Assembly (NCBI GenBank): GCA_049644665.1
Contig: JBARSI010000155.1
Location: 4,888-68,887 of the forward strand
DNA: 64,000 nucleotides
Origin: Anaerolineales bacterium
GTDB lineage: Bacteria > Chloroflexota > Anaerolineae > Anaerolineales > E44-bin32
Direction of reading: 5' to 3'
Shown: positions 1 to 64,000 of the stretch, piece by piece
Layout of the letters: each line of letters opens with the position of its first letter
Numbering within the stretch: position 1 is the first letter of the stretch
Made by a program: the position numbers and the translations under genes
The notes under the pieces: model-generated
What the model was told of the DNA's origin: nothing
Databases searched by the model: none
The model's input: the letters and a program-made list of their open reading frames with translations, nothing else

Positions 1-234
1 AACCTCCGCCTTTTCGATCCCAGCGGGTCAATCGTGGATAGCGCAAACATCGGAGGCGAGGTTTGGCCAGCCGGCGACTCCAGTTCGCGCTCCAGCATGG
101 AACGTCGGGGGGGGATAGATCAACCCGGAAACTGGGTGACATTCACCGGCTGGGGCGGAAACGGCCAAGACAGCGATGGCAACCCGATCCGCGGCACACC
201 TCGATCTTTTTCGCCTCCCCGACTCCATCTTTGA
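1..234 (+). pseudogene. 5' portion of an LTD-repeat surface protein gene. It is open from the window edge in frame 1 and out of frame with 63..1871.
   Basis: Frame-1 translation from nt 1 reads ..FDPSGSIVDSANIGGEVWPAGDSSSRSSMERRGGIDQPGNWVTFTGWGGNGQDSDGNPIRGTPRS. This matches the C-terminal half of the repeats inside 63..1871 (..MIDSANLVGGSWPGG..TMERRGGDDRRGNWGTFTGWGGNGHDARG..GTPRQ). The frame stops at 232-234, just after a T5 run. Confidence 0.6.
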
Positions 235-1871
235 CCCCGACCACGGGTACTCATTACCCTCCACAGTACTTGCTCATCAACGAAATCGCATGGGTCGGAA
301 CCGTCGCCTCCTCCAGCGACGAGTGGATTGAACTTTTTAACCCAAACACCATCCCCGTTGTTCTTACCGGCTGGTCCCTCAGCGACGACGGGGATACTTC
401 CATCATACTTAATGGCAGCATCGCCCCTTATAGCTACTTCTTGCTGGAGAGAGCGGACGATAACGCCATCTCCAATATCACTGCTGACCAAATCTACTCA
501 GGCAATCTCAATAATAGCGGTGAGCGCTTGAAGCTGCGCGATTCGTCCGGAGCTGTGATCGATACTGCCGATGGTTCTAGTGGCTGGCCTGCGGGTGACA
601 ACAGCACACACGCCAGCATGGAACGGCTCGGAGGCACCGACGTCCCCGGCAACTGGACTTCCTACAGCGGGAGCGGAGGGAGCGGCCGCGATGCCCACGG
701 AGGTCCTGTCCCGGGCACGCCGCGTCAAATGAATTCGCCCTTCCTCACCCCGCCATCCCCAACACCAACTTCTCAACCAACGATCTTTTCTCCGTTATCT
801 GTGATGATCAATGAAGTCGCCTGGGCAGGCACTTATGCCTCAGCGAATGATGAATGGATCGAACTGCACAACCCGGGGACGACCCCGATAGACCTCGCTG
901 GCTGGGTGCTTTCCGATGGCAGCGATTTGCGCGTTGCCCTCGCGGGGACGATTGCAGCCCACGGCTATTTCCTTCTAGAACGAACTGACGATGAAACAGT
1001 TCTTGGTGTCCACGCTGATCAGATCTACAGTGGCGGATTGAGAAACGATGGAGAGACCCTGACATTGAAGGAACCGAGCGGAACCATGATCGATAGCGCA
1101 AATCTGGTTGGGGGCTCCTGGCCCGGAGGCAATCAGGGTACTCACAGGACGATGGAACGCCGGGGAGGCGATGACCGGCGCGGGAATTGGGGAACCTTCA
1201 CCGGCTGGGGCGGAAACGGGCATGACGCCCGGGGAAGGCAGATCCAAGGGACTCCCCGCCAGACAAACTCTTTACTCTTCCCCACCCCTATGCCGACCTG
1301 GATCCCCGGGAAAGTCGTAATCAACGAGGTGCTGATTCGCCCGCATTACGATTGGGAGGGAACCGGCGGGGTTGACCCGAAGGACGAATTTATCGAACTA
1401 CTCAACCTCGGCCCCTTCGCGGTCAACCTGAAGGGTTGGTGGCTGGATGACATCACCGACGCAGGATCGATCCCGCACAAGCTCCCGGGGGTCACTCTTC
1501 GACCCGGTGAATTCGTAGTGTTCTTCCGGGCGCGCACGCGGATTGCGCTGAACGATGGTGGAGATTCTGTCCGCTTGCTCGCGCCCGACGCACGTGTGAT
1601 CGATCAGATCACCTACAAGCGTGTGTGCGCCTACAACTTGTCTTATGGACGTCTACCAGACGGCTCTGGCCATCTACATTACGGCTTATGGCCAACCGCA
1701 GGTGAACCGAACCGTCTCTTTCTTGAGAACGTTTCCGAAACAGAAAATGAAATCGTTGACTTCTGTGTGTTTGGAGAACCCCCTAAACTGCGGTTCCCAC
1801 GCCTCGGGCGCCATCCCGAATTGGTGAACCGGTTAATATCCCAGGGACACCTGATCTGCTCCAATGGCTAG
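63..1871 (+). CDS. Lamin-tail-domain (LTD) repeat protein with three complete LTD modules joined by Pro/Thr-rich linkers. The track start at 63 is probably not the true start.
   Basis: The motif INE(I/V)AW.G....DEWIEL.NP....L.GW.LSD recurs three times. The last module (VVINEVLIRP..DEFIELLNLG..LKGWWLDD..NDGGDSVRLL) is a canonical LTD. Confidence 0.75.
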   Translation: MASRRLQFALQHGTSGGDRSTRKLGDIHRLGRKRPRQRWQPDPRHTSIFFASPTPSLTPTTGTHYPPQYLLINEIAWVGTVASSSDEWIELFNPNTIPVVLTGWSLSDDGDTSIILNGSIAPYSYFLLERADDNAISNITADQIYSGNLNNSGERLKLRDSSGAVIDTADGSSGWPAGDNSTHASMERLGGTDVPGNWTSYSGSGGSGRDAHGGPVPGTPRQMNSPFLTPPSPTPTSQPTIFSPLSVMINEVAWAGTYASANDEWIELHNPGTTPIDLAGWVLSDGSDLRVALAGTIAAHGYFLLERTDDETVLGVHADQIYSGGLRNDGETLTLKEPSGTMIDSANLVGGSWPGGNQGTHRTMERRGGDDRRGNWGTFTGWGGNGHDARGRQIQGTPRQTNSLLFPTPMPTWIPGKVVINEVLIRPHYDWEGTGGVDPKDEFIELLNLGPFAVNLKGWWLDDITDAGSIPHKLPGVTLRPGEFVVFFRARTRIALNDGGDSVRLLAPDARVIDQITYKRVCAYNLSYGRLPDGSGHLHYGLWPTAGEPNRLFLENVSETENEIVDFCVFGEPPKLRFPRLGRHPELVNRLISQGHLICSNG

Positions 1872-1959
1872 ATCGATCTCGCAGATACAAAGAGCGTCCA
1901 TCCATCTATTGACAAGTATTTAGCTCTTTATCAACCATCCGGTTAGCTTTCCGCTTCGA

Positions 1960-2724
1960 TCAATATGGAACTCCATATAGCCCTCCTGGGGCCAGCAGGG
2001 TGTCCCGTATTGGGATCCAGATCATCCAACCCAAAACGACTGTCAACAGCGCGCCGACCAGGAGCAGGGCAGCGAAAGTGCCGATTGTCTTACCCCAGGA
2101 CATGCGGTTGACCGATTTCACAGCCAGAAGGGTGAGCAGTATACTGTAAATCCCAAGTGGAATTACCAGGCAATTTACCCAGGGAATCCAACCGATTGCG
2201 CCGCTGATGAGCGTGATGGGTGCGGTGATAGCCGCCAGGGTATACGCCAATTCAGCGAAGGTTCCGTTTCCCCCGAAGGCGTTTGCTGTAAACTGCACTA
2301 TACCCGAATAGAACAGCATGCCCACAACGCTCATAAGAACAACGAGAGGCAGCCCACAGCCATAAACACCGGCGATCATCAACCCCTCACTGAGTAACAA
2401 TCCCGCTTCATGTTCGAGTGCTTCAAGCAAACTCGGTCTGTCCAAGAGACCTGAAAATAAAAGCTGCACGGATGCGCTGATCAGGTAAGAAATCGCGCTG
2501 GTAATGGCGATCCAACTCAACGCTCGACCGAGCGATCCCTTCGGGTCATCGGCCAAGCTGCGGAACGTTTCTTCGTTTGGACGTGTAAGCGCCAGCCGCC
2601 AGGTTTCAAGCCAGGAATATGCCCTGTACTCGTTTGGAATAACATCACTCCCTGTCTCTGGGGTCATAGCGCCTCCTCCCCTAAAATTAGACCTCGTCAC
2701 GTCGTTCTCGCTTCCCTCATCCAT
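1960..2724 (-). CDS. Multi-pass integral membrane protein, possibly Yip1-like
   Basis: 254-aa ORF with a polar N-terminus followed by about five hydrophobic helices. The family assignment is from memory only. Confidence 0.6.
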   Translation of the reverse strand: MDEGSENDVTRSNFRGGGAMTPETGSDVIPNEYRAYSWLETWRLALTRPNEETFRSLADDPKGSLGRALSWIAITSAISYLISASVQLLFSGLLDRPSLLEALEHEAGLLLSEGLMIAGVYGCGLPLVVLMSVVGMLFYSGIVQFTANAFGGNGTFAELAYTLAAITAPITLISGAIGWIPWVNCLVIPLGIYSILLTLLAVKSVNRMSWGKTIGTFAALLLVGALLTVVLGWMIWIPIRDTLLAPGGLYGVPY

Positions 2725-3232
2725 TAGGTAAGTTTAGCGTACGGAGTTATCGCGTGTGCATCCTGAAGCCCTGCCGGTGTTTCTAATAAAAAAATACTTT
2801 ATCGCCCGCCTGATGGGCATTATGATCGCGGTTTTCTTTGTCCTCATTTATAACCTCAATTTCACCGGTTTTAAGCTAACCGTAGCAAGATCAGCTCTGA
2901 TATTTTGATGATCCAGCCGGCGCTGCTCCGGAAAACTCCGCAAAATGCCACTCGATCTTCACATGGTTTAGCTCCTGTTATGGAATAGTGAGATTCTTCA
3001 CCTCCGCTATGCTTGAACTCTAGATAGGTCCCTCCTTGCCTATGAATTCTTTGCGCTGACAAAATAATTCTAGCTTTCGCCCTCGTGCACCCGTTTTCTC
3101 AGACCCTCGATTATCACTTTCAAAAGAACGTTTAAACACTTAGAATGTTCCTGTCAAATACATATCACACAAGATGACCCTTTCTATCAATACGTTTTTC
3201 CCATCTTTTAAAAGAAAGGCACTGGTTTAAGT

Positions 3233-4276
3233 ATGCATGTTTTAGTTACTGGCAGCAGTGGGTTAATCGGATCGGAAGCCGTCATGTTCTTTAATCAGCT
3301 TGGTTTCCGTATTTACGGCGCTGATAACAACATGCGCGCTGACTTCTTCGGCACCAGAGGGGACACAACCTGGAACCGCAAGCGACTCGAGGAAACTTGT
3401 GTTTATTTCACCCATCACGAAGTAGATATTCGTGATCGAGAAACCGTAGATGCTCTCTTCTCAGAGAATCATTTCGATCTCATCCTGCACGCTGCGGCAC
3501 AGCCGAGCCACGATTTAGCAGCAAAGCGCCCCTTTGACGACTTCGATGTAAACGCAGGTGGCACCCTGAACCTGCTTGAGGCTTGCCGGATACACTGCCC
3601 TGATGCTGTTTTTGTCCACATGAGTACAAACAAGGTATATGGAGATCGCCCTAATAAGATCAAACTCAAGGAGCATGAAACACGCTGGGACTACGACGAC
3701 CCCAAGTATATAAATGGGATCCCTGAGGACTTTCACATTGATCAGAGCCTGCACTCACTGTTCGGCGCTTCAAAACTCGCTGGCGATATCCTTGCACAGG
3801 AGTACGGCCGCTACTTTGGGTTGAAAGTCGGGATATTCAGAGGAGGTTGCCTGACCGGACCGCACCACTCTGGTGTTGAACTTCACGGCTTCCTTAATTA
3901 CCTTGTGCTGGTAGCCCTGAGCGAAGGTCCCTATACCATTTTCGGATATAAAGGAAAACAAGTTCGCGACCAGATCCACAGCCATGATGTGATAAACGCG
4001 TTCTGGCACTTCGCCCAAGATCCAAAGCCTGGAGAGGTATACAACCTGGGCGGCGGCAAGGAAAACGCGGCCAGCCTGATCGAGTGTGTCGATATCATTG
4101 AACAGCTCTCGGGAAAACGCCCGGAACTTACGTATACGGACCAGAATCGCATCGGAGATCACATATGCTATTACTCTGATCTCTCTAAACTCAGGTCTCA
4201 CTATCCGGGATGGGATTTAACATACAACATCGAAGAAATCATTGAAGAGATGATCCTGCTCATGCGTGACCGCTAG
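3233..4276 (+). CDS. Extended-SDR NAD-dependent epimerase/dehydratase, CDP-paratose(tyvelose) 2-epimerase-like
   Basis: Contains [10 protein letters not shown] (TGxxGxxG), HAAAQPSHD and MSTNKVYGD, with overall similarity to RfbE-type epimerases. The YxxxK motif reads FGASK. Confidence 0.8.
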
Positions 4277-4308
4277 AAAACATCAGTGCGAACCTAAAAG
4301 CCCGAAGT

Positions 4309-5532
4309 ATGCGATTAACAATTATTAACCAATTTTATAAGCCGGATTTAGCACCGACGGGGCATATGGCTGCCTCCCTGGCTGAACACAGGGCGAAACA
4401 GGGAGACTATGTCACCGTCATCACCAGCAGCGGTGGCTATGTTTCCGAATCGACCACAACTTCTGGATCGAAGTCGACGAACCCCAGAGTGTATCGCCTG
4501 TGGACACCGCGGCTGGGCAAAGGAACGGCGTTCGCGCGGATCGTGGATTATGTCTCCTTTTACATCTTAGCTTTCATCCGCTCGGTCACTCTTCCAAAGC
4601 AGGACCTCATCATATCGTTGACAACTCCGCCTTTCATCGCCTGGGCGGCCATCGGCCATAAATTATTACATCGGTCTACAAAAGTCGTTCTATGGAACAT
4701 GGATTGTTACCCCGAGATCGCTGAGAGAGCCGGCGTGATCGACAAGGGTGGTTTCTTAAGCCGGCTCTTCCGGAGATTGAACCGTGGATTATTCCGGCGC
4801 CTGGACCAACTCGTTTGCCTCGACGGAGCGATGTTGGATCTTCTCGTATCACAATACGTTTCAACCGAGCATGCTCTATCAACCTGCATCATCCCGAATT
4901 GGGAGAAGGCTTCGCAGTTTCCTCATGATCTCTCTCCCGATCCCTGGGGCGGGGCTGCAGCATCGATCTCAGATGATGCCTTCGTTATTCTCTATCTGGG
5001 AAATGCGGGATTCGGACACCGCTTCGAAACCATCATAGAGGCGGCTAAACTACTAAAAGACGAACCCGTTGCATTCCTCTTTATTGGTGGTGGTGAGAAA
5101 TGGGTGTGGATCGAACAAGCAAAGATCGCAAACGATCTGCGTAATATCCATCTATTCCGTTATATCCACAAAGATCTCACCCCCTCAGCCCTGGCAATGG
5201 CGGATTGCACACTCATCACAATGAACGAATCGGCTCTCGGTGTAATCAGCCCCAGCAAACTGCACGCCTACCTGGCCATGAGCCTGCCCACGCTCTATAT
5301 TGGCCCGGTGGGGAGTAATGTAGACGATGCCATCAAGCGCTATGATGCTGGCGTAACTTTACAGCATGGGGACGTTGATGGCGTTGTCCGCTTTATAAAC
5401 GAGCTTCGGGCTGATTCTGAACACCTTCAAGCTCTGCGCAGTAATGCCCGCCGTGCCTTCGATGATGCCTTCTGTGATACCCAGACGCTGCCGATTTTTG
5501 ACCGGATCCTGGATCAATTGCTTTCTGAATAA
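4309..5532 (+). CDS. GT-B (family 4-like) glycosyltransferase, WcaI-like
   Basis: N-terminus MRLTIINQFYKPDLAPTGHMAASLAEH plus a C-terminal GT1-type fold signature. Sits next to the sugar epimerase. Confidence 0.75.
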   Translation: MRLTIINQFYKPDLAPTGHMAASLAEHRAKQGDYVTVITSSGGYVSESTTTSGSKSTNPRVYRLWTPRLGKGTAFARIVDYVSFYILAFIRSVTLPKQDLIISLTTPPFIAWAAIGHKLLHRSTKVVLWNMDCYPEIAERAGVIDKGGFLSRLFRRLNRGLFRRLDQLVCLDGAMLDLLVSQYVSTEHALSTCIIPNWEKASQFPHDLSPDPWGGAAASISDDAFVILYLGNAGFGHRFETIIEAAKLLKDEPVAFLFIGGGEKWVWIEQAKIANDLRNIHLFRYIHKDLTPSALAMADCTLITMNESALGVISPSKLHAYLAMSLPTLYIGPVGSNVDDAIKRYDAGVTLQHGDVDGVVRFINELRADSEHLQALRSNARRAFDDAFCDTQTLPIFDRILDQLLSE

Positions 5533-5591
5533 ACTTGCTTTTTGATTTTTAGTTTTTGTTGGATCATAAATACTCTTCGCTATGATGCCTC

Positions 5592-5600
5592 TGCTATAAT
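5592..5600 (+). promoter_or_regulatory. Extended -10 element (TGcTATAAT) 9 nt upstream of the gatC ATG, giving a leaderless-type arrangement
   Basis: The sequence reads tgctataat-tcacttgcc-ATG. There is no purine-rich SD between the -10 and the start. Confidence 0.45.
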
Positions 5601-5609
5601 TCACTTGCC

Positions 5610-5897
5610 ATGTCTTTAACTATTGCAGAAGTCCGCCACATCGCAAACCTCGCCAGGCTGCAGCTTACACCTGAGGAGGAACGCCTCTATGCGGAACAAC
5701 TCTCCTCCATCCTCGAATCAGCCGCTCGCCTGCTTGAAGTCGATACCTCACAAATTCCGCCCACGGCAACCGTTCTTACCCTGCGGGCTCCTTTACGACC
5801 TGATATCCCGCGCCCGTGTCCGCCGCGCGAGAAGATCCTCTCGAACGCACCAGAGAAGGAATCGGGGATGTTCCGTGTACCTCCTGTGCTGGATTAA
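5610..5897 (+). CDS. gatC: Asp/Glu-tRNA amidotransferase subunit C
   Basis: 95 aa with IAEVRHIANLARLQLTPEEE, typical of GatC. Lies immediately upstream of gatA. Confidence 0.9.
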   Translation: MSLTIAEVRHIANLARLQLTPEEERLYAEQLSSILESAARLLEVDTSQIPPTATVLTLRAPLRPDIPRPCPPREKILSNAPEKESGMFRVPPVLD

Positions 5898-5943
5898 ATG
5901 ATTCCCGGACGTATCACTTCCGTAGGCTCTATAACCCGACCCT

Positions 5944-7416
5944 ATGACTGCTCTTACTGACTTCTCCCTCCTGGAAGCTGCTTCCGCTCTGCGTAAAGGA
6001 GATGTCAGTTCCTTAGAATTGACGGAAGCCTGTCTGGATCGCATTGAGGCTCTCGAGCCACAGCTCCACGCATTCCTTTCTCAAACCCCGGATCTGGCGA
6101 TCTCTCAGGCGAAAGCCGCAGATCAACGGCTGCAGGATTGGCGCAAAAACAAAGAAGAGCCGCTGCCCCTCACCCACGGCATCCCGGTCGCCATCAAAGA
6201 TGTGCTGTGCCTCGAGGGAGTTCCAACAACATGTGGTTCCCGCATTCTTGAGGGTTTCCGCCCTCCTTACTCGGCGACGAGCGTCGCAAGATTGATCGAC
6301 ACTGGAGCGGTAGTCCTGGGAAAGACTAATACCGACGAGTTCGCTATGGGATCTTCAACTGAGAACTCGGCGTATGGCACGACACACAACCCATGGGACC
6401 TCGGCCGGGTACCCGGCGGATCATCTGGAGGTTCTGCGGCAGCAGTTGCGGCGCGTATGTGTTTCGCCGCCCTGGGGACGGATACGGGGGGATCCGTGCG
6501 CCAACCTGCTTCCTTCTGCGGGATCACAGGACTAAAAACATCCTACGGGCGTGTTTCCCGCTATGGCTTGATTGCCTACGGATCGTCGCTCGATACCGTC
6601 GGAGCCTTAACGCGCTCCGCGGCCGATCTTCTTCCCCTTTTCACAGCAATGGCAGGCCATGATCCCTTAGACTCAACCTGCATGCCAGATCCCGTCCCAG
6701 AGATCTCTCTGGACGGCAGCGCCCTGACAGGTGTACGAATCGGTGTGCCGAAAGAGTATCTTATCGAAGGTATACAGGACGAAGTTGATGCTGCCGTACG
6801 CGCTGCCGTGAAAGTGTATGAGGCGCTCGGCGCTGAAATCCATGAAGTCAGCCTTCCACACACAGACCTCGCCCTGCCGGTGTATTACCTAATCGCTCCC
6901 GCAGAGGCATCTGCCAACCTGGCCCGTTACGACGCGGTCCGGTTCGGTCCACGCATCAAATCTGAACAATTATGGGACCAATATATCGAAACCCGTGGAA
7001 CTCTCTTTGGTCCTGAGGTCAAACGCCGCATCATGCTCGGGACCTATGCTCTTTCTGCCGGGTATTACGATGCGTATTACGGCCAAGCGCAAAAGGTGCG
7101 GACGCTGATTAAGGGTGATTTCGAAACAGTTTTTAAGGAAGTCGACCTGATCGCCTGCCCCGTCGCACCTACAACGGCGTTCCGCATTGGCGAACACAGC
7201 GACGACCCTCTTGCCATGTACATGGAGGACATCTTCACGCTGCCCGCCAATCTCGCCGGGGTCCCGGGGATGGCTTTTCCAGTAGGATTCGATCAAAATA
7301 GACTGCCGATTGGGATGCAGTTGAATGCACCCCACCTGGGCGAGAGGTCACTTTTCCGCGCGGTTCATACCTACCAAACGCAAACGGACTGGCATCTGCG
7401 CAAACCAAATCTATAG
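5944..7416 (+). CDS. gatA: Asp/Glu-tRNA amidotransferase subunit A
   Basis: Carries the amidase signature GGSSGGSAAAVAA and has GatA length. Confidence 0.95.
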   Translation: MTALTDFSLLEAASALRKGDVSSLELTEACLDRIEALEPQLHAFLSQTPDLAISQAKAADQRLQDWRKNKEEPLPLTHGIPVAIKDVLCLEGVPTTCGSRILEGFRPPYSATSVARLIDTGAVVLGKTNTDEFAMGSSTENSAYGTTHNPWDLGRVPGGSSGGSAAAVAARMCFAALGTDTGGSVRQPASFCGITGLKTSYGRVSRYGLIAYGSSLDTVGALTRSAADLLPLFTAMAGHDPLDSTCMPDPVPEISLDGSALTGVRIGVPKEYLIEGIQDEVDAAVRAAVKVYEALGAEIHEVSLPHTDLALPVYYLIAPAEASANLARYDAVRFGPRIKSEQLWDQYIETRGTLFGPEVKRRIMLGTYALSAGYYDAYYGQAQKVRTLIKGDFETVFKEVDLIACPVAPTTAFRIGEHSDDPLAMYMEDIFTLPANLAGVPGMAFPVGFDQNRLPIGMQLNAPHLGERSLFRAVHTYQTQTDWHLRKPNL

Positions 7417-7438
7417 AGTCAAAGGGAAGGGTACAAAT

Positions 7439-8434
7439 ATGAAAATCGTTATCCCCATGGCTGGCTACGGCACACGATTACGCCCTCATACCTGGTCCAA
7501 ACCCAAACCTCTGGTAAGTGTGGCTGGTAAACCCGTCCTTGGCCATGTCCTCGACATGTTCTCAACCCTGCCTGACATCGATGAAGTGATCTTCATCGTC
7601 GGTTACCTGGGTGACCAAGTCGAGACCTACGTCAGCGAGGTTTACGCTGATTTACCGGCTCGCTACGTTGTCCAGGAGCAGATGCTCGGGCAGTCGCACG
7701 CCATATGGCTCGCCCGTGAGGGGCTTGAGGGTCCGATGTGTATGGCCTTTGTGGATACGATTATCGAGGCTGACCTTTCGTTCCTGCCAACCGAGGAAGC
7801 CGGTGCGGTAGCGTGGGTGAAAGAAGTGGAAGACCCGCGTCGGTTCGGTGTGACCGAAGTTGGTGATGATGGCTGGGTGCGGCGCCTGGTTGAGAAACCA
7901 GAGGATTTGAGAAATAACCTCGCTCTGGCTGGCTTCTATTATTTCAATCGGGCGGAAGCCCTTGTCGCCGCCATCGAAAAGCAAATGCAGCAAGGGGACC
8001 AACTTGGAGGGGAGTTCTACCTCGCCGACGCCATCAACGTGATGCTGGAAGAAGGCCTAAAGATGCGCGTCGAAACCGTTCAGGTTTGGAAAGACTGCGG
8101 TAAACCCGACGCTTTACTCGAAACAAACCGGTACCTACTCGACCACGGGCGGGATAACACCGCAGAGGCGCAGCAACGAGATGGGAGCCTTATCATCCCG
8201 CCGGTGTTCATCCATCCCAGCGCCGAGATATCCCAAGCGGTAATTGGACCACATGTCTCGGTAGGATCCAGATGCGTTATACAGAGATCCGTCATCCAGG
8301 ACTCGATTATTGAGAACGAGACAACCATTGAAAATGCCTTGCTCTCGGAGTCTCTCATTGGGCGAGGCGCCCGGATCACCGGCAGATTTAAGATGCTGAA
8401 CATCGGGGATACATCACAGGTGGATGCGTTATAG
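7439..8434 (+). CDS. Sugar-phosphate nucleotidyltransferase with a C-terminal left-handed beta-helix
   Basis: MKIVIPMAGYGTRLRPHTWSKPKPL is the G-x-G-T-R-L motif. An internal ATG at 7439 is preceded by aaagggaagg. The track ORF start at 7325 overlaps gatA. Confidence 0.8.
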   Translation: MKIVIPMAGYGTRLRPHTWSKPKPLVSVAGKPVLGHVLDMFSTLPDIDEVIFIVGYLGDQVETYVSEVYADLPARYVVQEQMLGQSHAIWLAREGLEGPMCMAFVDTIIEADLSFLPTEEAGAVAWVKEVEDPRRFGVTEVGDDGWVRRLVEKPEDLRNNLALAGFYYFNRAEALVAAIEKQMQQGDQLGGEFYLADAINVMLEEGLKMRVETVQVWKDCGKPDALLETNRYLLDHGRDNTAEAQQRDGSLIIPPVFIHPSAEISQAVIGPHVSVGSRCVIQRSVIQDSIIENETTIENALLSESLIGRGARITGRFKMLNIGDTSQVDAL

Positions 8435-8557
8435 TCGCTCGCGATCAAAGGGATGCTGCCGAAGAAGATCTCCCGAAAAATGCTCTGTTCCCTCGATAAT
8501 AATCTCGAAACATGGCCCTTGCGGGATCGGGAAGAACATCGTCCCCCGCATGGCTAA

Positions 8558-8833
8558 GTGCCACTGGCAACCCTATCCGAATTATCCGACGATGTGGACA
8601 ACACTGGACTTATTCCGATGGAACACAATCCCGTCGAATGTCTCTCGGGGCATACCTACGCTGAGCGCCCGATTGCTCTTTGGTGGGAGGGGGAACGATT
8701 AAACATCATCGAGATCGAAGCCCGTTGGCGAATTCCCGGCGGACGTCGTTTCAGGGTGCGGACTGAGACCGGTCAGATTTTTGAACTGTTTTATATCGAT
8801 CTACAAGATGAGTGGCAGATTTCGCTCTTATGA
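8558..8833 (+). CDS. Small hypothetical protein
   Basis: 91-codon ORF with a GTG start (alternative ATG at 8618). No domain recognised. Fits the gap between flanking genes. Confidence 0.4.
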   Translation: MPLATLSELSDDVDNTGLIPMEHNPVECLSGHTYAERPIALWWEGERLNIIEIEARWRIPGGRRFRVRTETGQIFELFYIDLQDEWQISLL

Positions 8834-8951
8834 GCTTTAACCATCTTCCACTTATCAATCAGCGACCTGAAAAACCTTGTCCCGCAAGAATTCGGTGTAC
8901 AGGGATTACAAAAAGAGATCTTTACCTTTAAGACCAGAGGAGTAAAACAGA

Positions 8952-10109
8952 ATGCGTGATTTCGTCGCTCGCCGCATCGCCGGGGTTCCCCCTTCAGGAA
9001 TACGCCGTTTCTTCGACATTGCCGCCACGATGGATGACGTGGTTTCGTTGGGTATTGGCGAGCCTGACTTCGTCACGCCGGAACCCATTCTGAAAGCGGG
9101 GATTAAATCCCTGGAGCAGGGAAAGACACATTACACATCCAACTCGGGCATCCCTGAGCTGCGCCAGGCACTCGCAGAGCACTTAAACCAACTTTACGAT
9201 GTCATCTATGATCCGGAGGACGAGATCCTCGTCACTGTTGGTGTATCGGAAGCGCTTTACCTGGCGCTTGCCGCAGTGCTCGATCCGGGCGATGAAGTCA
9301 TCGTGCCCACACCATGTTTTGTTTCCTACCAGCCAGAGGTAATCTTCGCCGGCGGCACACCCGTTGTCCTGAAAACACATGTAGAGGATGACTTCCAGGT
9401 TTCGGCGTCTGATCTTAAAGCGCTCATAACCCCTAAAACCAAGGCTCTTCTTTTCGGTTATCCCAACAACCCAACCGGCGCAGTGATGAGCCGCGAACGC
9501 CTTCAGGCACTCGCCGAGGTCGCCAAGGAGCATGACCTGCTGGTAATCTCCGATGAGATTTACGATCGCCTCGTGTATGACCACGAACACGTCTGCATCG
9601 CTTCTTTGGATGGGATGCACGATCGGACGATCACACTCGGCGGCTTCTCAAAAGATTACGCCATGACTGGCTGGCGGATAGGTTACGCCGCCGCCCCATC
9701 TCCCATCCTCGGCGCAATGCGCAAGATACACCAATACACCATCATGTCCGCGCCGACAGTATCGCAAGTCGCGGCGCTCGAAGCGCTGCGGATTGGAAAT
9801 GAACACGTCGAGATGATGGTTGCTGAGTACAACCGCCGGCGGCGGCTTATCGTCGACGGTTTTAACGAATTGGGACTCAAGACCTTCGAGCCTCGCGGCG
9901 CTTTCTATGCTTTCCCTTCAGTGGAGGCCAGCGGAATGGAGGATGAGGCTTTCGCCGAGAGGCTGCTCGATGAGGAACGCGTCGCCGTCATCCCTGGCAA
10001 CGCCTTTGGCGCCGATGGGAATTTCGTCCGCTGTTCGTATGCGACTTCATACGAGAAGATTGAGGAGGCGCTGGAGCGAATGCGCCGCTTCATGCAGCGG
10101 CACGGCTGA
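8952..10109 (+). CDS. Class I/II PLP-dependent aminotransferase (aspartate aminotransferase-like)
   Basis: Contains SKDYAMTGWRIGY (PLP-Lys motif) and NPTG. A good SD (agaggag) precedes the ATG. Confidence 0.85.
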   Translation: MRDFVARRIAGVPPSGIRRFFDIAATMDDVVSLGIGEPDFVTPEPILKAGIKSLEQGKTHYTSNSGIPELRQALAEHLNQLYDVIYDPEDEILVTVGVSEALYLALAAVLDPGDEVIVPTPCFVSYQPEVIFAGGTPVVLKTHVEDDFQVSASDLKALITPKTKALLFGYPNNPTGAVMSRERLQALAEVAKEHDLLVISDEIYDRLVYDHEHVCIASLDGMHDRTITLGGFSKDYAMTGWRIGYAAAPSPILGAMRKIHQYTIMSAPTVSQVAALEALRIGNEHVEMMVAEYNRRRRLIVDGFNELGLKTFEPRGAFYAFPSVEASGMEDEAFAERLLDEERVAVIPGNAFGADGNFVRCSYATSYEKIEEALERMRRFMQRHG

Positions 10110-10183
10110 TGTCGGTCGAAGACGGAGTGAAGATATCCATCGTCATTTTATAAACTCGCCTACCGCTGGTATCCTTGTATCCA

Positions 10184-11635
10184 ATGACAAACTCAGCCTT
10201 CGAACCCGTTATCGGCTTAGAGGTGCACGCCGAACTGCTCACGCAGTCGAAGATGTTCTGCGGCTGCGCCGTTGTTGATTCAACAATCGCTGAACCGAAC
10301 ACTTCCGTCTGTGAGATATGCACCGGTATGCCCGGTACGCTTCCGGTTATTAATGAGCGGGCCATCGAGTTCGCCTTGCGAGTTGCCCTGGCTCTGCATT
10401 GTACTATCTCCGAAACGAGCGTGTTTGCACGTAAGAATTACTTTTATCCCGACCTCCCCAAGGGTTACCAGATCTCACAATTCGAACTCCCATTAGCACA
10501 TGATGGCTGGCTCGCCATAGAGACCGAAGCCGGGGAGAAGCGTATCCGCATCCGCCGCGTCCACCTTGAAGAGGATACCGGGAAGCTCTTCCATCGCCAA
10601 GGATATTCGCTCGTCGATTTCAACCGCTCCGGTGTTCCGCTGCTGGAGATCGTCAGCGAACCTGATCTCAGTTCCATAGAAGAGGCAAAGATCTATACAA
10701 CCTCTCTTCGGTCCGTGCTCCGCTATTTGGAGGTGACCAGTGGAGATATGGAGAAGGGTGTCATCCGCTTTGAGGCGAACATCTCCGTCCGCCAAGCGGG
10801 TTCAACCGAGCTGGGCATTCGCACGGAAATCAAGAATCTAAACTCCTTCCGGGCGATGACCCACGCTCTCGCTTATGAGGTCGAGCGCCAGAGTAATATT
10901 CTAAAAGAGGGCGGTGAGATCTCTCAGGAGACTCTCGGCTGGGACGAGGCCAGTTCAAGCACAGTCTCTCAGCGCAGCAAAGAAGAGGCGCATGACTACC
11001 GGTACTTCCCCGAACCCGATTTGCCTCCGCTTCACGTCGAACCGGCTTGGGTTGCGCAGATTCAATCCGAATTGCCAGAACTCCCGCTGGGAAAAAGGCG
11101 GAGGTTCGTGGCGGAATATGGGCTCACAGCCTATGCAGCCGGCGTCCTTACTACCGAGCGTTCGATCGGCGATTATTTTGAGGCCGCTGTAAAATCTGCC
11201 CCCAAGGTGCCTCCGGTAAAAATCGCCAATTGGCTCTCCGGCGACCTCTTCGGTCTGTTGAATCAAGCTGGCATCGAGTTCCAGGACAATGCCATCCCAC
11301 CCGTAGATCTCGCTCGCCTGGTTGAGATGGTCGAATCCGGCGAGGTCAACGCCACGAGCTCTAAAACTGCACTGGCGGAGATGGTCTCATCAGGGAAGCC
11401 CCCTGATGACATCGTCCGCTCTCTTGATCTGAGCATGATCCATGATCCCAAGGTGATTGAGGGAATTGTTCGCCGTGTTCTCGACGAGAATCCTATTCAG
11501 GTAGCGGATTACCTGGGCGGCAATACGGGAGTTCTCCAGTGGCTCTTCGGTCAAATTATGAAGGATGCTGATGGCCGCGCCAATCCAGCAGCCGTGCGCA
11601 CCGCCTTGAGCTCCGCCTTGCATACACTGGAGTAG
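10184..11635 (+). CDS. gatB: Asp/Glu-tRNA amidotransferase subunit B
   Basis: Contains [26 protein letters not shown] and a C-terminal YqeY-like tail. The start may be TTG 10175 or ATG 10184. Confidence 0.9.
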
Positions 11636-11776
11636 AGTATCCAGCGCGGAGGGTGAGAATTGTCACTTGACCCGTGTGTGTAGTGGCTATAGGGTTCATC
11701 TGAGAATACGTCGATGATTCGAGCCCTCGAAATACAACGACTGGCAATTTTAATTTGTTGGAGTTAATTTGATCGA

Positions 11777-11811
11777 GCGGGTACCTGATGCAGGTGCCCG
11801 CATATCATTTT
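11777..11811 (+). terminator. Candidate intrinsic terminator downstream of gatB
   Basis: Hairpin gcgggtacct-gatgc-aggtgcccgc (one G.U pair), followed by atatcatttt. Confidence 0.4.
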
Positions 11812-11975
11812 AGGAGAATGATCTATACGTCTGGCAGAAATTTCTATGTGAAGATTTTGAATAACTCTGCCTACCAGGAAGAAGGTTTGTCCGCGTGCGG
11901 CACTGCACTCCAGGCGCATGCCGCTATTATGGTCCTTTTGTTGCGGGCCAAGAAATCACAAATAAAGGTGATATC

Positions 11976-13250
11976 GTGAACGCATTTGAAATGGCACAAT
12001 CCGAATTCGATAAGGTCGCCGAAGATATCAATTTAGATAAAAGTATCGCTTCCATGTTGCGTTGGCCTCTTCGGGAGTTCAGCTTCCAGATTCCAGTTCG
12101 CATGGACGACGGTAGCATTCAGGTTTTCTTCGGTAACCGCGTGCAGCACAATGACTCCCGCGGTCCTTGCAAGGGGGGTATACGTTTCCACCCAAAGGAA
12201 AATCTTGATGTCACCCGCGCGTTGGCAATGTGGATGACATGGAAATGTGCCATCGTTGACATACCCCTCGGAGGAGGAAAGGGCGGAATAGCTGTGGATC
12301 CTTCCGTTCTCTCCACCGGCGAGAAGGAACGCCTATGTCGTGGATGGATCAACCAGATATGGAAGAACATCGGCCCTCGGAATGATGTACCTGCTCCGGA
12401 TGTGGGCACTACTCCTCAGATGATGGGCTGGATGATGGATGAGTACTCAAAGCTGACCGGCTCGTACAATCCAGGTGTCATAACTGGAAAACCTGTTGGT
12501 GCAGGAGGCTCTGCTGGACGCACTGAAGCGACGGGTTTTGGTGTCGTATATACGATTCGCGAATCCATGAAGCATCTGAATATGGACCCCAGCCAATCAA
12601 CCGCTTCTATCCAAGGATTCGGTAACGTGTCACAGTATGCAGCTATTGGCTTCGTGGATATTCTTGGAGGAAAGGTTGTCGCAGTCTCCTGCTGGGATCA
12701 CAAGGCCAAGGATGCCTTCACATATAGCAAAGCCGACGGAGTTGACCCTCATTTTCTCCAGGGCATCACTGATATCTACGGCACCATCGATCGTGAGAAA
12801 GCAGAGGAAGCAGGCTATCAGGTCGAACATGGAGACGCATGGTTGAGCAAGGACGTTGATGTGCTCATCCCTGCTGCTTTGGAAGCTCAAATCAATAAAG
12901 ATACTGCTGGACAGGTGAGCAAGAAGGTACTCATAATAGCGGAGGGTGCAAACGGCCCCACTACACCAGAAGCGGAGTCCATCTTGCTCAAGAAGGATGT
13001 CTTTTTCATCCCTGACTGCCTATGCAACGCCGGTGGAGTAACGGTCTCCTACTTCGAAGGGGTGCAGAACGACATGAACTGCTATTGGAAACGGGAGGAA
13101 GTCATCGACCGACTCGATGAGACGTTGACGAATGCTTTCAACTCGGTCCTGCAAAAATCTTTGGAGAGGGGAGTATCAACTCGTGACGCTTCCTATATCG
13201 TTGCTATCGATCGTGTGGTAAATGCTATGCAATTCCGCGGCTGGGTTTGA
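11976..13250 (+). CDS. gdh: NAD(P)-dependent glutamate dehydrogenase
   Basis: Glu/Leu/Phe/Val dehydrogenase motifs are present (KGGIRFHP, GGGKGG). GTG 11976 lies 5 nt after AAAGGTG. The N-terminus NAFEMAQSEFD aligns with typical GDH starts. Confidence 0.9.
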   Translation: MNAFEMAQSEFDKVAEDINLDKSIASMLRWPLREFSFQIPVRMDDGSIQVFFGNRVQHNDSRGPCKGGIRFHPKENLDVTRALAMWMTWKCAIVDIPLGGGKGGIAVDPSVLSTGEKERLCRGWINQIWKNIGPRNDVPAPDVGTTPQMMGWMMDEYSKLTGSYNPGVITGKPVGAGGSAGRTEATGFGVVYTIRESMKHLNMDPSQSTASIQGFGNVSQYAAIGFVDILGGKVVAVSCWDHKAKDAFTYSKADGVDPHFLQGITDIYGTIDREKAEEAGYQVEHGDAWLSKDVDVLIPAALEAQINKDTAGQVSKKVLIIAEGANGPTTPEAESILLKKDVFFIPDCLCNAGGVTVSYFEGVQNDMNCYWKREEVIDRLDETLTNAFNSVLQKSLERGVSTRDASYIVAIDRVVNAMQFRGWV

Positions 13251-13270
13251 TTAGTTAAATTTTAAGACGA

Positions 13271-13315
13271 AAAGAGATCCGATGTGAGATATTTTCATCG
13301 GATCTCTTTCATTTA
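13271..13315 (+). terminator. Intrinsic terminator of gdh
   Basis: Perfect 14-bp stem aaagagatccgatg / catcggatctcttt with an 11-nt loop, followed by a T-containing tail. Confidence 0.65.
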
Positions 13316-13777
13316 AGAAAAATCGTTTTTCCAAGAATTGATTACCGATTCGATTTAATCTCAATTTCCCCCAATATAATCATCACTTTTTATATGATTA
13401 ATTAAGAATAGTAGCCGTAGTAGAGGTTGTGAGTATGTTGAGAAAGAAGCAAAAGGCGTTAATTTCACCCATATAGGGGGGTGTACTTAAATAGAGACAG
13501 CATATGTAGGGGCAAAGTGAAGGTTCTGTATCTACAGTGAGCTTGTGGAGAAAAAGTGGAGTAGAGAAGATGAGGTGGGGGATGGCTAGCGGTTGTACTT
13601 TTGGTCCAAACAGCATGGGAAAAAGAGCGCTTTTAGGGAAAGTTATTCAGGCTTTCTCCCCCACCCTGGGCAGATATCCACAGCTTTAATCGAGTTATCC
13701 ACAGGGAATAATGGTCAAGGTCATGGGAGACAACCAGCTTTCTTTCTTCTATTTATATCCCCATGTTCATCCACTAA

Positions 13778-14719
13778 TCAATTGCTGTCATATCCCTCCA
13801 CCCGATTTTTTCTCCGCCTGATCTCGCTTGCATAGGTTCTGCCAAGTGATGGAGAGTGCTCTCTCGCCCAATGGGTAAGTTTTGTCTCTCCTGTTGGAGG
13901 GGAATCCACGTACAGCAGATCAGCCATAAGCCCATCAATTTCATCGCGAGTGATCAAGACATCGCCTACCAATTTCCCGATAAGATTTCCGGCAAGGTAG
14001 CCAATGCTCGGGTGAATAGAGATGATGGGCTTACTAACCCCAATAATCTCTCCAATGGTCTCAACAAGAGATTTGTAGGTGAAGGTTTCGGGTCCAATGG
14101 CATTAACGACAGCATTATCGTTGTGTTCTCCTGCTTCAACAGCCATCCCCGCAAGATCGTCTACGAAAATCGGTTGGAGACGATACTCGCCGTCACCAAA
14201 CATGCCAAACAAGGGCAGCTTTCGCAGCAGCCAGGCTATATTGTTGATGAGAATGTCCTCTTTGCCGAAAAGGACTGTTGGGCGAAGTATTGAATAGGAG
14301 AGCCCCGAGTCTATAAGAGCCTTCTCGAGTCTTGCTTTCCCACTGAAGTACTCCAGATGCGATTTCTCGGATGGGTTGGTTATGCTGATGTGGACAACCC
14401 GCTTGACCCCAGCCTCCCTGGCGGCATCAAACAGAATCATGGTGTTCTTGACGGCATCTTCGTGGCGGAACATCTTGTGATTGAAGCGAACCCAGTAGGT
14501 GTTGTAAAGAACAGATACCCCCTTCAACGTTTCAATCAGTTTCGAGGGGTCGGTAAAATTGAAAGGGAAGGCACGTATCTTCTTTCCGAAAGGGTTTGAG
14601 CGGTGAGGAGAGTTGGTCAGCGTGATTACGCAATAGTCCTTTTCCAATAATCTCCGTGCAATGTATTTTCCTGAGTATCCATACGCCCCGGTAACTGCAT
14701 GGGTTTGTGAATCGCTCAT
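13778..14719 (-). CDS. NAD(P)H-binding atypical SDR (NmrA/NDUFA9-like)
   Basis: N-terminal AVTGAYGYSGKYIARRL Rossmann motif. 313 aa. Confidence 0.7.
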   Translation of the reverse strand: MSDSQTHAVTGAYGYSGKYIARRLLEKDYCVITLTNSPHRSNPFGKKIRAFPFNFTDPSKLIETLKGVSVLYNTYWVRFNHKMFRHEDAVKNTMILFDAAREAGVKRVVHISITNPSEKSHLEYFSGKARLEKALIDSGLSYSILRPTVLFGKEDILINNIAWLLRKLPLFGMFGDGEYRLQPIFVDDLAGMAVEAGEHNDNAVVNAIGPETFTYKSLVETIGEIIGVSKPIISIHPSIGYLAGNLIGKLVGDVLITRDEIDGLMADLLYVDSPPTGETKLTHWAREHSPSLGRTYASEIRRRKNRVEGYDSN

Positions 14720-14828
14720 GTTTGCTCCGTGTAATTAGTGCATAGGCCGGTCAGTTGTGACGGGATGTCTGTTGGAGTCATAGTGTAGCACCTGGTTCGT
14801 TGGATAGAAGGCTGGTTCTTCCTGGAGC

Positions 14829-15022
14829 GAGATTCTTCGTCGCTTCGCTCCTCAGAATGACGGAGTCGGAAGAGGCAGTCATACTGAGAGAAGCGAAGCA
14901 TCTAGTTTTTTGTACAGGAGGCTGGCCGTTCAAGTAACGAAATTCTTCGTCGCGGTGTTTATCCTGCGCAGTCCCCGACCGAAGGGAGCGGGGAGCGAAG
15001 CCGAAGGGATATTCAGAATGAC
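14829..15022. repeat. Cluster of short palindromic intergenic repeats (gagattcttcgtcgcttcgctcctcagaatgac type)
   Basis: The left arm 14829-14861 pairs imperfectly with gtcatactgagagaagcgaagca at 14878-14900. A second degenerate unit runs 14938-15022. A related copy lies at 29603-29626. Confidence 0.6.
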
Positions 15023-15090
15023 AGATGCTCATCTTGATCAAGTTGACTTGCTGCTTAAAGATAAGGGCAGAAACGCCGGTATCCAGTCAG

Positions 15091-15792
15091 TCAAGCCTTG
15101 TATTTTTCGTCAAGCAGAAGAGCGGCGAGGTCCAGGGTTCGTTCTAGAATGACATCCGCTCCGGCTTCTGCGAGTTCCCGCCGATCGCCAAAACCACTGA
15201 GAACGCCAACCGTCTGCGCACCAGCGGCACGCCCGGCGCGGATGTCGACGGTTGTATCGCCAACCATGAGCAGGGATTGTGGAGGAACCCCAAGCTGCTC
15301 CGCAGTCCAAACAATAGGCTGTGGGTGTGGTTTCGCACGGCGCGTTGTTTGGGCGGTAGCCACGCTCTGGAAGTGGTGAGCGAGGGACTCTGCTTCCAGG
15401 ATGGCTGCTGCGCTCAAGCGGTCACGAGATGTAGCGACGGCGAGAGGAAAGTGTGGGCCAAGGTGCTCCAGCGTTGCCCGAGCTCCAGGGATCAGGGTTA
15501 TGTCCCCAACCGAGGCGAGCCCGCGCGAGTGGTGGAGCTTGTCAAGCAGCGGTCCTAAAAACTCATCCAAATTTAATCGATCAAACAAGCCGAGCGCTGC
15601 ATTGACCGGAGTCTCAACGGCCATGACAACGCGACGGGCAAGAGGGGCTGGATTATTGTCGGGCAGGATACGGGAAATGGGGTGCAGCCACCGGGCTGCT
15701 CGCGCGACGTACTTATCGTCTGTGTCAACGAGTGTGCCGTCGAGATCAAAACAGATCGCCTGGATACGAGAGATGTCCAGGTTTGCCGTCAC
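15091..15792 (-). CDS. HAD-superfamily hydrolase (phosphoglycolate phosphatase-like)
   Basis: Motif I is present in ICFDLDGTLVDTD, and MVGDTTVDIRAG is present. 4-nt overlap with the upstream gene. Confidence 0.8.
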   Translation of the reverse strand: MTANLDISRIQAICFDLDGTLVDTDDKYVARAARWLHPISRILPDNNPAPLARRVVMAVETPVNAALGLFDRLNLDEFLGPLLDKLHHSRGLASVGDITLIPGARATLEHLGPHFPLAVATSRDRLSAAAILEAESLAHHFQSVATAQTTRRAKPHPQPIVWTAEQLGVPPQSLLMVGDTTVDIRAGRAAGAQTVGVLSGFGDRRELAEAGADVILERTLDLAALLLDEKYKA

Positions 15793-17174
15793 GAGCTCGC
15801 CTGCACCGGAAGCGGGATAGCCTTCTGCAGGGCGTCTAACGTCCCCTCATCAGGAGCCAGGATCCAGAGCGTCTGGTTGGAGACACGCTCGAAGTATGAG
15901 AAGCCTTTTTCATAGATCCACTGTGCTGAAGTAGTGGAAGAAACCTTGGGATCTCCGAAGCGGACCAGCCCGTAATCTTGAAAAGCAGCGGAGAACTCAT
16001 GCGCATCTCGCATCGTATCCCACTGGGTAATTAATGCTAAGGCCTCAGCGCCGGCATCTTCTTGATAGAAAAACAAGAGCAGGTCACCGCCCCATCCCTC
16101 GGTTGCCAATGAGGCCTGGTCGAGCGGCAAATATTCGTTGAGGAGCATGAGCGAGGCCCACTCGCCGAGCACGTCGTGTACGGGCTTTTGCCACTCGGAG
16201 TTGAGCGCCTCTGCTGTGCTCGGTGAAACGAGAGCTACCGGAGAATCCTTTGGATAACGCTCTGGATGGAGGATCTGCTCGCTTGAAAGAGGAGGATTTT
16301 GATACGCAGCATCAACAGCAGCCCATCCCCCTTCGAGATAAAGAGAGCGGACAAAATGAATACCCCAGAAATAAGGGAAGGTGAGCTCAGATTGTATATA
16401 GGCCGGGGCACTTTTAAACACCGGCATCTCATATTCCGCGAAGAATTCGAGTAGATCCGAGCGATCTTCGTCTCCCGCAAATGTCCGCAACCATTGCTCC
16501 TGGAGCAATGTAGCATCGCCTTCTAACAAGGCCTGGAGGGCAAAACAGCGCTCGCCATCGGCGGCACAGGCGTCGTTGTTGTATTGAAGTCCGTCCCAGA
16601 TATCATAATTTTGGTCTTGAAGAACGTGTGTGTATTCATGTGCGTAAGTGAGACGTTCAACGCCCCCAAATTCAGAGCCACAGATCACGGTCATGTCTTC
16701 ATTTTCGGTGTCGTAGAAGCCGGCAATCTGCTCGTTGAGCAGGTCAGCGTATAGCTGCCACAGATCGATCCCCGGTTCAAGTAAACCAAAAAGAGAGAGC
16801 AGGCGAACATCTTGAATGGCTTCTTCTTGAGTGTAATCACCGAGGAAGTCCTGAATCACACGCTCGCGGAGCTGGTCCGCTGTGAGCAAGCTGCAGTTGA
16901 CGGATTTGTACGGGAGGAGGCCGCGCAGCTGGGTCACCTGGGATTCGATTTCTGTCATCTGGCTGAGAATCTCCGCGTCGAAGGGAGGGCAGGCTGAAGG
17001 GGTTGTCTCCTCTGGTGTCGGGATTGGCGTAGGAGAGGCGATTGTCGCAGTAGGCGTGGGCAACGCAATCGTGGGAGAAGCCGGAATATCTGTTGTGCGC
17101 GCTCTGCTCTGGCAGCTATTCAGCAGCAATGCAGCGGCAAAAAAGATCCAAAGCAGATGATGTTTGTTTCTCAT
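15789..17174 (-). CDS. Secreted lipoprotein, putative HExxH zinc metallopeptidase
   Basis: Signal peptide with lipobox (AALLLNSC), a Pro/Thr linker, and YAHEYTHVLQD (HExxH). Confidence 0.6.
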   Translation of the reverse strand: MRNKHHLLWIFFAAALLLNSCQSRARTTDIPASPTIALPTPTATIASPTPIPTPEETTPSACPPFDAEILSQMTEIESQVTQLRGLLPYKSVNCSLLTADQLRERVIQDFLGDYTQEEAIQDVRLLSLFGLLEPGIDLWQLYADLLNEQIAGFYDTENEDMTVICGSEFGGVERLTYAHEYTHVLQDQNYDIWDGLQYNNDACAADGERCFALQALLEGDATLLQEQWLRTFAGDEDRSDLLEFFAEYEMPVFKSAPAYIQSELTFPYFWGIHFVRSLYLEGGWAAVDAAYQNPPLSSEQILHPERYPKDSPVALVSPSTAEALNSEWQKPVHDVLGEWASLMLLNEYLPLDQASLATEGWGGDLLLFFYQEDAGAEALALITQWDTMRDAHEFSAAFQDYGLVRFGDPKVSSTTSAQWIYEKGFSYFERVSNQTLWILAPDEGTLDALQKAIPLPVQASS

Positions 17175-17290
17175 AAAATTCCCCTATCGGTCGAGATTGT
17201 ATCACCGCTCATGTGGACATCCCAGAAATGCAATTGTCCAAGAGAACGAGTGGATAGATTCTACACATCTCTAAAAGATGCGAAATGGTT

Positions 17291-18901
17291 CTATTGCGCC
17301 GTGAAAGCGATTTTTGGGGAGGGTGGTGGTCTATAACTGTCGTTCCAGAGCCTTGCATAAGCATCTTGTTCGAAGATCCAACGGGCATCGTCCCACCCCA
17401 GTTCAGGCTGCACAACGGCGCGCACGTGATCTATCAGCGGCCAGCCGCCTTGAGGAAGAGTCAATCCCAGGCGAACCCGCCGCATAAGCAGGTCTTCGAG
17501 GTGGACGATTCCCTCGGCGCGTGCGGCCCAACGCAGCTCAGCCCAGAGATAGGGTGATTCGCCGATAGTCTCGAGTTCATTATCTTCCGCACAGGCTATG
17601 ATCGCCGGAGCATCATCACCATATCTGCCGAGCAGCCGCAGGCATACAGCGGGGTCAAAATCGCAGGCCAGAGCGTATTCGCCCGGAGGGTGATTGAACA
17701 CTCGTTGCATGCGATCAGGCAGAGGTTCCCCGGCGAAATATCTGCGAAGGGAGCGCAGAGCGTCGAGTGCCATGATCCGGAAAGTCGTCAATTTACCACC
17801 CGTAACTGTCACCAAACCTCGATCATCCCAGATAACGTGCTCGCGTGATTCGCGAGATGGGTCAACTTTCCCTGTGTCTACAACAGCACGCACGCCAGCG
17901 AAGGTGGACAGAATATCATCAGGGCTGAGCTCAACATCGAAAACTCGACGGAGACCCTCCATGAGGTAGTCAATCTCCTCGATGGCCATTTCGGGCTCCA
18001 TATCAAGGGGGTGGCGGTGTTCGGTATCCGTTGTTCCGTAGAGCGTGACACCCTCCCAGGGTAAGGCAAACACGGGACGACCGTCGCTTGGATGGAGAAA
18101 ACTTACTGCGCGAGTGAGAGGAAGAGCTTGTTGAGGGAATATCAGATGGCTGCCGCGTAATTTTCGCAGGCGAGGTCTCTTATCAATCATGGAACGAACT
18201 GTGTCGGCCCAAGCGCCTGTGGCGTTAATGACTACCCTGGCCTGGATCTCCGCTGTGCGCTCGCGGCGAGAAGTCGAAACGTCGCGCAGTGCAATTCCAC
18301 ATACCGATCCATCGTGCCTGCGCAGCACACTCTCAACCTGAGCATAATTTAGCGCAGCTGCTCCAGCAGCGACGGCTTCGCGAATAACGCGCAATACCAA
18401 TCGCGCATCGTCTGTCTGTGCGTCAAAGTAGCGGTAACCGCCTTGCAGTCCAGCTGAGGCAAGCTGCGGGCAGAGCGACTGAAGACCCTCCGGACCGTAA
18501 TGGCGGTGTCCCCATTGGAGACCCATGAGATCATAGAAAATCAATCCGGCGCCGAATACCCAGCCCGGGATGCGGTCATTAGCGTGATTGACAAGCAGGA
18601 AACCTAGGGGATTGACCAGGCCCCTCCCTTGTTTGAGGAGCGCTTCCCTCTCCCGCACGGAATGGTAGGTCAGGCGAAACTTGGCCTCGCGCAGGTAGCG
18701 GAAACCACCGTGCACCAGCTTAGATGAGCGACTGGATGTGCCGGAGGAGAAATCTTTCCCCTCAACGAGGAGAACTCGCAATCCCATTCGGGTCGCCTCG
18801 CGCAGTATCCCTGCCCCGGTGATTCCTCCGCCTATTACAATGAGATCCCACGGTCCCTCGATGCGAGACCAAGCCTCATCGCGCCATCCTCGCTCCCACA
18901 T
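17291..18901 (-). CDS. glpD: FAD-dependent glycerol-3-phosphate dehydrogenase
   Basis: DLIVIGGGITGAGILREA dinucleotide motif. GlpD-length protein with the C-terminal GlpD domain. Confidence 0.85.
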   Translation of the reverse strand: MWERGWRDEAWSRIEGPWDLIVIGGGITGAGILREATRMGLRVLLVEGKDFSSGTSSRSSKLVHGGFRYLREAKFRLTYHSVREREALLKQGRGLVNPLGFLLVNHANDRIPGWVFGAGLIFYDLMGLQWGHRHYGPEGLQSLCPQLASAGLQGGYRYFDAQTDDARLVLRVIREAVAAGAAALNYAQVESVLRRHDGSVCGIALRDVSTSRRERTAEIQARVVINATGAWADTVRSMIDKRPRLRKLRGSHLIFPQQALPLTRAVSFLHPSDGRPVFALPWEGVTLYGTTDTEHRHPLDMEPEMAIEEIDYLMEGLRRVFDVELSPDDILSTFAGVRAVVDTGKVDPSRESREHVIWDDRGLVTVTGGKLTTFRIMALDALRSLRRYFAGEPLPDRMQRVFNHPPGEYALACDFDPAVCLRLLGRYGDDAPAIIACAEDNELETIGESPYLWAELRWAARAEGIVHLEDLLMRRVRLGLTLPQGGWPLIDHVRAVVQPELGWDDARWIFEQDAYARLWNDSYRPPPSPKIAFTAQ

Positions 18902-18951
18902 GTGTTTTTAGTTTTCCTTTCTCTGTTGGGGGTGCCAGGGGAGGCGAGCGC

Positions 18952-20550
18952 TTAAGACCATGGCCAGCCCTTCCCAGGGTTTAGAATGCCCTGGGGGTCG
19001 AGAGCCTTGCGTGCCCCTTCTAGAAGGCTCAGCCCGGCCGCCCCCTTCTCGTCCTTCATGTAGTTGAGATGATCCATACCTACGCCATGCTGATGGCTGA
19101 TGGTCCCGCCATTGGCAAGGATCTTGACGGATGCAGCGTGTTTGGCCATGCGCCATATTTGCAGAGTCTGCTCAAGCTGCACAGCGATAGGGAATACGTA
19201 GGTGATGTATAGGCTTGCGCCATCGGTGTAGATATGCGAGAGGTGAGAGAAAACGAGAACGCGGGAACCTTCAGATTGAAAAGCCTGTTCAATCGATTGG
19301 ATGACTTCAGTGCGTGCTGCACCAACCCCCCTCCAGGGAAGTGCGGTTTCCAGCGTGTCCAGGGCATAGCCCATATCCCAGAGCGTATTTCGTAGATAAG
19401 GGGTATAGAAACGCGATTTCTCCCACTGGCGACCGATCATTGTTCCGACGGGAAGACCGCCGAAGCGCCGCAGGATCGCGCCGACATCCTGCCGGGCGTT
19501 GGATACGAAGCCATGATTGCCGGTGATGCCGTAAATCAACAACGAGCGGCCAGCGCCGTGCCCAAGAAGACGAAGGCCGTAATCCGCGAAGGTGATGAGC
19601 TTTTCCCTCCCGGCCAGAGCAAGCGTGGTTTCTGTCTCGAGCGGATCGCTCAAACGAGCCATGGAGATTGGTGCATTTGCCTGGGCCAGAGAGCGCGTAG
19701 CCGCCACCCCGCTTTCCCAATCACGGAAAAACGCGCCGAAGAACATCTCCTGATCAGGGAGAGGACTCACCCGGACCTCGGCCTGGGTAATCACACCTAG
19801 ACGCCCTTCCGACCCGAGCACGAGCTGGCGCAGGTCAGGACCAGCCGCGCTGGCCGGCAGCGAGCGTAATTGTATGCTGCCCACCGGAGTCTCCATGGTC
19901 CCGCCGGCGAACAAATCCTCGATTCGGCCGTAGCGGTAGGATTGCTGACCGCTTGAGCGCGTGGCAATCCAGCCGCCGAGCGTCGACAGTTCCCAGGATT
20001 GTGGGAAGTGACCCAGTGTGTAGCCATGGGGCTTGAGCTGCGCCTCGATTTCAGGACCGGTTACGCCTGCAGCGAACATGGCTAGGCGGCTTTCAACATC
20101 CAGGTTTAGCAGCTTGTTCATACACCTCATGTCGACGGTGAGAGAAGGGATATCTCCCGGCAGGGGGTTAATGTGGCCGACGACGCTGGTGCCGCCGCCA
20201 TAGGGTATCAGTGCGCAGCCAATTTCCTGGGCGAAACCAAGGAGTTCCCCGATCTCATCGCTGGTCTCCGGTGTGGCGACACCGTCCGGAAAAGTTTCGA
20301 TATTTCCAGATCGTAATGCAATCCAATCAGGCAGGCTCTGTCCCCGAGCGTGAAGCAAACGGGCCATAGAGTCAGTGGAAATGAGAGGGTGGTCTGGAAG
20401 TCGAGAGGGCGGCACAGCGGCGATGGATGTCTGAAAATCTGCGTCTGGGATATGCGCGCCGGCGCCGAGGAGTCCCTCGAGATACGTACGAGCCGCAAGC
20501 GGTAAATGGTACGTTCTTTTCGTTTCTCCCCAGCCGTTCCAGCGTTGCAT
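18952..20550 (-). CDS. FAD-linked oxidase, alkyl-DHAP synthase (AGPS)-like
   Basis: N-terminal RWNGWG motif as in AGPS. GGGTSVVGH marks a PCMH-type FAD domain. Confidence 0.7.
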   Translation of the reverse strand: MQRWNGWGETKRTYHLPLAARTYLEGLLGAGAHIPDADFQTSIAAVPPSRLPDHPLISTDSMARLLHARGQSLPDWIALRSGNIETFPDGVATPETSDEIGELLGFAQEIGCALIPYGGGTSVVGHINPLPGDIPSLTVDMRCMNKLLNLDVESRLAMFAAGVTGPEIEAQLKPHGYTLGHFPQSWELSTLGGWIATRSSGQQSYRYGRIEDLFAGGTMETPVGSIQLRSLPASAAGPDLRQLVLGSEGRLGVITQAEVRVSPLPDQEMFFGAFFRDWESGVAATRSLAQANAPISMARLSDPLETETTLALAGREKLITFADYGLRLLGHGAGRSLLIYGITGNHGFVSNARQDVGAILRRFGGLPVGTMIGRQWEKSRFYTPYLRNTLWDMGYALDTLETALPWRGVGAARTEVIQSIEQAFQSEGSRVLVFSHLSHIYTDGASLYITYVFPIAVQLEQTLQIWRMAKHAASVKILANGGTISHQHGVGMDHLNYMKDEKGAAGLSLLEGARKALDPQGILNPGKGWPWS

Positions 20551-20664
20551 TGTATCCCCTCTAGGCGTCCGCGACAGAAAGGCAGTGCTTGGTTTCCTTT
20601 GCTGTGCGGTGTGCGTAATCAGGCAAGATTGTATGTGTATTATGCATCAGGATGGATTAGATAT

Positions 20665-21960
20665 CTACCGATCGCCAAGCGCAGCAGACTGAAGAAGAAA
20701 AGCGATGACAGCTGTGCCCAGGGACATGGCGGCGCACAAGTGAAAGATCGTTGCCAGGGGCAGCGAGCCCATGAGCCAGAAGGCTGTCAGGGGACCTAAA
20801 GCGCTGCCTAGATCTCCGAATGTAAATATCATGCTTATGGTTCGCCCAGCCATGTTTGGGGGGACGCGATCGCCGACGAAAGCTGTCGTCATCGCCTGGA
20901 CGATACTGCCTGCTGGAGAGGAGAGTAGAACTCCCAGGAGAGCGACGGGAAAGACAGCGGATCCCATGAACCACAGGCCAATGGCGCCGATGATCAAGGC
21001 TATCCCGATAACAGTCCAGCGTTGACCAATGCGGTCAGAAAAGAACCCAGCGAGCGGAGCGCCCAGCACACTGACGGCGGTCCGCGAGGCGACGAGTGTT
21101 CCCGTGAGTGTTGCAATCGGAATAATAAAACCAAGAACGGAGGCACTCTCCCCCACGAATTGGGAGAGCCAAATAATTGAAGTAGCGGCGATTACACCGG
21201 CGAAGATGAAGCGCATGGTGAAGATGGGAACCGAGGAAATGAGAGCGACACGCCAATGATAACGGGTGCCTTGACGCTGACTCTCATGAGGATTTTCAAT
21301 GGCTGGTGGGACCGTTTCGGGCAGAAAGAAGAACCACATCAAGGCAGCTGCGGCGGTAAGGGCGGCACTGAGCCACAGACCGCCGCGGTAACCGAGCAGG
21401 TCGGTGAACAAACCACCCAACAAGGCAGAAATGCCTATCCCCAGGAAAAACCACATCTGATAGCGTCCACTCAAGTGGCCACGATTATCGCCTCCGGCCA
21501 GGTCAAGGACGATAGCTTGCCCTCCAATCCAAAGACCCGACCAGGCAGCGCCCCACAACACTCGCCCCAGGAGCATCACCCAGAATCCCTCACCTGCGGC
21601 GTAGACCAGAGTCGATAGAGCGCCGACGGCAAGAGACCCAATCATCAACGTTCTTCTAGGAAAACGATCGATCAGCCTACCGACCGGCGTGTTGAAGATG
21701 ATGCGTACGAGCCGGTTCACCCCCAGCAAGATGCCCACCTGGGCAACAGGCACTGCTGCCTGGAGGGCAAATCTCGGATCTGGGAGCACGGTGTAGAGCG
21801 TGCTATCACCCAACAGCGAGACTGCCGTTCCGATACCGAGGACGGTAAGCACCCGGCGAGGAGAGAGACTAAGTGTTGATTTTCTACTTCGAGTGATGTT
21901 TCGCATCGGGGTTTTCATGAAACATGGGGGAATGCTACAGAGCGGTTGGTGTGCTGTCAA
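20665..21960 (-). CDS. MFS transporter
   Basis: About 12 predicted helices and a GRLIDRFPRR-type loop motif. The true start may be one of the internal Met codons at 21918 or 21906. Confidence 0.75.
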   Translation of the reverse strand: MTAHQPLCSIPPCFMKTPMRNITRSRKSTLSLSPRRVLTVLGIGTAVSLLGDSTLYTVLPDPRFALQAAVPVAQVGILLGVNRLVRIIFNTPVGRLIDRFPRRTLMIGSLAVGALSTLVYAAGEGFWVMLLGRVLWGAAWSGLWIGGQAIVLDLAGGDNRGHLSGRYQMWFFLGIGISALLGGLFTDLLGYRGGLWLSAALTAAAALMWFFFLPETVPPAIENPHESQRQGTRYHWRVALISSVPIFTMRFIFAGVIAATSIIWLSQFVGESASVLGFIIPIATLTGTLVASRTAVSVLGAPLAGFFSDRIGQRWTVIGIALIIGAIGLWFMGSAVFPVALLGVLLSSPAGSIVQAMTTAFVGDRVPPNMAGRTISMIFTFGDLGSALGPLTAFWLMGSLPLATIFHLCAAMSLGTAVIAFLLQSAALGDR

Positions 21961-22148
21961 GTATGGAAAGTTGGTGAGGGTTTAGCCAAAGATGATTTAT
22001 CGGCCTTCCTGTCACCTCGACCTTAGGCTGGAGAGGAGGCAGAAGACCGGTAAGAAACAAAAAAACCAATCCATCTAATAGAAAACAACGGGGGTCCACA
22101 GTACGTTGTGAGCCAACGTCTGGATTAGTGATAAGGATTCGACTGCGA

Positions 22149-23393
22149 ATGAAAAGAATAAGAAAGTTGAGACCTATGCTCTTTATTGGATTTCTCTCCA
22201 TTGTCGCCGCTGCGTGTGCGCCATTGACTGCACAGGCCCCGGTGGGGAGTGCATCGCCGGAGGATACTACCGATGAGGTGCTAGAAGCCACAGTTTCCCC
22301 AACGCACATAAAAAACGTAGAGGGCTGTGGTGATCCATTTAAGGGAGTCGAAATCTCCTTCCGTCAGACATTCTGGCTCGAACGGACCAATTTCTGTGAG
22401 CACAGCGTCGATTTAAGCGAAATTTTCACTGGCAACCCTGTCCCCGACGCGATTCCAGCGATCGACAATCCCGTTTTCGAAAACGTCGAAGAGGCGGATG
22501 CGTGGTTGGGAGAAGATTGGCCGGTGATGTTATTTGAGCTCGACGGCGACGTGCGGGCTTACACGCTGGCGATCTTGATTTGGCACGAGATCGTCAACGA
22601 TGCGGTCGCTGGCGAACCGGTGGCCGTAACCTTCTGTCCTCTGTGCAATGCGACAATCGCTTTCAGGCGCACCTTAGATGATGGGCAGGTGCTGGATTTC
22701 GGGACTAGTGGAAACCTGCGCAATTCGGACCTGGTCATGTACGATCGGCAGACGTTCTCCTGGTGGCAGCAGTTCACAGGAGAGGCCATCGTCGGCGATC
22801 TGACGGGCACGGCGCTCGACTTCCTCCCATCACAGATTATCTCGTGGTCTGATTTCAAGGCCTCCCATCCAAACGGTAAGGTTCTCTCACGTGACACAGG
22901 GGCCGTTCGTGACTACGGGGTGAATCCTTACGCTGGGTACGATAGTATTAACAGCAGTCCCTTCTTTCCCGTGGAGGGTGATGATGATCGCCTCCTGCCG
23001 ATGGAGCGTGTGGTTGCGATTGACCTCGACGGGGTCACGATCGCCTATCCATTCAGTCTCCTCAAGAACGAGAACGTTGTCAACGACGAGGTTGCGGGAA
23101 GCTCAATCGTCGTGCTCTGGCAGGCGGGAACGATTTCTGCCTTTGGCAACAACGGACCAGACACTGGTTCAACCGGTGTGTTCAACCGCGATGTCGAGGG
23201 GCAGACTCTAACCTTCGTCGCAAAGACAGGCGGGTTTGAAGACCAGGAGACGGGCACGCACTGGAATCAGCTTGGTCATGCTGTCGCTGGACCCCTGGAG
23301 GGTGCCCAGATTGATCGAATCGTCTCTGGTGAACACTTCTGGTTTTCCTGGGCGGCATTTAAGCCGGACACTGTGGTGTGGTCGTTCCCATAA
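22149..23393 (+). CDS. DUF3179-family secreted lipoprotein
   Basis: Signal/lipobox (IVAAACAP). The DAIPAIDNPVF motif is characteristic of DUF3179. Confidence 0.7.
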   Translation: MKRIRKLRPMLFIGFLSIVAAACAPLTAQAPVGSASPEDTTDEVLEATVSPTHIKNVEGCGDPFKGVEISFRQTFWLERTNFCEHSVDLSEIFTGNPVPDAIPAIDNPVFENVEEADAWLGEDWPVMLFELDGDVRAYTLAILIWHEIVNDAVAGEPVAVTFCPLCNATIAFRRTLDDGQVLDFGTSGNLRNSDLVMYDRQTFSWWQQFTGEAIVGDLTGTALDFLPSQIISWSDFKASHPNGKVLSRDTGAVRDYGVNPYAGYDSINSSPFFPVEGDDDRLLPMERVVAIDLDGVTIAYPFSLLKNENVVNDEVAGSSIVVLWQAGTISAFGNNGPDTGSTGVFNRDVEGQTLTFVAKTGGFEDQETGTHWNQLGHAVAGPLEGAQIDRIVSGEHFWFSWAAFKPDTVVWSFP

Positions 23394-23442
23394 ATTCTAG
23401 TGTTTCCAGCCACGCAACATGGACAACAGCGCCATTAAATAA

Positions 23443-23478
23443 AACCTGCGGGAGGTTGATTTATACCTCCCGCAGGTT
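23443..23478. terminator. Bidirectional intrinsic terminator between convergent genes
   Basis: Perfect 14-bp inverted repeat aacctgcgggaggt / acctcccgcaggtt with an 8-nt loop. An A-run lies on one side and a T-run on the other. Confidence 0.75.
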
Positions 23479-23499
23479 ACTTTTCACTACGGAGGGGAA

Positions 23500-25191
23500 T
23501 TACTTGGTCTTTTTGTACGTAGCGCGCAATTCAGAACGAACACAGTTCCAATCGCCGCCGCAGGCATTATTGAATATACCCTTGACGATGCTTATATCCA
23601 CCCCGTATTGGGCGGCCAGGCGCTCGGCGGTGCGATGGTCCTTATCACTGGTGCCTTCTACCTGGGTTTGATCCATCTCCCTTAATATCTTCCTTACGCA
23701 ACCCCAATTTCCTTCGCAATCAATGAATAGGGCGTTCATATCCCCCGTGTACTCATATTGTTCGGCCAATCGGGCCGCGGTCTTTTCGTTCAGCTCTTCC
23801 TTTCGAGCGGCACGCTCCTCTTCACGAGCGAGTTTCTCTTCGTCACGCAGAAGTTCGCGGTACTCCTGAACGCCCATAGTCAGGATGTTCTCAGCGGTCA
23901 TGCCTTTATCAGCCATGCGGTAAGCCTGGGAGATCTCTCCCCAGCTGTGATCGAAGGACTTTGCCGCTACTATAGCGTCGAGTTCAGCACCGGTGCGCTC
24001 AGCGATCTTGGCCATATGGCGAAGCTCTGAAAGGCTGGTGCCACCATCCAGGTACACGTCCAATGCCGCGGGGTCCATCTCCAGGTCCTGGGCCAGCTTG
24101 TAGAATTGACCCAGTTCGCCGGCTTTGGCGCCCTCGCTCAGGCGTAATAGCGCATCGCTGAGATCCGCTTCATAGCGAACGGCAGCGCGGGCTGCGGTGC
24201 GGATTTCACCCACGGTATTGTCGCCGTTCACGACGAGGTCAAAGAGATCGCGAATGCCGTATTCATCCAACGCATCAGCGAAGCGATTAAGCTGGGTTAT
24301 TGCGCCCCAACTGGAGCCGTCCAGCTTCCAATCGCGGATCTCCTCCCAGGTAAGATCTGGAATCGTCTGAGTAAGTTGATAGGCGTGCCACAAACGGCCG
24401 AAACCGGTATGGTTGCCTGTCAACGCACCTTCGAAGATGTTGAATATATCCTCGCATGTATAGGTAAACTCGGCTCTATCACTGAGGAAGATTATACTGA
24501 CGGCTTCGGCGATCTTTTGCGCAGTGGGATGGCATGCGTCCTGGGGGTCGGCCTCCGGATCTACAACAACGACGGTGAGGGTATCCGTGTGAGAGAGCCC
24601 GCATGTGCCGCTATCGGTGACCGTTACGGCGGCTTTGTAATTACCTCCCGCGGTGTATTTGTATGGAGCAGTGTCGCCGGTCAACCCTGTATCCGGTAAA
24701 TCGTCCTCATCGAGGTCCCAGGAGTAGAAGTAGGGTTCTACCCCACCAGTGACCGAAGTTATGAATTTGATTGACGCCTCTCCCCCGTCGATAGTCAGGA
24801 GCGGTGGGGAGGGCATGCTGTCCAGGGTAACGATGGGTCCGTCTATGGTAACGATGCCTGTTGTTTCTTTCTCAACATCATTGTCGTCGGTGATTGTGAG
24901 ATTCCACTCGAAATCGCCTCCGTGGGGATAGAAGTGAGGCTCAGGCAGTTCGAACAGCCCGGCGGACGGCACGGTAATCGTGTAAATCTCCGTATCACCG
25001 AAATTCAACTCGATAGTGTATGGTCCGGAGCCACCGGAGAAGGCGACAGAGAACGTCAACTGATCGCAGTTCACGCTTGTCGTCACCTCGTCAATGGATA
25101 GCACAAGCACATCCTGAGCGAAGGTGGAAACTGGCGCACCCAGCAGGAGTACTAGAATAATTGCCGCTTGAAAGATTTTTTTACCTGTCAT
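23500..25191 (-). CDS. Secreted protein with PKD-like Ig domains and a helical C-terminal region carrying a duplicated C-x-G-[ND]-W-x-C-V-R motif
   Basis: Start at Met28 of the track ORF, with AAGGAG 7 nt upstream and signal peptide MTGKKIFQAAIILVLLLGAPVSTFA. PKD-like strings are present (GGSGPYTIELNFGD, VTVTDSGTCGLSHTDTLTV). Confidence 0.7.
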   Translation of the reverse strand: MTGKKIFQAAIILVLLLGAPVSTFAQDVLVLSIDEVTTSVNCDQLTFSVAFSGGSGPYTIELNFGDTEIYTITVPSAGLFELPEPHFYPHGGDFEWNLTITDDNDVEKETTGIVTIDGPIVTLDSMPSPPLLTIDGGEASIKFITSVTGGVEPYFYSWDLDEDDLPDTGLTGDTAPYKYTAGGNYKAAVTVTDSGTCGLSHTDTLTVVVVDPEADPQDACHPTAQKIAEAVSIIFLSDRAEFTYTCEDIFNIFEGALTGNHTGFGRLWHAYQLTQTIPDLTWEEIRDWKLDGSSWGAITQLNRFADALDEYGIRDLFDLVVNGDNTVGEIRTAARAAVRYEADLSDALLRLSEGAKAGELGQFYKLAQDLEMDPAALDVYLDGGTSLSELRHMAKIAERTGAELDAIVAAKSFDHSWGEISQAYRMADKGMTAENILTMGVQEYRELLRDEEKLAREEERAARKEELNEKTAARLAEQYEYTGDMNALFIDCEGNWGCVRKILREMDQTQVEGTSDKDHRTAERLAAQYGVDISIVKGIFNNACGGDWNCVRSELRATYKKTK

Positions 25192-25536
25192 ATCTGCAAT
25201 CTCCTTCGCTATCAGCATATATCGCTGTTGATCTTCTAAAGGGAAGAACATTAATAGCCGCTGGCCTCTCACCAGATACTGTTCCTATAATGGATAACGG
25301 ATTATTACACTTGATGTTACAGGGGCGTGGTGGTACTCAGGTACATGTAAAAACGCGCATTCCCGGCAAGCTCAACGTTTCCAGGATGATGCGGAGGCTT
25401 CGGCGTGGAAAGGTGTGATGAATCTGCACCTCATTTCCTTTGCTGCTATTGCGGATAAAAGGGCCATCGCCAAACAAGATGATGAAAAGTCGCACAAGAG
25501 AGCCAATTTATGACGGATCGGAGAAAATAGAATGCA

Positions 25537-26022
25537 TCACCCAGCAAGCAGTGTCCCCAGTAATCCAACCAGGAGAGGGGTTGACAAGCCGAGACCTAGT
25601 CGGATCACGGTGAAGCGCCAGCCAAGGAACGGGAGCTCAAAGGAGATAGAGAGCAAGGCGAGAGTGGCCCAGGATGTGATCATCGCCAGCGTCGGCCCCA
25701 GACCGGCACCAGATTTGAAAAGAATGGCGATGAGAGGAAAGACCACATACGGTCCGCCGGGGAGGAGCATGCCGGCGGCTGTCCCGATCAGCACGCCTCG
25801 CAACCCAGTTCCGGGACCCATCCAATTTTGGACAAGGGACTGAGGTTCGAGGGCGTTGACATAACCGACGATGATGAAGGCGATTATCAACAGCGGCAAT
25901 GTGCGCTTCAACGTTTTCCATCCGCCCACAGCGCCTTTAACGTGGCTTCCGTCTTGGCGGCGCCAGGCGATAATCAGAAGGCCAAGAGCGATCAAGATTA
26001 GGATGACGGTGGACTCGATCAT
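25537..26022 (-). CDS. Membrane permease subunit (half-transporter, paralogue of the upstream ORF)
   Basis: 161 aa with 4-5 helices. LPGGPYVVFPLIAILFKSGAGLG parallels IPGGPYVYYPIAGSLLQSGAGLG in 26019..26555. Confidence 0.6.
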   Translation of the reverse strand: MIESTVILILIALGLLIIAWRRQDGSHVKGAVGGWKTLKRTLPLLIIAFIIVGYVNALEPQSLVQNWMGPGTGLRGVLIGTAAGMLLPGGPYVVFPLIAILFKSGAGLGPTLAMITSWATLALLSISFELPFLGWRFTVIRLGLGLSTPLLVGLLGTLLAG

Positions 26023-26555
26023 TGCACGGCCTCGCGGATGCGCTCAATTGTATTCCCGAACAGGGTTTCGGTGAGGTAGCCGAGCAGTGGGGGGAAGATT
26101 AACGTCAGGGCGTAACGCACGAGCGTCAAGCGGGGTCCAAGCAATGCGAACTCGTAGGGAAGCCGCGATACAGACCAAAGATTCTTGGCGGTGACGAAGG
26201 CCACCAGCACGCCCAATCCCGCGCCGGATTGCAGCAGACTGCCGGCGATCGGGTAGTACACATAGGGTCCGCCGGGGATCAATGCGCCCCCGATGCAGCC
26301 AAGCAAGATGCCGCGCCAGCCTGCACTGGTCGCGAGCCAGCGCTCCACTAACTCCTTTGAGATAAGAACATTAGTTAAACCAGCCGTAAGAAAAGCGGCG
26401 ATCAGCATCGGTGTGACAGAAACGAGGGTTCGCAGACCAAGCCTCAATCCCTCCAGCGCAAGGTCCTGCCCACCCCTCAACCAGGCGACGCCTGCTAGGG
26501 CGAGCGCCACACCAGAAAGGGAAACCATTGTCCAATCAATCTTGAGCTTTTTCAT
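26019..26555 (-). CDS. Membrane permease subunit (half-transporter)
   Basis: 178 aa. ATGA overlap with the downstream paralogue. The 'two-component permease' family call is from memory only. Confidence 0.6.
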   Translation of the reverse strand: MKKLKIDWTMVSLSGVALALAGVAWLRGGQDLALEGLRLGLRTLVSVTPMLIAAFLTAGLTNVLISKELVERWLATSAGWRGILLGCIGGALIPGGPYVYYPIAGSLLQSGAGLGVLVAFVTAKNLWSVSRLPYEFALLGPRLTLVRYALTLIFPPLLGYLTETLFGNTIERIREAVQ

Positions 26556-26689
26556 AGAATAGTGGTGGGATTGTCTATTGAGAGGGCAAGAAGAGCAAAT
26601 GGAAAGGAGACTGGTTTGGGCACGAGCAATCCGATAATTATTATCCGCTCATCCACACTCTTAAATTAATCACCCCGCAGGGAAATTGA

Positions 26690-27826
26690 TCAGGCGTAGA
26701 GTGTTTGCACTGCCGCAATCAGCGAATTAGCATCCGCCAGGTCGTTGTAGCCCTGGAAGGAAAAACGCAAGAATGAGCGATTCTGCCATTGATGGACGGG
26801 TACCTCGATGCTGTACTCCTCAAGCAGGCGGCGCTGGATATCGTGATTGGGTTCTGGCAGCTCAACCGCAGCCATCTGCAAGGCCCATTCCTGTGATTCA
26901 GTCAACTTGGTAGTTCCAAATATATCAAGTAGACGATTCCTCGTATCCTCAGCCAGTTCGATGCAGTGACGGCGGACATTATCCCATCGATGTTTGCGTT
27001 GAAACTCGATCGCAGCCGGGACTGATAGGAAAGCCGCAATATCGCGTGTGCCCTGCCATTCATGATGGTCGATGAAACGCGATGTTCCCGGTTGTTCAGC
27101 CTCCCAACCCCAACTTACAACCAGAGGCTCGAGGATGTCCTGCAATTCTGGGCGTGCGTACAGGAAGGATGCACCTTTCGGTGCGCAGAGCCATTTATGG
27201 CAGGCGCCGGTGTAGACATCGGCGCCGAGCTCTGCCAGATTGAGATGAATCTGACCTGGGGCGTGGGCGCCGTCGACAATGGTTATGATTCCCGCATCGC
27301 GCGCCCGTGCACAAAGCTCTTCTACGGGAAATTTTAAGGCCGTCGGACTGGTGATGTGGCTGATGAAAATCACCCGTGTGTGTTCGTTTACTCTGGACCA
27401 GAAATGTTCAATAAAGTCTTCGTCTTCCTGAATTGGAAGTGGGATCGCGCGCCTGATGTAGTGTGCGCCGCGACGATTGCAGATAAAGCGCCAGGTCCGG
27501 TCCACAGCGCCGTATTCGTGGTCAGTGGTGAGGATCTCGTCTCCTGTTCCAAGTTTAAGGCTGCGCGCGACCATGTTGATCGCCGTCGTGGGGTTAGGGA
27601 AATATACCAGGTCATCTGCTCCGCAACCGACGTATTCGGCTAGAGCAGTACGTGCCTCGGCCATTAATCCCGGCGCTCTTCGGTCGAGGAAATCCACCGG
27701 CTGGCGCTCGAGTTGGAGCTGCCATTCCTGATAAGCCTCGAAAACAGGTCTTGGACAAGCACCAAATGAACCGTGATTCAAGTAGATTAAAGCAGGGTCG
27801 AGGAGGAAGAGTTGACGTAAATCCAT
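26690..27826 (-). CDS. Class V PLP aminotransferase (isopenicillin-N epimerase / cysteine desulfurase-like)
   Basis: From Met81 of the track ORF: MDLRQLFLLDPALIYLNHGSFGACPRPV. Contains the typical HKW (CHKWLCAPKG) PLP-Lys motif. Confidence 0.75.
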   Translation of the reverse strand: MDLRQLFLLDPALIYLNHGSFGACPRPVFEAYQEWQLQLERQPVDFLDRRAPGLMAEARTALAEYVGCGADDLVYFPNPTTAINMVARSLKLGTGDEILTTDHEYGAVDRTWRFICNRRGAHYIRRAIPLPIQEDEDFIEHFWSRVNEHTRVIFISHITSPTALKFPVEELCARARDAGIITIVDGAHAPGQIHLNLAELGADVYTGACHKWLCAPKGASFLYARPELQDILEPLVVSWGWEAEQPGTSRFIDHHEWQGTRDIAAFLSVPAAIEFQRKHRWDNVRRHCIELAEDTRNRLLDIFGTTKLTESQEWALQMAAVELPEPNHDIQRRLLEEYSIEVPVHQWQNRSFLRFSFQGYNDLADANSLIAAVQTLYA

Positions 27827-28090
27827 ACAAGAACCCCTTTCTTTGAGTACAAACACTGTACTACTTTCGATACTTTTATGCACCCCCGGTGCCCAGGGAG
27901 TTGTTGATTCGCAGCCCAGATAATCAACGATCGCTGACCTAGCGATCTTCCATGATTCAAGATTAGATGAGAGTTTTTTATATTGAAGCAAGAGATACAG
28001 ATCGTGGTCATGTTCCTGGCGAGAATCAAAAGCAGGGAGCGTAGATTTGCACCCTACAATGCTCATCTTAGTTAAATAATACTCAGTAAC

Positions 28091-29206
28091 TCAGGGTAGG
28101 AAATTGTGCGGGTTTACCCGCCCCCAGACATCGCTGCGCATCTCGAAATGCAGGTGAGGGCCGGATGAGTTCCCTGTGATCCCCATCGTGCCGATTGTAC
28201 CGCCCTTGAAGACAGCTTGACCGCAGCCGACGTTGATCGTATCGAGGTGTGCATAAAGTGTTTGCCAGCCATTACCGTGGTCGATCACTACCACGTAGCC
28301 ATACCCATAGTTATTCCAACCCGAATAGACTACGACTCCATTATCGGAGGCGAAAATGCCGTGACCGATGGCGCCTCCAATGTCAATCGCTTCGTGGACG
28401 CCAGGAATGTAGGGATATCCCGAGAGCCATCGTGAGGAAGTAGGCCAGTCGAAAAAAGCCGTCCCAATCGGGCCGCTGGACACGGAACCGCAGAATCCCG
28501 GGCCCAAGATGCTAGCCGCGGCCGGGTTAGAGCGGGTGATGGTGACCATCTGCCAGGTCGGCGCATCGCGGCGCCCACCGGTTATGAGAATGAGCGAGCC
28601 ATCCTCGATGCCCGGATTGGCGAAGTCCACGTCGAAGCCGAGGTTGTTCCCGGGCCACTCGAGGATCGCCTCCGGTTCGGCGTGAAAAGTCCCGGCTACC
28701 TTTGAGATATTATCGCCCTCCGACCAGGAGTAAAGGACGCCATCGACGGGTGGGATATTGAGTTCCTGACCCGGCTTTAGCGTATGCGGATCTTGCTCGA
28801 GCGTGTACCAGTTCCCCCATAGGACAGACTCTGCTTTAAGACCATATTTTTCGGCGATGCCGAACAGGGTGTCGCCTTTCTGAACCAGATATTTTTGGAT
28901 GTCGAATCGTGGCCGGTCGGGGATGATCGTATGCAAATCGGCCTTAAGGTAAATACCGCTGGTCTCTCCCCCGGGATCGAAGGAAGGCAGAATTTCGGGG
29001 TCGAGAGTGCTTACGGGATCTGGGGCTGCAGTCTCGACGGATGCGGTCTCATTACCAAGAGCGGTGTCCGGGGAAAGGGTTTCGGGATCTGAACTCGTTG
29101 CGCAGCTCGCCGCAAGAATTAGGACCATGCTTGCCAGAACGATTTTGATCCGGCTGGCGATGGAGATTAAATGATCTGGGTCAAGGCAAATATCCCGCGT
29201 GCGCAT
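28091..29206 (-). CDS. LysM-domain M23 metalloendopeptidase lipoprotein
   Basis: LysM domain (YLVQKGDTLFGIAEKYGL). M23 motifs HEAIDIGG and GPHLHFEMR. Lipobox ILAASC. The start is uncertain (29206 or 29269). Confidence 0.8.
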   Translation of the reverse strand: MRTRDICLDPDHLISIASRIKIVLASMVLILAASCATSSDPETLSPDTALGNETASVETAAPDPVSTLDPEILPSFDPGGETSGIYLKADLHTIIPDRPRFDIQKYLVQKGDTLFGIAEKYGLKAESVLWGNWYTLEQDPHTLKPGQELNIPPVDGVLYSWSEGDNISKVAGTFHAEPEAILEWPGNNLGFDVDFANPGIEDGSLILITGGRRDAPTWQMVTITRSNPAAASILGPGFCGSVSSGPIGTAFFDWPTSSRWLSGYPYIPGVHEAIDIGGAIGHGIFASDNGVVVYSGWNNYGYGYVVVIDHGNGWQTLYAHLDTINVGCGQAVFKGGTIGTMGITGNSSGPHLHFEMRSDVWGRVNPHNFLP

Positions 29207-29602
29207 TTTTGATGGTCTCCGGCGCGTGATCATATCAGCGCAGAAGATCACGGTCAAGACGGCAAGCAAACAATTGATTTCAGAGCATGAGAACTGAAGG
29301 GAAAGCGGGGTCCAGGTTTCCGCTTGCGCGAATACTATGATCGTTTATCCAGCTTGCGCACAAGTTGACTCCGAACATGCTCTCAGGGGTGGCATTGTTC
29401 TTGCATGATTCTCGCATGAATCGAAGGTAGTATCTTGTGTCAAGCGTCAAGAATCAAACCGAGATCGCTATGCCAGGATTCCTATTTGGATAATCTTTCA
29501 AAAGGCCCAGAATGTAGTGGCAGGGAAATTTCTCCGCTATGCCAGTTGAGCGACCGTTGGAAGTGAAGAATCTCGGTTATGCTTTAAGACGTGAGGTCTG
29601 GC

Positions 29603-29626
29603 GAGAATCTTCGTCGCTCCTCAGAA
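29603..29626. repeat. Isolated degenerate copy of the 14.8-kb palindromic repeat family
   Basis: gagaatcttcgtcgctcctcagaa compares with gagattcttcgtcgc(ttcg)ctcctcagaa at 14829. Confidence 0.5.
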
Positions 29627-29702
29627 GGAAAACACTCCGATATGCCCGAGTAGTTCAGTGGCGGGTTTGATTAAACGTCCGGTTGTTAAGGGAAGTATCT
29701 GA

Positions 29703-30800
29703 ATGAAGGTTAGATCGATATGCCGCTCTGCAATCATTGGCCTGTTATTTGGGTTAATGCTGGGTGCCTGTATGTCTCCCGGGGTCTCTCCTGAGGTGGA
29801 AAAACCCGAGACGAATACTGCACCAACGGCAACGTTGACGATTGAGCCGCTGGTGACCCCTCAGAGCGCAGAAGGAGCCCGACGGGAAGCTGCCATACCC
29901 GCCGCGCCGCGCCCCCCGGTTTTCCCGACGACAGCTCCAGAACCCGAAGTAACATGGCGGCCCCCGCCGTACCCTGTCCCCTGGGCCATTCAACCGGAGG
30001 ACCATTTTTTCTTCGGCCGTCCCATCCCTTCGGGGGAGGTCAATTGGCCAAACGCGCAATATCGGTACGGCAGCACACTATTGGGTGCGGAGAACATGCA
30101 CACAGGGGTCGACATGGGCGCAGAGCGGGGCACACAGGTATTGGCGGCCGGTCACGGCGAGGTAGTCTGGGCAGGGTATGGCCTGTACCGCGGGATTGAT
30201 GATCCTACGGACCCGTACGGTCTAGCGATAGCGGTTCGCCACGACTTCGGTTATAAGGGGCAAACACTCTACACTGTATATGCCCATTTAGGATCGATAT
30301 CAGTCTGGAGTGGCCAACGGGTGAAGATGGGAGATTTGCTGGGCACGGTAGGCGAAACGGGCCACGCTACTGGTCCTCACCTTCATTTTGAAATTCGACT
30401 GGGAGAGAATCGCTACTTCAGCACCCGCAACCCCGAGTTGTGGATAGTTCCCCCAGATGGCTGGGGAGCCCTGGCGGGCCGCGTGGAGAACTCCTTTGGC
30501 GGGGACCTTCGCGAGCAGTTGATCCAGATTCGGTCTCTAGAAACAGACCAGCGCTGGGACGTTTGGACGTATGCCGAAGGCACAGTACATCCGGACGATT
30601 TCTACAACGAGAATTTTGTGATCAGCGACCTCCCCGCAGGCCCATATGAGGTAAGAATTGATTTTGTTGGGCGACCGTTCACAGCGCAATTCCTGCTCCT
30701 GCCCGGCAGGGTAAATTTCCTGACCTTCCATGGGCGGGACGGTTTTGTGATCGAGCCGACGCCGACCCCGGTCGACTTGACCCGCCCTCCAGGCCCTTAG
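29703..30800 (+). CDS. M23 metalloendopeptidase lipoprotein
   Basis: Lipobox LMLGAC. M23 motifs HTGVDMGA and GPHLHFEIR. Confidence 0.8.
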   Translation: MKVRSICRSAIIGLLFGLMLGACMSPGVSPEVEKPETNTAPTATLTIEPLVTPQSAEGARREAAIPAAPRPPVFPTTAPEPEVTWRPPPYPVPWAIQPEDHFFFGRPIPSGEVNWPNAQYRYGSTLLGAENMHTGVDMGAERGTQVLAAGHGEVVWAGYGLYRGIDDPTDPYGLAIAVRHDFGYKGQTLYTVYAHLGSISVWSGQRVKMGDLLGTVGETGHATGPHLHFEIRLGENRYFSTRNPELWIVPPDGWGALAGRVENSFGGDLREQLIQIRSLETDQRWDVWTYAEGTVHPDDFYNENFVISDLPAGPYEVRIDFVGRPFTAQFLLLPGRVNFLTFHGRDGFVIEPTPTPVDLTRPPGP

Positions 30801-30961
30801 ACGGCAGACGGAGCACACCCCCCCGCCCGTAGCTTTCCGATACTCGAAATTCATCGATTAACATCAAGAAAACATCCGATAGACGCTTATGTATAATTAT
30901 TTTTGCAGGGATGGATGTCGCCATTGGTATGTGACACCCGTCACATTGTCAGGGCGACCTT

Positions 30962-31000
30962 TTGAGTTAATATAAGGGTACCCTAATTATAGGGTTCCCT
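30962..31000 (+). promoter_or_regulatory. Candidate promoter (TTGAGT ... ATTATA) overlapped by tandem AGGGTACCCT / AGGGTTCCCT dyads. This is a possible operator of the downstream DtxR-like regulator.
   Basis: A perfect 10-bp palindrome AGGGTACCCT (~30975-30984) is followed by a 6-bp AT spacer and the near-copy AGGGTTCCCT (~30991-31000). It lies about 40 nt upstream of ATG 31040. Confidence 0.3.
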
Positions 31001-31039
31001 CTTTTAGGGAGGTGGAGTTAATTGTTAAGGGGAAGCAGG

Positions 31040-31726
31040 ATGAAAGAGCTGCATGAGTTCGCCGAGAGCGAAGAGATGTATTTGAAGACAATTGCCGAGA
31101 TTTCTCGTCATGGAAATCTTGTTCCGGTTACAAATATCGCTGACCGGCTTCGTATCTCGACCGTTTCCGCAAGCGAAATGGTACACCGCCTGCAGGATCG
31201 CGGTTTGCTTGAGCACACACCATACAAGGGTGTGAGGCTGACGGCTGATGGCCGGGATCGGGCGAATGGCATACTGCGCCGACACCGCTTATGGGAATGC
31301 TTTTTGATGGAACACCTCGAGCTTCCTTGGAATCTGGTACACGATCTTGCCTGCAAATTAGAGCATGTTAGCGAGGATGTGTTGACGGATGCATTGGATG
31401 AGTTCCTTGGCCTCCCTTCTTTTTGCCCACATGGCAACCCCATCCCGCCCTCCCGTGGTGTCCTTGAAATTAGGGCGGCAACGCCGCTTTCTGATCTCGA
31501 TGTTGGACAGGAGGGAGTCGTCCTGTGTATCCGCGAGGAGGAAACTGAGATATTGAAGTATCTTGATGCTCGCACAGTCCGACCCGGAAGCCGGGTTCGA
31601 ATCGAGGAGATAGCACCGTATGATGGACCTCGCTCGGTCTTGGTGGGAGGAGAAAAGCAGGTTCTGGGCCGTGAGGTAGCAGAGCATATTCTCGTCGAGT
31701 TAGTGCACGAAAATGAAACGGAGTGA
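31040..31726 (+). CDS. DtxR/IdeR-family metal-dependent repressor with a C-terminal SH3/FeoA-like domain (Fe-type ligand set)
   Basis: The strings EEMYLKTIAEIS, RRHRLWECFL and VHDLACKLEHVS correspond to DtxR M10, H79, E83, H98, C102, E105 and H106. Confidence 0.8.
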   Translation: MKELHEFAESEEMYLKTIAEISRHGNLVPVTNIADRLRISTVSASEMVHRLQDRGLLEHTPYKGVRLTADGRDRANGILRRHRLWECFLMEHLELPWNLVHDLACKLEHVSEDVLTDALDEFLGLPSFCPHGNPIPPSRGVLEIRAATPLSDLDVGQEGVVLCIREEETEILKYLDARTVRPGSRVRIEEIAPYDGPRSVLVGGEKQVLGREVAEHILVELVHENETE

Positions 31727-31729
31727 CTT

Positions 31730-32149
31730 TTGAGCCCAGACACAGAACGCGAATATAAAATCAGACTTCTCGGCGATGTGCCATCTGGTGGTCGCGTGCG
31801 CATGGTTGGGTTTGCGCGCCATGGCAGGAGATCTCGGCGCCTGGCAGAAATGGGAATTAACCCTGGTACTGAAATCACGGTTATTCAGGCGGATCCCGGG
31901 CAACCGCTGTTGCTGAGGGTGCGCGGATCACAGTTGGCGATTGATCGCATGGTAGCTAATCATTTACTCGTCGTCCCTCTGGAGGCGATGCCTAAATTGT
32001 TACATGGGTGGAGGGGCTGGCACCGCCGCGGCCGCGGGGGTGGTCCAAGAGGGCGCGGGTGGAGAAGCGGCCGACCTCGAAGGGGGAGAAATAAAGCATT
32101 CCATGATGTTGCCCCGCTGCGAGCCGATAGAGATGAAGATGAAGCGTAA
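31730..32149 (+). CDS. feoA: FeoA-domain protein with a 55-aa Arg/Gly-rich C-terminal tail
   Basis: TTG start. FeoA fold string VRMVGFARHGRRSRRLAEMGINPGTEITVIQADPGQPLLLRVRGSQLAIDRMVANHLLV. There is no stop until 32149. Confidence 0.65.
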   Translation: MSPDTEREYKIRLLGDVPSGGRVRMVGFARHGRRSRRLAEMGINPGTEITVIQADPGQPLLLRVRGSQLAIDRMVANHLLVVPLEAMPKLLHGWRGWHRRGRGGGPRGRGWRSGRPRRGRNKAFHDVAPLRADRDEDEA

Positions 32150-32681
32150 TGCGGATCTAATAATTGCTTTGGCCGGCAACCCAAATGCCGGAAAAACCAC
32201 GGTATTTAATCGACTCACCGGCTCGCGGCAGCATACCGGGAACTGGCCCGGAAAAACGATTGAACGGAAAAGCGGGCGATACAAGCACGCCGGCTTGTCG
32301 ATAGAGGTCGTTGACCTTCCGGGGACGTACAGTCTGGCGGCGTATTCCGAAGAGGAGATTGTGGCGCGCGATTTTCTACTTGAGGGACAATCGGACGCCG
32401 TTGTGGTCGTGGTAGACGCCTCAAATCTTGAGCGAAACTTATATCTTGTAGTGCAGATCCTTGAGTTGCAGCTTCCAGTCCTCGTAGCTTTGAACATGAC
32501 GGATATGGCAGAGATGATTGGTTTCGAGATTGATGTCGAAAAAATGTCAGATGGGCTGGGCGGTGTCCCGGTGATCCGAATGGCAGCCGCTCGCGGGATG
32601 GGGATTGAAGAATTGAAAGAAGCGATACTCCTTTACACGAAAGAACAAGTCATAAACCCTTCGCCGGACCCGATTGTATGA
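32133..32681 (+). CDS. feoB: FeoB N-terminal GTPase domain as a stand-alone ORF
   Basis: G1 is GNPNAGKT, G3 is DLPG and G4 is NMTD. Ends with an ATGA overlap onto the next ORF. The start is ambiguous (32103, 32133 or 32139). Confidence 0.8.
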   Translation: MKMKRNADLIIALAGNPNAGKTTVFNRLTGSRQHTGNWPGKTIERKSGRYKHAGLSIEVVDLPGTYSLAAYSEEEIVARDFLLEGQSDAVVVVVDASNLERNLYLVVQILELQLPVLVALNMTDMAEMIGFEIDVEKMSDGLGGVPVIRMAAARGMGIEELKEAILLYTKEQVINPSPDPIV

Positions 32682-34378
32682 CGAACCCTGACTCCAAACC
32701 TGCTTTTCAGATCGATTATGGACTTGTGATCGAGCCTGAAATTGAGAAACTGAGAGCGCTCATTGAAGAGCGCTTCGTGCTCCCGGATCAAATTAAATCG
32801 CGCTGGCTTGCTGTAAAGGCGCTTGAAGGGGAGACAGATCTTCTCGAGCACTTTCTCGGTGTCGAAGATGCCCGTGTTGTACTCGCACAGGTTCATACGA
32901 TCCGCAAGCGGCTCGAGGCGCAGATCCCCGAAGGGCTGGAGATTGCCATTGCTGACGGCCGCTATGAGCGTGTGGGTAGGATTGTGGAACATTCACTTAC
33001 GCGCCCTAAGGAACCTGCCCACTCGCGCGCAGAGCAGGCAGACCGGATTGTCACTCATCCGTGGTTGGGAATCCCGATATTTATGGTCGTGATGTATCTG
33101 GTCTTCAGCCTGGTTGTGAACGTATCAGAGCCGTACCTGGAGTGGATCGACGCGGTTATTTCGGGGCCGATTTCAAGCTGGGCAGGAGCTTTGCTTTCTC
33201 TAATTGGTGCCTCCACCTGGTTGCGTGGGTTAATCCTGGATGGCGCGATTGCGGGCGTCGGTGGTGTTCTGATTTTTGTCCCAGGTCTCGTGGTTTTGTT
33301 TGCTTTCATCGGTCTACTAGAGGATAGCGGGTATTTGGCCCGTATAGCGTTTGTGATGAATCGCTTCCTCGCATTCTTGGGCCTAAACGGTAAGAGCTTT
33401 GTGCCATTAATTCTTGGCTTTGGCTGTGCGGTCCCAGGGATTTATGCCACGCGAACGCTGGAGGGACGCCGTGACCGTTTACTCACGGCGTTGCTGGTGC
33501 CGTTGATGTCGTGCTCGGCGCGGCTTCCTGTGTATGTTGTGTTTGGGATGGCTTTCTTCGGCCGAAGCGCGGATCGGGTCATATGGGGTTTATACGCGCT
33601 CGGAATTGCAATGGCGGTCTTGTTGGGTTTTCTATACTCGCGCACGTTGCTTCGATCTTCTGAAGAGATGGCTTTCCTGATGGAGTTGCCCTCTTATCGC
33701 CTGCCAAGAGTGAGCAATTTGTGGATCCATGTCTCGCTGAGGACGGGCGAATTTCTGCGCAACGCAGGGACATTAATCCTGGCTGCATCTCTGGCTGTAT
33801 GGCTGCTTCTGAACGTTCCGCCTAAAGCTACAGAATTAGAGCAGAGCGCATTTGGGAAAGTCAGCGGTTTTGTCGCCCCCGTGCTGAAACCAACGGGTTT
33901 TGGGACCTGGGAGGCTTCAGGATCGCTATTAACAGGCATGGTCGCCAAAGAGCTTGTGATCGCGACGATGACACAGATCTATCTGGATGAGCCCGGAGAG
34001 AGCGAAGCAGAAAGTGAGATCGATCCGTTTCAGGACCTGGTAGATATTGGAAGGGGCTTTGTCGGGGCTACTATTCGCGCAGGGGAGCGGTTATTGGACA
34101 CCCTCACTCCCGGGGTCCAACTCTTTGGAGGCGAAGGCGAGAGAGAAGAAGAGGGTACGGCACTCAGTTTTGTATTACACGAGTCCTTCACCCCTCTTTC
34201 CGCTCTGGCGTTCATCGTATTCGTCTCGCTTTACACGCCCTGCATGGCCACGCTGGGGGCCATCCGCGCGGAATTCGGTGGGTGGTGGGCGGTCTTTTCC
34301 GCGGTAAGCCAGACCGGGATGGCCTGGCTTGTAGCGACGCTTATTTTTCAACTGGGCCATTTGTTAGGTTTTTCCTAA
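32678..34378 (+). CDS. feoB: FeoB helical (GDI-like) domain plus membrane domain
   Basis: About 10 helices with the Gate motifs GFGCAVPGIYATRTL and LYTPCMATLGAI. Confidence 0.85.
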   Translation: MTNPDSKPAFQIDYGLVIEPEIEKLRALIEERFVLPDQIKSRWLAVKALEGETDLLEHFLGVEDARVVLAQVHTIRKRLEAQIPEGLEIAIADGRYERVGRIVEHSLTRPKEPAHSRAEQADRIVTHPWLGIPIFMVVMYLVFSLVVNVSEPYLEWIDAVISGPISSWAGALLSLIGASTWLRGLILDGAIAGVGGVLIFVPGLVVLFAFIGLLEDSGYLARIAFVMNRFLAFLGLNGKSFVPLILGFGCAVPGIYATRTLEGRRDRLLTALLVPLMSCSARLPVYVVFGMAFFGRSADRVIWGLYALGIAMAVLLGFLYSRTLLRSSEEMAFLMELPSYRLPRVSNLWIHVSLRTGEFLRNAGTLILAASLAVWLLLNVPPKATELEQSAFGKVSGFVAPVLKPTGFGTWEASGSLLTGMVAKELVIATMTQIYLDEPGESEAESEIDPFQDLVDIGRGFVGATIRAGERLLDTLTPGVQLFGGEGEREEEGTALSFVLHESFTPLSALAFIVFVSLYTPCMATLGAIRAEFGGWWAVFSAVSQTGMAWLVATLIFQLGHLLGFS

Positions 34379-34398
34379 GCGAGGAACAGAAAGAATCT

Positions 34399-34698
34399 AT
34401 GCTGGCACAAATCCTGGCGGAATTTGATCGCGAACGAAGCCCTCTATCGAGCCGTGAGTTGGCAAGTGTGCTCGGCAAAGACCTCGCAGCAATTGAGGGA
34501 ATGCTTGAAACGCTGGTGAGGTCAGGACGGTTGGTGGAACTGGGGAATGATGGACCCTGTGATAAATGTCCAGCACAAGGTCTTTGTATTGTTCTCCCAC
34601 TTGAGGGGCGCCGATTTTACCTTGTGCCGCACGAAGGGACGGAGATCCTCGAAGAACACGGATATTGTTGGGAAGCAAGAGATCGAGGAAGGGCATAG
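34399..34698 (+). CDS. feoC: FeoC-like small winged-helix protein with a Cys cluster
   Basis: MLAQILAEFDRERSPLSSRELASVLGKDLAAIEGMLETLVRSGRLV followed by GPCDKCPAQGLC. SD gaggaaca lies upstream of ATG 34399. Confidence 0.6.
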   Translation: MLAQILAEFDRERSPLSSRELASVLGKDLAAIEGMLETLVRSGRLVELGNDGPCDKCPAQGLCIVLPLEGRRFYLVPHEGTEILEEHGYCWEARDRGRA

Positions 34699-35459
34699 TG
34701 AACCTGTATTCTTGGAACGTTAACGGCATACGCGCGGCCCAGAAGAAGGGATTCTTGGAATGGGTGACCAAGACGCGCCCTGATGTGATTTGCCTCCAGG
34801 AGACAAAGGCGCAACCCGAGCAACTGGATCAAACTTTGCTCGAGCCAGAGGGCTACAAATCTTATTGGGCATCGGCAGAACGCAAAGGGTACAGCGGGGT
34901 CGCTCTGTATACCCGAATTGAACCGATGAGTGTGCAGGTGGGCCTTAGGATAGAGGAGTTCGACCGCGAGGGCCGAACCATCCTGGCAGATTACGATGAT
35001 TTTGTCCTGCTGACGACCTATGTTCCTAACGGCTCCCGCGACCACAGTCGGGTTCCTTTCAAAATGGCATATAAAAAGGCGCTGCTCGATACTTGCAACG
35101 CCCTGCGATCCGAAGGCCGCAGCGTAATATTCTGTGGTGATATCAACACGGCTCATCGCGAGATAGACCTGGCGCGCCCCAAACAGAACCAGAAATCGAC
35201 CGGCTTCCTCCCCGTCGAGAGGGAGTGGATCGATGCCGTCGTCGAACAAGGCTACATCGACACCTTCCGCGAACAGCACCCCGAGCGTGCCGCGTATAGC
35301 TGGTGGGCTTATTGGGGCGGAGCGCGCGAGCGCGATGTGGGTTGGCGGCTGGACTACTTCTTCGTCACCGCGGATCTCGCAGAAAATATTATCTCCGCTG
35401 AAATACATCTTGACGTCCTTGGCTCGGATCATTGCCCGGTCAGCCTGACGCTCCGTTGA
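34698..35459 (+). CDS. xth: Exodeoxyribonuclease III
   Basis: Contains NVNGIRA, CLQETK, GDINTAHREIDL and SDHCPV. GTG 34698 overlaps the feoC stop by 1 nt and follows GAGGAAGGG. Confidence 0.9.
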   Translation: MNLYSWNVNGIRAAQKKGFLEWVTKTRPDVICLQETKAQPEQLDQTLLEPEGYKSYWASAERKGYSGVALYTRIEPMSVQVGLRIEEFDREGRTILADYDDFVLLTTYVPNGSRDHSRVPFKMAYKKALLDTCNALRSEGRSVIFCGDINTAHREIDLARPKQNQKSTGFLPVEREWIDAVVEQGYIDTFREQHPERAAYSWWAYWGGARERDVGWRLDYFFVTADLAENIISAEIHLDVLGSDHCPVSLTLR

Positions 35460-35534
35460 TGTACGATCTGGGTTAAACGGTCTTCTCCCTCGATCGAGTT
35501 ACCCCTTATTCCCCAAAATAGATTGCACCCGCTC

Positions 35535-35586
35535 TTGACAGACGCACACTTTAATGCAAGATAGTAGTTAGTAGACGAACTACTAT
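35535..35586 (+). promoter_or_regulatory. Candidate promoter (TTGACA -35) with a perfect 9-bp inverted repeat, ATAGTAGTT-N8-AACTACTAT, over the -10/TSS region
   Basis: TTGACA lies at ~35535-35540. The dyad lies at ~35561-35586, 17 nt upstream of the trmB-like ATG. Confidence 0.45.
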
Positions 35587-35602
35587 TCTGGGCGAGGCGG
35601 AT

Positions 35603-36406
35603 ATGGATCTGGTTGCTGAGTTAAATAGCATTGGTTTTACAGAATCTGAGGCGAAGGTGTACCTCGTATTGCTGCGCAACAACCCGGCCACGGGCTATCA
35701 ATTAAGTAAAGTGTCTGGTGTGCCGCGCTCGATGGTGTATGAGGCCCTCGGCCGCCTTGACGCGCGTGGTGCAGTGTTGAAATCTGCCGAGGCGAAAGCC
35801 ACGCTCTATCGTCCCCTCCCTCCGGAGGCCTTGTTAGAGAGCGTGAACATGGAGCACCACAGAAAGATGCAGTCGCTTTCAGGCGGCCTCTCTCGCATCT
35901 ATGAAACCGGATCGGGGGATCTTCTCTGGACGATTACGGGAGAGACTTCAGCGATCTCCTATGCCGCCGATATGATTCAATCGGCACAGACCGAGTTAAT
36001 GCTTGTGCTCTCTGACCCGGGGTTGATGGAACTTCAAGATGTGGTGCAGGTTGCATGCGATCGCGGTGTTCGCGTAAGTGCTTTGCTCACGGGCGACCTT
36101 AAGTTGGGGTGCGGAGAGGTGGCGTACCACCCGCCGCATGAGAGTGAGCTGCAGGAATTAACCGACACCATTGTTGTGGTGGCAGATGAGCAGGAAGCTT
36201 TGATTGCCAGCGGGAACGAAGAGATGAGCGCCACGGTCACAACCAATCGCAACCTGGTCTTGATCGCCCGCCAATTTGTCTGGATGGAATTGTTTGCTCA
36301 GCGAATCTACTCTCGCCTTGATAAGGATTTGATTGCCAAATTAAACCCAGAGGACCAAAAGCTAATTAATGGATTCGCACCAGTGATGGGAAAGCGGGTG
36401 GGCTGA
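35603..36406 (+). CDS. TrmB-family transcriptional regulator
   Basis: N-terminal HTH LNSIGFTESEAKVYLVLLRNNPATGYQLSKVSGVPRSMVYEALGRLDARGAV, plus a TrmB-type C-terminal domain. Confidence 0.8.
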   Translation: MDLVAELNSIGFTESEAKVYLVLLRNNPATGYQLSKVSGVPRSMVYEALGRLDARGAVLKSAEAKATLYRPLPPEALLESVNMEHHRKMQSLSGGLSRIYETGSGDLLWTITGETSAISYAADMIQSAQTELMLVLSDPGLMELQDVVQVACDRGVRVSALLTGDLKLGCGEVAYHPPHESELQELTDTIVVVADEQEALIASGNEEMSATVTTNRNLVLIARQFVWMELFAQRIYSRLDKDLIAKLNPEDQKLINGFAPVMGKRVG

Positions 36407-36407
36407 A

Positions 36408-37157
36408 ATGGAAGCATCCCTATTAAATGCCTTCTGGGCGGCAGTGATCACCACGTTGGCGACGGGGCTTGGCGGGTTGCCCTTCGTCTTTATGCGCCGT
36501 TTTCCTGCCCGGCTTGCTCACTTGGCATGGGCAGTCGCCGGCGGGATGATGCTTGCGGCGTCTGTTTTTAACCTGATCTTCCCCGGGATCGAGGATGGTG
36601 GATTCAACATCGTAGCCGTCGGCATGCTCGCTGGAGCCCTGATCTTCGGCCTGGCCTCGCGGCGGATAGCGCACCACGATTTTACAATAAGCGGGGTGAG
36701 CGGCGCGGGAGGGAATCGCATCGCTCTGGTTCTTGGGACAATGTTCTTCCACAGCTTTCCCGAAGGCCTGGCGGTAGGCGTAGCTTTCGGATCGGGGGAA
36801 ACCCACCTGGGCATAATCATCACTATCGCCATCGCAATTCACAACATACCCGAGGGAATTGCGGTCTCACTGCCGCTGCGCGCCGAGGGGGTCAGCGGCT
36901 GGAAGTGTGTCGGCTGGTCAATATTCTCGAGCTTGCCTCAGCCGATAGCGGTGATTCCAGCCTACCTGGCCGTGGTTGCATTTCGACCGATTCTTCCCTT
37001 CGCCTTTGGTTTCGCAGCCGGGGCGATGTTCTTTCTCGTCCTCAGCGAGATGATCCCGGAGAGCCTGGCCAGCGATGTGCAGCGGCAAACGAGCGCGCTG
37101 GCAGCAATGGGCGGATTCATCGCCATGATGCTCTTTCAGAACGTATTCATTATGTGA
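36408..37157 (+). CDS. zupT: ZIP-family divalent metal transporter (ZupT-like)
   Basis: Contains HSFPEGLAVG and HNIPEGIAV, with 8 helices. Starts 1 nt after the regulator's stop. Confidence 0.85.
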   Translation: MEASLLNAFWAAVITTLATGLGGLPFVFMRRFPARLAHLAWAVAGGMMLAASVFNLIFPGIEDGGFNIVAVGMLAGALIFGLASRRIAHHDFTISGVSGAGGNRIALVLGTMFFHSFPEGLAVGVAFGSGETHLGIIITIAIAIHNIPEGIAVSLPLRAEGVSGWKCVGWSIFSSLPQPIAVIPAYLAVVAFRPILPFAFGFAAGAMFFLVLSEMIPESLASDVQRQTSALAAMGGFIAMMLFQNVFIM

Positions 37158-37170
37158 TCCTGTCCTCCTC

Positions 37171-37200
37171 TTGTAATTTAGTTTCAACTAATATTATAAT
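37171..37200 (+). promoter_or_regulatory. Sigma-70-type promoter (TTGTAA-N18-TATAAT) with the inverted repeat TTAGTT-tc-AACTAA in the spacer
   Basis: The repeat sits at ~37178-37191, between the -35 (37171-76) and the -10 (37195-200). The leader to ATG 37357 is about 150 nt. Confidence 0.5.
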
Positions 37201-37356
37201 AAGGCCATACTTAATTCTCGAATTGGTTGATCCGCTTCACCATGTTGAGAATCTCCACAGGACCACCCGCGCTCAGGGCGTTAAGGGGCACGGAGGGATT
37301 CTTACAGGGGTTGGCCACGAGGCAGGGAATGTGTTCCGAAAGGAAACGAGAGCGGT

Positions 37357-38367
37357 ATGAGTGATTCGTTAATAACACTGTTAATTGGACTTGGCATGCT
37401 ATCTATCGGCCTGTGGTTTCTTTGGCCGGAGGACGGTCTTTTTGCGCGCTGGCAGCGGGGGCGAAAGATGAACGCCCGCATCCGCCGCGAGGACGCATTG
37501 AAACACATCCACAGCTGTGATATGGGCGGATCACCGGCATCGATCCAGAGCATTGCCGGCGCATTAGGAGTCCACCTCAACGAGGCGTTAGCTACACTAT
37601 CTGAGCTTGAAGCGCATAATTTGGCACTTATAAGCAACGGCGGTATCCGCTTGACGCCCGCAGGTCGTGAGTCGGCGCTGTATATTTTACGGGCACATCG
37701 CATGTGGGAGCGATACCTGGCAGATGAGACTGGATACAGCGAACAGGAATGGCATGATATCGCCGAGCGTTATGAACACGAACTGACACCCTCTGAGGTT
37801 GAAGCGCTCTCAGCGCGCTTGGGGTATCCCACACATGATCCACACGGGGACCCCATACCCGCGGCAGATGGTGAGATTGTCCATCATGGTGGTGAGCCGC
37901 TCACCGCAGCCGAGGTTGATGTCCCCCTGCGCATCGTACACCTTGAGGATGAGCCGGACGTGGTCTACGCTCAGCTCGTCGCCGAAGGGTTGCACCCAGG
38001 CATGATTCTGCGTCTCGTCGAACGAACGCCCGAGCGGCTGCGCTTCTGGGCCGGGGGTGACGAACACACCCTGGCTCCAGTGGTCGCGGCGAATATCTCT
38101 GTCTTGGCTCTTGCCATGGCGGAGGCTGAGGAACCCGTCGGCAAGCCGTTGAGCCACTTACAGTCCGGCGAATCAGCTGTTGTCCTATCGATTTCACCGG
38201 CAAGTCGTGGTCTGGATCGTCAACGGTTGCTCGACTTGGGCCTGTTGCCGGGAACCAAAGTGGGCGTCGAGTTGGTTGGTCCGGGTGGAGATCCGAAAGC
38301 CTACCGGATACGAGGAGCGCTGATCGCTCTGCGACAAGACCAGGCCAATCGCATATTGGTTGAATGA
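37357..38367 (+). CDS. DtxR-family regulator (Mn-type ligand set) with an N-terminal hydrophobic helix, an SH3-like domain and a terminal FeoA domain
   Basis: LITLLIGLGMLSIGLWFLW is followed by RWQRGRK. The ligand strings are REDALKHIH, RAHRMWERYL and WHDIAERYEHELT. C-terminal FeoA string: SGESAVVLSISPASRGLDRQRLLDLGLLPGTKVGVELVGPGGDPKAYRIRGALIALRQDQANRILV. Confidence 0.75.
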   Translation: MSDSLITLLIGLGMLSIGLWFLWPEDGLFARWQRGRKMNARIRREDALKHIHSCDMGGSPASIQSIAGALGVHLNEALATLSELEAHNLALISNGGIRLTPAGRESALYILRAHRMWERYLADETGYSEQEWHDIAERYEHELTPSEVEALSARLGYPTHDPHGDPIPAADGEIVHHGGEPLTAAEVDVPLRIVHLEDEPDVVYAQLVAEGLHPGMILRLVERTPERLRFWAGGDEHTLAPVVAANISVLALAMAEAEEPVGKPLSHLQSGESAVVLSISPASRGLDRQRLLDLGLLPGTKVGVELVGPGGDPKAYRIRGALIALRQDQANRILVE

Positions 38368-38379
38368 GGAGTGAGTGGG

Positions 38380-39222
38380 ATGGTAGATAAGAAAAAGAAT
38401 GCTCCGCTGGACGAATGTGCAAGCTGCCCAGTACATAATGCTGCAAACCTATTGAAGCTGGGTGTCGACATGCAGGATTGGGATTATGTCGTCGCACTGG
38501 CGGGTAATCCCAATACCGGAAAAAGTACCGTGTTTAATGCCCTCACAGGTCTACACCAGCACACAGGCAATTGGCCTGGGAAGACTGTCACCCGGGCCGA
38601 AGGTGGCTTTGAGTACGCCGATCGGCGCTTTAAATTAGTGGACCTTCCCGGCACATATTCGCTGTTATCGATCTCGCTCGATGAGGAGATCGCCCGGGAT
38701 TTCATCCTCTTTGGTCAACCGGACGTCACCGTGGTGGTTGTGGACGCAACTCGATTGGAGCGGAATCTGAACCTGGTGATCCAGGTATTGGAGATTACCG
38801 ATCGGGCTGTCATCTGTCTGAATTTAATGGACGAGGCTCACCGCCACGGGTTGGTGGTGGATGAACGCAGCCTTTCACGCGATCTGGGTGTTCCTGTTGT
38901 GCCCACATCGGCGCGTTATGACAAGGGACTGGATGAATTGGTTGCAACGATTAGTAACGTCGCTTCCGGTAAGTTCGCATACCGTCCGCACAGAATCCAG
39001 GCAGTCTCGCGCGCGCTGGAAAGCTCTATCAAGACCCTAACCAAAGAAGTGAGAACGGTCTACCCGGATCTACCAAATCCCCGTTGGGTGGCGATGCGCC
39101 TCCTCGATGGAGATGAACGAATCATCGAGGCAATAATCAAGGGCGAATTGGGTGACCTGAGACAAGCGGACGATGAAATCTCGGGCGCGGACATGGGGCA
39201 GATGCAGGAGGCAGTTTCGTGA
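38380..39222 (+). CDS. FeoB-paralogue GTPase domain plus part of the helical domain, as a stand-alone ORF
   Basis: Contains [13 protein letters not shown] and NLMD. GAGGAG lies 8 nt upstream of ATG 38380. Ends in a GTGA overlap with the next ORF. Confidence 0.8.
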
Positions 39223-40658
39223 GCGGGAAGCGAGCGGCATCTCCCGAGAAACTCTTGAAGTCTGCCCAGGCACTCCGCTGGGAGGTGGGCAGCAACGTGC
39301 ATGAGGCGCTCACCGAGGCCATATACACTGACGCGGCGAGCATTGCCGATCGAGCCGTGAGACGCTCTGATGTGAGTCCGAAGTTTGATCTCGATCGGAC
39401 GATTGACAAGATCGTGACTCACCGGTTCTGGGGATTCCCGGTCATGATCCTGCTCTTCGCTCTCGTCTTCTGGATCACCATCACCGGGGCGAATGTTCCC
39501 TCTGGTTGGCTCGCCTCTCTGCTGCTTGGAAAAGGGCATCCCTGGTTGTCGGAAGTCGCCTTGTTGCTAGGCTTCCCGCTCTGGTTGAAAGGGCTGCTGA
39601 TTGACGGGATGTACCTTGCAACAGCCTGGGTTATTAGCGTGATGCTGCCACCGATGGCGATCTTCTTCCCGCTTTTCACCCTATTAGAGGACTTCGGGTA
39701 CTTGCCGCGCGTTGCTTTCAACTTGGATAACGCTTTTAAGAAATCCGGCGCTCATGGCAAACAGGCGCTCAGCATGATGATGGGCTTCGGCTGCAACGCC
39801 GCCGGTGTGATCGCAACGCGCATAATCGATAGTCCGCGCGAAAGGCTCATCGCCATCATCACCAATAACTTCGCACTCTGCAACGGCCGATGGCCGACCC
39901 AGATCCTTTTAGCGACGATCTTTATCGGCGCCCTGGTTCCCGCTCAACTCGCAGGGATCATCTCCTCCCTCGCGGTAGTTGGGATAGCCGTTTTGGGAGT
40001 CTTATTAACTTTCCTTGCCAACTTGATACTCTCGCGCACGATGCTCCGCGGGCAGCCATCCAGTTTCAGCATGGAACTTCCGCCATATCGGCCGCCGCGA
40101 ATCTTGCAGACGATCTATACCTCGCTCATAGATCGAACAATCTATGTGCTTTGGCGGGCAATCGTGTTTGCGATGCCGGCGGGCGCTGTAATCTGGTTGA
40201 GCGCGAATATCACCGTCAGTGGAGTGACACTAGCCGAGCACCTCGTTCGCTTCCTCAACCCCGCGGGCATCCTCTTAGGATTGAATGGGGTGATTTTACT
40301 GGCTTATGTCGTTGCCATCCCGGCGAATGAAATCGTCATTCCAACGATCTTGATGTTGACTGTTTTGATGACCGGCGCTTCGGGTTTTGATGCTGGGGAA
40401 GGGGTTATGTTTGAGCTTGACTCGAATGCGAGTACTTTGGCCCTGCTTCAGGCAGGAGGTTGGACATTGCTGACGGCGGTAAATTTGATGTTGTTCAGCC
40501 TGGTGCACAACCCCTGCAGTACGACAATCTACACGATCTATAAAGAAACCGGAAGTTTGAAATGGACCACCGTGGCGACGATTATGCCCGTTATATTAGG
40601 TGTTCTGATGACATTCTTTGTGGCTCAGATATGGCGGGTTGTGGCTGGTTTTCTGTGA
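39219..40658 (+). CDS. FeoB-paralogue membrane domain
   Basis: Contains [15 protein letters not shown] and [12 protein letters not shown]. About 10 helices. Confidence 0.8.
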
Positions 40659-40736
40659 TCGTATCTACGACGTGGTTGTTTGTGCCACATGTTAGTTGAC
40701 CGATCCCGAATCAGAGCGGACGAGCGGAGTTAGATT

Positions 40737-41411
40737 ATGCGCGAACAGCTAACGCATGCACACGAGGACTATCTTAAGGCCATCTATAAGTTATCGGCCA
40801 TAGGCGGGCGAGCCACGACGACGGAGCTTGCCAAGCTATTAAACGTCACCCCAGCCTCGGTCACCGGAATGGTACAGAGACTGGCGAGCGACGATCCCTC
40901 TTGGGTCGATTATCAGAAACACCGTGGGGTCTCGCTAACTCCGCAAGGAGAACGTGCGGCGCTGGAGATCATCCGCCATCATCGTTTGATAGAGATGTTC
41001 TTGCATGAGATCCTTGGTTACCCATGGGAAGAAGTACATGATGAAGCGGAACGACTGGAGCATGTGATCTCTGAGAAATTTGAGGAGCGGATCGCCAAGG
41101 TATTGGGTGACCCCACTCACGACCCTCATGGGGACCCCATCCCCACGCGCGATCTAAAAATCCCTCCAGCATGTGATATGCGCTTGAGTGATTTGCGCCC
41201 GGATCAACAGGCAATGGTCATGAGGGTGCACGATTCAGACTCTGATTTTCTACGACACCTTGCCGGGTTGGGACTGAAGCCGGAGACGAAGCTATCAATT
41301 CTGGAGCATTCCCCTTTCGACGATAACCTGAAGATTCAAGTCAACGGTCAGCCTGAGCCGATAATACTGGGGAGAAAGATCACACAGCAAGTTTTTGTAG
41401 ATATCATCTAG
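40737..41411 (+). CDS. DtxR/MntR-family repressor with an SH3/FeoA-like C-terminal domain (Mn-type ligand set)
   Basis: Contains HEDYLKAIYKLS (Asp at the DtxR M10 position), RHHRLIEMFL and VHDEAERLEHVIS (Glu at the C102 position). Confidence 0.8.
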   Translation: MREQLTHAHEDYLKAIYKLSAIGGRATTTELAKLLNVTPASVTGMVQRLASDDPSWVDYQKHRGVSLTPQGERAALEIIRHHRLIEMFLHEILGYPWEEVHDEAERLEHVISEKFEERIAKVLGDPTHDPHGDPIPTRDLKIPPACDMRLSDLRPDQQAMVMRVHDSDSDFLRHLAGLGLKPETKLSILEHSPFDDNLKIQVNGQPEPIILGRKITQQVFVDII

Positions 41412-41534
41412 CCACTTTGAATGCAGCCCATTCCAGTAAAACCTTATACGGGACGCTTTGGTCGAGGATCATTGGAAAAACAATCCTGTGGAGCGTCTCT
41501 TTTGTCGGTGCGTCACCCCGAGGAATAGTTTGTG

Positions 41535-41540
41535 TATAAT
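41535..41540 (+). promoter_or_regulatory. TATAAT box 8 nt upstream of the helicase ATG (leaderless-type)
   Basis: The sequence reads tgtgTATAATcccaaacgATG. No SD is present. Confidence 0.4.
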
Positions 41541-41548
41541 CCCAAACG

Positions 41549-44080
41549 ATGCCCATAGAAGAAGCGCTGGAACGGCTAAGGCTTGACCCAGTATTTATGA
41601 AGAATGTCTCAGCATGGGAGCGGATCACTGCTCGGCCAGCTCGCTATGCAGAATTCCCTCCGCAGGTATCTTCACGGCTGATCGACGCCTTGCGGCGCAA
41701 GGATATGGCGCCGCTATATTCGCACCAGGCTGCGGCCGTAGAGGCAGCCCTGAGGGGAGAGAATGTTGTAGTTGTTACTGGTACAGCATCCGGCAAGACG
41801 CTTTGCTACAACCTGCCGGTGCTGCATACACTGCTTTCTGACCCAGAAGCGCGCGGCCTATATCTCTTTCCTACGAAAGCACTCTCTCAGGATCAATCGG
41901 CTGGCCTAAATAGTTTCCTCGAGGCGCTGAACGCTGCCGAGCAGATCCCGGTACGGACCTATGATGGCGACACCCCGCGCGCGCGCCGCCGGGCCATACG
42001 CGATGACGTCCGCATCTTAATCACAAACCCCGACATGCTCCATGCGGGTATCTTGCCTCACCACCCGCGCTGGGCGGCATTGTTCGAGAATCTGCGCTGG
42101 GTCGTGCTCGATGAGCTGCACGTTTACAGGGGCATCTTCGGATCGAACGTCGCCAATCTCCTGCGGCGCTTGCGCCGAGTGTGTAGGTTCTACAAATCAG
42201 ACCCGACATTCATCCTCACCTCTGCCACCATCGCCAACCCGAAGGAACTGGCCGAACGCCTGATTGAATCGCCGGTGACCCTGGTGTCGCAGGACATGGA
42301 CGGCTCACCGCGGGCCGAGAAGCACGTGGTGATCTATAACCCGCCGGTCATTGATCCGGCGTTAGGGATTCGCCGGGCGTATACTCTTGAATCAACGCGT
42401 GTTGCCGAGTTGTTTCTTAAGGAAAAGGTACAGACAGTGGTGTTTGCTCGGGCGCGCATGACCACCGAGGTACTCCTTGGATATTTGCGCGATTCGTACG
42501 AACTGATGAATGGCGACCCAATTGCGATACGCGGCTATCGGGGCGGGTATCTACCGCTCGAACGCAGAGAAATTGAAAGAGGGCTGCGGAGTGGTGAGGT
42601 TCTCGGTGTGGTCGCGACGAACGCATTGGAGTTAGGCGTCGACATCGGTCAATTAGGCGCTGCCGTAATCGCCGGCTACCCGGGCACGATAGCCAGCCTT
42701 TGGCAGCAGGTGGGGCGCGCAGGCCGGCGCAGCGAGGTGTCGGCCGCGGTGCTGATCGCCTCGGCTGCCCCGCTCGATCAATTCGTAGCCACTCACCCGT
42801 TCTACTTATTTGAACGCTCGCCGGAAATGGGGTTGATCAATCCAGACAACCTGGCGATCCTGCTGCGCCATTTGCGCTGTGCTGCCTTCGAACTGCCCTT
42901 TGAAGTCGACGAGAGGTTCGGTTCTGTAGAAGACGTATCGGTGCTTCTTGATTTTCTGGCCGATGAAGGCGACCTGCATCGGTCGAATGGGAGCTATCAC
43001 TGGGTGGCTGACACCTATCCAGCAGAAGGAGTTTCACTGCGCGCAAGCAGCGATGAGACCGTGGTGATCCAGGATGTGGGCGGCGGACGACCGACTGTGA
43101 TCGGAGAGGTGGATTCTGCGACAGCCCCGATTCTGCTCCACGAGGGGGCAGTTTATATTCATGAAGGACGGACCTACCTCGTAAGAAACCTTGAGTGGGA
43201 CAAGGCCATCGCCGCGGTTGAGCCAGCCCAGCTTGACTACTACACGGATGCATCGGAGACAGTCGACCTAGAAGTGCTCAAAGTGTATGAGGCCGATGAA
43301 AATACGCCTGCAAGCCGTGCCCATGGCTGGGTGCGCGTCACGGCTCAGACCGTCTCCTATCGAAAAATCAAACGCTATACTCATGAGACTCTCGGGTATG
43401 GCGTAATTGATTTGCCGCCGCGCGAGTTTGAGACCAGTGCTTATTGGATGTGGATTGCGCCGGAGATGGTCGAGCAGATGGAGGCGGAAGGCGTACTGCT
43501 CCCGCCTCAGGATTATGGTCCCAGTTGGGCGAGCGCCCGTAAAGCTGCTCGTACAAGAGACAGCTTTCACTGTCGGCAGTGTAATGCACCGGAACGCGAG
43601 GCGAGGGCACATGACGTCCACCACATCCGGGCATTCCGCGAGTTCAATTTCATCCCCGGTGAAAATCAAAATGACCGCCTGGCGAATCAAATAGACAACC
43701 TGATCACGCTCTGTTCGCTCTGTCATCAAAGAGCCGAATCTGCGCGCGGCAAGCGCAGCGCGTTAGGTGGGTTAGCCTACGCCATTCGTAATATTGCACC
43801 GCTCTACCTGATGTGCGATCCGCGCGATCTGGGAGCACTTACGTCGGTGCGCGATAAACAGACCAGAGCGCCGACAATAACGCTCTACGATCGGATTCCG
43901 GAAGGACTTGGGTTGGCGGAGCGGCTTTATGAAATGCACGACGAATTGCTGGCCGGCGCACTCGATCTTGTGCGGGGCTGCCGTTGTCAGGATGGCTGCC
44001 CGGCTTGTGTGGGGCCGGTCGCTCCAGGCGGCGGAGAGGTGAAGGTCCTGACAGCTAGATTGCTGGATGCATTGCTCTAG
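41549..44080 (+). CDS. YprA/MrfA-type DEAD/DEAH-box helicase with a C-terminal Zn-binding DUF1998 domain and an inserted HNH nuclease motif
   Basis: Walker A is GTASGKT and the DEAD box reads VLDELH. Helicase_C string: GGYLPLERREIERGL. HNH string: CRQC..HDVHHI..DNLITLCSLCHQ. C-terminal DUF1998 string: YLMCDPRDLG..LYD..PEGLGL..GCRCQDGCPACVGP. Confidence 0.85.
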   Translation: MPIEEALERLRLDPVFMKNVSAWERITARPARYAEFPPQVSSRLIDALRRKDMAPLYSHQAAAVEAALRGENVVVVTGTASGKTLCYNLPVLHTLLSDPEARGLYLFPTKALSQDQSAGLNSFLEALNAAEQIPVRTYDGDTPRARRRAIRDDVRILITNPDMLHAGILPHHPRWAALFENLRWVVLDELHVYRGIFGSNVANLLRRLRRVCRFYKSDPTFILTSATIANPKELAERLIESPVTLVSQDMDGSPRAEKHVVIYNPPVIDPALGIRRAYTLESTRVAELFLKEKVQTVVFARARMTTEVLLGYLRDSYELMNGDPIAIRGYRGGYLPLERREIERGLRSGEVLGVVATNALELGVDIGQLGAAVIAGYPGTIASLWQQVGRAGRRSEVSAAVLIASAAPLDQFVATHPFYLFERSPEMGLINPDNLAILLRHLRCAAFELPFEVDERFGSVEDVSVLLDFLADEGDLHRSNGSYHWVADTYPAEGVSLRASSDETVVIQDVGGGRPTVIGEVDSATAPILLHEGAVYIHEGRTYLVRNLEWDKAIAAVEPAQLDYYTDASETVDLEVLKVYEADENTPASRAHGWVRVTAQTVSYRKIKRYTHETLGYGVIDLPPREFETSAYWMWIAPEMVEQMEAEGVLLPPQDYGPSWASARKAARTRDSFHCRQCNAPEREARAHDVHHIRAFREFNFIPGENQNDRLANQIDNLITLCSLCHQRAESARGKRSALGGLAYAIRNIAPLYLMCDPRDLGALTSVRDKQTRAPTITLYDRIPEGLGLAERLYEMHDELLAGALDLVRGCRCQDGCPACVGPVAPGGGEVKVLTARLLDALL

Positions 44081-44108
44081 AAACACAGGATCAGAAGCTC
44101 GATAAAAC

Positions 44109-44140
44109 GAACCCTCTGCATCCCAGCAGAGGGCTCTTTT
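44109..44140 (+). terminator. Intrinsic terminator of the helicase gene
   Basis: Hairpin gaaccctctgc-atccca-gcagagggctc followed by ttttcg. Confidence 0.65.
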
Positions 44141-44287
44141 CGCTTGAATTCACTTTATGTGGTGCAGCTTCCCCCTCGGAATATGAGAGACGATCAAAAC
44201 ACAAGGTTGTGCTAAGAAGAATCGCTCAACTGGCGTGCAGATGATATCAAGTACCCATATGTCACAAATGATTTGGGCGCGCTGGCT

Positions 44288-44518
44288 TCATTCTTCCACC
44301 ACCAGGCAAGTAAGCGTGTCTACTACACCCGGAATGGGTTGGATGCGGGCGGCCATGATTTTACCCAATGCCTTGATATCCTCCGCCATCACGATGGCCA
44401 CTGCGTCATAGGGGCCAAAGGCCATATTCGCCTCAATCACACCATCCACACGGCGGAGATGCTCAACAACTTGTTCAATCTGCCCGGTGTTAATTGTAAT
44501 CAATATATACGCTTTCAT
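44288..44518 (-). CDS. Stand-alone Lrp/AsnC ligand-binding (RAM) domain protein
   Basis: 76 aa: MKAYILITINTGQIEQVVEHLRRVDGVIEANMAFGPYDAVAIV.. Confidence 0.7.
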   Translation of the reverse strand: MKAYILITINTGQIEQVVEHLRRVDGVIEANMAFGPYDAVAIVMAEDIKALGKIMAARIQPIPGVVDTLTCLVVEE

Positions 44519-44534
44519 TGTATGTCCTTTCGGT

Positions 44535-45380
44535 TCAACGTTCGGAATGGCGCAAAAATATAGACCAGTACACTGCGGCGACGAAGATCGAGCCGCCGAT
44601 GATATTGCCGATAGTCACCGGGAGTAGGTTATTCATTAAGAAATTACCCCAGGTAAGCTTTGTGAGTTCTAGGCTTGTTGTGGCGATAAAAGCCGGGTCG
44701 AAAGCCTTGATCATCAATCCGACAGGTACAAAATACATATTAGCGACGCTGTGTTCAAAGCCGGCGGCAACGAAAGCCGTGATCGGAAAAATGATTGTAG
44801 CGATTTTGTCGATCGTGCTGCGGGCGCTGAAGGTGAGCCACACCGCCAGACAAACCAGGATGTTGCATAGGATGCCGAGCATCAATGCCTGAAACCAATC
44901 CAAATTGACTTTGCCATTGGCAATTGCTAACGCGCTAGCTCCGACCATACCTCCGCCGAAGGTGTATTGCCGGCTTAAGAAGATCAGGATTGCCGTTCCA
45001 ACGGAGCCCACGAAATTGCCTGCGTAGACGATTCCCCAGTTGCACAGCAATGCTTTTGTGCTCACTTTGCGGCTTGCCCAGGCCATGACGATAAGGTTGT
45101 TTCCCGTGAAAAGCTCAGCGCCGCCGATGACCACAAGAACCAGCCCAAGGCAAAAAACGAAGCCGACGAGGAGCTTCGTTACGCCGAATGGCAGCTCGCT
45201 CGATGTCCCGGCGGAGATTGTGGTGGCGAAGATCGCGCCTAAGGCGATAAAAGCCCCCGCCAGGATAGCTAAGACGAAGGTGCGCAGCACTGGAGCTTCT
45301 GCCTTGCTCACCCCGATATATTCGGCTCGGCGTGCCATCTCTGGGGGGAGCAGGGCGTCGATACTCAGTTCTCTATTCAT
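44535..45380 (-). CDS. Formate/nitrite transporter family channel
   Basis: FNT-type six-helix protein. GAELFTGN and FEHSVANMY motifs are present. Confidence 0.85.
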   Translation of the reverse strand: MNRELSIDALLPPEMARRAEYIGVSKAEAPVLRTFVLAILAGAFIALGAIFATTISAGTSSELPFGVTKLLVGFVFCLGLVLVVIGGAELFTGNNLIVMAWASRKVSTKALLCNWGIVYAGNFVGSVGTAILIFLSRQYTFGGGMVGASALAIANGKVNLDWFQALMLGILCNILVCLAVWLTFSARSTIDKIATIIFPITAFVAAGFEHSVANMYFVPVGLMIKAFDPAFIATTSLELTKLTWGNFLMNNLLPVTIGNIIGGSIFVAAVYWSIFLRHSER

Positions 45381-45481
45381 GGCTGGTTACCCTTCCGCTA
45401 AGTATAGATTGTCAGACAACCGAACGATACCCCCGACGGCGATGTCCGGCAAGGAACAAAGGTCACTTGTGAAAAATGTAA

Positions 45482-46471
45482 CTAAACTGATTGGGCAGGG
45501 TGTCGCCGCGAGGCGCTGAGCAGCACAGCGGCCGCGAGTACAAGCCCCCCGCCCAAGGTTTGTATTGTGGTGAGGAATTCCCCTAGAAAAACCATGGCAA
45601 GAAGAACGGTGAAGACCGGTTCGAGCGTGCTGAGAAGCGATGCGGTTGTTGGGCCGACGCGCTGCATCCCGGCTAAGAAAGCCCCCAGGGCCAGGATCGT
45701 GCTGAGAGTCACCATCCCTAAAAGGATGAGGACACCCTCGAACCCTATTTTAAAATTCAGATTATGGGAGAAGGCGCCCGCGATTGTGAAGCTGATCGCT
45801 GCACCGAGCGAAATCCATACCAGACTCCCCCAGGGTTCTGCCGGGCGTGAGTACCGATCGACACTTATGATGTAAGCGGCATACCAAATTGCGGATCCTA
45901 TCACCAAAGCTACACCGATCAAGTCAATAGACCCGCTACTGGCGTTTTGTAGAATTTGAACTGGGTTAAGGGTGAGGATCACTCCGAAAGACGCTAGTGC
46001 GAGAGCGACCCACTCTCGAACGCTCAGGGCACGGTGGTTAAGGATCCAGTTTAACAGGGCTACGAAGGCAGGGTATACGTATAACAGCATTGAACTAATG
46101 GAGGCAGAGTTTCGTTCAAGGGCGGCGAAGTAGAGTGCGGATTGCCCGGCGTAGCCGACCGCGCCGAGCAGAAGGAGAATAGCCACCTGGCGGGCATCGA
46201 AAATCAACTTGCGGCGGTGGAAGAAATACAGATACACCGCCAATAGAACAGCGGCTCCAGTGAATCGAAGACTCAAGATTGTCACAATGTTGATATCGGT
46301 GTTGAAGGCAAGCTTCCCTAATATCGAGAGACTGGCAAATCCTGCAGCGGATACGGTGCACAGGCCTGCGCCAGTGAGTCTGGATCGATCCTCGTCGCCG
46401 CCATTGCGTTGTGTCGACGCGAATAAAATAGAGGATTGGGGCGATCCGTTGGCGGAGTCAACTTGGTCCAT
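45482..46471 (-). CDS. EamA/DMT-family transporter
   Basis: Ten helices in two EamA repeats. Start moved to Met44 (46471) to avoid overlap with the divergent lipA. Confidence 0.75.
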   Translation of the reverse strand: MDQVDSANGSPQSSILFASTQRNGGDEDRSRLTGAGLCTVSAAGFASLSILGKLAFNTDINIVTILSLRFTGAAVLLAVYLYFFHRRKLIFDARQVAILLLLGAVGYAGQSALYFAALERNSASISSMLLYVYPAFVALLNWILNHRALSVREWVALALASFGVILTLNPVQILQNASSGSIDLIGVALVIGSAIWYAAYIISVDRYSRPAEPWGSLVWISLGAAISFTIAGAFSHNLNFKIGFEGVLILLGMVTLSTILALGAFLAGMQRVGPTTASLLSTLEPVFTVLLAMVFLGEFLTTIQTLGGGLVLAAAVLLSASRRHPAQSV

Positions 46472-46540
46472 GGCAATGAGTATACTTACGCTCTTTCGAT
46501 TACCAAGCGCGTGATAAAAGAACCCACCAGGGTTTCGCGG

Positions 46541-46546
46541 TAGAAT
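46541..46546 (+). promoter_or_regulatory. TAGAAT box placed 7 nt before the in-frame ATG 46554 of lipA (leaderless-type)
   Basis: The sequence reads cggTAGAATgtctttt-ATG. The track start ATG 46545 lies inside the box itself. Confidence 0.35.
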
Positions 46547-47522
46547 GTCTTTTATGCATGAGGGAACCATGAAAGATAACGAAATCAAAGGTGATATCAT
46601 ACCGATATCCAGTCAGGATCTACCGCCCCGGCGGCGACCGGAATGGATTAAGGTGAGCGCACCCTCGGGCGATGCCTACGAGCGCCTGCGAGGCATGATG
46701 CGTTCCAAGTCGTTACATACCGTTTGTGAAGAGGCCCGCTGTCCGAACATGGGGGAATGCTGGGGTTCCGGGACGGCGACGTTTTTGCTTATGGGTGACG
46801 TGTGCACGCGCTCATGCGGCTTCTGCGATATAGCCACCGGGCGCCCCGCCCCGTTAGACTGGCTCGAGCCTGAGCGAGTAGCGCGCGCCGTACAGGCGAT
46901 GGATCTACGCCACGCAGTAATTACCAGCGTAAATCGCGATGAGCGCTCCGACGGCGGCGCACCGGTTTTTGCGATGGTTATCCAGAGAATCCGTGAATTG
47001 CAGCCAGGCTGCTCCATCGAAGTTCTCATCCCGGACTTCAAAGGTTCTATCGAATCGCTGAAGATCGTTATGGATGCCCGACCTGAGATTCTCAACCACA
47101 ACGTTGAGACCGTGCCGCGGCTCTTTAAGAAAGTTCAACCGCAGGATCATTTTGAGTGGGCGCAGGCTACACTTACCAACGCTAAGAAATTAGACTCGGA
47201 GGTGCTCACGAAGTCAGGCATGATGGTTGGGTTGGGAGAGACCATGGAAGAAGTCAAGGCGGTCATGGATGACCTTTGCTCTTGGGGGGTCGACATCCTC
47301 ACCATTGGTCAGTATCTCCAACCCACGAAAGAGCATCTCCCGATCGAACGCTACTATACCCCGGAGGAGTTCGAAGAGTTCGAGCGTTACGGTAGGGATA
47401 TCGGTTTCAGGTGGGTTGAAAGCGGACCGCTGGTGCGTTCTTCTTACCACGCTGAGCAGCAGGTGCGAGCCTTGAGTGTGGTCCACCGAAAGCTATATGA
47501 GGGTGAAAAGAAAAACTCGTGA
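46545..47522 (+). CDS. lipA: Lipoyl synthase
   Basis: Contains [12 protein letters not shown] and the radical-SAM motif [10 protein letters not shown]. The likely real start is ATG 46554. Confidence 0.95.
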
Positions 47523-47601
47523 AAGCGCCCGTCACTAATTGAATGCAGAATGCACGGGCGGCAGAAGGCCAGGCTTCAAGTAAGTCTCACGGAGTCCGAC
47601 G

Positions 47602-48228
47602 ATGATTGAACTGAGGGTTTTATCCGTTGGCGAATACCAGACGAACTGCTATCTACTCGTTGACACCGAATCGTATGAAGGAGTACTAATCGACCCCGGA
47701 GATGAAGCGCAGGAGATTCTCGATTGGTTAGGAAACACAAGCATTACCAGCATCTTGCTTACCCACGGACATCCGGATCACGTTGGGGCGCTTCAGACGG
47801 TAAGGCAGTCATTGGGGGTCAAAGTGGGGATCCACCCAGCCGATGCTGACACTTTTTCCATACCGGCTGATTTTAAATTATCAAAAGGCGATGTTTTCGG
47901 GTTGGGGGACGCTCACATCGAGGTTGTTCATGTTCCCGGCCATACACCCGGAAGTGTCGCTTTAAAGCTCATCGAAGCTGATGGATTCCAACATGCCCTG
48001 TCCGGGGATGCGATTTTCCCCGGAGGGCCAGGACATACGAAGACCCCTGAGGCGCTGGCGACAGCGCTCGAATCATTGACCCGCACGGTCTTCACCTGGT
48101 CTGATTCGGTTCGATTGCACCCAGGGCATGGGGAGTCGACGACAGTGGGAGCAGAACGCGCAGCCTTCGAAGCCTTCCGGGACAAATTGCTCCCGCCCGA
48201 TCTCTGCGGCGATGTTGCCTGGGGTTGA
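47602..48228 (+). CDS. MBL-fold metallo-hydrolase (glyoxalase II-like)
   Basis: Contains the THGHPDHVG motif. Confidence 0.8.
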   Translation: MIELRVLSVGEYQTNCYLLVDTESYEGVLIDPGDEAQEILDWLGNTSITSILLTHGHPDHVGALQTVRQSLGVKVGIHPADADTFSIPADFKLSKGDVFGLGDAHIEVVHVPGHTPGSVALKLIEADGFQHALSGDAIFPGGPGHTKTPEALATALESLTRTVFTWSDSVRLHPGHGESTTVGAERAAFEAFRDKLLPPDLCGDVAWG

Positions 48229-48447
48229 TGAATATCGGGACGCAAGGGGAGCGGATGGATAACGTATGAAAAAGCCCGGTTTGATTGGGTTAGGATTTAT
48301 ACGACATTCTTCTGATGAGTACAATCAAAGGTCAGGCACGAACAATCTTACAGCCATCCCATGGTGGCACCCCTGCTCCAGGGTTTGCAAATCCAACCCC
48401 ACTTAATGAAGTGGACCGTAGCTGAAATAGCCGCCATGTGAGGTGTA

Positions 48448-48864
48448 ATGGGCGAATACCGTTTTTTTCATTCGATTGAGATCCGCTATGGGGATATTGA
48501 TGCACAGCGCCACGTAAACAATGCCCGCCACTTCACCTACATGGAGCAGGCGCGATCGAAGTACATCAAGGAGCTTGGTTTATGGGAGGGATCAGACTTT
48601 GACGCGATCGGGATTATCCTGGCGGAGCAGAGCTGCCGTTACATTAACCCAATCCAATTAGAGAGCGATATTAGAGTAGGGGTTCGTACCGTGCGTCTCG
48701 GGGAGAAAAGCATGGAGACTCAATACTCAATACAGGATGCTCAAACAGGAGAAGAACTGGCTGTTGGGCAGGCAATATTGGTTGCATATGATTACCAACT
48801 GGGGAAATCCATCCCCATTCCAGATGACTGGCGGGTCGTCATCACATCTTTTGAAGGTATGTAA
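48448..48864 (+). CDS. Hotdog-fold acyl-CoA thioesterase (YbgC/4HBT-like)
   Basis: 138 aa. N-terminal IEIRYGDIDAQRHVNNARHF is typical of 4HBT thioesterases. Confidence 0.75.
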   Translation: MGEYRFFHSIEIRYGDIDAQRHVNNARHFTYMEQARSKYIKELGLWEGSDFDAIGIILAEQSCRYINPIQLESDIRVGVRTVRLGEKSMETQYSIQDAQTGEELAVGQAILVAYDYQLGKSIPIPDDWRVVITSFEGM

Positions 48865-48986
48865 AATTCCAGTCAGAAGGAATACGCGAGGTTTCGCGAC
48901 GCTATAGTCGGACGGTTTCGCTTTATCAAGTTACATTACCCGCGATACCATCTCGATCGATGCGGGATTATGAGAGGAATCGAAAA

Positions 48987-49991
48987 ATGCATTTAGATGT
49001 GTCGCTTCCCCCGGTGTCACTTAAGGATGTCCCGGCTATAGCCGCGGCGGTTGAGGGGATGCGCTTTGATGGTCTCTGGTCAGCAGAGACCCAGCATGAC
49101 CCTTTTCTCCCCTTGGCTCTGGTTGCAGAGCACACGAGCGAGATTCGTTTTGGTACCGCGGTGGCGATCGCGTTCGCTCGCAGCCCGGCGAATGTTGCCC
49201 ATACGGCATGGGATTTAGCGGCCGCATCGCAAGGGCGATTTATCTTGGGGTTGGGGACGCAAGTCAAACCGCATATTGAGCGGCGCTTTGGGATGACCTG
49301 GCCCGATTCACCCGTAGGTAAACTGCGCGAGTTCGTTATGGCCGTGCGCGCATTCTGGTCAGCGTGGCAAAAGGACGAAAGACTGAATTATCGGGGTGAT
49401 TATTACAAACTCACATTGATGACGCCTTTCTTTAACCCCGGACCGATTAGTCACCCTGAAATACCGATCTATTTGGCAGGGGTGAATCCCGGGATGTGTC
49501 GATTGACGGGAGAAGTGGCCGATGGTTTCCATGTCCACCCACTGCACACGGAGCGCTATCTGCGCGAAGTTATCCGGCCCGCGATCGCGGAAGGCGCCAA
49601 GCGAGCTGGACGAGATGAAAGCAAAATCGAGCTTTCAACCTCCACATTTATCGTGACGAACGCACAGCAGAATGCGTTTGTGCGTTCGCAAATCGCATTT
49701 TACGCATCCACACCATCCTATCGCCGAGTGATGTCGCTCCATGGGTGGAATGACACTGCCGAAGAACTTTCTTCCCTGGCTCGACAGGGAGAGTGGGAGG
49801 CGATGCCAGATTTGGTGGATGATGAAATGTTGGCGACCTTCGCAGTGGTTGAGAAGTCCGATGCGCTGGCAGGCGCGATCAAAAAGCGCTATGAGGGGCT
49901 GGTGGACAGGATCACGCCATATAGGGCGTTTCTCCCCGGCGATGACGATGAGTTCTGGCGCGTCCTCGTTGATGCCTGGAGGCGAAACTGA
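48987..49991 (+). CDS. Luciferase-like (LLM class), probably F420-dependent, oxidoreductase
   Basis: LLM fold strings FDGLWSAETQHDPF and RFILGLGTQVKPH. SD GAGAGGAA lies before ATG 48987. Confidence 0.7.
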   Translation: MHLDVSLPPVSLKDVPAIAAAVEGMRFDGLWSAETQHDPFLPLALVAEHTSEIRFGTAVAIAFARSPANVAHTAWDLAAASQGRFILGLGTQVKPHIERRFGMTWPDSPVGKLREFVMAVRAFWSAWQKDERLNYRGDYYKLTLMTPFFNPGPISHPEIPIYLAGVNPGMCRLTGEVADGFHVHPLHTERYLREVIRPAIAEGAKRAGRDESKIELSTSTFIVTNAQQNAFVRSQIAFYASTPSYRRVMSLHGWNDTAEELSSLARQGEWEAMPDLVDDEMLATFAVVEKSDALAGAIKKRYEGLVDRITPYRAFLPGDDDEFWRVLVDAWRRN

Positions 49992-51073
49992 TCATCGTAG
50001 ATGGCCATGAAGATCTGGCGTGGAACGCGCTCACTTTCGATCGTGATTACACACGTTCCGCTCTTGAGACACGGGCGAAGGAAGAGGGGACATCCATACC
50101 AGAGTGGAACGGTGACACGCTGCTTGGTTGGCCGGAGTGGGTACGGGGCGGCGTAGCGGTCGTATTCGCTACGCTCTTCTCTGCGCCACTTAGATGGAAG
50201 AAAGAGTCCTGGGATGTTAGATGTTACGCTGATGCCGAGGAGGCGCATTCGCTCTACCGCTCCGATCTGGCGTATTACCATCAACTGGTAGACGAACATT
50301 CCGAGAAGTTCCGTTTAATCCTCGACAAACACGACCTTGGAATCACAGAGTCGATCTGGCAGAAGGCGGAGGATGAGCAAAGCGTGGGTATGGTTTTGCT
50401 CATGGAAGGTGCGGATGGCGTTCGGTCACCGGAAGAACTGCAAGAGTGGTTCGATGGGGGCGTTAGGATTCTGGGCCCTGCTTGGGCCGCCACGCGATAC
50501 GCTGGGGGGACTGGAGAACCGGGTCCTCTAACGAATCTCGGCCGCGAGCTGCTGGACGTCATGGCCGAGGTTGGAATGGTCCTGGATTTATCGCATCTGG
50601 CCGAAGAGGGGGCTGTAGAAGCGCTGGATCGTTTCCAAGGATCGATCCTGGTCTCACATACAAGCCCGCTCACCCTTGTGCCCAATGCGGAGAAACCCGA
50701 ACGGCACATCACCGACCTCGTTATCCGACTAACCGCCGAACGGGACGGGGTGATTGGTTTAGTGCTGGGGAATCGCTTCTTGAAAGATGGGTGGGAGCCT
50801 TCGCAAGGTAGAGCTATCGTAACACTTGCGGACGTTGCTATGGGGATCGATTATATTTGCCAGATGCTGGGAAATGCTATGCACGTTGGCTTAGGAAGTG
50901 ATTTTGATGGAGGTTTTGGCTTGGACAAAGTCCCGCAGGGGCTTGACAGTGTCGCTGACTTGCGGTTAATTGGCGAGTCGCTTGACGCACGCGGCTATAA
51001 TCAAAAAGATATCGAAGGAATACTTGGGGAAAACTGGCTGCGATTTTTACATAGAGCATTACCGGAGAGCTAA
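49988..51073 (+). CDS. M19-family (renal-type) dipeptidase. The start codon is non-canonical or undefined.
   Basis: The frame is open from 49973. Translation LIIVDGHEDLAWN.. carries the N-terminal HxD zinc motif and continues without a stop into the track ORF 50384..51073 (LLMEGADG, VSHTSP, GLGSDFDGG). Confidence 0.7.
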   Translation: MIIVDGHEDLAWNALTFDRDYTRSALETRAKEEGTSIPEWNGDTLLGWPEWVRGGVAVVFATLFSAPLRWKKESWDVRCYADAEEAHSLYRSDLAYYHQLVDEHSEKFRLILDKHDLGITESIWQKAEDEQSVGMVLLMEGADGVRSPEELQEWFDGGVRILGPAWAATRYAGGTGEPGPLTNLGRELLDVMAEVGMVLDLSHLAEEGAVEALDRFQGSILVSHTSPLTLVPNAEKPERHITDLVIRLTAERDGVIGLVLGNRFLKDGWEPSQGRAIVTLADVAMGIDYICQMLGNAMHVGLGSDFDGGFGLDKVPQGLDSVADLRLIGESLDARGYNQKDIEGILGENWLRFLHRALPES

Positions 51074-51078
51074 CTTTT

Positions 51079-51543
51079 ATGCCCGCACTCACTCGATTGC
51101 AGACACGTCTTGCGCGACTCTGGATGACGGTAATGTTCATCGGCCTCCTGATCTTTATGGTCGGCATACAACCCGATCTCATCGGAATGAACCGCAGCGT
51201 TGCTGTTGGCTTTGTCCAGATCGGTGTCTGGCTGACGGGGCTGGCGATTCTGCTCGTGGCGGCTTATTCAACTGTGCGGATGGTACGCAACGGCAAACCC
51301 ACCTCTTTACGAGCTGACATTGGAATCAGGCTAATCGCGACAGGCTACGTCGTCGCTGCGGTCGGGTCGCTGGCCGACTTCATCGGTGTGGGCTCTCATC
51401 GAATGCCCGCGGTCTACTTTGGACCTATTCAGTTGATTGGGTTGGTATCGGGTGTGTTTCTCAGCCTGCTCGGTGTGATCCTCTATATGCCCTGGACAAA
51501 GAAATTAGAGACTGAAGAAAGTGTGCCAGAACCAGACGAATAG
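51079..51543 (+). CDS. Small integral membrane protein (4 helices), hypothetical
   Basis: 154-aa hydrophobic ORF that starts 5 nt after the dipeptidase stop. Confidence 0.55.
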   Translation: MPALTRLQTRLARLWMTVMFIGLLIFMVGIQPDLIGMNRSVAVGFVQIGVWLTGLAILLVAAYSTVRMVRNGKPTSLRADIGIRLIATGYVVAAVGSLADFIGVGSHRMPAVYFGPIQLIGLVSGVFLSLLGVILYMPWTKKLETEESVPEPDE

Positions 51544-51730
51544 ACTCCAAATCAAGGGAGCGAATGGCTCCATTGCCCCCCACCGGTTGTAAAAGCGCGT
51601 CCAACATTGGCTAGGAATCGGCCTTTCAACAAGGCCGGTTTCGGTTAAAGGCTTCAATAAGAGCTGAGGGCGCCGGGTCATTGGGGAGATAAGCGGGGAA
51701 TCGACTTGTCTGGGTATTTGAGAGTTTGTG

Positions 51731-52783
51731 CTACTCAGTCATTTTCTCGCTGGAGTGACCGGGGAAGACTTTTCCATCAGGCTTGATCGCGGCATAGGCA
51801 TAGTTGACCGCTACGGTGACCTGGCCGTAGCCAACGACGATTAAATTGAGCGGATCGAGATCCTCTTGTAGAGCGACGTCGCCAGCAGCGTATACTCCCG
51901 GGAGATTAGTTTCCATCTTACTATTGACTTTAATGTAGCGGCGGCCGATTGTTTCCAGCCCCCACTCACGAATAGGTCCGAGGTCGGCTTTGAATCCAAG
52001 AGCCAGGATGCCGGCATCGACATCGATTGTTGTTTCGTTGTCTGTACGATTGTCGAAAAGCACAGCGCGTTCAAGGCGTTCGTCACCCTGAAACTCGCGC
52101 AATTCATAGAAGACACGGGTATCGACGGACGATTCCATCAAGGCATTCACGGAAGTATCGTGTGCGCGAAAACCCTCGCGACGATGAATCAAGGTCACAC
52201 GCTCGGCAACCGGCTCAAGCGCTAACGACCAGTCCACAGCGCTGTCGCCGCCTCCCACGATGAGTACGCGCATCCCGGCAAAGTCGTTGATATCCTTGAC
52301 CCAATAATACACACCCTTATCTTCAAAGCGCGTAATACTCTCGTTATTAAGTTTGGTTGGACGGAAGGCGCCAATACCTGCGGCGATCACGACAGTGCGA
52401 GAGTAGTGGATGCCCTTGTCAGTCTCGAGGATCCAGCACTCCTGCCCATAATCATCTCCAGGGAATGGTGCGAGCGTGAGCTTTATGGCTCTTTCTTCAA
52501 GCGCCATAGTCGGCTTCCACTGAGAGGCTTGCTCGGTCAGGCACGAGGCAAGCTCCTTCGAAAGAATCTCAGGAAAACCTGGAGTGTCGAATATCATCTT
52601 ATCGGGATATAGCGCGATCAACTGACCGCCGGGTTGCGGTAGAGCATCGATGACCTTGACCTTCATCTCGCGCAGACCGGCGTAGAAAGCCCCAAAGAGT
52701 CCCGTAGGACCGGCGCCGACAAATGTGATATCAAATAATTCAGCTATATTCTTGGGACTCATCATTTTTGGAGAATCCTCCAT
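51731..52783 (-). CDS. Thioredoxin-reductase-like ferredoxin-NADP+ reductase (YumC type)
   Basis: Contains DITFVGAGPTGLFGAFYAG, PGGQL and the second Rossmann motif VGGGDSAVDW. Confidence 0.8.
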   Translation of the reverse strand: MEDSPKMMSPKNIAELFDITFVGAGPTGLFGAFYAGLREMKVKVIDALPQPGGQLIALYPDKMIFDTPGFPEILSKELASCLTEQASQWKPTMALEERAIKLTLAPFPGDDYGQECWILETDKGIHYSRTVVIAAGIGAFRPTKLNNESITRFEDKGVYYWVKDINDFAGMRVLIVGGGDSAVDWSLALEPVAERVTLIHRREGFRAHDTSVNALMESSVDTRVFYELREFQGDERLERAVLFDNRTDNETTIDVDAGILALGFKADLGPIREWGLETIGRRYIKVNSKMETNLPGVYAAGDVALQEDLDPLNLIVVGYGQVTVAVNYAYAAIKPDGKVFPGHSSEKMTE

Positions 52784-52900
52784 ACTGCGCAGACTGACAA
52801 AAGCAGATTATAAAGGCACTAAAGAAGGAGCCTCAATTGGAAATGCGGCCAGGTTCATGGGAATTGCCCCCTCCTAGGTGATTGTTCTAAGCGCCGGCAG

Positions 52901-53689
52901 TTAAGTGCCGGCCAGGAAAAATATCACCACTAAAGCAAGAGCTGACAGAAACCCGGAGGCCGCGAAGAAAAGCACTCGGGTTGCACTCCATGGCCGCCGA
53001 TCCACCAATCGGCCATCGTCCACCGACGCCCAGGTAACCTCATAGCGGGGTCCAAGGAACAAAGTGAGGGCAGCGCCAGCCAGCAAACCGCCCAGATGAC
53101 CCCAATTGTCAATTCCATCCACAACAAGACCGAAGCCCAAATTTAAAAGAGCCACAAAAACGATTTGGCGTAATTGTTGACGGCCAAAACGACCGAACAG
53201 ATCACGGTGAAGGTACAAGAAAGCTCCCAACGATCCAAGTAGTCCGAAGATTGCCCCGGAAGCGCCGGCCGAGCGGTATGGGCTGAAAGCCAGGCTTAGA
53301 ACAACTCCCGCGATTCCGCAAAGCAAGTAGACAGCAACAAAACGAGCTGTGCCGAAGAAGCGTTCCACGGCTGGGCCTATTGCGTAGAGCGAGTACATAT
53401 TGATAAAGACGTGAGGAATTGAGAGGTGCAGGAAAACCGGGGTAACGAAACGCCAGATTTCACCAGCCAGGATTTCGGGACGGGATTTTGCCCCCAACTC
53501 TAACAACCAATCGATTTGAAAAAACTCTATCGAAAGGAATTGCCCCATAAAAAAGGCTAGCGTGATCGCGATTAAGCTATAAGTGCCAGGGAATTGTTTG
53601 AAACCAGGGCGTGATTTTGTGGGTTGTGCATCAGGCCTAGCGGGAGGGAGAGACATGGTGGGATCCTGCGGCGGAATTCCTTGTGTCAC
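52901..53689 (-). CDS. Rhomboid-family intramembrane serine protease
   Basis: Contains GASGAIFGLLG (catalytic Ser) and the downstream His in WGHLGG. Confidence 0.85.
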   Translation of the reverse strand: MTQGIPPQDPTMSLPPARPDAQPTKSRPGFKQFPGTYSLIAITLAFFMGQFLSIEFFQIDWLLELGAKSRPEILAGEIWRFVTPVFLHLSIPHVFINMYSLYAIGPAVERFFGTARFVAVYLLCGIAGVVLSLAFSPYRSAGASGAIFGLLGSLGAFLYLHRDLFGRFGRQQLRQIVFVALLNLGFGLVVDGIDNWGHLGGLLAGAALTLFLGPRYEVTWASVDDGRLVDRRPWSATRVLFFAASGFLSALALVVIFFLAGT

Positions 53690-54303
53690 AGGCGCACTTG
53701 CCTCGGGTTCGAACGGCGGTGTTCGGACTCGATGATTGCTGCAATTGCTCCTACCGTTTCGTCGAGATGTCCATCGGCGTTAACTACGTAGTAGTCGAAG
53801 AGATCTACCTTATATAATTCCTCGCGCGCGGTATCGATCCGCAGCTGAAGCATCTCCTCGGATTCCGTTCGGCGCGCCTTCAAGCGTGCGATGAGCTCCT
53901 CCTCCGTCTGCGTCGAAAGAAATATCAACAATGCCTCGGGATAGAGTTGGCGGATAGTTTCAGCGCCTTGCACGTCGAGGCGCATGACGACATCCCGACC
54001 GCTGGCGAAAGCATCCCGCACTTGCTGCCTGGGGATCCCTTTATGCTCATTATAGACAAGCGCATGTTCAAGCAGCTCGTCCCGTTCGATCATCTCGAGA
54101 AACTCATCCGGGGAGACAAAGAAATAATCGACTCCCTCAACTTCACCCTCCCTCTTCGGTCGCGATGTTGCTGTGACCACGAAGTGAAAAGGTAGTTGGA
54201 GCTCCTTCATGCGCTGAAGGACAGTGTCCTTCCCAACGCCTGAGGGCCCGGAAATTACGACGAGCAGAGGTTGCTGTTGTTTATTGATGAACTCACGGTA
54301 CAT
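53686..54303 (-). CDS. gmk: Guanylate kinase
   Basis: P-loop ISGPSGVGKDT and GMP-binding motifs are present. Confidence 0.9.
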   Translation of the reverse strand: MYREFINKQQQPLLVVISGPSGVGKDTVLQRMKELQLPFHFVVTATSRPKREGEVEGVDYFFVSPDEFLEMIERDELLEHALVYNEHKGIPRQQVRDAFASGRDVVMRLDVQGAETIRQLYPEALLIFLSTQTEEELIARLKARRTESEEMLQLRIDTAREELYKVDLFDYYVVNADGHLDETVGAIAAIIESEHRRSNPRQVRL

Positions 54304-54306
54304 GTA

Positions 54307-54335
54307 TTGATGCCTCCCGCCGCGGTCAGTATAAT
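54307..54335 (+). promoter_or_regulatory. Sigma-70-type promoter TTGATG-N17-TATAAT
   Basis: Lies about 20 nt upstream of the GGAGGT SD and ATG 54355. Divergent from gmk. Confidence 0.5.
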
Positions 54336-54354
54336 CTATTTACCGGAGGTTAAA

Positions 54355-54729
54355 ATGCCGACGTATGATTATAGGTGCCGTGAGTGTGGTAGGCACAACT
54401 CGATTTATCAGACATATGAGGAATACGATATTGCCTCTGTGGTTTGCCAGTATTGCAGCAGCCAAAAACTAGAGCGAATTATTGACAGAATTAGAGTCGC
54501 GCGTTCGGAAGAATCTCGAATTGAATCACTGGCGGATCCGAGTTCTTGGGGAGATGTAGACGAGTCCGATCCCCGTTCAATGGCAAAGATGATGCGCAAA
54601 ATGGGTGACGAATTGGGCGAAGAGATGCCGCAGGAATTTGATGAGGTCATCGGGCGACTTGAGTCTGGCGAGAGTCCAGAAGAGATTGAGAAGAACCTCC
54701 CCGATCAAGGAATGGAAAATGGCTATTAG
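54355..54729 (+). CDS. FmdB-family zinc-ribbon protein with an acidic tail
   Basis: MPTYDYRCRECG....CQYC is the CxxC...CxxC ribbon. Confidence 0.75.
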   Translation: MPTYDYRCRECGRHNSIYQTYEEYDIASVVCQYCSSQKLERIIDRIRVARSEESRIESLADPSSWGDVDESDPRSMAKMMRKMGDELGEEMPQEFDEVIGRLESGESPEEIEKNLPDQGMENGY

Positions 54730-54785
54730 GCTGAAGTATCGAATGCAGTAGAATGTCCCCTCTGGCCCTCCCCAATTTCTGTGCT

Positions 54786-55421
54786 TCATCCAGCTCCCGC
54801 GAGTATCGCCCGCACTCGTTCGGCGACGGTCAACCCGAGCTTCATGTGTTCAGAAGCCTCAAGGTGGAAACCGTCAATGTCGCTGGAGCGGATAACCTCG
54901 CCGGCATTTAGAAAAGCACAACCGAAATCCGCCGCGATCGACATGTACCGTTCGGCAAATAAGTGCGATTGGGCCACTACACCCGCAAGGGTCTCTGTTT
55001 CATCGGCCAGTGATCCGATGGGTGGGGGAGCAAGAAGAAGAATGGCGGGATTACCCCCTCCAGGACCTGCTCCGCTGTGGTGGATGATGTCCAATAAAAC
55101 ATCGATCCCCTCACCTACGTCATAAGGAGAAACGGAGAATCTCATTATTAGATCATTGGTGCCCAACATCAGGATAACGAGATCCACGGGGCAGTGGTTT
55201 GCGAGGGTGGCACCGAGATCGGCTTTGCCGTTTGAAAAACCATATAGCGGGTTACCCTCGACAGCCGTTCTTCCGTTTAAGCCTTCTTCAATTACCCTAT
55301 AGTCATCACCCAGTTCATTGCGTAGAACGCCAGGCCAGCGCACATCAACCGGATAACGTTCACCGGTAGCCGGGTTAAAACCCCAGGTGTTTGAATCGCC
55401 AAAACATAGCAATGTGATCAA
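54786..55421 (-). CDS. SGNH/GDSL hydrolase
   Basis: Block I is CFGDSNTWG. Block V is DGFHL. Confidence 0.8.
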   Translation of the reverse strand: MITLLCFGDSNTWGFNPATGERYPVDVRWPGVLRNELGDDYRVIEEGLNGRTAVEGNPLYGFSNGKADLGATLANHCPVDLVILMLGTNDLIMRFSVSPYDVGEGIDVLLDIIHHSGAGPGGGNPAILLLAPPPIGSLADETETLAGVVAQSHLFAERYMSIAADFGCAFLNAGEVIRSSDIDGFHLEASEHMKLGLTVAERVRAILAGAG

Positions 55422-55548
55422 TTTCGTTTTCCTTCTTTGAGACCGCTTCTATTATTGAAAGGGAACTGGGCCGCAGGAGAATCCCGCCTGGCCATCATCG
55501 AAAGCCCGGGTACGAGTAATAGGTTGTACCTTGAGGGCGGTTTCCCGG

Positions 55549-56190
55549 CTATCCGTTCGTATCTACCGGTTCTGACTTCAAGCGGGCCATTACTGTGCGT
55601 CGAATTTCTTCTTGAAGTGTCTCAAAGGATTGCTCGGCGCTGAGGATAACCCAGCGTGCTGGAGCTTCGGCAGCTAGTTCGAGATAACCATGACGTACGC
55701 GGCGGTGGAAGTCGACGTCGTATGCGTCCATGCGGTTCCAGTTTCCGTCAGCCTCGCGGCGGCGCAACCCTTCTTCGACGGGAAGGTCGAGCAACAGTGT
55801 GAGATCGGGAGTGAGGCCACTAGTTGCGAAGTTGGTGATCGCCTTTAGTATTTCCAATGGTAAGCGTTGGCCATATCCCTGATAGGCCAGTGAAGAGTCA
55901 AAGAAACGGTCAGAGATGACGGTCAAGCCGATTTCCAGATTGGGGCGAATAACCTCGGCAATATGCTGCGCGCGTGAAGCGGAGAAGAGCAGAAACTCTG
56001 TGCGCGCATCCATGTCTGTGTTCTCGAGCTCCATAATCACATTCCGGATCTGATCTCCTATCGGAGAACCGCCAGGCTCACGGGTGAGCAGAACCTCGAT
56101 GTTTTCGGCGCGCAGGTACTCTGCAAGGAAATGTGCCTGCGATGATTTTCCCCCTCCGTCCGGCCCCTCCAACGTGATAAACAGATTCAT
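55549..56190 (-). CDS. tmk: Thymidylate kinase
   Basis: Contains ITLEGPDGGGKSS and the DRF motif. Confidence 0.9.
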   Translation of the reverse strand: MNLFITLEGPDGGGKSSQAHFLAEYLRAENIEVLLTREPGGSPIGDQIRNVIMELENTDMDARTEFLLFSASRAQHIAEVIRPNLEIGLTVISDRFFDSSLAYQGYGQRLPLEILKAITNFATSGLTPDLTLLLDLPVEEGLRRREADGNWNRMDAYDVDFHRRVRHGYLELAAEAPARWVILSAEQSFETLQEEIRRTVMARLKSEPVDTNG

Positions 56191-57782
56191 TTGCGAAAAA
56201 TCCTCACGCGTCTTAGTGGTTCCTTCCCGTAGGAATGTGAAACAAGGTTTGCCTGGCGAGCCAATTGATGCTGCAACCGGCGGAAGTAGGAGGATGTGGG
56301 GGAGAGATCGATAGATCGAGTGCCATCGAGAACTCTCTGAATTGCGTTGTTCGCATCCTCAAGTGCCTTTTCCATGGATGGGTCGTCGACGCTCGATGAA
56401 CGTAAGTTGTAGAGGTCAATCAGGAACCCCTCCATCTGATTGACGGTATTGGAGCGCAGAACATAAATTGGCATCCGCCGGTTTTCTGCGTCCTTGATCA
56501 CTCGTGGGCGTTTACGGAAATTGGATCTCAGGGTAACAAGCACTTCTGCATTACCAAGAGAATCTGCCAGAACCGAGGGTACGCCCAGGCGCTTGGATGC
56601 CTGGCGTAAGCGGTTGCGTGCGACGCCGAAGGGAAAGATACGGATTGGGGTCAGGGGTTTTCCGGGCATGTGGGGTGCAGTGGGCGAATAAGGGAGTCCC
56701 TCAGTGTTATTCTGCGGAGCGGTAGGGAGAGCGGCCTGCCGCCGATAACCAGACTGCGGAGCGTGGCTGGCTGGTGCCGCCGCCCTGGGTGTTTCGATTT
56801 GTATTTCTCCGTTCTTGTCGCGGTAGCGCAATTCGGGATGCAGTGGTCGTCCACGCAGCATGGCATCGACGGCGGCAGAGACATCGTGATGGACTGCTAC
56901 TCGTTCGCGGTCCAGGATCTCGACCAGAACATTAAAAGTAGGTGCTGCGCGGCGCTCAAGGACTGTCTTTTGTGTGCCGCGTCGACGCGCCTCATCATCT
57001 GACAGCGTCACTGACTCTATGCCGCCGATTAGGTCCGAGAGGGTTGGATTGAGCAGCAAGTTCTCAAGCGTGTTTCCATGGGCGGTGCCGATTAGTTGAA
57101 CGCCGCGCTCCGCGATCGTCCGCGCCGCGATTGCCTCAAGCTCGCGTCCGATCTCGTCGATCACGATCACTTCTGGATTGTGATTTTCCACGGCCTCGAT
57201 CATTACCTCATGCTGAAGCGTAGGTTCTCGCACCTGCATGCGACGGGCGCGACCAATAGCTGGATGTGGTACGTCGCCGTCTCCGGCGATCTCGTTGGAG
57301 GTATCTACAATGACGACCCGTTTTTCGTCTGCCAGGATGCGCGCCGCCTCTCGCAGCATTGTGGTTTTGCCGACGGCGGGGCGACCGAGGAGGAGGACGC
57401 TGGTGCCGCTCGTAATGAAATCCTGGATAATGTCGATCGTTCCGTAAACGGCTCTGCCCACACGGCACGTAAGGCCGATGATTTCCCGGTGCCGGTTGCG
57501 TATGGCCGAGATACGGTGCAGGGTGCGCTCGATGCCGGCGCGGTTGTCGGCGTCGTAGTCGCCGATGCGGGACACGACATACTCGATCTCCGCAGAAGAT
57601 ACTTCTCGTTCGCTGAGTTCAACCTCACCATCGGTGAACCTCGCAGTGGGAACGCGTCCCAGATCGATGATGATCTCCAGCAGGTCATCGGGGCGATTGA
57701 TCTTCTCAAGCGCACTGGTGAATTCGGGGGGCAGGACATTGAGGATGTCGGTTAAGTTATCGGTAATGCGTTTCTGGGTCAT
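56187..57782 (-). CDS. AAA ATPase with a C-terminal R3H domain (Ycf45/SpoIIIAA-like)
   Basis: Walker A is GRPAVGKTT, Walker B is VIVIDEIG, and the terminal R3H-like string is SHSYGKEPLRRVRIF. Confidence 0.7.
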   Translation of the reverse strand: MTQKRITDNLTDILNVLPPEFTSALEKINRPDDLLEIIIDLGRVPTARFTDGEVELSEREVSSAEIEYVVSRIGDYDADNRAGIERTLHRISAIRNRHREIIGLTCRVGRAVYGTIDIIQDFITSGTSVLLLGRPAVGKTTMLREAARILADEKRVVIVDTSNEIAGDGDVPHPAIGRARRMQVREPTLQHEVMIEAVENHNPEVIVIDEIGRELEAIAARTIAERGVQLIGTAHGNTLENLLLNPTLSDLIGGIESVTLSDDEARRRGTQKTVLERRAAPTFNVLVEILDRERVAVHHDVSAAVDAMLRGRPLHPELRYRDKNGEIQIETPRAAAPASHAPQSGYRRQAALPTAPQNNTEGLPYSPTAPHMPGKPLTPIRIFPFGVARNRLRQASKRLGVPSVLADSLGNAEVLVTLRSNFRKRPRVIKDAENRRMPIYVLRSNTVNQMEGFLIDLYNLRSSSVDDPSMEKALEDANNAIQRVLDGTRSIDLSPTSSYFRRLQHQLARQANLVSHSYGKEPLRRVRIFRK

Positions 57783-58753
57783 AGGCTGTATGTGTGCATC
57801 GATGATGGTGTGTGCTGAACGACGTTGGTAAAAGGCGCAGATGGCTCGGGTTGTGTCCCGTCGAGCGCTGGAATCTCTACTCGGACTTGACGGCGTATTG
57901 GAGCGGCGAGGCGCTTAACCATTACCGCCTGGCTGCTGCATGTCTCGAAACCGAGTCGGTTAAGTGATTGGTTGAGTCCTCCCTGGTATGAACGAACGCA
58001 GATAAAAAGCGGGCGTTTCTGGCTGGGTGACAAGCTGAGCATGATTCCCGTTAAAAGCTCATCGCCTAACTCGGCCGCAGGGTGGAAATAGGGCTGTACC
58101 CAGATACCTTGCGGTCCGTGCTCAACGTCCAAATAACCGAGCAACTCACCCTGTGACCAGTATACAAGACCTCGCCCGGCACGGGATGGAGGAGGTTCGA
58201 CTTGCTGGACCAGGGCTGGGACAAGGTTGGTGTATAGGCTTTGAATCGCGATGCAGTCGCGGTCTATGGCCGGACGCCAAGTCTCCTCGTGCCGAGCTGG
58301 TTCACCCTCGACAACTCTCTCAAGCCTTAAAATCCGTTGCCGTGAATAGATCGCGAAACCTGCTGCGTGTAAGCCATCGAAGGCGGGGTCGCGCTCGTCG
58401 ATCTCGGCGATTAAAGCGTGTGCGCCCCGCTCTCCCGCCATATGGGCCATTGCCTCAAGCAGGCTGATCCCTTCAGGCTTAGAGAGAATCTCGCACGGAC
58501 TGATAAACACCAGACGTGCAGGAAGCTGATTGTTGCGAATTAGAAATTGGCCTGCAGCTGATAATTCACCTGAATAGTCAGCACGGGAAACCAGGGTGCA
58601 AACATTAGGGCCAGGGATGAGTGTGCCTAGCGGCTGGTGCCTCAGTGTATGTACACCACGCGTATACATGAGCTTGGAGTCAAGGCACATCCCGCTATTG
58701 CGGATTCGATGTAAGAGTATCAGGTCGCGCCAATCATATAGGCGAATAGTCAT
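57779..58753 (-). CDS. Hypothetical protein, possibly a tandem GNAT-like fold
   Basis: 324-aa ORF, translationally coupled (4-nt overlap) to the R3H ATPase. The fold guess rests only on weak motif resemblance. Confidence 0.5.
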   Translation of the reverse strand: MTIRLYDWRDLILLHRIRNSGMCLDSKLMYTRGVHTLRHQPLGTLIPGPNVCTLVSRADYSGELSAAGQFLIRNNQLPARLVFISPCEILSKPEGISLLEAMAHMAGERGAHALIAEIDERDPAFDGLHAAGFAIYSRQRILRLERVVEGEPARHEETWRPAIDRDCIAIQSLYTNLVPALVQQVEPPPSRAGRGLVYWSQGELLGYLDVEHGPQGIWVQPYFHPAAELGDELLTGIMLSLSPSQKRPLFICVRSYQGGLNQSLNRLGFETCSSQAVMVKRLAAPIRRQVRVEIPALDGTQPEPSAPFTNVVQHTPSSMHTYSL

Positions 58754-58756
58754 AGA

Positions 58757-59341
58757 TCACGTTTTCAGAAGGGACAGGAAGTAGCGGTGAAAGCGATCGT
58801 CCCCGGTTAATTCCGGATGAAAGCTTGTGGCAAGGAAATGTCCCTGCTTGGCGGCAACGATAATGCCATTATCGTTGCTTTCGGGCAAGCGGGCGAGAAT
58901 ATCGGCCTCGGGTCCGACACGGGCGATCAGGGGGGCGCGGATGAAAATCGCCGGGAACGGCGTCTCGGGATTTTCCAGGACGGGCACGTGAATATCAGCC
59001 TCAAAGCTATCAGCCTGGCGACCGAAGGCATTGCGTTCGACCGTGATGTCCATTAATCCCAATAGATGCTGCCGTTCTCGGGCGTCTTTCGATAGGAAAA
59101 TTGCGCCGGCGCATGTGCCCCAGATAGGTCGCTTTTGGCCGAAGGCACGCAGTGGGTCCAGCAGGTCGAATGCGTTGGCAAGTTTCCCGATCGTCGTCGA
59201 TTCGCCCCCTGGAATAATCAAGGCTTCAATGTCATCCAGATGGGAAGGCAGTCGAATCTCAACACCCTCCACTCCCAGTCTGTGCAAAAAGGCAAGGTGC
59301 TCGGTGAAATCTCCCTGCAGCGCCAGGACGCCCACCTTCAT
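58757..59341 (-). CDS. pdxT: PLP synthase glutaminase subunit
   Basis: Contains [20 protein letters not shown] (catalytic Cys) and FHPE. Confidence 0.9.
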   Translation of the reverse strand: MKVGVLALQGDFTEHLAFLHRLGVEGVEIRLPSHLDDIEALIIPGGESTTIGKLANAFDLLDPLRAFGQKRPIWGTCAGAIFLSKDARERQHLLGLMDITVERNAFGRQADSFEADIHVPVLENPETPFPAIFIRAPLIARVGPEADILARLPESNDNGIIVAAKQGHFLATSFHPELTGDDRFHRYFLSLLKT

Positions 59342-59883
59342 GATCCTGCCACCTTTTGTTTCCCGCTCCAGGCTTCGATCTCCATTGCGAAAACGGAGGT
59401 TTGCTGCAATTCCGTATCTGTTATGGGAGAGTAATCCTCGCCCGGTTTCAACTGCGGGAAATATTTATCGAGCAGACCCTGTAACCCGTATTGTTGTTCC
59501 GAGGCATCGTCTGCAATGCGAGCGTTCCCGAACACCGTCACGCTGGCATACTCGTTGCTGAATTCAATCGCCGTCTCGGCGGGAAGGAGTTGACCCATGG
59601 TTGCGACGCTGAAGCATATCTTGGGGTTGGTTTCAATGTTACTTCGTGCGCGACCCTCGAGGGCTGTGTGGAAATAGATGCGCTGGTTCTTCTCGTCGTA
59701 CCAGAAGAGGTTTGCGTGAATGAAAGGTTGATTCTCACACGTGGTAGCGATAAAGCCGAACCGAGACTCGCGCAGAAATGCCCTTATCTCAGCCTGGTCT
59801 TTAATTTGCCGGTCGTGCCTTCGTATCCGGGTTCTATCGTCTGCGGAGTGGAGAATCGCCGCCCTCCCAAAGAAATCTACCAA
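59338..59883 (-). CDS. Pyridoxamine-5'-phosphate-oxidase-fold FMN-binding protein (Pyridox_ox_2 / NimA-like)
   Basis: [66 protein letters not shown] matches the split-barrel family pattern. Confidence 0.7.
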
Positions 59884-60764
59884 CCTCTCTCGGCCAACCG
59901 TTCATTCTCGGGAAGATCCGCCACTTCAATGCCGACCATCGGTTCGCCCAGGCCTTTGCTGATCTCAGCCAGGATATTCGGGTCGTTGTAGTGTGTAACA
60001 GATTCCACAATCGCCTTTGCGCGCTGAGGAGGATCGCTCGATTTAAAAATGCCCGAGCCGACAAAAACACCATCCACACCAAGCTGCATCATGAGCGCGG
60101 CGTCGGCTGGGGTGGCGATTCCTCCGGCGGCGAAATTGACAACAGGAAGATGTCCCAAGGCCTTGGTTTCCTTGATCAACCCGAATGGGGCGCCGATCTC
60201 TTTGGCGAAAGTCATCAACTCATCGTCAGGCATATTCTTAAGCCGGCGGATCGCGCCTAAAACAGAGCGCGCGTGTCGGACAGCCTCAACGATGTCACCC
60301 GTTCCGGCTTCGCCTTTCGTGCGGATCATCGCTGCACCCTCTCCAATGCGGCGTAAGGCTTCGCCCAGGTTGCGGCAGCCGCATACGAAGGGGATCTTAA
60401 ACACGTGTTTATCGATGTGGTGAGCTTCGTCCGCTGGCGTTAATACCTCTGACTCGTCGATGAAGTCAACCCCAAGAGCCTCAATGATCTGGGCCTCAAC
60501 GAAATGACCGATCCTGCACTTCGCCATCACCGGGATTGTGACAGTCTCCATGATCTCCTGGATAAGTGCCGGGTCGCTCATACGAGCCACGCCTCCGTGG
60601 GCGCGTATGTCAGCGGGGACGCGCTCTAACGCCATCACGGCAACGGCGCCGGCCTGCTCGGCGATGCGGGCGTGTTCTGCCGTGACCACATCCATGATCA
60701 CGCCACCCTTAAGCATCTGGGCCAAGCCTTTCTTAACAGTGAAGGTGCCTACTTCCTTTTCCAT
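59877..60764 (-). CDS. pdxS: PLP synthase lyase subunit
   Basis: From Met40 of the track ORF: [33 protein letters not shown] is present. High-identity PdxS motifs run throughout. Confidence 0.95.
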
Positions 60765-60853
60765 AATTATCTCCGTGCAAGTGTCTAATAACCTTAATCC
60801 GATTCTACCACGATAGACAATATGCCCTGAAGTCGACCCCAAGCATTTGCTGC

Positions 60854-60924
60854 TTGACACATAAACGTCAGCGATGTACAATTAGTACAATAATACAAAG
60901 AGACAATGATACAATTGGGACAAT
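60854..60924 (+). promoter_or_regulatory. Strong promoter (TTGACA-N17-TACAAT) followed by a phased array of six [T/G]ACAA[T/A] hexamers
   Basis: Hexamers start at ~60877, 60886, 60894, 60902, 60910 and 60919 (spacing 9, 8, 8, 8, 9). The first two also form TGTAC-N5-GTACA. Confidence 0.5.
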
Positions 60925-60930
60925 AATCAA

Positions 60931-61341
60931 ATGTTTACAGAATTGGATTTCCGAAGTCATATCCCGATCTATACACAAATGGTAGAGCGAATAAAGCACC
61001 TGGTTGCATCCGGTGTGCTAGAGCCAGGCGATCAATTGCCTACCGTGCGGCAGATGGCGGCGGAATTGAGAGTCAATTTCAATACGATCGCCCGCGCCTA
61101 CCGCATACTCGATGAAGAAGGTGTGATCTCCACACAGCAGGGTCGCGGGACTTATGTATTGGAGCCTATGCCACCGGAAAGAGCCTCACGGATCCGCGGC
61201 GCTGCGTTGGAGGGGATGACGAAATCCTTCCTGGAGCACGCACATCAAGTGGGATTCAAGCCGGAGGAAGTTTCGATGTTGCTGGATGAATTGATTGAAT
61301 CCTGGCGAGAAGAAGGCGAGCCGCCTACGGCCGAGGATTGA
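60931..61341 (+). CDS. Short GntR-family (YtrA-like) transcriptional regulator
   Basis: Contains GDQLPTVRQMAAELRVNFNTIARAYRILDEEGVISTQQGRGTYV. 136 aa with no large effector domain. Confidence 0.8.
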   Translation: MFTELDFRSHIPIYTQMVERIKHLVASGVLEPGDQLPTVRQMAAELRVNFNTIARAYRILDEEGVISTQQGRGTYVLEPMPPERASRIRGAALEGMTKSFLEHAHQVGFKPEEVSMLLDELIESWREEGEPPTAED

Positions 61342-61379
61342 TCGGATCTTATTCAATAAAGTAGAAAGGATGGATAACA

Positions 61380-62351
61380 ATGGGTAAACGACGTTCTATC
61401 TCTGAGCTAGAAGCCATTCGTATCTCAGACAAGGAAACGCGCACACGCATCCCCGGCGTAGCGCTCTTGTTCTTCCTTGTTCTATTACTGCTCGCGGGGT
61501 TAGCGCTGTTTTTGTTAGTGAAATACGACGCACGAGATATTTGGGTTTGGGTGACGGCAGGGACGAGCGCCTTGATCGCCACGTACGTTCTCCTGGCGCT
61601 TAAGGTGGCCGACCAATGGGAAAAGGCGGTGGTGCTGCGCTTCGGCCGCTTCACGGGCCTGCGAGGGCCGGGAATCTTCTGGATCGTGCCAGTTATTGAT
61701 CGGATTCCGGTTTGGATCGATCACCGCGTGATGGTGACTGCATTTAGCGCGGAGAAGACGCTCACGAAGGATACTGTTCCTGTGGATGTTGACGCGGTTC
61801 TCTTTTGGTTGGTCTGGGATGCTGAAAAAGCGGCGTTAGAGGTGGAGAACTATCGAGTGGCAATCGCCTGGGCCGCGCAGACCGCTCTACGGGAGGTGAT
61901 CGGGCAGATGGATTTGGCCGACATCCTGATTGGTCGGGCGCGCATGGACCGCGATCTTCAGAAGATTATTGATGAGCGGACAACGCCCTGGGGGGTGACC
62001 GTGCAGTCCGTCGAGATCCGCGATGTTGTAATCCCACAAGAATTAGAGGATGCAATGAGCAGGCAGGCGCAGGCGGAACGCGAGCGCCAGGCGCGAGTGA
62101 TTTTGGGTGAATCCGAAAAGCAGATCGCGCAATCCTTCGCTGACGCCTCTCAAGCGTATCTCAATAACCCGACCGCACTGCACTTGCGGGCGATGAATAT
62201 GCTCTTTGAAGGGCTAAAAGAGAAGGGAGCGCTCGTGATCGTGCCCTCCAGCGCCGTAGACACCATGAACCTGGGAGCCGTAGCAGGCATAACTTCGTTA
62301 GCGGCAGTAACCGGTTCTGTAGACGAACACATCGAACAGGGGGGTAGGTAA
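61380..62351 (+). CDS. SPFH/band-7 (stomatin-like) membrane protein
   Basis: N-terminal TM helices followed by an SPFH core (WEKAVVLRFGRFTGLRGPGIFWIVPVIDR). Confidence 0.85.
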   Translation: MGKRRSISELEAIRISDKETRTRIPGVALLFFLVLLLLAGLALFLLVKYDARDIWVWVTAGTSALIATYVLLALKVADQWEKAVVLRFGRFTGLRGPGIFWIVPVIDRIPVWIDHRVMVTAFSAEKTLTKDTVPVDVDAVLFWLVWDAEKAALEVENYRVAIAWAAQTALREVIGQMDLADILIGRARMDRDLQKIIDERTTPWGVTVQSVEIRDVVIPQELEDAMSRQAQAERERQARVILGESEKQIAQSFADASQAYLNNPTALHLRAMNMLFEGLKEKGALVIVPSSAVDTMNLGAVAGITSLAAVTGSVDEHIEQGGR

Positions 62352-62582
62352 GTGTCACCGAATAACGAATATCGAGTTGAGGTTCTCGGGGGTTCGATGG
62401 TAAGCGCAAAGCCCGAAGACATGGAAGCCATGCTCAATGAAGCCGCGGAAGATGGCTGGGTGTTTATGGCTACCGCGCCTCAAAATAACTCGGCGCGACT
62501 CTGGGTCATATTGCAGCGACCGCTTCGAGAAGCGCGTAAAAGAACACGGCGAAGCGGCCACTGGTTTTCTGAGTGGGGATAA
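62352..62582 (+). CDS. Small DUF4177-like protein
   Basis: 76 aa. The GTG start abuts the SPFH stop. YRVEVLGG...LNEAAEDGWVFMA resembles DUF4177 (from memory). Confidence 0.5.
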   Translation: MSPNNEYRVEVLGGSMVSAKPEDMEAMLNEAAEDGWVFMATAPQNNSARLWVILQRPLREARKRTRRSGHWFSEWG

Positions 62583-62593
62583 GCGAGAAGAGT

Positions 62594-62645
62594 GGGTGTT
62601 TCACGTGAAACAAAGTTATCAGGTTTCACGTGAAACATTTCGTTG
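62594..62645 (+). terminator. Twin-palindrome hairpin: two copies of GTTTCACGTGAAAC. Probably an intrinsic terminator and possibly a protein-binding site.
   Basis: The copies lie at ~62598-62611 and ~62623-62636. Each is self-complementary, so they also pair with each other (14-15 bp stem, 11-nt loop), followed by atttcgtt. Confidence 0.55.
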
Positions 62646-62881
62646 GGCGCGGAAACTTGGATGATGGCTGGAATTATTTGTTCTATTCATTATTAAGTGC
62701 TGGCAGGACGGGCATCCTCATTTCATAGAAGAAACAGGATAGAATAATGGCGCTGCGGCAGAGGTCCGGGGGCTCCTGGGCTGCGGCGTTGGGTGTGTGG
62801 TTCGGGCCGCGTCCAGCGAGGCTCTTTGAGTCGTCTTGATAATGAAGTGTCCGCCTCGCAGGTCTCCGGGAGTTACCTAAT

Positions 62882-63757
62882 ATGCTCGCTGCAGCGCATT
62901 TATTCAACGGTTTGTTGATGATCGCTATTCCCCTGACGCTGGGAGTCTTCTTGGCGAGGCGAAGCCGGCTTAGTTGGAGTTTGTTCGGCGCGGGGGCGTT
63001 GACCTTTGTCGCTTCGCAGATTTTCCATATCCCCTTCAATAATCTGGTTCTGACGCCCTTTGTGACAGGGCGGGGAATGTTCGCGGTTGGCGGGCTGGCG
63101 TTTATGGGTGCCGCGCTGCTGTATGGTCTTTCTGCGGGTATATTCGAAGAGGTGGCGCGCTTTGTCGTCATGCGTCGCTGGGCACACAAAGCTCGAAATT
63201 TACCGAAAGCGCTTATGTTTGGGGCTGGTCATGGTGGAATTGAAGCGATTATCCTTGGCGGGCTGGTTCTGTACGGCTTCTTTCAAGCCGTGGCCTTGCG
63301 CGGGGTGGATCTTTCAAAGTCTCTGCCCCCAGAGCAGGTGGAAGCGGCCGCGACACAGTTGGCGCTTTATTGGGGGATGCCCTGGTATCAGGCCCTGTTG
63401 GGTGCCGTCGAGCGAGTGGGCGCGATATGTTTTCACTTAAGCGCAAGCGCGTTGGTGCTCCAGAGTGTGCGGCGCGGTGGATGGGGCTGGTTGGTGGGAG
63501 CTGTAGCGTGGCATACGCTGTTCAACGCAGCGATCCTAATCGTCATGAATCGATGGGGCGTCTACGCGGCCGAGGGGACCGTCATCGTTGGTGCAGGAAT
63601 TAGCCTGCTCATTCTTTACGCAATGAAAAAGAAAGACGGACCGGGAGAAATGATCGAAAAACGAGCGCTGAATACGAAGCCGCCTCACGCAGAGGTGCAA
63701 CGGGTCAGCGAAGATGAAGTATCAGATGATAGTCTGGAAGATAGCCGCTACGCTTGA
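62882..63757 (+). CDS. YhfC-family intramembrane metalloprotease-like protein
   Basis: Multi-pass protein with FEEVARF (EExxR) and GAGHGGIEA motifs, as recalled for YhfC/CPBP-type proteins. Confidence 0.6.
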   Translation: MLAAAHLFNGLLMIAIPLTLGVFLARRSRLSWSLFGAGALTFVASQIFHIPFNNLVLTPFVTGRGMFAVGGLAFMGAALLYGLSAGIFEEVARFVVMRRWAHKARNLPKALMFGAGHGGIEAIILGGLVLYGFFQAVALRGVDLSKSLPPEQVEAAATQLALYWGMPWYQALLGAVERVGAICFHLSASALVLQSVRRGGWGWLVGAVAWHTLFNAAILIVMNRWGVYAAEGTVIVGAGISLLILYAMKKKDGPGEMIEKRALNTKPPHAEVQRVSEDEVSDDSLEDSRYA

Positions 63758-63811
63758 CATTGAGCGGAGCTGTTGCGAGCTGGGCAGCGATCTAGTTTGA
63801 GGAGAATGAGA

Positions 63812-64000
63812 ATGATTGTTGCGAAGGGATTAACCAAGCGCTTTGGTGACGTGTTGGCAGTTGACGACCTGGATATGGATGTCAAGCCGGGTGAGATCTT
63901 TGGTTTCTTGGGGCCAAATGGCGCGGGGAAGACGACGACGATCCGTATGCTGGGCGCGTTGATTGCACCGACTTCGGGAGAGGCCAGCGTCGCCGGGTAT
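63812..64000 (+). CDS. ABC transporter ATP-binding protein (5' partial, runs off the window)
   Basis: [43 protein letters not shown] (Walker A). GGAG lies 7 nt upstream. Confidence 0.85.

Follow-up and report, generated by a model that had tools for sequence, protein, structure and literature searches.

In Bacillus subtilis, MrfA and MrfB constitute a second excision-repair route that is independent of UvrABC. Its published model comprises a helicase and a 3'-5' exonuclease and holds no incision nuclease (10.1101/426304; PMC11194089). The genetic phenotype, UvrABC-independent repair of mitomycin C adducts, is known only for B. subtilis MrfAB (10.1101/426304), which is specific for these adducts. 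MrfB prefers linear DNA and is only slightly active on nicked plasmid (10.1101/426304). [quoted passage not shown]

The open reading frame at 41,549-44,080 on the forward strand of the window (the whole 64-kb stretch of DNA analysed here) is a complete gene for a protein of 843 residues, as judged from the ORF list and its translation. Its product, an SF2 helicase, belongs to the MrfA/YprA family and harbours an internal HNH domain. Using this protein as query against PDB sequences, phmmer retrieved B. subtilis MrfA/YprA (6znp) with E-value of 3e-226 and 756 bits, in agreement with the family proposed in the first-pass annotation. Foldseek search with an AF2 model of the protein matched the same structure (E 2.7e-73, 41% identity).

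The order of domains follows that of MrfA, all of them being encoded on the forward strand. The RecA1/DEAD domain (residues 58-233, 41,720-42,247; Pfam PF00270, E 2.9e-31) carries Walker A GTASGKT (K83) and motif II DELH (188-191), both invariant in the alignment of homologues. It is followed by RecA2/Helicase_C (residues 290-394, 42,416-42,730; PF00271, E 1.4e-12) and by a winged helix of the HRQ1/MrfA type, WHD_HRQ1 (residues 430-499, 42,836-43,045; PF22982, E 7.7e-9). The OB fold and CON connector (residues ~501-637, 43,049-43,459) were assigned from the unbroken alignment that reaches MrfA residue 633, with MrfA domain limits taken from PMC7797055. At the C-terminal end lies the zinc-binding MZB/DUF1998 domain (residues 742-821, 43,772-44,011; PF09369, E 7e-22), whose four cysteines C811, C813, C817 and C820 (43,979-44,008) form a CxCxxGCPxC motif at 811-820 that is kept in relatives. 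The SF2 core, the four-Cys zinc motif of MZB and collinearity through WH, OB and CON together place the protein in the YprA/MrfA family. The top NCBIfam match, TIGR03817 DECH_helic, scores 656.3 bits, which is under its cutoff of 874.1, so the protein is not a member of that model; this match ends at residue 651, ahead of HNH.

As for signals around the gene, a GC-rich hairpin resembling a terminator is located at 44,109-44,136, starting 29 nt past the helicase stop codon. It was detected by consensus scan only and scores on both strands. The hairpin would fit a monocistronic end between convergent genes, on weak evidence, because five terminator-like sites occur in the region and 2.6 are expected. 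No LexA-type box (GAAC-N4-GTTC) was seen upstream of the helicase gene.

The phmmer alignment pairs query residues 12-637 with MrfA 13-633 and query residues 738-839 with MrfA 647-747. The break between these two blocks leaves approximately 100 residues of the query (638-737, 43,460-43,759, forward strand) opposite only 13 in B. subtilis MrfA, which thus lacks the insert, as the first-pass annotation had it. Alignment with P0234, a YprA protein that bears no HNH, narrows the true insertion to residues ~662-735, which places it after CON and before MZB/DUF1998. In the full-length protein, Pfam HNH (PF01844) is matched at residues 675-729 (43,571-43,735, forward strand) with 29.7 bits against a gathering cutoff of 21.4 (E 7e-7), and the C-terminal fragment alone scores 32.7 bits. 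The domain is thus a genuine addition just before MZB, as had been proposed from the letters. The peptide originally pointed out, FHCRQCNAPEREARAHDVHHIRAFREF...NQIDNLITLCSLCHQRAE, does start at F673 (first base 43,565); it runs through E730 (43,738) and not to residue ~726, so that its extent is corrected to 673-730.

The HNH domain has its own Cys4 zinc site, C675, C678, C722 and C725, which is separate from that of MZB. Together with the PF01844 match, this speaks against taking its Cys and His residues for the ordinary DUF1998 zinc site. The core also holds H691-H692, N713, N717 and H726. The predicted structure has strands at 689-692 and 718-721 and a helix at 723-735, i.e. a putative beta-beta-alpha arrangement. 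When a model of the HNH domain alone was submitted to Foldseek, nearly all matches were HNH nucleases, among them Cap5, GVE2, Cas5-HNH, McrA, ZRANB3 and IscB. Their probability reached 1.0 and their E-values were weak (0.04-1); since the fold is itself predicted, we count these matches as support only. The closest relative of solved structure in terms of sequence is the HNH protein of phage GVE2 (5h0m; profile match, E 3.7e-5). H692 lines up with the catalytic histidine of the D-H motif in GVE2 HNH, IscB and ZRANB3. In the full-length AF2 model, pLDDT is 72.8 overall and poor in WH, OB and CON (32-57), so it is from the insertion point only that we argue where HNH lies with respect to the path of the DNA.

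To describe how widespread the insert is, homologues were aligned and genomes of GTDB species were scanned with a hand-built degenerate DNA pattern. PF01844 is found in all of the 120 best homologues, and a set of 20 diverse members (31-48% identity) matches it without exception (best E 1.7e-11). The catalytic signature VHH...A[N/H]...NL..C..CH does not vary among relatives as distant as approximately 35% identity. In 87 full-length sequences, each from a different species, C675, C678, H691, H692 and A712 do not vary and position 713 is either N or H; these five invariant residues lie outside the search pattern. N717, C722, C725 and H726, which lie inside it, are likewise invariant in the 87 species. 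H691, H692, N717 and H726 are also unchanged across 20 diverse cluster representatives, again with N or H at 713. The agreement between the best 120 homologues, the diverse members and the invariant residues outside the pattern argues that the HNH match is not due to chance.

The pattern scan of GTDB genomes returned at least 120 loci, and all 120 listed are HNH-bearing YprA genes; among these listed matches, 114 carry labels of Chloroflexota/Anaerolineae type. Of the best 150 representatives of clusters formed at 50% identity, 79 contain the motif, and in a neighbour-joining tree family-level taxa group together. The HNH insert is a lineage trait of Anaerolineae-type Chloroflexota. Four sequences, P0121, P0165, P0180 and P0194, came up as top matches devoid of HNH and were rejected as such, being frameshifted translations of the same domain and not degenerate versions of it.

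Homing endonucleases are often of the HNH type, and the closest solved relative of the insert is a phage protein. Both points would suit an insert that is left over from a selfish element, for example a homing endonuclease of the HNH type or a degenerate intein, and that a surface loop tolerates. This explanation is largely refuted and we give it hardly any credence. Pfam detects no Hint/intein or other mobile-element domain at E <= 1, and the insertion point is identical in all members. GC content of the insert region (57.7%) matches that of the whole gene (57.9%). The insert is as conserved as the flanking domains (mean identity 0.44, compared with 0.46 for MZB and 0.38 for OB plus CON), and its occurrence throughout the lineage, from the best homologues to every listed locus, is not sporadic.

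Conservation also bears on whether the domain cuts DNA. A catalytically silent HNH-like domain could serve as a zinc-finger module for DNA binding or lesion sensing, or as a brace for the MZB "drum". The Cys4 zinc finger suits such a role, and other YprA branches frequently have small zinc-binding inserts within the OB-CON-DUF1998 region (PMC12458937). In addition, P0157, one of the cluster representatives, retains the domain with Y in place of both H691 and H726, from which it follows that the domain can persist without full metal ligation. However, the histidines and N717 that are invariant in the 87 species and the 20 representatives, and N713 with its single alternative, are residues usually lost in inactivated HNH domains, and we regard a silent domain as quite unlikely. 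Judged from its sequence, the embedded HNH is apparently an active DNA-cutting domain.

The helicase gene is surrounded by genes for iron transport and metabolism (feoAB, a dtxR-like gene, focA, eamA and lipA), and synteny is preserved in two relatives with 91% and 76% protein identity. The locus (feo/dtxR, helicase, focA) is of the housekeeping kind and conserved, and it is no defence island. It had been suggested that the protein could be a stand-alone enzyme against foreign DNA. It would then be a helicase-nuclease directed at phages or plasmids and kin to the YprA defence branch of DISARM, Druantia, Dpd and ARMADA, and PADLOC models indeed match it. These matches cover the helicase core only and reach at most 141 bits, as against 756 bits to MrfA. 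Neither a match to a full-length defence helicase model nor DrmB/C/methylase, DruA-D/H or a Dpd cluster was detected, and the neighbourhood holds no partner or defence genes. The preserved synteny, the coherent taxonomic distribution and the position of relatives beside mrfB and ruvCA all argue against defence, which leaves this suggestion without support and makes it very improbable. By similarity and context, the helicase belongs to the "repair" branch of MrfA/YprA.

A defining feature of the MrfAB system, mrfB (coding for a DEDDh exonuclease with TPR) beside mrfA, is absent from the window. The first-pass annotation had noted that no mrfB-like gene is adjacent, and this extends to the whole window, in which neither the neighbouring genes nor tblastn (best E 0.04) revealed one. 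None was found within 10 kb on either side in the two syntenic relatives, and among loci whose product is at least 50% identical to the window protein, 0 of 22 have mrfB adjacent downstream. From such absence one could conclude, as was proposed earlier, that HNH takes the place of the absent MrfB in cis and that HNH-MrfA alone is the helicase-nuclease wherever mrfB is lacking. Yet of the 96 related HNH-bearing loci that could be assessed, 23 have an intact mrfB as the next gene downstream in the same orientation, the median distance between the two genes being 26 bp. Such an operon occurs, for instance, in the complete genome of Leptolinea sp. HRD-7; at locus L124 mrfA and mrfB share 8 nt, and one related locus is ordered mrfA(HNH)-mrfB-yebC-ruvC-...-ruvA. 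The downstream product is a true MrfB homologue (Pfam RNase_H_2, 135 bits; TPR region; PDB 8un9 "Exonuclease MrfB", E 9e-36), and the search for MrfB homologues matched solely operonic copies of Anaerolineaceae type.

As far as gene adjacency goes, the anticorrelation that substitution predicts between HNH and mrfB is therefore not borne out, and the co-occurrence of both indicates that the insertion was not selected as a replacement for MrfB. Moreover, an endonuclease cannot chemically replace a processive 3'-5' exonuclease; the two activities are complementary, not redundant. An mrfB might, besides, be located in another part of this genome. We thus consider substitution unlikely.

What seems to us somewhat likely is that the protein is a housekeeping repair helicase whose cis HNH endonuclease, presumably a nickase, complements the MrfB exonuclease. 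An ancestor of Anaerolineae-type Chloroflexota would have gained a zinc-stabilised HNH endonuclease at the CON/MZB junction of the helicase. By analogy with MrfA, the SF2 core would load on single-stranded DNA and move in the 3'->5' direction. The insertion point would face the DNA-entry funnel as in MrfA (RecA2/OB/CON/MZB), and with this location HNH should sit near the junction of single strand and duplex ahead of the motor. There it may nick a strand, either to create an entry nick or upon stalling of the helicase at a lesion. H692 would act as general base, H691, H726 and N717 would surround the catalytic metal, and Cys4 would hold the structural zinc. Where present, MrfB would work on the opposite face, at the exit, and digest the unwound strand from its 3' terminus. 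Helicase, HNH and MrfB together could then work as a machine that nicks, unwinds and degrades, in this presumed order. Since mrfB is neither adjacent in the clade of the window protein nor present within the 64 kb, a machine of three activities may not apply to this organism.

A more specific proposal, which we put forward tentatively as one possibility, is that the embedded HNH supplies the incision nuclease that MrfAB-type excision repair has been missing. A single polypeptide of Anaerolineae would both cut and unwind, cutting would be triggered once the moving helicase runs into a lesion, and MrfB would then remove the strand. An MrfA with HNH in cis, in which many species have kept the operon with mrfB, provides a concrete candidate for the cutting step, and HNH-MrfA is a compact candidate for a helicase-coupled nickase that can be studied. 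If the incision proposal is true, it hints at what sort of partner MrfAB of B. subtilis has to recruit in trans, and a UvrABC-independent excision machine could be built of two proteins. If HNH is inactive or irrelevant, what remains is a domain insertion that is specific to the lineage and only moderately interesting.

No description of HNH within MrfA/YprA/DUF1998 was found in the literature searched, where mentions of HNH concern Zorya ZorE or stand in reference titles; PMC12458937 has it only within a reference title.

The described system closest to the window protein is B. subtilis MrfA (6znp/6znq/6zns). Both share the order NTR-RecA1-RecA2-WH-OB-CON-MZB, the four-Cys zinc site and approximately 41% identity, and many relatives of the window protein form an operon with mrfB as MrfA does; the HNH domain and its second Cys4 site are missing from the B. 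subtilis protein. Human ZRANB3 (5mkw) is a functional analogue, namely a DNA translocase driven by ATP that carries HNH in cis; this HNH nicks fork-like DNA in an ATP-dependent manner. It was found among both profile and fold matches of the insert, the profile match being weak (E 0.77). In contrast to HNH-MrfA, it is eukaryotic, has a SNF2 motor and carries HNH at its C-terminus rather than inserted. GVE2 HNH (5h0m), IscB/Cas9-type HNH, Cap5, McrA and Cas5-HNH have in common with the insert the CxxC...[D/H]H...N...NLxxLCxxCH motif and the beta-beta-alpha-Me fold, but they are free-standing or joined to other partners, none of them residing in a YprA helicase.

M. smegmatis SftH and other "YprA only" helicases of TIGR03817 resemble the window gene in being single genes without adjacent mrfB; a difference is that SftH, as cited in PMC12458937, figures purely as a 3'-5' helicase, with no nuclease. 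Finally, DISARM DrmA/B/C, Druantia DruE, Dpd and ARMADA share the YprA-type core with OB-CON-DUF1998, to which small zinc-binding inserts and nucleases are often added (PMC12458937). Their nucleases, however, are of PLD, PD-(D/E)xK or other types and are C-terminal or encoded downstream (PMC12458937). Until now, nuclease fusions of YprA have come up in the context of defence systems (PMC12458937), and HNH-MrfA adds to them a nuclease acquisition in the repair branch.

The helicase gene occupies positions 41549-44080 of the forward strand (843 codons). In Pfam-A its product displays DEAD (residues 58-233), Helicase_C (290-394) and HRQ1/MrfA-type winged helix (430-499) domains, followed by HNH (PF01844, 675-729) and MZB/DUF1998 (742-821). 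This confirms the first-pass annotation, which had placed an HNH motif just before the DUF1998 domain of a YprA/MrfA-type helicase on the basis of a peptide encoded at 43565-43738 of the same strand (residues 673-730); the HNH profile scores 29.7 bits against a gathering cutoff of 21.4 (E 7e-7). The closest solved relative is Bacillus subtilis YprA/MrfA (6znp, E 3e-226). Residues 12-637 of the window protein align with MrfA 13-633, and residues 738-839 with MrfA 647-747; between these two blocks, about 100 residues stand opposite 13 in MrfA, which lacks the insert. Since the first helix past the connector (CON) is shared with P0234, a YprA homolog without HNH, the true insertion is narrowed to approximately residues 662-735. 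By every defining feature that we tested, the protein belongs to the YprA/MrfA family. The TIGR03817 cutoff is not reached, and a complete MrfAB pair is not present in the window.

Eight nucleotides separate a TATAAT hexamer (41535-41540) from the helicase ATG (region 41531-41551), and they contain no Shine-Dalgarno-like sequence, which suggests a leaderless transcript or one with a very short leader; the site was not called by consensus scan. Other-frame ORFs of 88-153 codons overlap the helicase (43268-43729 and 43368-43634 on the reverse strand, 43407-43694 on the forward strand). They were taken as spurious in GC-rich DNA, the homology-backed helicase frame accounting for the region.

The cysteines of the HNH domain (C675, C678, C722, C725) are distinct from the MZB zinc site (C811, C813, C817, C820), which contradicts the alternative that the motif is the ordinary DUF1998 site. 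PF01844 is present in all of the best 120 homologs (73-91% identity; those named are Anaerolineales/Chloroflexota MAGs). When residues 600-843 were searched with phmmer against 1.84 billion cluster representatives, 87 matches were obtained at E <= 1e-30, nearly all as one contiguous match through the insert. The signature CxxC...[D/H]VHH...AN...NLxTLCxxCH directly precedes the MZB cysteines in 79 of the best 150 representatives. In an alignment of 20 sequences at 31-48% identity, all of which match PF01844 (best E 1.7e-11), C675, C678, V690, H691, H692, A712, N717, L718, C722, C725 and H726 are invariant. Profile search with the insert retrieved the HNH endonuclease of phage GVE2 (5h0m, E 3.7e-5), IscB HNH (E 1e-3) and, weakly, ZRANB3 HNH; H692 aligns with the catalytic histidine of the D-H motif in all three. 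AF2 predicts strands at 689-692 and 718-721 and a helix at 723-735. Foldseek matches of the domain-only model (pLDDT 78) are nearly all HNH nucleases (Cap5, GVE2, Cas5-HNH, McrA, ZRANB3, IscB), with probability up to 1.0 and weak E-values (0.04-1). Judged by profile, motif and predicted fold, the insert is thus a bona fide HNH domain.

Averaged over 87 full-length sequences of different species, identity with the window protein is 0.44 for the insert, 0.46 for MZB and 0.38 for OB+CON; the insert is thus as conserved as MZB and more so than OB+CON. N713 is replaced by histidine in 9 of these 87. A695 (43631-43633), the alanine of the HHxxPF motif, is proline in 86 of 87 aligned relatives. Only one intact member with a degraded signature was seen: P0157, an 855 aa cluster representative, has tyrosine at positions 691 and 726 (VYH for VHH, CxxCY for CxxCH) and keeps the domain with its four cysteines. 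Such retention despite ligand loss would suit a silent zinc-finger or DNA-binding module, a reading weakened by the invariance of the catalytic residues. Several seeming losses of HNH are due to frameshifted assemblies, with frameshifts in or near the region in four homologous proteins (P0121, P0165, P0180, P0194) and five genomic loci (L016, L046, L063, L090, L116). Many of these entries come from long-read MAGs; the frameshifts are probably assembly errors, and pseudogenisation is possible.

One genome per GTDB species was scanned with a degenerate DNA pattern covering the HNH C-terminus and the MZB start, which matched at least 120 loci. All 120 listed loci encode YprA-like proteins aligning contiguously through HNH (38-77% identity), and 114 carry Anaerolineae-type Chloroflexota labels (Anaerolineales, Caldilineales, Ardenticatenales/Promineifilaceae, Thermoflexales, Brachytrichaceae), among them the complete Leptolinea sp. 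HRD-7 genome and a MAG of Anaerolinea thermophila. The remaining labels are Cloacimonadota (four), Sulfomarinibacteraceae of Acidobacteriota (one) and "uncultured bacterium" (one). In a neighbour-joining tree family-level taxa cluster together, and the window protein falls into a small clade beside that of Anaerolineaceae. The insert is thus of long standing in the Anaerolineae-type lineage and was inherited mainly by vertical descent. That it is a remnant of a selfish element is contradicted by this lineage-wide presence, a fixed insertion point, absence of intein features and host-like composition, GC content of the insert equalling that of the whole gene. The other-phylum copies (Cloacimonadota L032, L097, L098 and L103; Sulfomarinibacteraceae L087) lie on contigs of up to 204 kb, and L097 and L103 are nested within the Anaerolineaceae clade of the tree. 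Horizontal gene transfer among taxa living together in anaerobic digesters could explain them, as could mis-binning or wrong labels.

When neighbour ORFs of the 120 listed loci were clustered, a single conserved partner emerged. This protein of some 410 aa is encoded directly downstream of the helicase (same strand, median gap 26 bp) in 25 of the listed loci, and in 23 of the 96 that have enough downstream sequence. It matches Pfam RNase_H_2 (135.6 bits), weakly TPR, and PDB 8un9 "Exonuclease MrfB" (E 9e-36), with DEDDh motifs visible; by sequence it is an MrfB homolog. These mrfA(HNH)-mrfB operons occur mostly in the Anaerolineaceae clade. In L124 (3465-9978; GCA_040767985.1, JAXGNO010000013.1) the mrfA(HNH) and mrfB genes have an 8-nt overlap, and yebC, ruvC, a SpoU methylase gene and ruvA follow on the same strand, which by gene content makes a compact DNA-repair/recombination cluster in this Anaerolineae-type MAG. 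The first-pass annotation had suggested that HNH may provide in cis the nuclease that B. subtilis MrfA has in the separate MrfB. No mrfB-like sequence was found anywhere in the 64-kb window. The co-occurrence of HNH and mrfB in related loci indicates that the origin of HNH does not lie in a substitution for MrfB. Adjacent mrfB becomes rarer with rising identity of the listed loci to the window protein (17/30 at 35-45%, 6/44 at 45-50%, 0/22 at >=50%); replacement is conceivable for the window's sub-clade only.

Upstream of the helicase are a split feoB and genes for two regulators of the DtxR/FeoA type. The helicase is convergent with a formate/nitrite transporter gene, beyond which lie eamA, lipA and metabolic genes; a terminator-like hairpin is located 29 nt past its stop. 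Gene order is the same in relatives with 91% and 76% helicase identity. The iron-uptake cluster (37357-41411), directly upstream and likewise kept in these relatives (L121-L123), comprises a DtxR-C/FeoA fusion protein, a second, complete DtxR-type repressor with FeoA domain, and FeoB as GTPase (283 aa) and membrane (479 aa) ORFs. An Exo_endo_phos gene (PF03372) is found about 5-6 kb upstream of the helicase in L121-L123. The 76%-identity relatives L122/L123 carry an AlkZ-like gene (20530-21795) about 8 kb downstream, absent at the corresponding place in the window; its family, PF06224, comprises interstrand-crosslink DNA glycosylases. The suggestion of a stand-alone defence enzyme finds no support in this context, PADLOC models matching the helicase core only.

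The insertion point is exactly the CON-to-MZB junction. In MrfA, RecA2, OB, CON and MZB build the ssDNA entry funnel, MZB moves as a rotating "drum", and the proposed path of the displaced strand leads between MZB and RecA2 (PMC7797055); MrfB was modelled at the WH/3'-exit side (PMC11194089). HNH would thus lie on the side where DNA enters, close to the fork, and may nick DNA there, either creating an entry site or cutting upon stalling at a lesion. MrfB, where present, would degrade the unwound strand from the opposite face. No enzyme for incision is part of the MrfAB model, and MrfB prefers linear DNA, attacking nicked plasmid only slightly (10.1101/426304). A nick-then-degrade model fits the co-occurrence of endonuclease and exonuclease.

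A 2025 survey of the YprA family treats nucleases in connection with the defence branches; for the repair branch it covers MrfB, and HNH appears there in a reference title only (PMC12458937). Our full-text literature searches found no description of HNH in MrfA/YprA/DUF1998 helicases. The nearest functional analogy is ZRANB3, a fusion of motor and HNH that is not a relative of the window protein. Since the domain architecture can already be read from automatic Pfam annotation, what is new in HNH-bearing YprA/MrfA is its recognition and interpretation.

Follow-up and report, generated by a model that had tools for sequence, protein, structure and literature searches.

Rare near-cognate initiation codons, which comprise CUG, AUU, AUC and AUA in translation table 11, are represented in E. 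coli by the AUU starts of infC and pcnB. The weak start of infC is a conserved feature through which IF3 regulates its own synthesis. The AUU of this gene has been treated merely as a special case (PMC3592434), and initiation at CUG in E. coli amounts to ~0.1-3% of that at AUG (bioRxiv 10.1101/063800), CUG being a very poor initiator whose initiation complexes are unstable (PMC11497404). A second related system is termination-reinitiation of the ATGA type, by which overlapping gene pairs are translated with a variable contribution from the Shine-Dalgarno (SD) sequence (Huber et al. 2019, PMC6728339). The third is start-codon turnover, the switching among AUG, GUG and UUG at orthologous starts (Belinky, Rogozin and Koonin 2017, PMC5622118). 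In that comparative work, switches to CUG were ~100-fold rarer than those among the canonical starts (four recorded; 1/2468 for ancestral UUG starts and 2/61358 for AUG starts), and weaker starts tended to accompany stronger or more conserved SD sites. This rarity suggests that switches to CUG are usually selected against. The enzyme concerned here falls within peptidase family M19 (membrane or renal dipeptidase), whose solved structures include 3ly0, 3fdg, 3id7 and 1itq.

The locus described here lies in the window, the 64,000-nt stretch of DNA that was analysed, and resembles each of these systems in part. With the rare near-cognate starts it shares a codon one base off, a good SD sequence and a position defined by homology, and low output is to be expected here too. 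The difference from infC is that CTG is limited to one species-level lineage whose relatives are canonical, and that it is a candidate start proposed from sequence alone. With the ATGA-type pairs it shares co-directional genes, three bases in common (NTGA) and an SD site inside the upstream gene, whereas the cases tested by Huber et al. had canonical starts and the codon here is CUG. The switching known from start-codon turnover recurs, but all four NUG codons are found at one site, where the first base doubles as the wobble base in the last codon of the upstream gene. Finally, the protein has the full M19 domain, with the N-terminal HxD and the MEGA and GSDFDG motifs, although its sequence alignment with the solved structures is confined to the C-terminal two thirds. 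The gene carries either a rare natural CUG start, which would add one more example to a type already on record, or a start codon that was knocked out very recently.

The dipeptidase frame follows an in-frame TGA at 49970-49972, is open from 49973 and runs to a stop that ends at 51073. Its first in-frame ATG, GTG or TTG is the GTG at 50384..50386 (+ strand; a 229-aa product in the ORF track), followed by ATG 50390, and none of these codons occurs at or before the conserved N-terminus. The 411 nt preceding the first canonical start are the longest such interval among the 59 long ORFs of the window. The first-pass annotation had drawn attention to this open frame and to 132 extra residues containing the HxD motif; all of its coordinates hold on re-reading the sequence. 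Because the extended protein matches a Pfam family and its homologues align from residue 1, the unannotated stretch upstream of GTG 50384 is genuine coding sequence rather than a chance opening.

Counted from 49988, the protein matches Peptidase_M19 (PF01244) with 168.5 bits (E = 2.6e-49; cut-off 26), residues 2-355 covering profile positions 7-318 of 319. Residues 5-9 read DGHED, and the codons for His7-Glu8-Asp9 (50006..50014, +) encode the N-terminal HxD metal-binding motif, as judged by translation and homologues. DGHED or DAHED is kept in almost all homologues, with P0008, P0012 and P0016 differing at the middle residue only. Further along, a partial mapping of the other ligands matched LMEGAD to the MEGAE of 3ly0 and showed GSDFDG to be conserved; by family, the product would be a putative zinc dipeptidase. 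The best 120 homologues measure 360-397 aa and the close ones ~356-367 aa, while full-length homologues of 361-362 aa show 93-95% identity to the dipeptidase and align from residue 1. All 17 homologues compared, close and more distant, start with M/V-IIVDGHEDLAWN or a near variant (M/V-IIVDGH) at the position of 49988. Comparison with orthologues therefore places the start at the CTG of 49988..49990 (+), from which a full-length coding sequence of 361 codons plus stop extends (49988..51073, +), as judged from PF01244, the homologues and dN/dS.

Upstream of the HxD motif, the in-frame near-cognate codons are CTG 49976, CTG 49988, ATC 49991 and ATC 49994. The first-pass list of initiators named these four and was correct that far, but it was incomplete, since more CTG, ATA and ATC codons follow downstream (50015, 50096, 50120 and others). 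One of them, the CTG at 50015..50017 (+), was chosen by the NCBI annotation: protein P0121 (MGB2896076.1, 352 aa) is identical to the window protein minus its first nine residues, with M replacing L at the new N-terminus. Similarly, the gene caller run on a second assembly of this species, L064, skipped to ATG 50390. The three automatic annotations (GTG 50384, ATG 50390 and NCBI's CTG 50015) are all wrong, and each of their products lacks the HxD motif and thus the ligands it supplies.

The dipeptidase gene occupies a fixed place in a conserved gene order. The first gene encodes a 4HBT-type thioesterase (48448..48864, +; Pfam 4HBT_2, E = 3.3e-22) and has counterparts at the corresponding place in L003, L004, L006, L008 and L009, all relatives. 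It is followed by a luciferase-like (LLM) oxidoreductase gene (48987..49991, +; Pfam Bac_luciferase, E = 3.7e-67), whose 334-aa form ends with the TGA at 49989-49991; the orthologues are likewise 334 aa long and lie directly upstream of the dipeptidase. Next comes a gene for a small membrane protein of 154 aa (51079..51543, +; ORF track and orthologues), whose orthologues have 165 aa and start 6 nt past the dipeptidase stop in all relatives.

At 49988-91, the LLM stop and the start of the co-directional dipeptidase gene overlap by 4 nt as CTGA. This overlap had been pointed out in the first-pass annotation, together with its likeness to an ATGA coupling junction; the position of the LLM stop agrees, and an NTGA overlap is conserved in 26/26 distinct LLM-linked junctions. 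The SD site reported there is also borne out by the sequence: GGAGG lies at 49978..49982 (+), close to the 3' end of the LLM reading frame and within its codons TGG AGG, with a 5-nt spacer to CTG 49988. Its second G sits 9 nt from the dipeptidase start, inside the E. coli range of 7-15 nt (PMC3592434). Most LLM-linked relatives have GGAGG at this site, and it is kept here even though AGG is a rare choice for Arg, with a share of just 7% across the window.

Start codons were counted over distinct junctions where the dipeptidase follows the same LLM gene (n=26). GTG occurs at 21 of them, ATG at 2, TTG at 1 and CTG at 2, so that A, G, T and C are all found as the first base of NUG among orthologous starts. 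The two CTG junctions are those of the window and L064 only, and among 49 distinct junctions CTG is restricted to this one species-level lineage. Pattern scans of genome and metagenome contigs that ignored the start codon returned 52 junctions, none with CTG and none from the window's species. A comparison with orthologous junctions had been recommended in the first-pass annotation, which listed a start-codon mutation among its options; the outcome bears that option out, with ATG, GTG or TTG in every orthologue at the position of the CTG.

L064, which Logan assembled independently from run SRR28062733, shares 99.9% identity with the window across 2971 nt. It differs at three positions (49923, 49955 and 49975), all within 70 nt of 49988, and reads GGAGGCGAAACTGATC at the junction, with the same C as the window. 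The C at 49988 is real, as judged at the level of assemblies. The nearest relative with DNA, L001, has TTG (AAATTGATC, against AAACTGATC in the window), and CTG was most likely derived from TTG via a T-to-C transition. The C is an inherited substitution at a conserved M19 start in one Anaerolineales species. Position 49988 serves at the same time as the wobble position of the last LLM codon, which is Asn (AAY) in the window and L001 lineage; the transition is silent there (AAT to AAC), and only T or C can occupy the first base of the dipeptidase without changing the LLM protein. The junction illustrates the mutual constraint between overlapping genes. A compensatory gain of the SD site was considered and rejected, because GGAGG is ancestral among these relatives and the GGCGG of L001 is derived.

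Our preferred reading, which we hold to be probable by a modest measure, is that ribosomes initiate or reinitiate with fMet at CUG 49988 at a low rate, aided by the SD site as well as by the 4-nt overlap, and so make the full-length dipeptidase. Pairing between fMet-tRNA and CUG would have to accommodate a mismatch at the first codon position, while GGAGG 5 nt upstream would guide ribosomes to this codon. Through the CTGA overlap, ribosomes terminating on the oxidoreductase gene would be freed directly over the start, as in termination-reinitiation. Full-length enzyme would then still be produced at a low level, with a predicted N-terminal tryptic peptide of (f)M-IIVDGHEDLAWNALTFDR. This reading supposes that CUG is used, rather than AUC 49991 or 49994 or nothing, and that the lower output is tolerated. 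It remains the best reading, although sequence alone does not separate it from a very recent start loss.

A stronger version holds that, with coupling as tight as at this NTGA junction, it makes little difference which base comes first: ribosomes that finish the upstream gene and are retained by the embedded GGAGG would restart at CUG almost as readily as at UUG or GUG. We regard this as unlikely, and our literature search returned no demonstration that reinitiation relaxes start-codon choice and no measurement of reinitiation at CUG. If true, four NUG codons would be functional at one orthologous site, termination-reinitiation would relax start-codon stringency, and gene callers would systematically miss or truncate such coupled genes. 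The junction provides a clean natural test case of whether CUG can act as a start where ribosomes are delivered to it by a strong SD site together with the overlap of stop and start, and its value lies in having A, G, T and C variants at the orthologous site, a conserved context and a verified C.

The main alternative to CUG initiation is a young start-loss pseudogene, in which the T-to-C change ended useful translation of the dipeptidase too recently for further damage to appear; the change would have been neutral for the LLM gene, being synonymous there. We consider this possible but doubtful. It draws on the confinement of CTG to a single species-level lineage among the 49 distinct junctions, on the extreme rarity of CUG switches in comparative data and on an output from CUG that in E. 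coli does not exceed a few percent of the AUG level. Moreover, the closest protein, P0127, is 95% identical and opens with a start that satisfied its gene caller, which implies that the change is recent. The gene itself, however, is intact and has evolved under purifying selection. Its 361 codons are uninterrupted, and no second lesion was found in 1083 nt of either haplotype (window and L064); L066, which covers most of the gene, shows zero differences from the window. Relative to L001, the whole gene has a dN/dS of 0.127 (codons 2-132, 0.150; remaining codons, 0.113), and this ratio of 0.13 is in line with the neighbouring genes (0.06-0.24, with 0.063 for the LLM gene).

The distribution of substitutions bears on the same question. 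Six residues are unique to the window protein, all at positions variable across the family, so conserved positions have been avoided; against P0127 there are 4 differences in the N-terminal third and 13 in the rest. The ratio of nonsynonymous to synonymous changes is mildly higher on the window branch (13:19) than on the L001 sister branch (9:29), in the direction expected of a pseudogene, but the difference is not significant (Fisher p = 0.20). Within-gene polymorphism was absent across three samples, where ~0.9 differences were expected, and is hence uninformative. The SD site and the overlap are also intact, and the immediate ancestor was probably on a weak TTG, so the need for expression seems to have been low and a further drop may be tolerable. 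Since the start substitution is younger than the P0127 split, the absence of decay weighs only weakly against a recent knockout. A fresh knockout would be an ordinary gene-loss event.

Compared with CUG initiation at 49988, a start at AUC 49991 or 49994 is improbable. The protein would be one or two residues shorter and would retain HxD, AUC ranks alongside CUG among the near-cognate starts of E. coli (0.1-3% of AUG), and the two codons lie 8 and 11 nt past GGAGG, a spacing that is still usable. Orthology nevertheless puts the start at 49988, as do the SD spacing and the stop overlap, and every relative has both Ile codons too, which means that they do not set this lineage apart.

The remaining explanations have very little in their favour. 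Slippage in the P site can be encouraged when the A site contains a stop codon, and the dipeptidase is read in the -1 frame of the LLM gene; with a ribosome waiting at TGA, tRNA-Asn could slip back one base (A_AAC_TGA to AAA_CTG) and fuse the dipeptidase to the LLM protein. The run of A before AAC or AAT is confined to the lineage of the window and L001. Such a fusion is nonetheless very improbable: the site is A_AAC_TGA rather than an X_XXY_YYZ heptamer, the ACG_TGA, GCG_TGA and ACA_TGA of relatives cannot slip, and there were 0 fusions of ~700 aa among the best 120 homologues. The RNA at the junction also folds unremarkably (z = -0.59), which lends no support either to a frameshift stimulator or to coupling by structure unmasking. 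The slippery heptamer, stimulatory structure and conservation that define a programmed -1 frameshift are accordingly all lacking here.

It is just as hard to credit that translation starts only at GTG 50384 or ATG 50390 and that the truncated protein is the functional one. These are the first canonical in-frame starts, gene callers pick them, and a GGAGG happens to sit 11 nt before GTG 50384; the product would nevertheless lack 132 residues (about a third of the fold), among them the HxD ligands and profile positions 7 to ~120 of the M19 domain. The same internal GTG and ATG and the acidic stretch occur in all full-length relatives, and the N-terminal third is under purifying selection (dN/dS 0.15). 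An error of sequencing or assembly at 49988, with T, A or G as the true base, was an option in the first-pass annotation and could be argued from the single-base difference to the TTG of L001, but it is scarcely believable: L064, a slightly different haplotype assembled separately from another run, excludes it by having the same C, the NCBI protein for this MAG likewise has no canonical start, and with a synonymous divergence from L001 of 0.22 a real wobble-site substitution is far more probable a priori.

Some minor observations concern the window as a whole. An unusual initiator tRNA was looked for, and tRNA genes are absent from the window. Two other CTGA overlaps, at 45516 (+) and 20211 (-), involve spurious ORFs that lie opposite to or inside real genes and were discarded. 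ATGA or GTGA overlaps occur in ~9 other real gene pairs; coupling of this kind is common in the window, a point in favour of the preferred reading. The LLM ORF is also open from ATG 48960, the 334-aa form being the one called in relatives.

The reading frame of the M19 zinc dipeptidase gene (49988..51073, +) stays open between 49973 and the stop that ends at 51073 and is preceded by an in-frame TGA (49970-72), as the first-pass annotation had described. The only in-frame start candidates under table 11 ahead of HxD, the N-terminal metal-binding motif encoded at 50006..50014, are those it had listed: CTG 49976, CTG 49988, ATC 49991 and ATC 49994. The earliest canonical codon (ATG/GTG/TTG) is GTG 50384, followed by ATG 50390, and the 411 nt before it form the longest such stretch among the 59 long ORFs of the window. 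The proposed 132 additional codons are genuine coding sequence, since the Pfam Peptidase_M19 (PF01244) match of the protein read from 49988 (168.5 bits; residues 2-355 on profile positions 7-318 of 319) reaches N-terminal residue 2. In score, coverage and HxD motif the protein agrees with the family, and by its sequence it belongs to peptidase family M19. The second-longest stretch of this kind, 333 nt before the first GTG, lies in an ORF at 36572-37360 (+), whose 262-aa open frame had no hit in Pfam. A second overlooked non-canonical start is one possibility here; the other is that the DtxR/FeoA-type regulator gene at 37357 is simply preceded by non-coding DNA.

M19 homologues numbered in the thousands in a protein search, and the 120 best hits are 360-397 aa long. 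Each of the 17 whose sequences we read opens with M or V and continues with IIVDGHEDLAWN or something close to it, so that its first residue aligns with the Leu of CTG 49988. This codon lies 5 nt after GGAGG (49978-82) and forms a CTGA junction with the stop (TGA 49989-91) of the luciferase-like oxidoreductase gene (LLM) directly upstream, both as originally noted.

Orthologous junctions, whose comparison had been recommended, were taken from the DNA of seven close relatives and from a scan of the genome and metagenome collections; the degenerate pattern used there starts at the start-codon TG and so ignores the first base. Every LLM-linked relative has the same 4-nt NTGA overlap, and a single arrangement recurs in all of them: thioesterase, LLM oxidoreductase, M19 dipeptidase, small membrane protein. 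Their 26 distinct junctions carry GTG (21), ATG (2), TTG (1) or CTG (2, the window and the Logan contig L064), and the 23 distinct junctions not linked to LLM carry ATG (17), GTG (5) or TTG (1), with no CTG. The presence of all four NUG codons at one orthologous coupled site is a little unusual. In the nearest relative with available DNA (L001/L002; 93.6% amino-acid identity) the junction reads TGGCGGCGAAATTGATC, compared with TGGAGGCGAAACTGATC in the window. The dipeptidase start codon begins on the wobble base of the last LLM codon, which encodes Asn (AAY) in the lineage of the window and L001, so only T or C, giving a TTG or CTG start, leaves the LLM protein unaltered. The same LLM-dipeptidase junction occurs in a contig labelled "MAG: Methanosarcinales archaeon" (JAIWHF010000007.1; coverage 0.44), whose dipeptidase has 88% identity to that of the window and groups with Anaerolineales sequences; this contig is probably a binning contaminant of the archaeal MAG.

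We put somewhat better than even chances on low-level production of full-length dipeptidase continuing from CUG 49988, to which ribosomes would be brought by the Shine-Dalgarno (SD) site and likewise delivered by termination on LLM. CUG is a near-cognate codon that in E. coli initiates at about 0.1-3% of the AUG level (bioRxiv 10.1101/063800); owing to its first-position C:U36 mismatch it pairs weakly, and the initiation complexes are unstable (PMC11497404). Termination-reinitiation accounts for the translation of gene pairs with 4-nt overlaps, to which the SD site contributes to a variable degree (PMC6728339; PMC3592434; review PMC12548453), and comparative genomics shows evolutionary switches to CUG to be very rare (1/2468 UUG starts and 2/61358 AUG starts; PMC5622118). 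The dipeptidase start would be a further case of a rare but known phenomenon, a near-cognate start codon in bacteria, at a familiar type of junction, the NTGA overlap. About nine further real gene pairs in the window have ATGA or GTGA overlaps, which indicates that such coupling is frequent in this genome. Most LLM-linked relatives have GGAGG, which is hence ancestral, and GGCGG in L001 is derived; SD gain as compensation for a weak start was therefore rejected in favor of retention. The site consists of the LLM codons TGG AGG, and as just 7% of the window's Arg codons are AGG, its presence fits selection for SD retention. Junction RNA showed no unusual structure (z = -0.59). Since the lineage was probably already on a weak TTG, demand for the dipeptidase was probably low. 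For a specialist the case would come as a surprise only if CUG proved efficient here, and we regard the junction as a candidate of moderate interest for testing CUG reinitiation.

The main rival, a young start-loss pseudogene, we consider possible but doubtful. The gene runs for 361 codons without interruption, and its dN/dS against L001 (0.127 across the whole gene, 0.150 within the unannotated codons 2-132, 0.113 within the remainder) is comparable to that of its neighbors: LLM oxidoreductase 0.063, small membrane protein 0.122, pyridine-nucleotide oxidoreductase 0.165 and rhomboid 0.237. Six residues besides the start occur in the window alone, every one at a family-variable position. Derived nonsynonymous/synonymous changes number 13/19 on the window branch versus 9/29 on the L001 branch, a difference without statistical significance (p = 0.20). 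P0127, the closest protein at 95.0% identity, has the window's 1-residue deletion and departs from the window protein at 4 positions within residues 2-132 and at 13 beyond them; because it begins with M, its gene caller accepted a canonical start, which places the origin of CTG after the P0127 split. Given so recent a change, the absence of decay speaks against an old pseudogene but is not decisive against a recent knockout.

Residual sequencing error at 49988 is at most a slight prospect, and the base-call error raised in the first-pass annotation is very unlikely. Exact look-ups with flanking small proteins led to Logan assemblies of several runs, 99.9-100% identical to the window, and L064 (run SRR28062733, 2971 nt) covers the junction with the same GGAGGCGAAACTGATC. 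Its mismatches at 49923, 49955 and 49975 indicate that it is not the same consensus sequence, and the NCBI protein also lacks a canonical start; verification of the C in two haplotypes is itself a little unusual. Synonymous divergence of 0.22 from L001 makes a genuine wobble-site substitution expected a priori. The dipeptidase gene shows zero differences across three samples. The three mismatches, one of them Ala to Asp, fall within 53 nt at the LLM 3' end just upstream of the SD site, and may mark a small recombination tract or a local strain-variation hot spot. We give very low odds to each of the other minor alternatives: a start at AUC 49991 or 49994, a fusion of LLM and dipeptidase through a -1 slip, and a functional truncated product.

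Each automatic annotation of the dipeptidase gives a different start, all wrong, and the case is useful for correcting them. The NCBI entry MGB2896076.1 (P0121, 352 aa; "MAG: membrane dipeptidase [Anaerolineales bacterium]") is identical to the window protein from residue 10 on, with M replacing L, which implies that NCBI likewise found no canonical start and annotated CTG 50015, which lies nine codons past the orthologous start and costs the protein the His and Asp of HxD. The L064 gene caller also passed over CTG to an internal ATG. A chance GGAGG 11 nt upstream of GTG 50384 (region 50368-50386), within Ala-Glu-Asp-Glu codons, probably helps gene finders pick the truncated start.

The tight LLM-dipeptidase coupling suggests, from gene arrangement, a possible shared pathway. 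In L003, L004, L006, L008 and L009 the order of the window at about 45700-53800 is kept: lipoyl synthase, MBL-fold hydrolase, 4HBT thioesterase, LLM, M19 dipeptidase and small membrane protein, with pyridine-nucleotide oxidoreductase, rhomboid and guanylate kinase coming next on the other strand. The membrane protein (51079-51543), whose sole Pfam match is weak, sub-threshold and NrsF-like, has 154 aa in the window and four Logan assemblies versus 165 aa in all relatives examined, and its gene carries a T/C polymorphism at 51474 in three samples.
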